Positions 1 through 47,689 are shown, counted from the whole stretch's first letter. The stretch: DNA of 47,689 nucleotides, filler included, from Jimgerdemannia flammicorona (GCA_003990765.1; 2 parts of 2 records of this genome joined end to end with filler, not necessarily neighbours in it), one strand, 5' to 3'. A program made the numbers and translations. Notes: generated by a model from the letters alone, not told the origin.

Positions 1-231
1 GCTAGCAAACTTGTATAAATAACCCAGTATCTTCAAGTGAATAAACCTCAGATCGAAATAGTTCAAAGCAAAGAGATAGCAAAGGAACTAGTAAGCCTGC
101 AGGCAGATACACTTCGAACTCACCCACCCTTCCCCTGCCACTTCAAGAGACTCTGCGAGAGTCAGAACAGTCAAGTTTTCAAGATACAGAAATCCGACGT
201 ACTTTCAAGAGTAAGCGTCCGCTACGTTACA
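1..231 (+). mobile_element. Probable 3' part of an LTR (younger element, CpG retained)
   Basis: TATAAATA at about 15, AATAAA at about 40, ends ...CTACGTTACA (the CA end typical of LTRs). Composition then switches abruptly to CpG-free DNA. The partner LTR is not in the window. Confidence 0.4.
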
Positions 232-248
232 ATATATAGATATACTAC

Positions 249-827
249 TAGTGCTCCTAACAAGTCAATTTAATCTGGATTGGATTCAGATTGATTTGGA
301 TTGAATCCCATCTGGATCAACTCAGATGAGATTCAAATCCCATCCAAATGGATTCAAATCAACCATTGTTTTGATTCCCAAATTAGACAATTAAATATTT
401 ATATCAATAACTCAATGAATAATGATCCAAATTTGATGATCTTGATATTATTTGAAAGCCCTTAATAAGGCCTATCTATTGATATCAAAAATATTGAAAT
501 CAGATTATGCATTGCTGAGTTATGAAGGAAAACATCTGAATTGCTGATTTTGGAAATTATTTGATTTGCTGATTTGGAAATTTTGTCAAATAGAACATAT
601 TCCTTAATATCTCAGCAACATGTAATCTGATTTTAATATTCTTGGCATCATTAGAAAGGCCTTATTAAGGGTTTTCAAATGACACCAATGTCATCAAATT
701 AGGATGATTATTCATTAAGTTATTGATGTAAATATTTAATTATCTAATTTGGAAATCAAAACAATGGTTGACAAATCCATTCAGATGGGATTCAAATCCC
801 ATCCAGATTGACTCATTTGGAGCACTA
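249..827. mobile_element. Non-autonomous hAT-type palindromic element (MITE), copy 1, CpG-decayed
   Basis: TIRs TAGTGCTCC...GGAGCACTA; 8-bp TSD TATACTAC (241-248) / TATACTAT (828-835). Long internal inverted arms; aligns with 35601-36309. Confidence 0.9.
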
Positions 828-835
828 TATACTAT

Positions 836-3800
836 TCTAATTTCCAGATTAGCTTCTTTATTTGAATGATAGAGATGATATTATACTTGGGTTATATTTT
901 TATCTTAGTCTGTTCTGACTGTAGCTTGATGTATCTAAGAGAGTTTATATTAGTTTGCCAGTCAATATGTAGATTTTCTTAAGTGAGTCAGGATTTTCTA
1001 AGAATGAGATTATGTTCTAGAATATATAGAATATAAAATATCTACTTTATTATATAGTCTACTAGTTGTAAAAGTATATTCTTGCAGATTTTAGAGAGGT
1101 TCTATATTATTCTGTTTTCAAATATAGTGATGTTTCCTTCTTGATTTCTTTATATCTTAAGTTTGAACTTATTAGTAATCTTTTTATCAAGATAGTACTT
1201 GTTTGCTCTACTTTTGATAAAGACTTCAATAGGGTTTCTTTTGATTTTTCTTATAGATAGATATATTTAAAGTTGCCTTCTTACTAGGTAGCAATTGTTT
1301 CTGAAGAGACTTCTTCTTCTCAATCTTGTGTATATCTATCTTCATCATTAATATTCTTGATTTCTTTATCCCATTATTCGAAGATAGTTGGCTTATACTT
1401 CATAGATTTGAGGACACATATAATGTATTCTTCTATATGTTCAAAACTATATATCTTAATACTATAAGGATATCATCCTGCTGGGACATATTTATCAGCA
1501 ATATACTGATATTATTTCTAGTCTCAGTCTTGAGGTTTCTCAATATAAATGATCCTTTATACCTTAGTCTTCTCTTTGGTCTTATCAGGATATTTTTCTA
1601 TTAATCTGAAAGCTTTCTCTCCTCTATCAGAGAGTGATAGTTCATTTGTTTCTTTAACTTTGAGATTATTATATATTACCTCAATGATAGCTTGGGTAAT
1701 TCATTTTTTATATATGATTTTAATTGCCTTCTGTCTAGTATTATATATATAGTAGGATCTTGATTTCACCTTTAAATTCTTGGTTTATAACTTCTCTAGC
1801 TATACAGAGTCTCTCTTCCTTGATCAGACTGCTTCTTTCTATGAGATAGATAGAGATTTCTTTGGAGACTTCTATTCTAACATCTGTGTTAATAATCATT
1901 TACTTGTTTGGTTTGATAGTTACTTTTATGCTAGAGTAGAGATTGTAGCTAGCATCAGATTTATATACTTTATCTGAGATTTTTACAACAATGTAGAATC
2001 TCTTAATCTAGATTTTTTCAGAAGTATATAAGAAGGATAGTTCTTTGTCTATATTAGTCTTCTTGTCAGAGAATTCATGAGATATATATCCTCCCTTTTG
2101 CAGTAGAAATATGCTCCTTTCTTCATGAGTTTCTCTATTTTCTTATTAGATAATTTCTTGAATTCTTCTTGAGATTTTGAAGAGTTATTCCAAAGTTTAT
2201 ATCTCTTCTTAAATTGATGTTACTTCTTTATTATTATTTTTATTATCTCTTAATCTTTGAGCTATTGAGATACATAGTATATATTCTAATAATGGCTTAT
2301 TCTAAGTACTATTATTTATATAGACAATTGTAGAGTTGCTTTTACTCTCAGAACTTTTCTGATAACTATCTAGAGATGACATCAAAGAAGTATACTACTT
2401 TTATTCTATTTATAGTTTGTTCTCATTAACTATATTCTACTCTTATAGTATTTAGGATAATTTCTAATCTTATTATAAATAATTCTAAGTCTTCTTTTTT
2501 ATCATTATAGAATCAGAGGTTCTTAAGCTTAGTTCTGGCTTTAGTGATGTAGATAGAGCTACAAAACTATTAAATAATCATCTCTTTTAGACCTATTATA
2601 GCTGAGTAGACTTTATAGTTAGAGTAATTATTATTTCTTTCACTTATATTGATTTCAGTATAGTTTTTTCAGATGAGATAATATACTGAGAGATTATACC
2701 ACTACTGAGCAGCTGTATCTGTAAAATAGGTGATAACTTTCTCTACTTGTAAGTCTATAGTTATATAAAGATCTTCAATCTCATAATACTCATTATTATT
2801 AAGAATACTATCTGTGTTCTAATTATCATTCTATCTATTAGTATAATAATTAGTGTTAACTTATACCATAAATGTTGTTACTTGGTCTACTTTGTCTTCA
2901 AATAGTATAAGTTAGAGGTCTTTTAATTTGTTTTGATACTGAGATAGAGGGCTTGGGCAAGTATAGCTACTTGGTTAGTCAGAGCTACTATATAGCTTTT
3001 TATTTACTAATATCATTCTATTGCTTATATAGTAGAATAGTAGTAGTCTTCCTTCAGATACTATTACTTAAGAGATAGTATAATATATAGTTATTTCTCC
3101 TATAATATTATTAAGATAAGTAAACTTGATAATTAGTCTATAGGTTAGTGATTTTGATAAAGTTATTACTAGGTCTTCTGTAGTAATTTTCAGTAGACTT
3201 GATATTCTTAGTAGTAGGACTATGATAGTACTAGGGCTACTAATATTAGGTTTGAGTATTTCTTCAACTATTTTTCTAAATTGAGATAATATAGTAGAGG
3301 CTTTATTAGATCTAACAGTTTGCAATCCTTACTATTAGATTATTTTTACTTATATATAGAGGACTTAATGATAGAGATGAGATTTTCTTTAGTTAATATA
3401 ATATCTTTTATATTTCAGAAAGATCTTGACTTTATAATAGTAATTATTAGAGAAGAGATGTAAAAAATATTCACTTATAGTTTTGATGGATTCTTCTATA
3501 TATTTCTCATAATAGTAACTACTAATTAATCTTTTAAATTCTTTTTTAATTCCTTGAGTATGAGTGATTTCTTTATTAAATATGATGAATATATCAAATA
3601 CTTTTTGGATAGTTTTATTATTGAGTCTGTTAAAATTCTCTTAGCTGATATAGATCTCAGTTTACTCAGTGATAATTCTATTGACTTCTTCAGCTTAGTT
3701 CTGAGAAGTAGCCAGGGTGAAGATATTCTTTAGTTATTACTGATAATATTGATGATATTGACTGAGTTATCTATATTTATAATGAATTTTTTGAAAGAAG

Positions 3801-4300
3801 CTTACTTATGAGTGAGAGTAACTTCTACTACTATTAAATTATAATAAAACAATATATTGATAGAGTTAATATATTATAGATAATCAAGATTAACTATTAG
3901 CCCTAAGTTCTGAATTCTTATAAGGAAGTACTAAGTTTCAATAATCTATTACAGTAGTATAGTCTAAGTATCACTTTTGAGTTCTTATACTGATAAAAAT
4001 GCTATACTTGTATTCCAAGTTAATTAGGCTTAGAGTCATTAATAAGTCAGGTCTAAGAATTCTATAATAAGAATACTACTTTATATATTCTTTTATTTGA
4101 AGAAAGTAGAGCTGAGATTATAATATATATACTTAGTATAGAGAATATTTATACAGATTTAAAGCTATGACTAAATATAGTATTTTGGATATATCTATAT
4201 ATAGTTATACTATATTCAGTATCTATATATGACTACTAGTTAGAAATTCTATAAGAATTTCAATAAGAAATTTCTGTTAGAAATTCTAGTAGTTTATATA
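836..4300 (-). mobile_element. Decayed Ty3/gypsy LTR retrotransposon: gag zinc knuckle - dUTPase - aspartic protease
   Basis: Minus-strand relics: KLMKKGAYFYCKRE.. (decayed CCHC knuckle, about 2075-2135); dUTPase motifs at about 1590-1975; protease IEVFIKSRAN (about 1200-1235) and HNLILRKS*LT*ENLHIDWQ (about 955-1020). Many stops. The upstream limit is uncertain. Confidence 0.75.
1590..1975 (-). pseudogene. Retrotransposon-borne trimeric dUTPase relic
   Basis: All five motifs recognisable in order despite G>A/C>T decay: SDASYNLYS (motif 1, cf. AGYDL), ERSSL (2), REVINQEFKGEIKILLY (3, cf. GVIDxDYRGEI), ITQAII (4, cf. RIAQ), LSDRGEKAFRL (5, cf. RGxxGFGS). Confidence 0.8.
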
Positions 4301-4750
4301 TAATAATTCATTATATTACTATATTTATATTAAATATAAATAAATATTTAAAATAATAAATTATAATAATAAAAAGACTCAGTTGTAATTAAATAATAAT
4401 AATAGTAAATTATTATAAATAAATAAAATGAAATTATATATGATATATGAAGATTATTATATAAAATAATTAAATATATTAATTGAATTATTTAATATAT
4501 GTATTATATAGTCTATAATATATATATAGTTTAAGTTCTGAAAGATTTTCTTAAATGTTTATATAATAAAATATATTTATAGTTAAATGATTAATATAAT
4601 AATAATATATTATTATTTTATATTTTGGAAGCTGACAAAATTTTCAAAATAACTGATATTGATCTAAACTCTCAATTTAAAAATCTAATGCAGATTTGAT
4701 TCTGATTTATTTAACCTACTTGTAGATTTTGATTTGCATCAGATCTCTGA

Positions 4751-7700
4751 TTATAGGGAATTATGCTTATAGATTTTGATATGCTCCAGGTCGCTGATTT
4801 TAGCACACCATAAGCCACTATTGCATGGAATCAAAATGCAGGGCAATTTATCATGCAGAAAGCTCTCGCGGTGCGACCAGTCACCAATTTGCACACAGTT
4901 CTGGTAATCGTGACATTTCGGCAAATGCTTATGTATGTAATACCGCTGGTGTTCAGTATCGTTTAGTTCGCGACATCCATTGCCGAACCGGCATAGATGG
5001 GAATACACCTGCATTATTTGTATGGAATTTCATCAGTCAAAGTTCTGATACTAGATGTGTAACGGTAAATACTTGAAATAAATCATTACCTGGTTGTGTG
5101 GCGATTTGCCGAATTGGTGTTTGCAGATGGCTATGTTGCGACAGGGCGTCACAAATGGATGCGAAAATTTTCGACAATGACCTGCGTCGTTGTACTGGAA
5201 ACAAGACGTTTGAAGACTACAAACAACCCGATTTTCTGCTTCAAAGACCTTCAGTATCCCGTCGCGACGTATGGGGTCAGCATTAGTGGTCGCCGTCGCA
5301 TCCGGTGTTGTTGGGGCGTTCGTTGACGCCCATTGTGCAACAGCACGAGATATTGAAGCGTTGGGTGTCATTTGTGGTGTCCATTGAATAACATTCGTCT
5401 CCGGTAATGGCTTGCGATGCACCTCGATGGATTCGAATGACACCTAACGACGTGGATACATATCAATTTTTTTTTTTTTTTTTTTCTGGTTTCAGGTCCG
5501 CGCATGTGAAATCGTGAACACATATATACCTGATTCTTCCATACTCCGATTCCTAGCCATTGCACATCGAAGCTGAAATCTTCGCGAAGAGCGTTTTTAT
5601 TAAGAACCAGTGTTCGCCGATTGTAAATTTGTGAATGGCCCCAATGATCCACCTTGCAGATCTTTTGTCTAATGGTGTTGAATTCCGTTCTTAGTCGTTA
5701 TTAATTAAAGTGGTTGTCTACCCAAAAGCAGTAAGAAAGCTCCAAGTGACATACCTGCTGTTCATCTGAATGTGATAATTGACCCAGTCGCCCTCGGCAA
5801 AACCTTGGTCGAAGTTCGGGTCTTGTGCCACCCAATTCTTCTTGTCAACCGTTACCCTGTGCGCCGATGGTGGGCCTCTCGTGATGTAGAGGATGTGAGA
5901 TTTAGGACCTCCAAAATAGAAGGTAATACGCGCGCCATTGTTACTGCTTTCCTTGGTTTGCTTTTCGGTAAGCATAATGAAGAACTCGCTACCCTTGGCG
6001 CGGAAGTAAATATTTCCATCGCCTGCGATGCTAAAACGGAATGGCAGGGGGAGGATGGCACCTTTTCCGCGCTCCAGACTAACGCTCATGCCGAGTGGCC
6101 GGTGGACAGACCCGGTCATAATATTCGGCGATGAACAGTGTTCCATGGCGGTATTTATGAGTTTTCTCCGATCGTCGGTCAAATCGAGACGTCCGTCGAC
6201 ATCTCCTCCAACTGGATCACAGAATACTATGACATCGTTGTTCGGATTTGGAAACGCCAATCGAAACTGTTGCTTGTCGGCGACTGTCAACTTGCTATCC
6301 CAAATATTCTAGAGGAAATATTCAATTAATCAGTCGGGTTACTCTTCAAAAATATTTAAATATAATAATTCTTGAACATCTTACTTTTGGAATAATGATT
6401 TTTTCCACAAATGAAAGTGGAATGAGACTGGGCAAATGTGCCTCAAATACAAAATGGGACTCTCTTTTCAACCATTCGCTTTTCACATCATTCAAAGACA
6501 GGTGTGTTTTTCCCGTGGTCTCCATAATCTTTAGGGCAATAAATATGCAGTGTGAAATCTCTAAGCAATCTCCGCGTAAAGACTGAAATACTGTACTCAA
6601 TGTGACGAGGCCTGAAAAATATACCTGCGCGCAAATATCGGCGGCAGCAGCTTTTGCCCAATTTCTGCAGCTGGGATGCAGTTTTGAGTTATGAAACTTT
6701 TTCACAGCTTCTTCGGACTGAGCTTTGCATTTCGGCATGAATGGTCGATTGTTGGACTCTCTGCATGGCAAATTAGTAATCAGCGATTGCAACGTAGAAA
6801 ATCAATCGCTGAAAGGAACCAAAAGATTGACGGTGGGAAAGCCTCTAAAATTGCGTACCTTCCGGACCAAAACGATGTAGCTGCGTTTGGTGTAATGTTT
6901 GATTGAGGATGATTCATGATATCCTGTTTGAACAGTAATATAATGTCACCGTAATAGTAACCTATATAAAAATTTAATCAATTTATGTGATTATTACGAT
7001 TCCAATATTTATAGAAATAGTGGTCAATTACCCTTCAATTACCCTACTACTTACCAGTGTGAGGACCAAGGATGCCGAACACATGCTTGTTGGTTCCCAG
7101 TAACTTGTCAACATCATAATTAACCCCTACTGGATTGTTGGCAAGGTCTCTTGTTGCCTTGACAAGAAGATCTCCCAGATCGATTAAGAGTTTTATTTGC
7201 TCTCTGTAAATAAAAAGGTACATGAATCATTGAGAGTAACATACATGATGCCGAACTCGGAGAGGAAGCATTAAATAGATAATAACGAAAAGTAAGATGC
7301 AAACCTTGTCAAAAATTGACTGGATACGGCCTCAATTTTCAAATTAAGGTCTGTTTCCCAGGTTGGTAATTGCGGATCATTTGCCGCTTTACCGTAGGCA
7401 ACAAGAACCGCACACTTTACCAAATCCTGAAAACGTAATTGAGATCATGAATATAGCGCACAATTGTCACACAGAAACCCATAAATTGATAGGTACCTCC
7501 AAATCCATTCGTTCTCTATCTGACAATTTGTTCTTTTCACATATTTGCCTCACCAAAGGGTGATGCCGTGCTTCGTGTGATGCCCACATAGGATTTTTTA
7601 GTTTCCGAATGTGGTTCGCTGACATGACCTACACAATTACCCTGTGAGAATGCAGCGTTTTGTTGCAGATATGTACAAACAATGAACCAGGAATGCCCAC

Positions 7701-10700
7701 TCACATGATGGTGTGCCAATATACTTTTGAAAATCTTTGGCCTCACACGATGTGCTGGACGTAATCCCTTGACCCATTCAACAACTTCTTCTGGTACCTG
7801 AAAATTGTTCCCCTTTTTGGTGAAGTATACATCAGTCGCCTCGGTGATTTCCTGCGCATTGCCAGAGAAATCGACATCTTGACAAGCATCATCATAGCTT
7901 GAGATCGGTGGACCTTCGGATGTGTGCGCGTACTCCACTACGTGAAGTAATCGACTACGTTTGGTGCATACTAGGAGATGCGCCCATGACAGGTGAGAAT
8001 TTGCGGGGTGTGACAAAACGAACAACGGGAAAAATGCAGATGATAGTACCTTGCCCATATTTGCACGCTGATCGAATATCTGCGATCTCAAGGTGTGAAA
8101 ATAAATTCAAGTGCTTCTCGTTTAGGAGATGCATGCAGTTCGCGCCATGAGGACATTGTGTGCGGACTACATGAATCGTATTCTTCACATGATTGAGATC
8201 CAACAATTCCGGACATGCTGCACCATATTTACAAACGTGTGAAAACTTGGCGACGTGCTTGGCATCCATGTTTGTACACGCAAATGGGGTACCACGGCAG
8301 GGTGTGTTGAAAGGATGCACGCATTGTTCCATGTGAGGCACGACCATGTACTGGCCGCAGAAGCTACCATAAGGACATTGTGACTTAATATGTCGGAATT
8401 TCTCGGCGTGCTGCTTCACCTCTCTATTAGAACATGCAACGCCCTCAGCGCATACGGGAACATGAAGAAATTGTTGGAGATGCGCGTCCTCCATCGAAGT
8501 GCATCCACCGCCATTTTCGCAATGGGATGGATGAGAGAATAGCTCGGCGTGACCAGGGTCATCGTGTTCGATGCAAAGTCCCTTTCGCTTGCAGGGCTTA
8601 ATGTGGCGGAAGAGAAAGATGTGGTGGTCATCTGTTAATATGAAGCAAAGAAAATGTCAGTTCAGATATACGGGAGGAGTGATCAAGAACTTCAAAATTG
8701 AATACACATATGCAATACCGGTATTTTTGCAACCCTTGTCGAACGGACAGGACGGAGGGTGATAAAATTCTTTGGTATGTGTAGTGTCAAACTTATCGCA
8801 ACAGCCTCCAAAAGAGCACGTCGCCACCATTGGTACTGTAACCGGTAGTACTGTAACCGGTGGTAAGGTGGGTATACCAGGCCCAAGATTGGTGTGATCA
8901 AGATAAAGGGAGAAAATATCATAGTTGCCGGCCGGGTTGGTAGTGGTTATACTGTTGTGATCCTCAGTTATGGCGAATACAATTTTTCTGAACTTTCGCG
9001 AATACTGTTGTGCCACAGCTAGAAAAATAGCTGCAGGATTGCGGAAGGAAGAACGTTTACAACGCCATTCGGGAAAGAAGAAAATTAATTGCTTGATACT
9101 ATTGGTAGCGCTTACATGCAATCTGGTTCGGAGGGTTTTGGAAAGCCCCACATCCAAGCGCCGATAGCAGTAAACTGTCATGACCCTTATGAAGTGCAAT
9201 TGCAAAAATTGCTTCAATCTTCCTGCGCGTCTTGGCAACGTCTTGAAAGGAAAGGCAGTTATTTTGCAGCCATGGTTTTCTGCCGGTAGCATGACGAGGA
9301 TCGAAGTTAATATGCGCCAACGACATAACAGATTCAGCAACGTAATTCGGGTAACATACCGATAGGCGGCAACGGCTATAAAATCCATAGTGAAAGGTTC
9401 CTGACGGAAAGCGTATCCTGAATCTTCGGAATCACGAAATACCGTCACATCGGGTGTATAGATACCACCAAATTCAGCCATTGGATAGGTAGGGCAGCGC
9501 GGGTTTATGGGGTCGTCAAGGCTTAAAAAATAATTTGATCGGCGGAAAATATTCTCCTCCTGAGCGCCGTCTCCCTTCCGATATCCTCCACCGGGGCTCG
9601 TCGCCTATGTTTCAGATATAGCGCTATCAGTCAAGGTTTCTCCACTTTAGGCGCAAGCAGAACGATTAGATAAATGAGTTTGCCTTACGAACCGAAGCCA
9701 TGTTAAGGACCACTGGTCGGAGCCCCTTTTTCTTCATAGATAATGCCGCCAGGAGGCAATCTTCTTTAATGACCGAAACCGATGTGTGATTGTAGATATT
9801 GTTCGAGGCTGGGGGGAGGGCAGCGAAAGTGAATGATTCTGAAGATTGCCTTGGCGGATGGATTGTGATTCTTTCGGCCGGATTCGGTTCAGAGGCATAA
9901 TAGTACCCATTTCGAATAGCCGACAATGTAGCCAGCATTACGGTGACACGAATTCCATGAATTTGCTGGTTAACGCGGCTGATGGCCCTATCATCTTTCT
10001 GAAATCACATCATTTAAAAGAAAGTGAGCTTCCACGGAAAGAGACCATAACAGCTGTCCTTGAATCCACACTGACCGCTTTTGCGAGATCGCTGGCATAT
10101 TTCGATTTCCATTGCTTCCATATTTCGGGTTCCCAGTTTCGCAGAAACACTGGATCGTCGGCGGCATATTGATCTAATGAATGTGATTTTTCCGCATCAC
10201 GTTGTCGGAGAGCGGGAAATGAGTTTTCATCAGAATTCATGGCCAGGTGATCTTGCAGATATATTTGGCAATTCCTACCGATCGATCCGGGAACCTGAGC
10301 GCTTTGGTACCATTCATCGTCGAATTCCCAGATAGCCGGTCTTGCCCGAATGGCACTGATGAGAACTGGACGCCCTTTGAGAATCGGAGCCAATGACTGG
10401 CATAGACCCAAAACGCTAGAAGATGGTAATGAAATGCAATTATTTAATTAAGCGAGATTCGTATAAAATTTACTCTAATTTCAGGAACGGATTTACCTGC
10501 ATCGGGCTGTGGTGTCTTTCAGCCACACAATTGCCATCCTCTCCCTAATTCGCAAGTCGACTTTGGTGATCACTCCTTGAAAAATTTCCAAATCAAAGAT
10601 AGCTCCAGTCAATATGTCTCTGTGCTGTTGGAATAATTCGAGTGGTATGTCCTCTATGTAGACCTTTGGAACGGCTTCACTGAATAGCATTGCCTTTTTG

Positions 10701-13700
10701 TTATCAATCTAGTAGATAATATTGAAGTTTGAGGGTCCCGAATCCGGACATAGTAGAAATTGCTGTTTGAGAATGAGCTGAACACAACTTACTTGGATAT
10801 TCTTCAGCGCCAGCAACTGTTCTTTTGTAGCAGAATTAGGCAACAAAACAAGTGCAACCCCTTCGTCGCTACGTATGATCACGTTTATATTCCCAATTGT
10901 GGGGATCTGGGATCGAAAAACATTGGCGATTTTCTCGGACGTAGCACTCGGAGGTAGTTCTTCCAAATAAATCACACTGATGTAAAACGTGAGGATGTGT
11001 CGATTGTAGGAGATTCTATTATAAAAATGAAAGGAAAATGTTGGTAGTAAGTCGTGTTATTGATGGTGATGATAGACAAGCAGGATTCCCAACATAATTA
11101 TAATAAGTGCAGATAATATCAGGTTGTCATACCCCTCCAAGAGCAATGCCTTCTCCGCAGCTTCAAAATTACAATCAAACGCGAGAACATCCTGTATTTC
11201 ATTCTGAGTGTTATACTTCCAATGGCCCCTGAACACTTTAGACAAGTGATTTTGTATATCGGTCACTTGAAGGTTTCCGAGGTTACCTCCGATAAAGAGT
11301 GTTGCGGTTGCTCTAATTGGTATTCCGTAAAACATGAAGCAAAATAAAAAATCGGAGCTGCGGTGTCATTTTAACCCAAATCGCAAATTGAAAATTCAAA
11401 ACTGACTTCTTTTTGATCTTCACTCCGTACGGTGTTGCACCTTTATCTGACGGAAATAACATGCATTCTGCAGCCAAGGCTATTTCAGCATATTCGCGGT
11501 GGGCGAATTTCAGGGAACCGATTCGTGTCTGAGGGCCGATCTCACAACAAAGAACCTTTCCAAAGGCTATGGAGAACTGCGAATGTAGTTTTGCAGGAAA
11601 GGACGTTCGATGGAAAACAGATATTAGATTACGTCGATGACAATTGCAACGATTGTCACTTGTCGCATTTCCCGATGTGGCTTCAATCTGACACACCTTA
11701 TCAATAATGAAAGCATCGTTGACGTTCTGGGGTATCCCGACCAGATACACCGTTGAATTATTGTTGGATTTCCCGATAGTCGGCATTGCCCGTATTGCAC
11801 TGATGTGAACTGGACATCCTCGGATAACCGGAACAAATGACAGGGATTGTTTCAAAACTCTAGAAGATGGTACAATTATTTAAATGAGGTTCGCATGTAA
11901 ATTTACGCCAATTTCAGCTGGCTAAGAGAGCGAACTTACCTGCATCGGGCTTCGGTGTCTGTCAACCACACAATGGCCATCCTCTCCCTATTACGCAAGT
12001 CGACCTTGGTGATCACTCCTTGAAAGATTTTCAAACCAAAAATAGCCCCAATCAACTCGTCCCTAGGTTGTTGGAGTAATTCGTATGGTATTTCCTCTAT
12101 GCAGACCTTTGGAACGGCTTCCCCGAATATCATAGCCTTTTTGCTGTTGATCTAGTAGACAACATTGAAGTTCGATGGGCCCCGCATCCGAACATAATGG
12201 AAATCGCTGCTTGAGAATGAGCGGAATGCGACTTACTTGGATGCTATTCAAAGCCAGCAGCTGCTCTTTTGATGCAGAGTTGGGCAACAAAACAACTGCA
12301 ATACCTTCGCCACTACGTACGATCACCTTAATCTTCCTGATTGTGGGCAGCATTAATTGTAACACATTGGTGATCGTCTCGCATGTAGCAGTCGGAGGTA
12401 GTTCTTCCAAATAAATAACACTGGTGTAAACCGTGAGGAACTTTTGCTTGTAGATTATTCTATTAAATAATGGGAAAAATGTTGTCCATAGTAAGTCGTG
12501 TGATTAGCACAGATGATAGCCAATTAAAATCCCCAAAAATAAAGGCAAATGCAGATAATGTCGAGTGCCGTACCCCTGCGAAACCAAAGTTTTTTCCGCA
12601 GCTTGAAAATCACAATCAAAAGCGAGGACATCCTGTATTTCACTCTTGACATTACGCTTCCAATGACCTGTGAATACCTTAGACAGGTGATTTTGTATGT
12701 CGGTCACATAAAGGCTTTCGAGGTTCCCTTCGACAAAGAGTGTTGCGGTTGCTCTAATTCGTATTCCATAAAACGCCAAGCAAAATAAAAATCGAAGAAG
12801 CGATGCGATGTAATTTCAATGCAATTCTTAAATCGGGCATTCAATACTGACTTCTTCTTGATATTCATTTTGTACAGTGTTGCACCTTTATCTGACGAAA
12901 ATAACATGGACTCAGCAGCCAAGGCTTTCTTAGCATTTTCGTGGCTAGCGAATTTCAGAGAACCGATTCGCGTCTGACGGCCGATCTCGCAACAAAGAAC
13001 CTCTCCGAAGGCTGTGGAGAACTGCAGAGGTAGATTCGCAGGAAAGGGTGTTTGATGAAAAACAGTCATTAGGTTACGTCGATGATAATTGCAATAATGG
13101 AAGCTTGTCGTATTTCACAATCTGACATACCTTGTCAATAATGTATGCTTCGTTAATGCTCTGGGGAATCTCAACCAGATAAACCGTTGAATTCTCGTCA
13201 TCCCGTGGGCGCGAGGTAGTTCCTGTGACCTCCATCCTCACGACGCCATATTGGTGATGACCGTTTGGAGCGTCGTCAATCACGCTGTTTCCGTTCGTAA
13301 TTTCGCTTGTCTCGTGGTCGTGCCAATTCAACGCCGATGGCGAACTCGGAGCTATCCTGGCTGCGACGCAATTAACAAGGCACAAATCGATGTGGGAGTT
13401 GATGAAATACACGTTGTTGCCGAGGATCACGTGGCAGGCGGGGCATTTATTGTTAAAGACAGCTGCGGGTAAAATAGAAGAGGAAGTATGCGTGTACAAA
13501 TATTTATATTACTGCTATAGTTTTCGTCGCACACACCCTGCTTGCTTCTATCCTGTAACTCACCCTCGCCATAAGGAGGTCCCGTTTGTGTTGCAGATGA
13601 CGACTCACTACTGAATCTGCTGCTTCTTTCATATCTTCCATCTCCCTGGGTTGACCGCGAATATAGAGGATATTCCGGAACAGTGTGCGGGTCATCATTG

Positions 13701-13982
13701 CTATTCAGCCGACCTTGTCGACCAGTGGGGACGGTAGACTGATGAAAGCCGGACGAACCCGACGGAGTTGTTGAAACTATAAGCTGTAAAGGAACTGTTT
13801 TTAGACCACTATACAAACGGTTGAGTTTTAAAAAAATTTATTGCTGGCAAAATGGGCCTTATGATATGTTCTAATACGTAAGCTACCTTCAGAGCGCCAA
13901 GTGTCCTTGATAGAAAGCCTTGCGAAGTGCCGTTAGCATGATCTTGTGAGGAAGCTCGGATGGGGGGTTGTATGTCATCCAT
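4751..13982 (-). CDS. Large multi-exon ADP-ribosylation protein: UBZ - 8 RRM-like - bacterial-type PARG - 10 PBZ - putative ART - beta domain - 5 PBZ (about 2,200 aa, 29 exons)
   Basis: Manual splicing from ATG 13982 (MDDIQPP) to TAA 4751-4753 finds GT..AG introns with matching phases at every junction. It links track ORFs 13427, 13074, 12704, 12504, 12063, 11936, 11313, 11057, 10709, 10493, 10010, 9666, 8657, 9099, 7955, 7537, 6346, 5718, 5368, 5051 and 4751, with no in-frame stops in the model. The first two exons are the least certain. Confidence 0.85.
4760..5221 (-). repeat. C-terminal array of 5 PBZ-like fingers
   Basis: CSLQTSC..HCRKFSH, CRNIAIC..HNQ|VYSH, CRFGNGC..HQRYYIH, CHDYQNC..HRESFLH, CNSGLWC..HIKIYKH. 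Confidence 0.8.
7924..8818 (-). repeat. Array of 10 PBZ-like (C-x5/6-C-x6/7-H-x5-H) zinc fingers
   Basis: CSFGGCCDKFDTTHTKEFYH, CPFDKGCKNTDDHHIFSFRH, CKRKGLC..HAELFSH, CENGGGC..HLQQFLH, CAEGVAC..HAEKFRH, CPYGSFC..HMEQCVH, CRGTPFAC..HVAKFSH, CKYGAAC..HVKNTIH, CPHGANC..HLNLFSH, CKYGQVC..HVVEYAH. They resemble APLF/CHFR PBZ. Confidence 0.8.
8900..9998 (-). other. Microbial-type PARG macrodomain (TIGR02452/DUF2263) within the large gene
   Basis: Spliced: VIKEDCLLAA..PVVLNMAS|ATSPGGGYRKGDGAQEENIFRRS..GGIYTPDVTVFR..IAVAA..LLLSALGCGAFQNPP..FRKIVFAI. Catalytic GGG..QEE at 9554-9592. Confidence 0.93.
10335..13195 (-). repeat. Intragenic tandem duplication (about 1.44 kb unit, exons plus introns) encoding 4 RRM-like domains per unit
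   Basis: Unit A about 10335-11760, unit B about 11775-13195; e.g. NSTVYLVEIPQ/NSTVYLVGIPQ, CCEIGRQTRIGSLKF/CCEIGPQTRIGSLKF, IFQGVITKVDLR in both. Intron positions and phases are the same. Confidence 0.93.
13377..13445 (-). other. UBZ4/Rad18-type ubiquitin-binding zinc finger motif
   Basis: CPACHVILGNNVYFINSHIDLCL matches CPxC...INxHLDxCL. Confidence 0.75.
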
Positions 13983-15069
13983 GAAATCAGATACTTGAAT
14001 TCCTTCGAAGTTTGTTTCTTATATTTTTTACAAACGCGAACCCGACAGTTAATTACTCCAAGATTTTGCTGCGGCCTTGGCCTGTTGTTGATTGCTACCA
14101 AAATAGTTCAACTTGTGACTACTCACCCAAGGCAAGACACAAACAAACCCACCGCCCACACCGCCTAATTATTGCGATGATGTCACCTTATCCTTATCTG
14201 TCAGTCCGTATAATACTATAGTTATACTCACTATATTGATTACATTATACACCTTTGTGCTTTATAGAATACTTAAAAAGATATTTTTCTATATTTAAAT
14301 ATATATCTTTATTCTTATTTCTTTAAACTTATCAATATACTCTACTTTATCTTCTATCTGTCAACCTATTTATCATTCTCTCTACTATTAGTCAAACTAT
14401 TTATAGATCACTCTGACTTTTCTTTTTTATATAAAAAATATCTACTATAAGATTGAAAATACTTTCATTTACTTTATAAATTCTAATTAACTTAACTCTT
14501 ATACTAAAAATTATAACTATTTTATACTTCACTATTAAGAAATAATTTACTAACTCAAAGAAGCTATCAACTATCTCACTATCTAATATAAAAATAAAAT
14601 TAGTTACTATCTTATAAAAAAATTAAAAAGTAACTAATAATAGAAGATACTAATTATATATATATAACAATTCTGATTTTTATAAAAGAGAGTTGTCTAA
14701 AGTATTAATAGTTTTAACTTAGTAATATCTGAATTATTTTAAATTTGCTATATAAACTTCTAGTTTTACTATTGAATTAAAGTATATAAAAATAATTATA
14801 ATAATAAACTATCATATATAATAATAAAATATAACTAATAAGTTAATCTAGTATTAAAAATTATTAATATTTATATTAAATACTAAATTTAATATAACTA
14901 TCAAGAGGTTTAAGAACTCTTTAGCTTATTTTATATTATTAACTTCTTTAGCTCTTCAATACTAATTTCTCAGTTACTCTAATATCTTATTAAATATAAA
15001 TAATATCTGCTTACTTCTCTTTTAGCTTCTTTATAAACTAATAGTACTTTTACCATCTCTTAACTCTAC

Positions 15070-18000
15070 TGTCTGAGCATTGCATAGCCTTGTTGTATAT
15101 ATTTAGCTTACTAGAAGATGTCACAATATATGCACATTTATATACTTTGGTATAGCTCATATAGTTTTGACATTACTATTATCTAAGACTCACTGATATA
15201 TCCAAATAACTTCCTAATTCTGAATACATCTCTTAATATATATTGGACCACTTTTGTATTTATTTACCCTTTGTAGAAGATCCTTTATCATTGTATTCAC
15301 CATTATCTTTATCTTTGATCTTAGTGATCCTTGGCTCAGAGACTTACAGTAGTTGGAAATAGTTTTGATTAATCACTAGAATAATCAGAGATATTGATAA
15401 TGTTAGTTATTATACTAACTAGAATATAAAAGTTTCCATAGGTATTTCTATGTAGATCTCCTTATTATTTCCTTTTTCATTAAATTGTATATTATGTAAA
15501 ATCACTATACATTTCATATATAGATTTCAAAGTCTATATAATTTTTCACTATATCTAAGAAGTATATACTTGGTCATCTTTGACTCAAATTTATATCAGA
15601 TAGTATTACTTTTGTTAAGGACATATACATTACATCTAAATATATATAAATAGAATATGTTCAGATTGGTTCTACTCTATAATTCTTTAAAAGTAAGATT
15701 ATCATCCTTATACTTATTGTTGCTAGCTTCTTTGCTTAGTAATTAAGAAATATACTAATTGTGAATATATACCACTATATTAATAGCTTCAGCCCAATAG
15801 GAATATCCTAATCTGGTAACATTGATTATTGTCCTCACCATTTTGATGATCATATGGTTAAATCACTTAACTATATCATTATATTGAGATATATAAGAAG
15901 CTGTCATTTAATGACTTATACTATATTTTGTCAGAAATTTTCTGAATGTATTCTTGACATATTTACATCTATTATCTGAGTATATAGTATGTCTTCTACA
16001 TTCTGTTTCATTCTTAGTAATTGCTTTAAATTCTTTAAATTTCTTCAAGACTTTGCTCTTTATTAATAGGAAATATATATATGCTTTACATATATAATCA
16101 TCAATAAATATCAGAAAGTATCTTTTACTGAAATGTGATAGGGTATACATTAGGCTACATATATCCATATGGATTAGATCAAAGATCCCCAAGATGTACT
16201 TCAGTTGTTCTTTAAATAGTTGTCAGAAAGCTTTATTTTCTATGCATATCTCATAAAAGCTATTCTCAAGATATATATATGCTAGCAATCCTTTTACTAA
16301 GCTACTTCTTATCATATATTTGAGGCTTGTCTTGCTAACATATTCTAAGCATTGATGCTATATATTGAATATATCAGGTATAGTTATTGTATGAGTAGAG
16401 ACTTTTATACTATTTGGTATACCATTGATTATATAAAGATTTTCATATTTTGAAGCTATTATTAGTCTTTTATTATCATATAAATTATATACTATTATAC
16501 TTTTTGAATGTATGTGAATCTCTTTGTTGCTATAAGACATTATTTTTCTCATAAAAAAGAGGTTCTTTTCTATCTCCAGAGCATATAGTATATTCTCAAG
16601 AGTAGTAGTAGGCTTAACAATATTTCTATAGAGATATATTCCCACATTTCTCTTTTCTTGAGTATAGATAACATTATTATCTCCTAACTTGATAAATACA
16701 GGGTATTCAAAGAACTCATATATAGATGTGACTTCAGAATCTATTAACTAGATATTGTTATTATTGACTATATTGGCAGATTCACTACTGACAGATATAT
16801 ACTTGGAGAATGTATAATTGTTGGTGCTGTTTATATCATTGCCACTTTTTATTAGGTAAAAAGTATTTTACTGACTGAGATCTGTAGATGATGGATTGGT
16901 GGATTTGGTGGTAGATCTTATACTGGCAGAACTGATACTACTAGTGGAACTGCTTATTATAGATATAGATCTTGCACTGGCAGAATTGGTGGTTAAGCTG
17001 ATGGCTTGTGCAAAAAATAGATTACTGCTTTCATCAGTTCAGCAGTATTTATATTGCCATACTTCTCTTAATAGTTCTTTCTACTACTTCAACATTATAA
17101 GTATTAGCTTTTTCCATATTATTGCTTATTTTTACTACTCTTTTTATTATTTTTCCAGCTATAGAAATAGTATTTTCTATGTCCATACTTGCCACAGTAT
17201 TTATAGTAATCATCATACTTAATTGATTAGCTTGACTGATTATTGTATTATTGAGCTTAGGTTTATTTCCTTTGATCTTATTGCCTGTACTTCCATTGTT
17301 TAGCACTATATCCATGAGACCTATAGAAGGTATTTTCATCATCATCAGTATTATTTCCTTAGTATATTTCCTTATTCATGAGGCTCATCATCATGTGGGT
17401 GTAATCTGAGAGACTATTACTCTCATATGGCTGTGATAATAATATTATACATATTTGGAATTCCTCTTTTAAGTGTTATAACCTCATCTTCATTATCAAT
17501 ATAATCTACAGATATACTGAGAGAATTCACTTGATTTACCAGATTGTTAACACAACTGATATATTCATAAATACTCTTCTTTGGCTTTATTTGAAGATTA
17601 AATAGCTGAGATTTTAGGTAGAATTGATTTGATATAGATGCTTGCATGTAATACTTGTATAGGGATTTTCATACCCTATGAGCTATTGTAGCATACATTA
17701 TAAACTTCATTTACAAGTTTGATAATGTGAATGCAATCTTATATAATACTCAGCAATTGCTTATAGAGTTATAATCTTAAATTAGTACTTATGGCTTTAT
17801 GTACTCTACTAAGCCATATTTGTCAAGGAGATTCATTATATGAAACATCCAAATAGCATAATCTTTCCCATCAAAGATCAAGATAAACCTTTTGATTGTA
17901 TTTATACTAATAACTAGAACTGTATTTTCCATATTTATTGAGGTTATACTTGTGGGAGAAATGCTCATAATTGATATATCTATTTCTATACTCACATTGC

Positions 18001-18223
18001 TAGACTGATCAGACATTTCTAATATAGTATATTTTAAAGAAATATATTTACTATAGCTGCTTAGTACTAGTAGAGCTCATAACCTTTGTTATAAAAATAG
18101 GCAATTTTATTGAAGTTATATAGATTATATATTTCCCTATATTACTGATAAATGATATAAATCTTATAATCTGATAGAATGGTATAAAGTCATATACTGA
18201 TATATCAAGTTACTATCTCAATA
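15070..18223 (-). mobile_element. Decayed Ty1/copia LTR retrotransposon, truncated before RT
   Basis: LTR about 18087-18223; PBS GGTTATGAGC just inside; gag N-terminus FDGKDYAIW (17789-18016) and gag core (17423-17647); protease *LIDSEVT about 16730-16750; integrase DLIHMDIC..RYFLIFIDDY..IYSDN (15908-16192). Integrase precedes RT, the copia order. Confidence 0.88.
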
Positions 18224-18513
18224 CCTATTGAGGTAGTTATACCTATAGTTAGCAGAATACTCATAATTGGTATATCTATTTCTACACTCATATTGCTAGA
18301 CTAATTATTTGATATTTCTAGTATATTTTAAAGAGGTGTATTTATTTGCTATAGTTACTTAGTGCTAGCAGAACTCATAACCTTTGTTGTAAAGAGAGGG
18401 GCATTTTATTGAAGTTGTATAGATTATGTATTTTATACTTTATTGATAAATAATATAAATCTAATAGTATAGTATAAGGTTACATGTAGACATATTGAGT
18501 TGCCATCACAATA
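18224..18513 (-). mobile_element. Second related copia 5' end (LTR about 18385-18513, PBS, start of gag)
   Basis: Direct repeat of about 17960-18223, including ctcataacctttgtt and ttttattgaagtt. Confidence 0.75.
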
Positions 18514-18938
18514 TAAAAAATAAATTATATGAAATTATAGAGAAATATTTAAAAAAATAACTATAATAAGTTTTAAATATATATCTCAATTTATTTTTTA
18601 TTAATATTTATAAATAATTTTATTCTCAAAACTAAACAAATAATTTTTTTTTTAGAATTTTTTTTAAAGATAAAATAAAAATTTAAAAATAATAAATTTA
18701 ATATTTTTAAATATCTCTAATATAAAACTATAATATTATAATATAAAATATATCATATAGAATATTTTTATTTAAATAATTAAAATGTAAAATTTAATAA
18801 AACATTAGTTCAGTTTTGAAATATACTATATATGAGATAATTAAGATAGATAAGATGAGATAATTGAGACAGATAAGATGAGATAATTATAATAAAAGAA
18901 TAATTGAAATAGAAGTTTAAAAGAATATTAAATGAGAT

Positions 18939-19038
<100 letters not shown>

Positions 19039-19274
19039 AGTTGACTTTTTCTTTAGAATTTTAAACTCAGTTATAATTATTTAAAATCCATCTACTTTAG
19101 CTTCAAAATATAATATCTGATATAACAAACCTTCTTTCAAGAAATATAAAAACTATATAAATTTAAACTAAATTAAAATATATTAAAAATAAAAAATAAA
19201 AAATAAAAAATAAAATTAATAGAGTTTCTTATAGTTTTATAGATAAAATATTAGTTTTTATCAATAGTTCTCAA

Positions 19275-19559
19275 TAGTACTTAGAATAAATTAAATTGAC
19301 TTGAGAGCTAATTCAATTTAAATTAATTTAAATTAATTTTCAATTTGAACCTTAATTTTTAAAATTTAATAATGTGATAAAAATATCTCTAAATTTAACA
19401 AAATTTAGCTCTCAAATTTAGCTATATTTTTATTGAGTTATTATATTTCAAAATTTGGCTTTTAATTTTAATTTGAATTGAAAAATTATTAATTTGATTC
19501 AATTCAAATCAACCTTAATTTGATTGATTTAAATTGATTAAATTTATTTGAGAGTACTA
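19275..19559. mobile_element. Old hAT-type MITE, heavily decayed
   Basis: Left TAGTACTTAGAATAAATT, right AATTTATTTGAGAGTACTA; flanks GTTCTCAA / GTTCTTAT (6/8 TSD match). Confidence 0.6.
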
Positions 19560-20031
19560 GTTCTTATGAGATTATTAACTTCAGATTAAGATTTTAGCTC
19601 AGTACATATCTCTTTAATAGTTGGTACAATATGCAAAACTGTATGCTTTTTTTTATATATGTTTTTAATAATTTTTTATATTTAAGCTACTTAATAAAAA
19701 AAAAATTAATATTGTCAGAATATATATTTTTTATATTTCATTTAAATTTAAATGTAAAATAATCGAAGGGATATATATGTCTAGTCAACTTTAGGTATTA
19801 CAACAGATAATAGGGACAATCCGGTTATATACTTAGGGAGATGCAGAAGACAAAAAGATTTTGATGCTGTCTGATGTTTAGCTAATATTACACCACAGAT
19901 CACGTGGCATGTGTTCGGGTGTGTCACATATAATTGGTCACGTGGTGTGGTTTATAGATTGGTAGATTGGCCGTTCTGTATCTCCCCAGTTGAATCGACA
20001 ACGTAAACAAAGACGTACTCAATCATAAAAT

Positions 20032-21508
20032 ATGGCCGGGCAACCCCACAAAACTGGTCTTAGCCTCAAGGACGACATAGCCGAGATATGGACAAATGCA
20101 ACCTACCATGACGTAAACATCGTCTGCGCCGATGGCGTTGAGCTTGGCGCCTGTCGTGCTGTGTTGGCTGCAAGGTGTGTTGATCGCATTTAATGATTTT
20201 ATATATTCTTCTCTTATTAATTAATACCATACGGTCCCAAGGTGTCCAGTATTTAAGGCAATGCTGTACGGAAATATGCAAGAGAGCATCTCTCAGCGTG
20301 TCGTCCTCCACGACATCAACTCAGTAGTGCTGACTATCGTGCTCGGATTCATCCACACCGAAACAATCGACGATACCACCATCACCATCGCTGTGGACCT
20401 CTACCGTGCAGCGAGTTTCCTTCTCCTCCCAAAGCTCATGTCAATGGTTTTGGAGCGCGCCCAAGACATTTCCGACTTTGGCGTCTCCTCTACACTCCTC
20501 AACGAGGCCGCCGCTTCCATCCCATGGAGTGAAGCCAGCAAGGACCTCTACACCGTACTCCTCAAGCCCTTCTACTCTCGCAAGCTCAAAATAGGAGAGT
20601 TGACTGACCTCTCCGAGGAGGCCATCGAGCTTCTCTTCACTGCACCCTGCGCGACAACTCTCGTCACTTCCGAAAACGATCTGCTGCTGGGCATCGTCGA
20701 CTGGGTTTGGGCGCATGCCGAAGAGCCAGGGCTCGACGTTGCAGAACGTCATGCTATCTTGCGTGATATTGCCAGTATGGCTCCCGGCTGCAAGGGCAGA
20801 ATTCGGCTAGGAAATAACTCAGTGCTGTTGAACATGATGAGGCATGTAGACCTCACTCTCGTATGCCCGCATCACCTGAAGAACCTCACGGAAGCGGTCG
20901 ATGGGTTTGCAGAAACATCTCCGCACTACACGGCCTTTTGTTACCATGCATGCAAGAACACCATTTGTCCAACGGGGCACCCATCTGGGTATCGCCGAAG
21001 ACAAGATATCCGGTGGGATAGATCGAAGATTGGTTCAGGCGTTGTCATCTCAGACGACGGCAAGGTCGTAGAACTTTCCGTCGGGACATCGACAACCGAG
21101 ATGCAGACGGCGAGGATCTCCGTCCCAGGGACAATGACTCAGGCGGAGTTGTGTGAATGGGACATTGTCGTTGAATCCGTTGGATTGTATGGCGGATCCC
21201 GGCCCTTTTGCGAAATCGGGTTGGTGAAGGAAGAGTTCACTGGTTTCGATCTCCGAATGGAGGGGTGGTTATTCAAGTCTTGGGATAATTACCGGGTGAT
21301 AACCGGACCGGGAGAAGTCCGTGACCATGATGTCACTCTTCGGGTTGGTGATGTGGTGACTTTGCATCTGGATAAAGGCAAACGTACTTGCTCTCTTTCC
21401 ATCAATGGAATTAATCACGGGATTGCATGGACTGACCTTCCGGAGACAGTGTACCCTGCAGTGACTGTAGGTGTTCAATCCAAGTATCGGATAAAGGATG
21501 ATCTTTAA
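20032..21508 (+). CDS. BTB/POZ - BACK-like - SPRY/B30.2 protein (2 exons: 20032-20174, 20242-21508; 469 aa)
   Basis: Exon 1 YHDVNIVCADGVELGACRAVLAAR joins in phase to CPVFKAMLYGNMQES (BTB). C-terminal EWDIVV..EIGLV..GDVVTLHLDKGKRTCSLSING..LPETVYPAVT is SPRY-like. Confidence 0.9.
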
Positions 21509-23099
21509 CTGGTCTTCCACTTGATGAATACAATGGTTCTTTATTTGTTTCCTAGCTGATTGACATGTATTGTATGGATTAAGTGTACTAACCTTTCGGG
21601 AGTTTGCTATATGTTATCGATATATGTATATACCATGTTATATTTTCTGTAAAAAATATTTTTTTTACTTTCACAATTTGGTGATCAATGATAATTCCTG
21701 ATAACTAACTGGTCGTAATAGCTGACATGACGCATAAATATTCTTTGGTAATTTTCATGTGCATCAAATTAACTAAATGAATTTGAAATTTTAAGGGGTT
21801 ATTTACATATTATTTATTTTTATATCTGAATATATTAGGTTTGAAAATTGTTTATAAAAATATACTGAAGACAGAATAGAAATGAACTGAAGCTTATAGG
21901 CAAAATAGCTATTTAGCAGTAAGAGCACTAATAAAGAATTTATTGAGAGAGTATAATAGAGTATTAAGTATAATAAATTTATAGTCTAATATATATTTTA
22001 GTAATTTTTTTTAAATATTTCTAAATATTCTATCAGATTCTATAATCTTTTATCATCTTTTAGAATATTTTTTAGTCTTTCATAAAATTTAACAGAAATA
22101 CTTCAGTATCTTTTATCAGAAGCTTCTTTTAATAATACTTCTTTTAGCTTAGTTACTTCTTAGTTATTTTAACTTATTATTTTTTAATATTTTTTAATAT
22201 TTTATATAAATATATCTTTAGTTCTTTCAAATAAATAATATATATATTAAAAAAAAATCATAAGAATTACTTAAATACTTAAAAATATCTCTTTAAGATA
22301 CTTAATCTTAATTATTATCTTTTAAACCCCATTTTTAAAATATATACTAGTTATATTATATATTATTATACTTAAAAATATATATAATTAAATTAAAATA
22401 TATAGAATATAATTTAATAATATTTATTAACTACTTTAAATAAACTAGTAAAAATATCTACTATTATATTTATTAGCTTTAAATTACTAAATTCTGATCT
22501 TTTAAAAGTGAAAACTTCTTTTAGAGTATTGTTTCTTGATATACCCTTCTTCTGATTCATTAGAGTAGATAGGAAAATATGTCAATATTATTGTAAGCTT
22601 CTCTGTTTTATAAATAATAGTGATTTTATAATTCTAGAGGATAAGGATCCAGCAGACAAGAATTCTGATAGATTTCTTATAGTTGAATAGTTATTTGAAA
22701 GCAGTATAGTCAGTATTAGAGTGAATCTTTTTCTGATAATATAGTAGTGACTGCCTATATGACTATTCCATAATCTATAAGAAAAACACAAGCAAATTTA
22801 AAGATACAGGCAAATTTGCCTGCTAAAATTTATTTAGCCATAATATTTGTAATAATGTATATTATTTTTATAATTTCTAAAAAAGGTAAAATAAAGTTTT
22901 ACTAAATAATTTATATAAAAAAATTATAACAAACATAAAAAAATAATTTCCAAATTTGGTATATTCTAATTATAAATAAAAAAATATAATTATTATAATA
23001 AGTAAAACAATAATTTAAAATTTAATAAAATAAATATTAGCTAAAATATATAAGTATCATAATTTTTGTAGATATATTTGTCTGCTTTACAACCTAAGG

Positions 23100-23770
23100 A
23101 ATAAGATATTTCAATTTAGTACTACTATAGTTGACTTACTGCTAGTTAGTAGGTTAGCTTATATAAGCTATCATATTATATACTTAAAATAAATAAAATT
23201 AAATTAAATTTGCCTTTAATTTGATTTAATTCAAATTAAGACTCAATTTAATTTAATTAAAATTAAATCAAGATCCAATTTAATTTAATTTGAATTTACA
23301 AATCTCCAATTTAATTTAATTTTATTTAAATTTATTTAATTTATTTGTAAGTATTAATAATATAGTACTGCTGATCAGATCCTTCTTAGGCTAAGACTGC
23401 TCTAAGGCTATCTTTAGAGATATTTGTATATAAGATAAATAGTTTTTACAAGTTAGATTATATAAGAACTGGTACTATAGTTATATAGTATTTGAGTTCT
23501 CTAAAGATTAGTTCTTGTAGTATTATTTATTTATATAATACTTCTTTCTTAAGAAGAATTCAGATTGATATAACAATTTGAGCAAAGTTTTTAATAAATC
23601 TTCTATAGTAAGATACCAGTAAGAAGAATGATAGTATTTCTTTTAAAGTCTTAAATACTAGCTAGTATTGATCTTCTCAATCTATATGAGTTTTTTCTTT
23701 AGAGACTATGAATCTAAGAAATATATTTCTGTTTTCTAAAGTAGTACTTTTTAGTATTGAGTCTCAGATA
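23100..23770 (-). mobile_element. Decayed Ty3/gypsy pol fragment (RT connection - RNase H)
   Basis: Minus-strand relics YYRRFIKNFAQI..LLKK..QELIFRELK..VPVL..LYTNISKDSLRAVLA*EG, resuming after an insertion as IAYIS..VNYSSTKLKYL. Confidence 0.7.
23178..23356. mobile_element. Possible very old MITE of the same hAT-type family, inserted in gypsy RNase H
   Basis: Ends ATACTTAAAATAAAT / ATTTATTTGTAAGTATTA resemble decayed TIRs. Removing the segment plus one 8-bp flank restores a contiguous RNase H reading (DQQYYMIAY). Confidence 0.45.
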
Positions 23771-23796
23771 GTTTTTTTTTTTTTTTTATTTTTTTT

Positions 23797-23896
23797 NNNN
23801 NNNNNNNNNNNNNNNNNNNNNNNNNNNNNNNNNNNNNNNNTTAATTAATTAANNNNNNNNNNNNNNNNNNNNNNNNNNNNNNNNNNNNNNNNNNNN
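23797..23896. other. Artificial contig linker N44-TTAATTAATTAA-N44
   Basis: Exactly 100 nt, symmetric, with a 12-mer giving stops in all six frames. Confidence 0.97.
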
Positions 23897-23961
23897 TTTT
23901 TTTTGCCAGGAATCCGGAATCGACACTTTCCAGCTTTAACTCGTTACACGTGATTTTTCAG

Positions 23962-24649
23962 AAAATTTACTATGTTATCAACGCGACTGGAACTGGTCTC
24001 ACCCCTTTTGACTCGTGGCTTCTCTTGCGCGGGATCAAAACTCTCGCCGTACGCATGGACCGGCAGCAAGCCAATGCGGTGCGCGTTGTACAGTTCCTCG
24101 AAAATCATGGGTTCAAAGTGCATTTCCCTGGGTCTCGAAATCATCCGCAATTCGAACTTCATCAACGCATGTCTACGGGACCGGGAGCCGTGCTTAGTTT
24201 CGAGACAGGAGATGTTGGAATTTCTGAACGAATTGTGGAGGGTACCAAATTATGGGGAATTAGTGTGAGCTTTGGATGTGTGAATTCGTTGATTAGGTGA
24301 GTTTATTAATTTTCCGAGACAGCACATTTCTAATGCTTGTCTTACTATATTCACGTTTGTATTATCACTGTTAATTTCCGTTGTTAATTGTACAAAATTT
24401 TTTAATCGAACATTTCATTGTAGTATGCCATGTCGTATGTCTCACGCGTCGATTCCAGCACACATCCGTGCTGAACGTGCCTTGCCGGAGGATTTGATCC
24501 GGCTATGCGTTGGTATCGAAGATGTAGACGACCTGTTGGAGGACTTGTACGCTTCACTCGTTACCGCCGGGGCTCTGCCCATTGGCAAAAGGTTGGCATT
24601 GAATGGTGTAGGAAGAGTAAACGAATGGATTGGGGCACCTTCATCATGA
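23962..24649 (+). CDS. STR3: Cystathionine beta-lyase, last two exons (23962-24296, 24424-24649); 5' part lost at the contig edge
   Basis: GLTPFDSWLLLRGIKTLAVRM..GAVLSF..ISVSFGCVNSLI|SMPCRMSHASIP..LIRLCVGIED, the Cys/Met PLP-enzyme C-terminus with the beta-lyase-type SFGCVNSLISMP signature. Confidence 0.9.
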
Positions 24650-25161
24650 TCGGATTGGAGTTTCTTCTCAGGGTAGCAAAACGACACTACAGACGATTTT
24701 AAATGACCGACATGCCCGTGTAATGCTCGCGTTTGAAGCAAGTGCTTACCGTGATTGTTGCTGATAGAATTTCGAACCCAATTTGTAACACTAAGTAAAG
24801 GCACTGACATTGTGAATGACGATGGAGTTACTATTAGGTTTACGAGGTGAGCCAAGCCAATTAACCAAACCATAGAAGCCGCCCCATGGCCACCATCACC
24901 AAGCTGTCGAAACGGCTCGAAGTTTCGCATTTACTCTTCCACGAGTCTCTGAAACACCTGATGGGGATGGACGAGTGGAGCAAATGCAGGAGCGAGTGAG
25001 TGGAACGGAAGGGGATTTGGTTTGGTGAGGGCAATTGCCTTTTGTCTGTGTCAGTTACCCGCAAAGCCACTGCATGAAGTACAGTCCAATCACATGACGG
25101 TGGCCGAGTTCAAAAGCCCCCCGACCGTCACGCGCTGTAAAAGCATTCCTTTCACTGCTCC

Positions 25162-28100
25162 ATGGCCTCCAAACCGCCCACATTCTTCGCGAAACAGCAA
25201 GCAACCCTAAACAGCCATAATTGGGACTGGGTGGGCACTGCCGTTACCAACTCCCAAGACATTTCCACACTAAACGCCCGCCAGGTTTACGGCCTCACAC
25301 CAACCACTAGCAAACCTTATTGTGCCAACAAGTATGAGGTATCTGGTCACCACAGTTGTGACGAAGGTTCCCAGGTGTCTAATCCTGATGCCATTATTCC
25401 CGATAACGTCTCAATTGACGGCAGCGATGTTACGCATACCAATACCAACCTTGTTGAGAACAAGCTAGTTTCCGGACCAAAAATAATGAAAACAGCTCCG
25501 TCTACCCTGACGAAATGCAACACTAAATGTCGCGATAACCCAAACTGCTTGAGCAACCTGGGTCAAGAACTTTGGGAGGCGGAAGGTAAACAACACTCTC
25601 GTATGGCGCAATTCGCTCGAAGTAAACGTTTTCGCCTCAGCATTATCGCGTAAGCAACATCTACACGGTATACTACGTGTATACGGTCAATCCACAACCA
25701 AGCACTCACATATTTCCACTGTAAATTTGGAAAATATGACAGATGCCTTCAAGAGCTACTGCAAAGCTCAAAAGTTACTCGGCTATGATCCTTCGGAAGA
25801 ACGAAGAGACCCGGATTTACCGGTTGGTCTGCGGGTAAGCCTTGTTGCTCATTGTTATATCGTTACTTGTACCATTTCCGAATCTTTCTGCATGGGCAGT
25901 GAAACTCATTTTATACCACCATTGCTAGAACCTTGGGGCAACTTGTTATGTGAACAGCCTTCTGCAAGTATGGTTCCACGATCAAGCACTCCGGCGTGGA
26001 GTGTTCGCGTGCGAAAGTAAAGCACACGGGGTTGATAAAGTACGTATAGAGCATTGCACTCCTTACTAATAATCTTCAATATCATCGTTGGTAAACTCTC
26101 AGACCATCTCTCTCCAGAAATCGCCCATACACCATCTTCAGCATGTCTTTGCATACCTCCATCAAGGGAACCGGAACGTATATAACCCTGGCCACTTTGT
26201 CGAGAGCCTACAGTTGAGCACCTGTGAACAGCAAGACGCTCAGGAGTACGTCGTGGATTCCCAAATACTGTTTTCGATTTTGTTGACTAAAACAGAGCGT
26301 ATCACTGCCACAATGTCATTCCAAAATCCTCTAGGACTAACTAGCCGGACATTGCGTCGATGTGTTTGCTTTCGAAAAATTATCTGCAGGTTTTGCAAGC
26401 TTCTCATGTCTCTCCTCGAGATGGAATTTGCTGCACAACCACATGCTCATGTTAGATCTTTGATCAAGGACCAGTTTGAAGGTGCCTACGCGTATGGCAC
26501 CCGGTGCAAGCGATGCAATAACATATCGCTAAGGGACTGCTCGTTTTACGAACTCGAGTTGCAGATCAAGGTAAGGTGAGAGGGAACAAAACAATGTTAT
26601 CACTGAGGTGTATATTTTGGCTAGGAGGATTCAAAAAGGTTCCTAAATTGTAGGTGTTGAATAGTATAATATGATATATGGCGCCATTACTACATTTCAT
26701 TGAACCTTCGCATTAAGGACAATTCAACTCTGCAAGAGTGCATTCAAGAGTATTTGAAGCCGGAAATGCTAGAAGGTGCCAATCAGTACGTGATCAATTT
26801 TTCGCCTTTTATTGGGGGGGGGAGGGAGGCAGGGGGGGAGGGAGGGAGGGAGCATATCAGCTCGAAGAAAACGATATATTTACTTATCGTAACCTCTGAA
26901 ATCGTGTTGTCGTCCAATAATTTGGTCCTTTTCACAGATATCTGTGCCCCACTTGTCGGTCTATGCAGGATGCCGAGAGGTCAATACATTTGAAGTCTCT
27001 CCCACCGGTAAGCTTTTTACGCATCTACTAGCAACTGCCAAGTGAAATATAATGAGGGTATGGGTTCCTGCAAACATTTGTTATGTATTCAAACTCCGCA
27101 CTCGTTTTGCTCGCATCTGCTCACAATAAAATATCTAGGTTTTGAATATCCAGTTGTTACGTTTCATTTATGACACGACATCACTGACGAAGAAGAAAAT
27201 CAAGCGCACTGTCCGTTTTCCCAAAACAGTTGATATGCGCGAGTTCATTGATATTGATCACTGCGGGGATGCGGCCGGGAAACGAAAACGACCTAGGACG
27301 GACGATGGATATGGAGATAATAGTAGGGTGGAGGATAATGAGACCAAAGATACCAGCGATGACGAGTTCATCTACGATTTGACGGCTGTCCTGATCCATA
27401 ATGGGCCGAGCGCATACTCCGGGCACTTCATTGCTCATGTGTTCGATGAAAGGTATGCCACTACTCCATTGATCATCGCAACGTTTTATTATTACGACAA
27501 ACAGCGACTCGTCGTCAAAAAAAAAATCGCCTAATTATATACCTTGCCCGACCTCTTTTCCTTGTATGCAGTAGAAAGACTTGGTTCAAGCTGGACGACG
27601 AGACAGTTACGCGACTGGAGCCAAACGAAGAGTTTGATCCTGACAAGGAAAAAGAAGTGCCTGTAGATAAGAAACAGCCTGCTACTGCCGGACAGGTGAA
27701 GAAACCCAGGGGAAAAGGAAAAGGGAAACTGGCCGACGATCAAAGCCAAAGCGAAAAGAGCAACCAACAAGATCAGGGAACGCAGGCAAAAGAAACGGTG
27801 ATGTAAGTATCAACTCTCATTTACGATTTTTTTTTTTTTTTCCAAAAAAACCATCTACTATCTTGCCTGCTTATGCTATCTCGTACAAATGAATACTCGC
27901 TCCAGCATGCATTCGTCTCGAAACGCCTACATGCTTGCATACACCCGTCGCAGTCACCGCAGAAACCTAACTCTAGACGCTTGCCCTCCGCCATGGGCTG
28001 GAAAAGCAGTGGAAGCCGCGAATCTCGGATTTGAACAGGACGTAGAAGAGTACAAACAAAAGTCAGTTGGAAAATTATGATTGCGTTTACCTTAAATGAA

Positions 28101-31100
28101 TTATCATTGACTGCTTTTAAATCACTGTAGAATGGAATCGCTCAGAGACGATTTTGAGCGTAAACGAATGGAGCGTCGTAGCTTTTACACTATGTGGAAC
28201 GTGAAGAGCAATGAAGTATGTAAAAAGCTAAGTCTGCAAGGGTTTTATTGGTTTCGCGACAATGCATTTTCAATTATCTTCTAACCCTTTGATCCCATAA
28301 TGTAAACTTTGATTTCAACCACAACTACATTCCGGCAGGATGCTTCATATTATGTGGCAGCTGACGCATTGAGGACATGGTTGCATGACGATTTCGGGGT
28401 TTCACCTGACGTAATGCAAAATACCAAGGCCAGAAAACCCGAAGATAACGATATGAAAGTTATGACTGACGAAAAGCGTTGTGAAGAAGGGATGGTTGCA
28501 GTAGCATCTGATAATGACATTCCAATGACAGATTTGCATCCTGCTCTAGCGAATGATAGAATTTCTGTCGATGGAGACGTTGAAAACGGAAGAGCGATAT
28601 TAATGGAAATTGATACGGAAAATGAGATAGGATACGTTTCCAAAGGCGATTGTATTTCCGATGAAACCGATCCGAAGGATAACAAAACATTTGACAATGC
28701 AACCATCACTTGTGAACATGGTAATTTGGACCCTCTAGCTTTGGGAAAGGCCAAGAGGATCCGCGAGGTAAGTAATTCGGGTCCGCGAGCCGTTCTACGA
28801 TCTACTTGCAAACATATTGCTGCAATTCTTTCCCTCTTCTTTCTTTTGAGCGGCACGGATCAGGGCTAGTATAAGAGTTGTTACTATCTCCGAAGCATAC
28901 TCACCCAAATAGGACGCGTAATTTGTTTAGGAGGCTGGGGAAAGGCTTTTTACGGAATATGGATACGTGTTCCAGCCATTGCTAACTTCTCAGCATCTGT
29001 GTCGGGAATGCGTAAAGGAACTATTTGAAGGTATGCATAATAGGCGTTATTTCCTTGAGTGCGGGAGAAATTTGAGAGTGAAAGAGCTTGGCAGTTGGCA
29101 CTCGTACAATGACGGCATGGGTCTTTTATCGGAACAGACAAACTTTATTCCATCAAGCATCCTAAGGACGTCGACTTATTTCTAAAAAGAGAGCGCGAAA
29201 AAACAAAGCTACCCAAACAATACTTTTGGATATCAAAGGAATGGCTGAGAGGTGAGGTGCGAACTGCAAGTCCCAATTGTCAAGCATGTCCGTTTTTTTT
29301 TTTTTTGCAAGGACGCTTGTTCACTATTAAATATGGGCTTCCATGATTCCATGAACGAAGAATGGAAGAAAAAAACTCCCCGGTTCCACATCGCGCATTC
29401 TTCGGTAGATCCTCGACCAGACGCCGATCCTTGGATATCTCACGTGAAGTGCAAACATGGCGCGCTGACGTTGAACGATAGAAACAGGGAAAATATACCG
29501 AAATCTGTAAGAAATTTTCTCTGGCTCTGCTGTTTCATAGCATCGGCAATCTATGGGACTTATTGTAACTCACTTACGGTCAACGTGTTCCTCATTCAGG
29601 CCTATGAGTTCCTTCAACAGCTTTTTCCTGGACTAGAATGCTTCACTAATGCTACAGATGTCTGCGAAGCTTGCCAGAGTTTGGAAGAGATGAAGCTTGA
29701 GGACACCAAGGAATATCGCGAACAAGCCGAGATCGAGCGGAATGAGCTGAAGTCCCTGCTAAACTCAAATAAGAATACTAGGATTCATGGTGGAACCTCG
29801 TACCGGTTGATTGAAAAAGGTAGGTTGATTGAGAGAACTTCCTTTTTTGCCCATCATTCTCTTTTCATCGTTCAAAAACTACTTGTGTTTCATACAGATT
29901 TCTTGGATGCCTGGCGACGGTTTATTCGAAACCCAAACAACAGCCAGCGACCCGGCATGATCGATAATAGCCAATTTCTCTGCGCGGATCACAACAAACT
30001 GGTTTATGACTTGAATATAGCGGAAGATGCCACTTGTGGCGAGTTTGAAATCATACAGCAGGACGAGTGGGATTACGTGATCGCCTTATACAAGGGAGGA
30101 CCCGATATTACCTTGATGCAAATGGACAAAGTGAATGTGGAGGGACAAGAGGAAACGAAATCCGACTCCAGAATTATAACCGTACCTGAGTTGTGTGAGG
30201 GTTGCAGAATGAAACGGTGAGTTAGTGTGTCATCGTCTTAGCTAATGGTTTAGGAGTTCCGACCCTATATCGATTGACTCAAATCCTTCATGAGCAGCAA
30301 ACTCGATTACGAGGAGGGGACGATTTTTATACGCAAAACTGATATTACAACAGTCCATGGACACCAAGTAGACCGTAAGGTGTGCGCAGGGTCTACATCA
30401 TCGTCGGAAGAGCTTGCCAACTCATATGATCATGAACACCATTCTTTTCGGAACAACGTTTGTTCTGATGTCATAATCCCCAATAACAACGGCAACCAGC
30501 CGTCGCATATCCTTGGCGTTGAACAAGGTGGAGGTGAAGATGACGACGACGATGCTGCAGATGCAACTTATAGAGTCTCATCAACAACATCACGCGCAAC
30601 GAGAAGTGGGCGGGGTCCTCAAGCACACAAGGGTGGCCGTGGAAGGATAAAAAAGACCGTAACCAGAAAACAGCGAGTGACAGTGTTGGGTCCAACTAGA
30701 CGATCCAAAAGGTTGAAGCGGAATACAGGGGACGGGACGGGGAAGGCAGATGGACAGATGGTCAAGGTGACCATGAACAAGGATGATACGGTGAAAGCAT
30801 TGAAAGTCAAGGTGGGTGTGATATGTGTCTCTTGTCTTCCAAATATGATTGCAACATTAAAACTAGTAATTGATATATGACTCACGTATCGTATTTTGGA
30901 ACGTAGATCATGGACCAACTCAAGATTGTCCCAATTTACCAGCGGCTATTTCTCGAAAAACGCGAGCTCGAGGACAACGATGTTACTATGGGTCAATTGG
31001 GCGTTGTTCCGGGGACAACGATCGACTTGGTTGAATTTGAAGAAGGGGAGGACGAAGGTGATGTGGTCGCAGCAGATGGTGGGTCTTTCTTCTGTATCGC

Positions 31101-31356
31101 CTCTCTGTTAATGAAGGAGGCCCTCACTGATGGTCCATATCTATATTTATCATGTTTCTTAGATTGGAGTCAGGTCCACAAGGTGGAAGGTGGGTTTAAA
31201 GGCACGGGGCTGGTGGGTCTTTTATTCAATAACGGTGGAGAAGGAGGTCCAGTGGCGAGCGGAACGAGTGGATCCATAGGGTGGAGTTGCAGTGTGTGCA
31301 CGTTTGTCAACTATAGTGAGCAATCGGTGTGCCAGATTTGTGACAGCCCGAAATAG
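25162..31356 (+). CDS. USP48: Ubiquitin carboxyl-terminal hydrolase, USP48-like (multi-exon), with DUSP-like domains, C-terminal UBL and RanBP2/NZF finger
   Basis: CRDNPNCL N-terminal motif; Cys box VGLR|NLGATCYVNSLLQVWF; QQDAQE; FYELELQI; His box YDLTAVLIHNGPSAYSGHFIAH..WFKLDD; SSRNAYMLAY; CEHG and CKHG DUSP zinc motifs; UBL TVKALKVK|IMDQLKIVPIYQRL; EGGFKGTGL; WSCSVCTFVN..CQICDSPK. Confidence 0.92.
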
Positions 31357-31699
31357 AATCACAATGTCATCATGGCAACTTGAGTGTGACGTGAAGGTTC
31401 TTCGGTCGGTGATCGACACATAATAAAATGTTCATAGTGTGCTAGTGTTTCAATAAGACGAGCACGGCATTTATATTTTTATAGATAGAAGTGATCCTAT
31501 ACATCGGTGTGTCGAAAGATATGATATTCTTGCATACAACTCAACGAAATACTTGTGCCTTTATTCTACCTTTTGAGGTCTGCTGTCCAGACCTTGCAAA
31601 GAAAAGATATTATTCAGCATTGTATTTACAAATTTACATATATATTTATGTTGCCTCTGTTTTATATGAAGTTGTTCATAATGATAAGCCATAATTTGT

Positions 31700-34600
31700 A
31701 TAGTAAAGATAATGCAGTGGAGGAAGAGGGCCCAGTGGGAGCCAGAGGAGCAAACCCAGAGCCAGTGTCAAAGCAAATGGAAGATATGTGGAGAAGCATG
31801 TATAAGGGGGATGAATAAAGAATATAACTGAATATGCATCAGCCATTTATTGCCATGCAAAAGCATGGTCCTTATATACAAAATACGAGATCCTAAAAGA
31901 GAAGACATGTAACAACTCAGGGTGAACTAAATCAGGAACCACATGACCACTAGAGATAAGCAGAGATAAAAGGGGAGCCAATCCCAGTTATAGGATAAAA
32001 ATCACAAACAAACACAAATAAAATAAATCCAAAATGAGATTAAAAAATATCTACAGACTCTAGAGGAGTGAGCATGAGTGAGGGGTGAGGCTGAAATGGA
32101 GTGAGCTGCAGCAAGTCTGAGTAAAGCAAGGGGCCAAAGGCAGCAGAGGGGAGTGGAGTAAGGCTGAGATCTCAGAGCAAGTGCAAGATCCCAGAGAGGG
32201 CAAGAATGTTTTTTAATCCTCTCTGGCAGAACTGGAGGTACCAAAAGGTGATGAAAATGTAAAACAAGAGCAATAGATTAAAGAAGAAATAGAAAGAAGA
32301 TGTGAATGGGTAATCAGAGGGCATCAGAGAAGAGATAAAAGTCTATAGTGTAAAAGAGAAGAGCACAGGATGGTGTCAGAGCATTGAGCAATCCAGCAAG
32401 TATAATCAAATAGTATAATAAGAATCAGGGGTGGGAAAGAAGAGGGGGTATAGAGTAGATAAGAGGGGAGAGAGAGGAGGAGGGGGGGTAAAGGAGAGAG
32501 AGGAGAGAGGAGAAGGGGGGGTAAAGGAGAGAGAGGAGAGAAGAGCAAACAACAGACTATTCAACAGAAGCAAGCAGATCATGAATGATAGAAATAAGGT
32601 AGACACAATGATGGACCATGAAGTTGCCAAAAATCTGAACAGCAAACACCCAGTCAGAATGATGGGAATAGCATAGTATAAGATGACAAACCTTACTACA
32701 AATATATTCAAGAAGAGTGTGATAAAGATGATTAGAATAGAAGTCAGAGAACTGTTGGGAATGGGGGAAGTGAGAATAAACAATAGTTCAGAAGAGAGAA
32801 AGAGAAATAGAAAGGTCCAAAAAAGAAACACTAGTCATACTACACACCCAAGTAATAAAATAATGGGGAGGGTAGATACTAATGAATACACTAGGAATAT
32901 CTATATCAGCAACAACAAGATCAATAAAGTCATCAATATATCAGCAAAAAAAGATATCCCCAGCCCAGAATGCAATGGAAAGAGGTAAAGAAGGATCACA
33001 TATTGCATGAAGTTCATGGGCCAGACCAATGAGATTAGTAAGGGTGGGGGCACAATTCATTCTCATAGCAATATCAGAAGTTTGATGAAAGGAGCCAAGG
33101 GCCAACTCAAAATAATTAGAGCTGCAGATGAGAAGCATAACCTCAATGATAGAAGCCAATGAAATAGGAGAATCCAAAAAAAAAAACAATAGAACCCAAG
33201 AAGTAAAGACAATTATCAATCTTATCAAAATAAATAGTAGTATAGAAGAAAGATAAATCATCAGAAGTCAAATAAGAGAAACAGTGAATAGACACAATAG
33301 TGGAATAAAGAAAAGTGAGCTTCTGAGTATCATGAAGAATAGTATACTCAGACCCAAGACAGTGTTGTAGAAGAGCTATTTAAGAGAGAAAGAAGCAGAA
33401 TAACTATTTCGAGATCTTAGTGGTAGGTGAACTATAAGCAGCTGCAATGAGATGTCAAGCCAGGATGGGCTTATGGACATTGAAAAGAGTATAGAAAACA
33501 GAAAGACAGATATCCAAAGAGGACAAAGAGTCCTGGAAGAAGTTAAAAATGGAGTTCATAAAGGGAGAATCTGAAAGTAATCTAGCATGAGTCAGAGAAA
33601 TCCAAAGAAGAGTGAGAATCTTATCTAATTCAAGAGTACTAGGCTTATAAGCTATGGCTTAAAGGAGGGCAGTAAGGTCATCAAGGTAGAGTGACTTTGG
33701 AATAAGTATAAAACCCTGATTCTTATCAGTGACTGTGAGCAAATACAAAGGCAGTTACTTGATCAATTTGAGTACAGTATACATAGTATGGTCCAAAACC
33801 AAGCAAGAGTGAGCATATCTAGAAATGGACAGTAAGCAAGCCATATTAAGGAATATATAATATGAAGAGATATTGGAAGGGGGGGCCCAATTGCTTAGAA
33901 CATAATAGAAAGAGAATATCTCACCATAATCTTTAAAGAAGATGGCAAGGTCAAGAGCATGATGAAAATATATAAGACAAGTCAGATCAGTGGAGGAAAA
34001 TTGGGAGGGAGTCATAGGAAAAACAAAGTGAAGACTCAGAGATAAGGCAAAGACTTGAAGAAGAGAAAGGGGGCAGTCAGTCTGAGAAAAAGGGGGAGAT
34101 AGAAGAGCTTTAGAAGAAGAATAAACTCAAAAATTCGAGATTAGCAACTGGGAAAGATGAAAGAGAAATAGCATGAGAAACCACTCAGGGTATACCAGAA
34201 GCAATGACAGAATCCAAATAGAGATGGAGACACTGGGAGAGAACCATGCCAGGGGGAAGTTTAAGAGCAGGAGGCCTTCTCCTTTTCTCTGACTTTTTTT
34301 AAAGGTAGTGAGCCTAATGAATGGGAGTACACCCTATCAGAGTACTAGACCTTATGGCTATAGGCTTTTGTATAGTCCTTATATTTAGTAGTATGGATAG
34401 AGAAGGCAGAGAAGGAACCAGTGGAGGAGGTGGAGAGAGAGCAAGCAGCTAAAGGGGCAGCAGTATAAGGGACACTACCATAGAAGCAGACAGACTTGAC
34501 CAGGTGCCAATAGGTATGGTGGAGGTGACCAGAGCAGATAGTATAAGGCCAAGCCCCAATGGAGCAAGAACTAAGTTAGCAGCCACACTTGGGGGCAGGG

Positions 34601-35020
34601 GGAATAGAGGAGGCCTTGGCAGGGGAGGGGGACTAGGAAGAGGCTGATGAAGTCTGGTTAGGCTTGGCAGGGGTCTTGGCAGGAGCTTTGGCAGCAGTGG
34701 TGGCAAAGAAATGAACCTTGGTATGAGCAGCAACATGAGCCTCAGTATGGATGGCCTCAGACCAAAACCTCAGGAGAGGCAGGCAAGGAAGCAATGGTGG
34801 TGGCATAAGCAGCAGTAGTAGTGTATATCATTTCCTGCTTGTGGAGGCAAGTGACAAAAGAGGTACCAGCAAGAAGGAAGTGATGAACAGTGTCAATGTT
34901 GGTGGTGGCAGAAGGAACTTCATAAGTAGTAAAATCACAGAAAGGAGTAGCATCCAAAAGACAAGAGGTGGTGAGGGCCATGAAGGAGGCACAAGTATGT
35001 TGAAAGGAGATAGGATGCCA
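31700..35020 (-). mobile_element. Decayed Penelope-like retroelement (PLE-type RT)
   Basis: Minus-strand motifs in order: LSLSLHFVFP (about 34030), TDKNQGFIL (about 33720), FYTLFNVHKP..LIAAAYSSPT (about 33420-33500), NYFE..FHQTSDIAMRMNCAPTLTNL (about 33035-33120), YIDDF (about 32925-32940), FLNI (about 32700). These fit PLE RT consensus motifs. Outer limits uncertain. Confidence 0.72.
32460..32545. repeat. Purine-rich short tandem repeat (GGAGAGAGAGGAGAGAGGAGAAGGGGGGGTAAA-like)
   Basis: About 2.5 imperfect units seen directly. Confidence 0.8.
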
Positions 35021-35021
35021 T

Positions 35022-38000
35022 GAACCCAGGTGATCCTATCTCTGATAAGTCTCCCACTAACAAAGCCCCACTACTCCTCACCTAGCACTTGTTAGGCAAT
35101 TCTTTGTAGCCTCACTATAATCACCTTAGTAACCATCTTTCTGTCTATGTCCAGAAGCATAATCAGTCTTCAGTTTTTCCAATCCTCTCTTCTCTCTTTG
35201 TCCTTATACAATAGGGCCACCAGCCCTAAGTCCTGCCCTCCTACCCACTATCCATTCAGAAGAATAATGTCACAGATGGCCACTATCTCTCCTAATACTC
35301 CTAGGACTCTCACCATCTTCTTCCAAAAGTCCCAAGGTAGACCACCCTCTCCTGGCACTGTTCCAAGCTTAGTTGCTGCAAGAACTCTCTGGATTTCCTC
35401 CTCTTGTACTAGTGAAATCAAATCTCTCAGGCCCTCTACTTGTGGTGGTTCCCAGTCTTCCAGAGTATTCCCAATCATCTCTGCATCAGTACCCCCTTAC
35501 TCCTTACTCCACAGTCCCCTCCACTGCTCCTTCAGCAATCCCAAGATCTGTTGGGTACTATGCACCATTTCTCCCTCTGCATTGAGTACTCCATCCTATC
35601 TAGTGCTCCTAACAAGTCAATTTAATCCGGATTGGATTCGGATTGATTCGGATTGAATCCCATCCAGATCAACTCAGATGGGATTCGAATCCCATCTGGA
35701 TCAACTCGGATGGGATTCGAATCCCATCCGGATGGATTCGAATCCCATCCAGATGGATTCGAATCAACCATTGTTTTGATTTCCAAATTAGACAATTAAA
35801 TGTTTACATCAATAACTCGATGAATAATCATCCAAATTTAATGATCTTGATGTCATTTAAAAGCCCTTAATAAGGCCTATCTAATGATACCAAGAACATT
35901 GAAATCGGATCATGAATTGCTGAGTTATGAAGGAAGCCATCTGAATTGCCGATTTTGGAAATTCTTCGATTTGCCGATTTTGGAAATTTCGTCAAATAGA
36001 ACGTTTTTCTTAATATCTTGGTAACGCGTAATCTGATTTTAATGTTCTTGGTATCATTAGAAAGGCCTTATTAAGGGCTTTCAAATGACACCATGATCAT
36101 CAAATTTGGATGATTATTCATCGAGTTATTGATGTAAACATTTAATTGTCTAATTTGGAAATCAAAACAATGGTTAATTCGAATCCATCCAGATGGGATT
36201 CGAATCCCATCCGAGTTGATCCAGATGGGATTCGAATCCAATCCGAGTTGATCCGGATGGGATTCGAATCCAATCCGAGTTGATCCGGATTGACTTGTTC
36301 AGAGCACTAATCCTATCAATGTGGTACTCTCCTAGCCTGGAGAAGTCTTGATAAATATCTAGTGGGCCTCTCCCTCTCCTCCAGCCCCTGCCACCTCAAC
36401 CTAGTTACTATTCCTTTCATCTGGACCTCCTCTTCCCCTCTCAGCACCTGCTGTAGCTCCACCACTTCAAGCTTGGCTCGCTCTAGCCACCAATCATCCA
36501 GCTCTCAGAGTTTATCAAATTGGCCCATTTCATATACAATCTAACCAGCCTATTAGAGACACACCTCACTCTCTTTCTTCTCTGCCTCCCAGCATCTCTA
36601 CCAGCCCCTCCCCAGTATACCTTTATATTCTCTTTCAACTTCATCTACCAGACATCCACTGGTAGACTCTCATATACCCAACAGACAATCTTCTCTTGAA
36701 TATCCTTTGCCTAATGGTCCCACAGCCCCTTTTCAGCCAGAAGGGAGGAGTTAAGGCACCAATGTCCAGGTCCATCTCTACTTCTCCCAAACTGCCCCTG
36801 TCCTAACAATTCCCAGTAATCTGACCATGGACACCACTCTACCTCCAGAGACCTCCAAACATCTATGCTCTAGCATTCAGCTGTCAATATCCAGTCAATC
36901 CTTGTACCAAGTCCATTCACCCAGTATGTATAGATCCTCTTTTCTCTCCACTGTATTCTGCCCACATCTCCCAGAGAGCTAATATTCTCCACCTCCTCCC
37001 ATACATCCAAGCTACCACTCCTTCTACCAGCACTCCTCCCACTATTAGTTCTATCTAACTAAAGATCCCATACCATATTGAAGTCACTCCCCAGAACATC
37101 TACCCTATTCTCCAAGAATGTGCCCTCCTCCAAGAGACCCTTGATTCATAATCTACTCACCCCTAGCCATAGAGTAGTAGCAAGAGCCTACTCTCACTGG
37201 CTCTCACCCTGGTCGATGCCATTCCCCCCATACTAAATAGTCTCCCTAGCTCCTAATTTCACCCAGATCTCCCTTACTACTCTGCACCAAAACTGCCACT
37301 TTATCTACCTAAGCTATAGCCCCTCTCCATTTCTTAGTTCACTCTACTTGATCTACCTCATTCTCACAATGTACATCCTGCAGCAAAAAGAGATTGGTCT
37401 CCAATCCCTTAAGTCAAGTGAAAATATTTTTATGCCACTCAGAGTCTTGTAAACCATTCACATTTAGAGAAAAAATGTTAGTTATACTATTCATTGAGAA
37501 TAATGTTTAGAAGTTCTGCTCCTCCTCTACAAGTCTACATTCATCCCCTCTCTTGCCAAGTCTAAGTTATATTCATCATCCACTTCTTCCTCTGCAGCCA
37601 TCTTCACCTCCAATCCCAGCCATCTCTCCATCCTCCTTTTCCTTGAACTCCTCTTGATACTCTAGGCAGGCCTTCTGCTAGAGCTACAATCCATGACACT
37701 CTGCCCAACAATATACAGTCCTCTTACTGATCACAATTGCCAGCTCAGTCTCTCTCTCCTTATCAACCTCATACCCCTCCTCTTCTAGGAAAATTGCAAG
37801 CACCTCAGCCTTCAGCATCTCCACTACTCCATCACTATATAGAATTTGCACTCAGTACTCCTTACTCATCACCCTCAAGTCCACCTCACCCAACTCTTCT
37901 ACTGTAAAGTTGTTCATTATCTTGCTCATCTACAGAAGGTTCCCCACCTCTTTCTCTCCTGGAGATGCTGGCCTTTCTGCACTCAGAATCATTGTATCTG

Positions 38001-39637
38001 CTCCTGCACTTGCAGACTCATCCCACTTCTTCTCTGTCATGTCTACCAGCTCATTCTCACTAACTGCCACCAACTGACTCTCTTTCTTTACATCAGAAAC
38101 CCCAAAATGAATCTGCTGGACACCACACATCAGTACATCCTCTACCACCTGGCTTCTTACAGCAGGACTCCTCCTGATAAAAGGGGGGGGAGTGTCATCC
38201 AAGTCCTATTCCCAGACTTTGAAGGTGCTATCTGCATATAGGTCATTGGGTAGTGACTTCTCAGCTCCCTTCTGACCCTCCTTGATATCCCCCCTCTCCT
38301 TCCCAGTCCAGACACTTGCTTTGGTACCCCCAGCCTCCTCAATACCACCTGCATTCTTCTTCTCCCTACTCTCTAGGCTTGCCAATAACTCTCTCTGCCT
38401 TTTGTGCCCCTGAGCCCTCTCCCACTACTTCTTGTCCATATAGAGATATTTCCCATCCACAATCTCCAAATGTATTGACTCTACAAACATATTTCATACC
38501 TTTACTTGATATTCTACTGCTCCTTCCAGTTCCTCCAATGCTTCCAGAAGGTCCTCCTCCTCCTCCTCCTCAGTCCCCTTCACTCTTGACACCTTACAGA
38601 TAAAAGCCCCCCACATCAGTATAGAAGGCCAGTCACTTATCTTCCCTGTGGCCTCCTTTCCAGCCAGTCTAATCCTGATATCAACATCGCCAGTCCTGAA
38701 CATAGTCCTCTCCTACATCTGAAACCCAATATCCACCACATCTCCATACTCCACCATCACCTCCTCTACCCTCCTCCTAGTCTCCACTATCATCACTGTG
38801 GGCACTCCCTTTACCAGTAACTGAACCACTCTGGGGTCCCATCTTAAGCACTATACCATAGGGACCACCACCTCTCCTACTGTCACTCTAGTCTTCAATG
38901 CCTCCTTCAGTAGTCTTGCCTCCTCAAAGCCCATCTTAACTCCCTCCAAACCCTTCAGAAACTTCACTGAAGTAGCTCCTACTACCTGCTTTGAGATAAT
39001 TTCCAAAACCATCCTAGCCATGACTGCCAGACCCTGGAAGCACAAGGTTATTGTAAACTCTGAGATCAACTTCTTGAGTAACAGTACCACTGCCAGCCCC
39101 ATTACACCATCAGCTAGGTCCCCCTTCCTCTTTGGGCCCATCTGCCCAGCCACCCCATCAATAGTTACATCTGGATTTTTTTTCCAGATTCTTAGTCATA
39201 CTACTATCAGCAGTCCCACCCCTACTCTCAGCTGCTGCTCCACTAGCCCTTCCCCCTACTGGCTGAGGTCCAGCACCTCCCACTTCTTCTTTCCTCTACT
39301 TTCCCTTCCCCTCCATCTGTCTATCATGAGATCCAACAGGCCATCTACTATTCTTCACTATATCCATAAAGCTCCTCTCCTTCTGCCCTTCTGCTCCTCC
39401 TCCAGTGTTACTACCACTGCCTGAACTGCTCTGCTCACTCAGACTACTGAATGTCCCCATCTCTAATCTATACCCTCATCTGACATGTTGCCAGTTGAAG
39501 GCCCCAGGTCCACCCGACCTAGTATGTATGTCTGTTTGCTTACTGGTTGCCATAACCTTAGTATCTTTCTCCAATAAACTGGTCAAAAAGTGTTTGCTGA
39601 AGTTTATATTATATGAGTGATAGTGGAGAAAGGTAGT
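35022..39637 (-). mobile_element. Decayed L1/Tx1-like LINE: ORF1 (about 39552-37500) and ORF2 APE-RT (from 37494), broken within RT
   Basis: ORF2 start MNSITNIFSLNVNGL..LFLLQDVH (APE); RT N-terminus GTVPGEGGLPWDFWK..ALLYKDK..KN*RLIMLLDIDRKM..GFVSGRLIRDRI. ORF1 is homologous to 46122-47689. Confidence 0.88.
35601..36309. mobile_element. Non-autonomous hAT-type palindromic MITE, copy 2 (young), inserted in LINE ORF2
   Basis: TIRs TAGTGCTC..GAGCACTA; perfect 8-bp TSD ATCCTATC (35593-35600, 36310-36317); inverted arms of about 300 bp; subterminal palindromic repeats GATGGGATTCGAATCCCATC. Confidence 0.95.
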
Positions 39638-39639
39638 TG

Positions 39640-42600
39640 GTGAACTGGGATTACAATGCAGACCTCTAAAGGAATATACATCTGTCTTACTGAGCAAAGC
39701 AACCTAGCTAAAGAATTTAATATTGGGCTAAGAGGAGTAGTTGATTAAGAATTTATTAGTGAAATCTGTATCATCTTATAAAATTTTGGAGACACCTCAT
39801 TTGAAGTCAAAGTAGACCAAAGAATTGTTCAAGTATTATTGAAGAAATCCATTAAGATCTTATTATTAAAGAAGTCTCTGAGCTCTCTCAGACAGACTAT
39901 AGCAAGAAAGGATTTGGATCAACCAACAAACCCTCTAGTCAAAAGATCACTATTATAAAGGAAGATGATAAAAACTAGTATAAGAGAATTGTAGACAGTT
40001 ATATACCATATAGATAATGCTCTTATTCTATTTAAATATACTATAGAATATATTGGTGAATACCATACATGCCTTTTTAAAGTTTTCAAAATTCAATCTG
40101 AGAAGTGCCAAGTCCAATAGACTAAGGAATCTAAATAAGACCACCCTCCTTATAAAGGATGGGGAGAAACTGACTTCAAAGAGACTAATAGCAATTGGGA
40201 TAATAATAAGGATAAAGAACTCAACACCATCAAGAAGGAGGACAGTTGCATTAAGTTTATAGATCAAGTTCACAGACAGAATATCAATATCTTACTAGAT
40301 AATAGTATTACTGAAAATTATCAGCACCAAGACTGTCAAGAGGATTGGAGTCTGAAGTAGACCAACTACTGAGAAAAGGAGTATTACCTTTAGTGATGGC
40401 AAGACTGCATTATTGACCAAGATTTGTAAAGACATATTGCTCAGAATTGGCAAATATTAAGAGAAGTTGAACTTCAGTATCATAGATCTTTCAGGATAAG
40501 ACATTATCCTAGAAAAAGCCTAGTTGACTCAGTACAATCCAGATATCAATTGGAGGATCAACAAGGTTAACCTGACTCATGAAAGCAGAAAGATCACCCT
40601 GATACTCCAGAAAGATACCAATTATCAAGGAATTGAAATTATCTCTATCATTCAAATGAAGAGACTCTTCTGCAAAAAAGAAAACACCTACTTCATCTGT
40701 ACTATACAAGAAGTCACTAAAGCTTCAAGTAGCCCAATTTCATCAGAAGCTCAAGAACTGTTTGAGGAATTCCAAGATATATTTCAGAATCTGAACCTTC
40801 ATAAGAGTATCTACTAGCTGACCCAATCTGAACTCAAGACTCTCAAGGATGAGTTAACCAAACTATTGGCCCAAGGATATATTGAACCCAGCTGCTCTCT
40901 ATTTGCATTCTGTTTGTCAAGAAGAAGGATGACTCTTTGTAAATATGCATTGACTATAGAGCTCTCAACAAGATCACCATCAAGAACTAGTATATCTTAT
41001 CTAGGATTAATGAGTTATTACACCAGATCTTTAAGACAAAGACCTTTTCTATACTAGACTTATGAAATGACTATCACCAGATCTTCATTGATGAGAAGAA
41101 CATTGAGAAGACAGCTTTCTGAACATAGTTTGAACACTATCAGTTCTGAGTTATACCCTTTGGTTGGACCAATATATCAGCAATATTCCAGTATCTGATA
41201 AATGACATCTTTAGACTACTGCTCAATATTTGTATCCTTATATATATTAATAATATACTAATCTACAGTAAAACAGTAGAGCTATACTACACCTATCTCA
41301 GATAGATACTGACCCTTCTACAAGAACACTAGCTCTATGTCAAGATAAGTAAGTATAAGTTCTATTAAAACTAGATCAAGTATCTAGAACATATCATCTC
41401 TACTGAAGGTATCAATATAGACCCCTGAAAGGTATCAGCCCTCAAGAGTATTCCTATCTCCACTACCCTTAAGCTACTCTAGCACTTTCTGGGTATTACT
41501 GGTTAATACTGAAGATTCATCTAAGAATACTCTGCTATCACAGCTCTACTAATCAGCCTAGTCTATAAAGGAGTGAACATCAAGACTGAATAGACTCCTG
41601 AGTATACTCAGGCTATGGACCATCTCAAGAGACTCCTTACTGAGGCTTCAGTACTAATTACACCTGATCTTACCAGATCATTTACTCTGACCACAGATGT
41701 CTCTGATATTGCTATTGAGGCAGTGCTCAGCCAAAAAGATCACCCAGTAACCTACCTTTTCCAAAAGCTCAAGCCAGCTAAGACTCAGTATATTATCCAT
41801 GAGAAGGAACTCCTGACTATTATCACTACACTTCAGGAATATCATCATTTCCTCCTAGAATAACTATTTGTAGCCTACACTGATCACTATACTCTATAGT
41901 ACATTCATACATAACTCATACTGACCCATAGACAAGTCTGTTAGATGGAAATCATTATCAATTTTGATATAAAAATCAAATATATCTCAGACAAAACCAA
42001 CTATATGGCTGATGGTTTCTCTAGATATATAGAAGATGAACTTGTCTTCATGGTTGAGATAATTGGAGACCTTACTCAGATGATTAAGAATGGCTACCAA
42101 TAGGACAGCTCTCTGGTAAAATTCCTTCAAATCTGCTAAGACCCAGAGACTGAGATCCCAGAACTAGTACTTCCAAAATAAATATTTGTATCAATTCTAA
42201 GTGGATATATATAGTATTTGAATTGAATTAATTTGATTCAATTCAAATATTATTTTGATTTCCAAATTAGGATACAAATGTTTTCCTCAATATCTCTATG
42301 AGGTTTTATCTAATTTCAGTGATCTTGGTAATAGAGAGCTTTTCAAGAACACTAGTTTTATCAAAATTGAATTAAAACTCGTGGAGTTATTGAGGAAAAC
42401 ATTTGTATCCTAATTTGGAAATCAAACCAATGTTTGAATTGAATTGAATTAATTCAATTTGAATACCATATATATCTACTTCAAATTGATTCAAATATTC
42501 ATTTTGGGAGCACTACTCAGAATCCATGAGGCAAATGTCCAAAAGATTCTCTTACTGTAATAGACTCATTTATAGAAATTATGATAGAGTAGTTATACCC

Positions 42601-45600
42601 AATAATAATACTCTATGGCTCAAGATCATGCAAGGAACTCCATGATACTCTCATAGTAGGATACTTTGATTTTGAAAAGATCTACAATCTTCTCTCAAGA
42701 GAGTTCTATTAGCCAAAGATGACTAAGGATATCAAAGATTTTGTGGTCTTATATAAGATATATTAAAGGTTCAAAAGTGGTAATAAGCTACCTACAGAAC
42801 TTCTGCAACTCCTATCTATCCCAAGTTATAACTGGAAACAGATTACAATAGACTTTATTGTCCAGCTCCTCAAGACTAAGACAGGATAGGATGCCATTAT
42901 AGTATTTGTGGACTATCTAAGTAAACAAGCCCATTTTGTACTCACTAAGACCATTACTACAGTATTAGAGATTGCCAAGATCTTTCTCAACTAAGTATTC
43001 AAACTATATAGCATATTAGCATCATTGTATCTGACTGGGATGTGAAGTTTATAAGCAATTTCTAGAAGGTATTTTTCTCCCTTCATAGAACTAAGCTAAA
43101 GTTTTTCACTGTCTACCACCCCCAGACTGATGGTCAGACTGAGTAAACTAATAGGACCCTTAAGCAGATACTTAGTATCTTCTGCTATTACAAGCAAAAT
43201 AATTGAGACAAATACCTAGCTCATGTCAAGTTTACCTACAATAATAGCCAGCAAACCTCTATGAAAAAGACCTCATTTTTTCTGAACCATAGTCAATACC
43301 CAAGGACTCTGAGTACTACTGCAAAATCAGTAGTCCCAGCAGCCCAAGATTTGGCTAAGACTATTTCTGACCTTATATAAATAATAAGAGATGCTCTTAT
43401 AGAAGTACAGGACTATCAGACTAAGTATGCAAACTTGAAGTGAAGAGAAGTCTTCTACAATATTAGTGACATAGTTATGCTTAGAACAGACTATCTCTAT
43501 CTAGATACCCTGGTACAACAACTAGCCAAAAAACTCTATACTAGAAGAATTAGACTATATAAGATTGTAAAAAAAGTCAGCAAAGTTAACTATAAGTTGC
43601 AACTTCTCTATATTATCTAAGTTCATCTAGTATTCCATATTAGTCAATTAGTAGACTACCATGAGAACCTATTTCCTAAGCATACAGTTCTACTACTATC
43701 TCTAATTAGGATCAATAATCATAAGAAATTCGAAATTGAGAAAGTACTTGACTGCAAAGTTCATAAATATGCCAAAACAGTTAAGTGGTTTTTACTTGTC
43801 AAGTGAAAGGGTTACCTCACCCATAATACTATCTGGAAAAAAGAAGAAGCTCTGGAGAATATACTTGAAGCCCTCTAGAACTACATAGAAATACTTACTC
43901 CCCAGCAGAGAAAGAAACTGTAGCTCTAAAACTTAGAGTATATAATAAAGAAAGAAGATACTATATATTTATCTGGAATATATAATATCAAATATTGTGG
44001 AAAAAAGGAATACTATAATTAATCAACAAGAAGATACTCAGGCAAAGAATAACCCAGCAAGATGTAGCAAAATATATTTGAATAATTCTATTTTATACTA
44101 TCTGTATCATCTCTACTAGATGATGATAGATACTTCACATAGAACTTAAAAAAGCCAATGATGTCAAAATTAATCTAAGTCTATCCACATAACAGATATT
44201 ATTACTAGAAATTACCTCAGATTACAAGAAATACTATTTCTGAGAGGTTTAAACCTCCAGCCATGATAATGGGAACCCTCACTCTAGATAAGAATGGTCA
44301 GTCCTCACAAATGTGCCAATAAGACAAAAAAAAAATGAACTAAGATCTGTCAACCCTGTGTAACTATAACCACAAGATGGTAATATCTTTGAAATTAGAA
44401 TTTTCTCATATGATAAGTATATATCTTACTTATAGTAATAGGTTATATATCTTCACTAGAAAATGTGATTGAATTGAAGTTATATCAAACAGATGAATAA
44501 GTATAAGTACCCAGGGCAAGAATACACTACAACTCTTACCCTTCTCTCTTCTCTCCAAAAAAAAGACAAGACAAGAATATCTGCTACTTACTGCCAAATA
44601 GTCAATTCCTCTCAAGCCAGATTGACTGCCTCTTTGGACATATCCAGATTACTATCCAAGGAAGGAACCACCACTCTGAGGCCCTTAACCTCTTTAGCCA
44701 GGACCTAGAACAGTATGTCCTTAACTGCTGTGAACTCATTGAGAGGGCCTACCTTGCTACCAGCTGCCTAGAATTTGATATGAATATGAAATTGGCCATC
44801 AACTCCTTCAACATACAAATAGCCTACCCACTGACCAGGTCTCAGACTGGACTAACCTAGATAACATAAGTAAAGACTAGTCAAGAAGATCCATCAAATT
44901 ATATACTATATACTCTTTGCAATCTCCAACCTCAACTATGTATAACTGAAGGACCTCCAGAACCTCTCCTTCTCTGAGATTGATGAGCTAGAGATCAAGG
45001 TAGCCCAAGAAGCCAACTTCTGGATTACCCTCAAGTCTACTGACATCAAACTCTACTAGAGCCCCCTCCTAAATGACAACTCAGACTAATGGCTTTAAGG
45101 TCTCTCTGATCTCTTTGAAGGACTGCCCATCTGAATGGATATCTCTAGATATGAAGATCAAGAACTCTACTTAGATGATCCCAACTATATTAGATAGAGA
45201 ACTCCTACTTCAATATCCATATCAGTTTAAGAACTATTTGTAGACCTTATTGACTTCTCTATCCTGGATATTAAGCCATCAGCAACTACTCCTCCAGCTA
45301 CTGAAGGAGATAACAATAATACTGAGGAAGATTCTCCACCTTTCTCTCTCTTAGTTCTCAATTTCTGAATCAACAAGAATGTTGATTTTTAAGAGAGAAA
45401 GGATATAATAGAACAGATGTGACATATAATGAATGAGTGAACAGATAAGATATGATATATAACAAGAGATCATATAACTCAGTGATGATATTATAATTAA
45501 GTGTAATATATGTACAATATATAAATGATACAAATGATATAAAAATAATATTCAATTTATCTCCAGCAATCAGTACTACAGCAACTATTGCCATAGCAGC

Positions 45601-46000
45601 TAATCATTACCTAGTAATTGAGGTCCTGATTATAAAGTATTTTTGATCACAAACTACCTGACAAAGGTTATAATTACAAATCTCACCATAGTTACCAAAT
45701 TAGTCACTTATATTTAGTCAGAAATTGCAGACCAACTTATATAAATACCCCCTAGTTTCTATCTGAAATAAAGTAGTTTAGTTTAATCCTTGATATAAGA
45801 ATCAAGTTTTTTTCCATATATATACATTCTTCTGAGTCTTAGTAATAATACCTAAGTAACTCTAGTATTTCTAACTATACTTTAGAAGTCTAACTAACTT
45901 CTGCCAGAACTGAGACCAATATATAAATCACAAAAAATTTAAGTAAACCCATTGAACTTGAATTCTAAGATGAATTTAGTCTATATATAGTAAAGAATAA
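39640..46000 (+). mobile_element. Decayed Ty3/gypsy chromovirus (gag-PR-RT-RH-IN-chromodomain)
   Basis: PR end DIILEKA*LTQYNPDINW (about 40500-40555); RT VKKKDDSL*ICIDYRALNKITIKN (about 40915-40990); RH TTDVSDIAIEAVLSQ and HEKELL (41690-41820); IN WKQITIDFIVQL, VFVDYLSK, YHPQTDGQTE (42830-43145); chromodomain FEIEKVLD..LVK*KGY..TIW (43730-43860). The 3' limit and LTR are approximate. Confidence 0.9.
42165..42515. mobile_element. hAT-type palindromic MITE (related subfamily) inserted between RNase H and integrase
   Basis: TAGTACTTCCAAAATAAATATTTG ... CAAATATTCATTTTGGGAGCACTA; TSD CCCAGAAC / CTCAGAAT (two C>T changes). Shares TTTTGATTTCCAAATTAG with copy 2. Confidence 0.85.
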
Positions 46001-46035
46001 GTCTCTTACAACCAAGATTGATAAGAAGGACACTA

Positions 46036-47689
46036 CTACAAAACTCTCTCCACTACAATTCATGTTACACACGCTTTTCAACACACTTTCGCAGCATTTA
46101 TTGGAGAAAGATACTAAGGCAATGTCAACCAGCAAACAAGCTGACGTGCGTACTAGGTCAGGTGGACCTGGGGCATTCGACTGGCAGACTGTCGGGCAAG
46201 GGTATGGTTTGGGGATGGGGTCTTTCGGTGGCTCGAGTGGGCAGGGTGGCTCAGGCGGTGGAAGTGGCACTGGTGAGGGGGCTGGAGGGAAGCAGGGGAG
46301 GAGCTTTGCGGACACGCTGAGGGGTGGGGGCTGGCCATTGGGCACTCGTGGTGGACCGGCGGGAGGAAAGAGAAAGCAGAAGGATGGAACCGCTGGGGGA
46401 GCTGGACCTTCGCTGGGGGGAGGTGGGGGAAGTGGAGGGATGGCTGAGGGTAGGGGTGGGACTGCTGATGGTGGCGTGACGGCGAATCTGGAGAAAAAAA
46501 GAGATGTGACGGTTGATGGCCAGGGGGGGCAGGGGCTCCCGATGCGGAAGGGGGACCTGGCTGATGGTGTAATGGGACTGGCAGTGGCCCCGTTGCTCAA
46601 GAAGTCTATCTCGGAGTTCGCGGCTACCTTGTGCTTCCGGGGCTTGGCGGTGACGGCGAGGATGGTCCTGGGGCTTATCTCGAAGCAGGTGGCTGGGGCG
46701 GCCTCGGTGAAGTTCTTGAAGGGCATGGAGGGGGTTGAGGTGGGCTTTGAGGAGGCAGGCCTACTGGACGAGGCCATGAAGATGGGCGTGGTGGTTGGGG
46801 AGGTGGTGGTCCCCATGGTGAGGTGCTTGAGGTGGGACCCCAGAGTGGTGCAGCTTCTGGTGAGGGGGGTGCCCACAGTGACTAAGGAGGAGACGAGGAG
46901 GAGGGTGGAGGGGGTGATGGTTGAGTATGGGGACGTGGTGGACATCGGTTTTCAGTTGTGGGAGGGGACCACTTTTAGGACAGGTGACGTTGATGTCAGG
47001 ATTTGGTTGGCAGAGAAGGAGGCCACAGGGAAGTCGAGTGATTGGCCCTCAGTACTGATGTGGGGGGCTATCATCTGCAAGGTGTCAAGGGTGAAGGGGA
47101 GTGAAGAGGAGGAGGAGGACTTGCTGGAGGCACTGGAAGAATTGGGTGGTGCTGTGGAGAGAAGGGCGAAGGCCTGGAGAATGTATGAGGAGTCGACGCA
47201 TTTGGAGGTTGTGGGCGGGAGGCGTATCCATATAAGTAAGAGGCAGTGGGAGTGGATTCAGGGGCGCAAGAAGCAGAAGGAGATGTTGGCAGGTATGACT
47301 GGTGGGGGGAAGCAGACGTCAGGTGAGGCTGTGGAGGCTGGAGGCGCTGAGGCCAGTGTCTGGGCGGGTCAAGGGAAGGAGGAGGTGGAGGCGCCGGAGG
47401 CGGGGGCTAAGAAAGGGCAGGACCGGGACCTGTTTGCCGATGGTACTCTTGAAGTGTGGGAGTCAGATTTGGATGCCACCCCGCCCCCACTCATCAGGAG
47501 GGGCCCAGTGGGGAAGCGAGGGAGGACAGAGGACACATGGATGCAGGGGGCCCAGCAGGTGCGATTTGGGGTCCCTGATATGGCTCAGGGGGGTCAGGTG
47601 GTAGCTGTCAGCGAGGATGAGCTGGTGGATGTCCCTGAGGAGGAGTGGGATGAGGCTGCTAGTGTAGGGGCTGATACCACGATGTTGGA
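46036..47689 (+). mobile_element. 5' end of a younger copy of the same LINE family
   Basis: 5' UTR TTTATTGGAGAAAGATACTAAGG and ORF1 match the reverse complement of about 37950-39637; many CpGs retained. Confidence 0.88.
46122..47689 (+). CDS. LINE ORF1 protein (Gly-rich N-terminus, RRM-like core), open to the window end
   Basis: MSTSKQADVRTRSGG...QLLVRGVPT..VMVEYGDVVDIGFQLWEGTTFRTGDVDVRI...; I found no stop before 47689, which explains its absence from the ORF track. Confidence 0.8.
   Translation, partial: MSTSKQADVRTRSGGPGAFDWQTVGQGYGLGMGSFGGSSGQGGSGGGSGTGEGAGGKQGRSFADTLRGGGWPLGTRGGPAGGKRKQKDGTAGGAGPSLGGGGGSGGMAEGRGGTADGGVTANLEKKRDVTVDGQGGQGLPMRKGDLADGVMGLAVAPLLKKSISEFAATLCFRGLAVTARMVLGLISKQVAGAASVKFLKGMEGVEVGFEEAGLLDEAMKMGVVVGEVVVPMVRCLRWDPRVVQLLVRGVPTVTKEETRRRVEGVMVEYGDVVDIGFQLWEGTTFRTGDVDVRIWLAEKEATGKSSDWPSVLMWGAIICKVSRVKGSEEEEEDLLEALEELGGAVERRAKAWRMYEESTHLEVVGGRRIHISKRQWEWIQGRKKQKEMLAGMTGGGKQTSGEAVEAGGAEASVWAGQGKEEVEAPEAGAKKGQDRDLFADGTLEVWESDLDATPPPLIRRGPVGKRGRTEDTWMQGAQQVRFGVPDMAQGGQVVAVSEDELVDVPEEEWDEAASVGADTTML

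Follow-up and report, generated by a model that had tools for sequence, protein, structure and literature searches.

Gene structure and domain order at the locus

The window, meaning the whole 47,689-nucleotide stretch of DNA analysed here with its filler, contains at positions 6385-7790 (minus strand) seven exons of one long Jimgerdemannia flammicorona gene. Contigs from two public runs, which come from two studies, cross this region; because they skip 15 GT..AG introns, both runs are read as RNA-derived, and the gene is transcribed and spliced. Fourteen of the 15 joints within 4700-10100 occur in both runs and one in run X1 only. Together with a further intron at 6529-6624, placed from homologue alignments and GT..AG ends only at a point near which the contigs break, these introns yield one unbroken reading frame, 1396 aa or longer. 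The original prediction fared well at this level: its three quoted peptide stretches are all encoded where it placed them on the minus strand, and its start, 6385, is an exact exon end adjoining the intron 6309-6384. Its two guessed splices, ...AHHH|VMS... and ...GPHTG|YYYGD..., coincide with the introns 7629-7704 and 6962-7054, both with GT..AG ends on the minus strand and both seen in contigs of the two runs.

The encoded protein comprises, in order, RRM-like modules, a microbial-type PARG, ten PBZ-type fingers, an ADP-ribosyltransferase (ART)-like domain, a beta domain and five further fingers. The features outside the ART-like domain are as follows.

10076..13840, minus strand: N-terminal part of the same gene, a tandemly duplicated RRM-like block (tblastn of paralogue P0004, frames)
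8719..9998, minus strand: microbial-type PARG (macrodomain), exons 9693-9998, 9360-9604, 9116-9279 and 8719-9030
9554-9592, minus strand: intact GGG-X7-QEE signature within the PARG
7924..8818, minus strand: ten C-x5/6-C-x7/8-H-x5-H PBZ-type fingers, lying after the PARG and ahead of the ART-like domain (pattern count)
4763..5221, minus strand: five further, C-terminal PBZ-type fingers (pattern, frame)
4751-4753, minus strand: stop codon ending the frame

The potential eraser that had been foreseen in the same protein is this PARG-type macrodomain. PF10021 matches two of its exon frames (E 1.1e-11 and 3.3e-5; 45.8 and 24.7 bits, cut-off 23.5), and its signature conforms to GGG-X6-8-QEE, the consensus for microbial-type PARG. 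The pattern C-x5/6-C-x7/8-H-x5-H occurs 15 times in the protein. The corresponding Pfam model, zf-CCHH (PF10283), reaches E 0.072 on a window exon frame (13.5 bits, cut-off 22.7) and 18.5 bits against the same cut-off of 22.7 in paralogue P0007, while paralogue P0005 has a precomputed match; a search with the family profile finds the APLF tandem PBZ at E 0.0058. RRM_1 (PF00076) gives E 0.021 and 0.16 (15.1 and 12.3 bits, cut-off 20.7) on two of the 12 N-terminal frames.

Similar company is found across the family. Among its 28 long members, 24 carry PF10021 PARG, 11 carry PBZ and one carries WWE. In one rotifer protein among the 28, the PARG is replaced by an R-S-E ART, a swap equally compatible with a writer and with a function downstream of ADP-ribosylation. 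Pfam detected no ankyrin domain in the family proteins.

Conservation and predicted fold of the ART-like domain

The ART-like domain is wider than the segment first noted, running from ~7842 to ~6276 and into exon 5755-6308. Its exons and key codons are listed below.

7705..7970, minus strand: exon (ends from contig joints) in which the ART-like domain starts at ~7842 (HMM start, codon map); N-terminal helix, strand 1 with Pro-x-His-Arg, helix 1 (IFKSIL)
7750-7752, minus strand: strand-1 His codon (codon map)
7497..7628, minus strand: exon (contig joints) with strand 2 and, at its end, the conserved Ser of VMS (codon 7620-7622), then the first portion of a ~115-residue helical insert (secondary structure of a homologue model)
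7305..7426, minus strand: exon with the mid-portion of the helical insert (contig joints, homologue model)
7055..7203, minus strand: exon with the end of the helical insert and a D-x4-T-x4-F-x3-G-P block, strand 3 (contig joints)
6859..6961, minus strand: exon with the YYYGD strand and a His-Pro motif (joined on both sides in both runs' contigs)
6951-6953, minus strand: triad Tyr codon
6625..6760, minus strand: exon with a helical part (upper end from contigs, lower end from homology only)
6682-6684, minus strand: codon of the conserved Lys of SKLH
6385..6528, minus strand: exon with the catalytic-type strand DSH-FVF-E-A-H-L-P, then IPLSFVEKIIIP (contig joints, codon map)
6442-6444 and 6436-6438, minus strand: Glu codon and His codon of that strand
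5755..6308, minus strand: exon with the last ART-like helices and strand (to ~6276), then a beta-rich domain (contigs, HMM)

Exon 6859..6961, which encodes the triad Tyr, is absent from all seven deposited Jimgerdemannia protein models, and the corresponding region is contiguous in P0008 and other non-fungal homologues. The Jimgerdemannia gene is thus an example of a domain hidden by gene models.

The family comprises 344 cluster representatives at E<=1e-3, all of them eukaryotic, with members in bdelloid rotifers, Endogonales fungi, Naegleria, Pharyngomonas, Copromyxa, Diphylleia and a dinoflagellate. The segment is more than a chance resemblance: besides the size of the family, a family HMM matches the spliced window protein (2e-107, profile positions 11-328, without large gaps). 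A profile search of 5.8 billion proteins returned 78 matches, all close eukaryote-type relatives and none with an ART Pfam family. The beta-rich domain that follows the ART-like domain is also family-wide (124 matches among the proteins gathered here).

Conservation is concentrated on the strands. The His-Arg pair at the segment start, to which the original prediction had drawn attention, is kept in homologues (His 93/99, Arg 86/99), as is the Ser of VMS on strand 2 (99/108). The strand-3 block is strongly conserved (D 130/134, T 129/138, F 127/137, G 133/138), and two Asp, at positions 173 and 210 of homologue P0013, are retained in 130/134 and 118/133 sequences. Tyr of YYYGD is found in 115 of 129 sequences. 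The Glu of FEAH, also singled out beforehand and with a predicted catalytic role, is near-invariant (118/124; H in three, Q in two and one other residue), and the E-x-H-L-P strand continues with a conserved His (116/125) and Pro (124/125). The window protein retains all three members of the putative triad: His 685 (strand 1), Tyr 838 (YYYGD) and Glu 943 (FEAH).

Sequence profiles did not connect the domain to a described ART family. Pfam gave no match for it on single exon frames; no ART-family profile matched in Pfam (0/36 members, E<=10), PADLOC (0/15) or NCBIfam (0/15), and PDB searches with a single sequence and with the family profile returned no ART chain. The family is unannotated, matched by none of the Pfam, NCBIfam or PADLOC models; a literature search found no assay of any member.

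The link to the ART superfamily comes from structure. The AlphaFold2 model of P0013, a homologue that aligns with the domain of the window protein at 37% identity across 303 aa (E 2e-66), is of high confidence (pLDDT 94, pTM 0.90). In a Foldseek search of this model against the PDB, the only match at E<=1e-3 was SopF with NAD (5.7e-4, probability 1.00), and by fold SopF, Tpt1 and CopC/OspC3 match equally well as DarT, whose structural alignments extend to model residues 359-366. No PARP chain occurs among the 50 matches listed in either VIA list, which leaves room for a distant relationship. Set beside solved ARTs, the homologue model shows the split beta-sheet core that binds NAD+ in the ART superfamily, in agreement with the original assignment of the spliced segment to this superfamily. 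Conservation places a His on strand 1, a Tyr on strand 3/4 and a Glu on strand 5, the pattern of the H-Y-E clade. Judging by strand order in the homologue model, these residues would occupy the canonical ART positions, and their strand positions suggest that they share one cleft. We take the segment to be the core of a ~330-residue ART-fold domain of H-Y-E type, with a ~115-residue helical insert between strands 2 and 3.

Other fold searches gave weaker leads. A viral fold search of BFVD returned no match at E<=1e-3, and a DUF3626 phage protein appeared at E 0.026. The ESM Atlas returned one cluster with 33% PF06128 members (score 0.92) and another with 39% DUF3626.

Candidate chemistries and a proposed role

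An ART fold shows no activity in itself, and in CopC the His and Phe of the triad were dispensable according to a passage of PMC9239266; both points count against a firm writer reading. The fold could have been kept in a pseudo-enzyme or reader that does no more than bind NAD+, ADP-ribose or poly(ADP-ribose), like inactive PARP-like domains. The protein is rich in reader-type modules, and one family member has a separate R-S-E ART. Inactive ART-like domains usually lose the catalytic Glu, whereas here the full His-Tyr-Glu set, above all Glu (118/124), is kept across distant eukaryotic groups, and we consider a binding-only domain quite improbable.

The original prediction went further, assigning the domain to the DarT type. 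This membership did not hold: PF14487 matched 0/36 members, PADLOC 0/15 and NCBIfam 0/15, and an hhalign comparison with a profile built from 121 DarT sequences gave a probability of 0.15% (P 0.39), with P 0.17 for the N part and P 0.32 for the C part. The function that goes with this prediction would be that of a DarT-like enzyme that modifies RNA or single-stranded DNA, is toxic when free and is fused to its own macrodomain antidote. By eye, DarT of E. coli E2348/69 resembles the domain in having H-R at strand 1 and, after a Glu strand, P-I-S-L-L-D-G-I-I; a fused DarT-DarG is known in the PDB (7omu), the PARG, found in 24 of the 28 long members, is a macrodomain, and there is a weak RRM signal. 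However, the DarT profiles find no match, the RRM matches lie under the Pfam cut-off, and a toxin module is a poorer fit to the 15 PBZ-type fingers, and to the WWE of one relative, than signalling by poly(ADP-ribose) on proteins. PARG-type enzymes are known to cut ribose-ribose bonds and are not known to cut base-ADP-ribose bonds, which also argues against such an antidote. Overall, a toxin-antidote fusion seems unlikely.

An RNA-directed alternative is a Tpt1/KptA-like 2'-phosphotransferase, which would use NAD+ to remove 2'-phosphates and leave the ADP-ribose phosphate product to the macrodomain. In yeast, a macrodomain acts downstream of Tpt1, and the protein described here contains RRM-like modules. 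Against this, PF01885 matches 0/36 members, and by fold the NAD lobe alone is matched, with no RNA-lobe likeness seen. Moreover, the family has a conserved Glu, whereas Tpt1/KptA falls in the H-H-h clade, which the clade scheme, in the portion of PMC12522546 that bears on it, gives as lacking a catalytic Glu. We regard this function as very improbable.

The only local motif in common with a known group is E-x-H-[LI]-P, which is found in OspC and not in DarT. The family Glu (118/124) and His (116/125) align to the catalytic E-x-H in EYHIP of a 484-aa OspC paralogue, and in every hhalign run the family FEgHLP aligns with OspC LEYHIP, whose E326 and H328 are reported as essential in a passage of PMC9239266. 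The domain could accordingly use NAD+ for arginine ADP-riboxanation or other non-canonical protein chemistry rather than for plain ADP-ribosylation. The two conserved Asp (P0013 173 and 210) are candidates for the two Asp that OspC3 and CopC require, as described in parts of PMC9239266 and PMC11598138, and the ESM Atlas cluster with PF06128 members points the same way. Yet the OspC hhalign scores (probability 1.6-2.5%, P 0.018-0.031) are not significant, PF06128 matches 0/36 members, the sole alignment obtained sets OspC3 D231 on the family's A-x-T and not on an Asp, and Pfam finds none of the ankyrin domain expected of an OspC-like protein. An OspC/CopC-like enzyme is thus a doubtful alternative.

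We return to the reading that we favour, with a probability of roughly 0.6: a new H-Y-E-type ART family within a reader-writer-eraser protein. In the proposed mechanism, the ART-like domain would hold NAD+ in the cleft formed by His 685, Tyr 838 and Glu 943 and transfer ADP-ribose from it to a target. The zinc fingers would recruit the protein to poly(ADP-ribose), and the PARG domain may trim or reverse ADP-ribose chains in interplay with the other modules. A single protein would thereby act as reader, writer and eraser; the probable setting is a response to stress or DNA damage.

More tentatively, the family could be a third eukaryotic writer of ADP-ribose beside PARPs and R-S-E ecto-ARTs, present in at least five supergroups and structurally nearest to bacterial DarT, SopF and OspC; as a further tentative element, it would be tied almost always to microbial-type PARG and PBZ fingers. 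Such a writer may lay down a mark that PARPs do not write, e.g. on nucleic acid or as a non-canonical arginine adduct, and may serve stress or DNA-damage responses, e.g. in bdelloid rotifers and Endogonales fungi. Should the domain prove active, current catalogues have missed a eukaryotic ADP-ribosyltransferase family. With this gene, the union of reader, writer and eraser in a single protein can be put to the test, and ADP-ribose signalling in eukaryotes is connected with the fold group to which bacterial DarT toxins and the SopF and OspC effectors belong.

Comparison with known systems

SopF, an injected Salmonella effector ART, is activated by ARF GTPases and modifies a V-ATPase glutamine. 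Its fold (PDB 7dn8, 7dn9) is like that of the family at 12-13% identity, but it has Ile where the family has His, and it is bacterial, whereas the family is eukaryotic and fused to PARG and zinc fingers. The helical insert makes the family domain ~120 residues longer than DarT (PF14487; DarT1, DarT2), and the domain lies in a eukaryotic, multidomain protein of >1300 aa. Tpt1/KptA (PF01885, Pfam 0/36) has a separate RNA lobe, and the family matches its NAD lobe only.

OspC3 and CopC (PF06128) are described in sections of PMC9239266 as arginine ADP-riboxanases, calmodulin-dependent effectors with C-terminal ankyrin repeats and an H-F-E triad. The family has Tyr for Phe, and a beta domain and zinc fingers in place of ankyrin repeats.

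A 2014 survey, in passages of PMC4245714, did not find PBZ in fungi, noted the rotifer proteins that combine PARG with PBZ, with no ART domain, and recorded PBZ with a PARP catalytic domain in several eukaryotes. At the profile level the family differs from PARPs, PF00644 matching 0/36 members (E<=10); in the logic of their architecture, macro-PARPs and PBZ-PARPs are nonetheless alike to it, each joining an H-Y-E ART to modules that bind or remove ADP-ribose.

Exon structure of the gene

The segment at 6385–7790 belongs to a minus-strand gene spanning ~13,840 to its stop codon (4751–4753), within a eukaryotic window where genes of 42–47% G+C lie amid blocks of 18–28% G+C and short introns are numerous. 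The original prediction had read the segment as a DarT-like ADP-ribosyltransferase (ART) fused to its own potential eraser, and the three peptides quoted in it were found in the window translation. Exon joints were taken over 4700–10100 from the contigs of two public runs, X1 and X2, each belonging to a different study (run type guessed to be RNA). The contigs skip 15 stretches of 70–101 bases, each GT..AG-ended on the minus strand and 14 of them in both runs; therefore both splices guessed in that prediction are right, and its coordinate 6385 is an exact exon end.

Introns in and beside the segment
6309–6384, minus strand, intron, contig joint
6529–6624, minus strand, intron of 96 nt, in frame with GT..AG ends, placed from homologue alignments only
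6761–6858, minus strand, intron, contig joint
6962–7054, minus strand, intron, contig joint
7204–7304, minus strand, intron, contig joint
7427–7496, minus strand, intron, contig joint
7629–7704, minus strand, intron, contig joint

The stretch at 6529–6624 is free of stop codons and absent from homologues; no joint across it was found in the contigs of either run, both of which stop near 6633, and some transcripts may keep it. Removal of 16 introns (15 from contigs plus 6529–6624) leaves an open frame of at least 1396 aa. Exon 6859–6961, encoding the YYYGD strand, is absent from all seven deposited Jimgerdemannia models (P0001–P0007), is joined on both sides in contigs of both runs, and is contiguous in non-fungal homologues. 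P0001, a partial model of the window's own gene, also lacks exon 7497–7628, which the contigs of both runs contain. Within 5273–8987, X1 contigs carry seven single-base differences from the window and X2 contigs none, which looks like two strains or alleles. Neighbouring plus-strand genes encode a BTB and SPRY protein (20225–21508) and a deubiquitinase of the USP type containing DUSP and a RanBP-type zinc finger (~25,100–31,400).

An unannotated family and its conserved residues

With the largest exon frame as query, eight proteins among 299 candidates were recovered at E ≤ 1e-3, seven of them from Jimgerdemannia flammicorona (Endogonales). The whole segment is uninterrupted in P0008, an unnamed protein of 1861 aa, and a HMMER search with this stretch against 1.84 billion representatives yielded 344 proteins at E ≤ 1e-3, of which 249 pass E ≤ 1e-10 and 80 pass E ≤ 1e-30. 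The members looked up trace to rotifers (Rotaria, Adineta and Didymodactylos), to Naegleria fowleri, Pharyngomonas kirbyi, Copromyxa protea, Diphylleia rotans, the dinoflagellate Polykrikos, one marine protist transcriptome and Jimgerdemannia, and in none of them does the ART-like region carry a name. Models for the domain were found by Pfam in 0 of 36 members and by PADLOC and NCBIfam in 0 of 15 each, and PDB sequence searches with the domain found no ART. The family HMM matches residues 655–973 of the window's spliced protein (2e-107), equivalent to window 7842–6276; since the match reaches 6276, the domain extends into exon 5755–6308.

Residue conservation was counted over 201 domain matches in 155 proteins, numbered on the homologue P0013.

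Conserved residues of the domain (P0013 numbering)
His44, 93/99; window His685, codon 7750–7752, minus strand
Arg45, 86/99
Ser62, 99/108
Asp173, 130/134
Tyr194, 115/129; window Tyr838, codon 6951–6953, minus strand
Gly195, 125/129
His208, 128/133
Lys251, 120/136
His295, 113/123
Glu299, 118/124 (otherwise H in three, Q in two, one other); window Glu943, codon 6442–6444, minus strand
His301, 116/125
Pro303, 124/125

All of these conserved residues are present in the window, but at position 210 it has Gln instead of the Asp of H-P-D.

Domain company and putative activity

Among 28 long family members scanned with Pfam, 24 contain a microbial-type PARG macrodomain N-terminal to the domain and 11 contain PBZ, the zinc finger for poly(ADP-ribose), while two contain nothing recognised by Pfam. 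Variant architectures, one member each, are one from Rotaria in which an R-S-E ART (PF01129) takes PARG's usual place (P0017), a protein with two WWE stretches (P0080) and one with LRR-Roc-COR (P0064). A beta-rich domain directly C-terminal of the ART-like domain is conserved throughout the family. The window protein has a PARG (PF10021) with GGG-X7-QEE and, by pattern, fifteen PBZ-type fingers.

PBZ-type fingers (C-x5/6-C-x7/8-H-x5-H)
7924–8818, minus strand, ten fingers before the ART-like domain
4763–5221, minus strand, five fingers at the C-terminus

Their Pfam scores fall under the cut-off (13.5 bits in the window, 18.5 bits in paralogue P0007). The fifteen fingers in a fungal protein stand against two papers in which PBZ is not found in fungi: a 2014 survey (PMC4245714), which for Adineta mentions only a PARG that has PBZ repeats, and a 2026 review listing four described fungal writers. 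No description of an ART-like domain in PARG–PBZ proteins was found among the titles, abstracts and passages searched; a 2015 ART-family review may hold a prior mention.

The best-supported reading is an NAD+-using transferase domain, of putative activity, inside a reader-writer-eraser protein of ADP-ribose signalling. A non-catalytic reader is a rival to it, as is a Tpt1-like RNA reaction. The RRMs that had hinted at an RNA substrate are sub-threshold matches only, in the N-terminal modules. This coding part contains a tandem duplication of ~1.4 kb (~10,400–13,120, minus strand) with RRM-like modules in each copy; frames 10493–10708 and 11936–12151 are near-copies, both 75.6%, partly less, to paralogue P0004.

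Predicted fold and relation to known ART families

P0013 (366 aa), which shares 37% identity over 303 aa with the domain in the window, was folded with a 36-sequence alignment and stands in for the window's own spliced protein (pLDDT 94, pTM 0.90). His44 lies in the first core strand, Tyr194 just ahead of strand 197–201 and Glu299 in strand 298–302, and strand order suggests that they are equivalent to the H-Y-E class positions. In Foldseek searches against the PDB, the single match of the model at E ≤ 1e-3 was SopF with NAD (5.7e-4), followed by DarT, OspC3/CopC and CteC (E 0.2–2.5).

Membership of the DarT family did not hold up: hhalign against 121 DarT sequences gave a probability of 0.15% (P 0.39). 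By eye, E. coli DarT and the family both have H-R in the first strand, and in both the Glu strand precedes a P-I/L-rich one; hhalign did not pick this register. The fold allows the toxin-antitoxin picture as an analogy, but no result here requires it. Against four OspC paralogues the probability was 1.6% (P 0.031), and 2.5% (P 0.018) for the C-terminal part alone. Every OspC alignment pairs the family's F-E-x-H-L-P with L-E-Y-H-I-P of OspC, whose Glu and His are E326 and H328 in the 484-aa paralogue, and both residues are described as essential in OspC3 (PMC9239266). OspC-like chemistry is a rival to the transferase reading within ADP-ribose signalling. Given the negative profile comparisons, the domain is classed as a family of its own, of H-Y-E type, within the ART superfamily, and not a DarT, OspC, Tpt1 or PARP member. 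The family's helical insert lies between strands 2 and 3. A regulatory role for it is a reasonable guess by analogy, because SopF (ARF-activated) and CopC (calmodulin via N-terminal helices) also have extra helices around the core.
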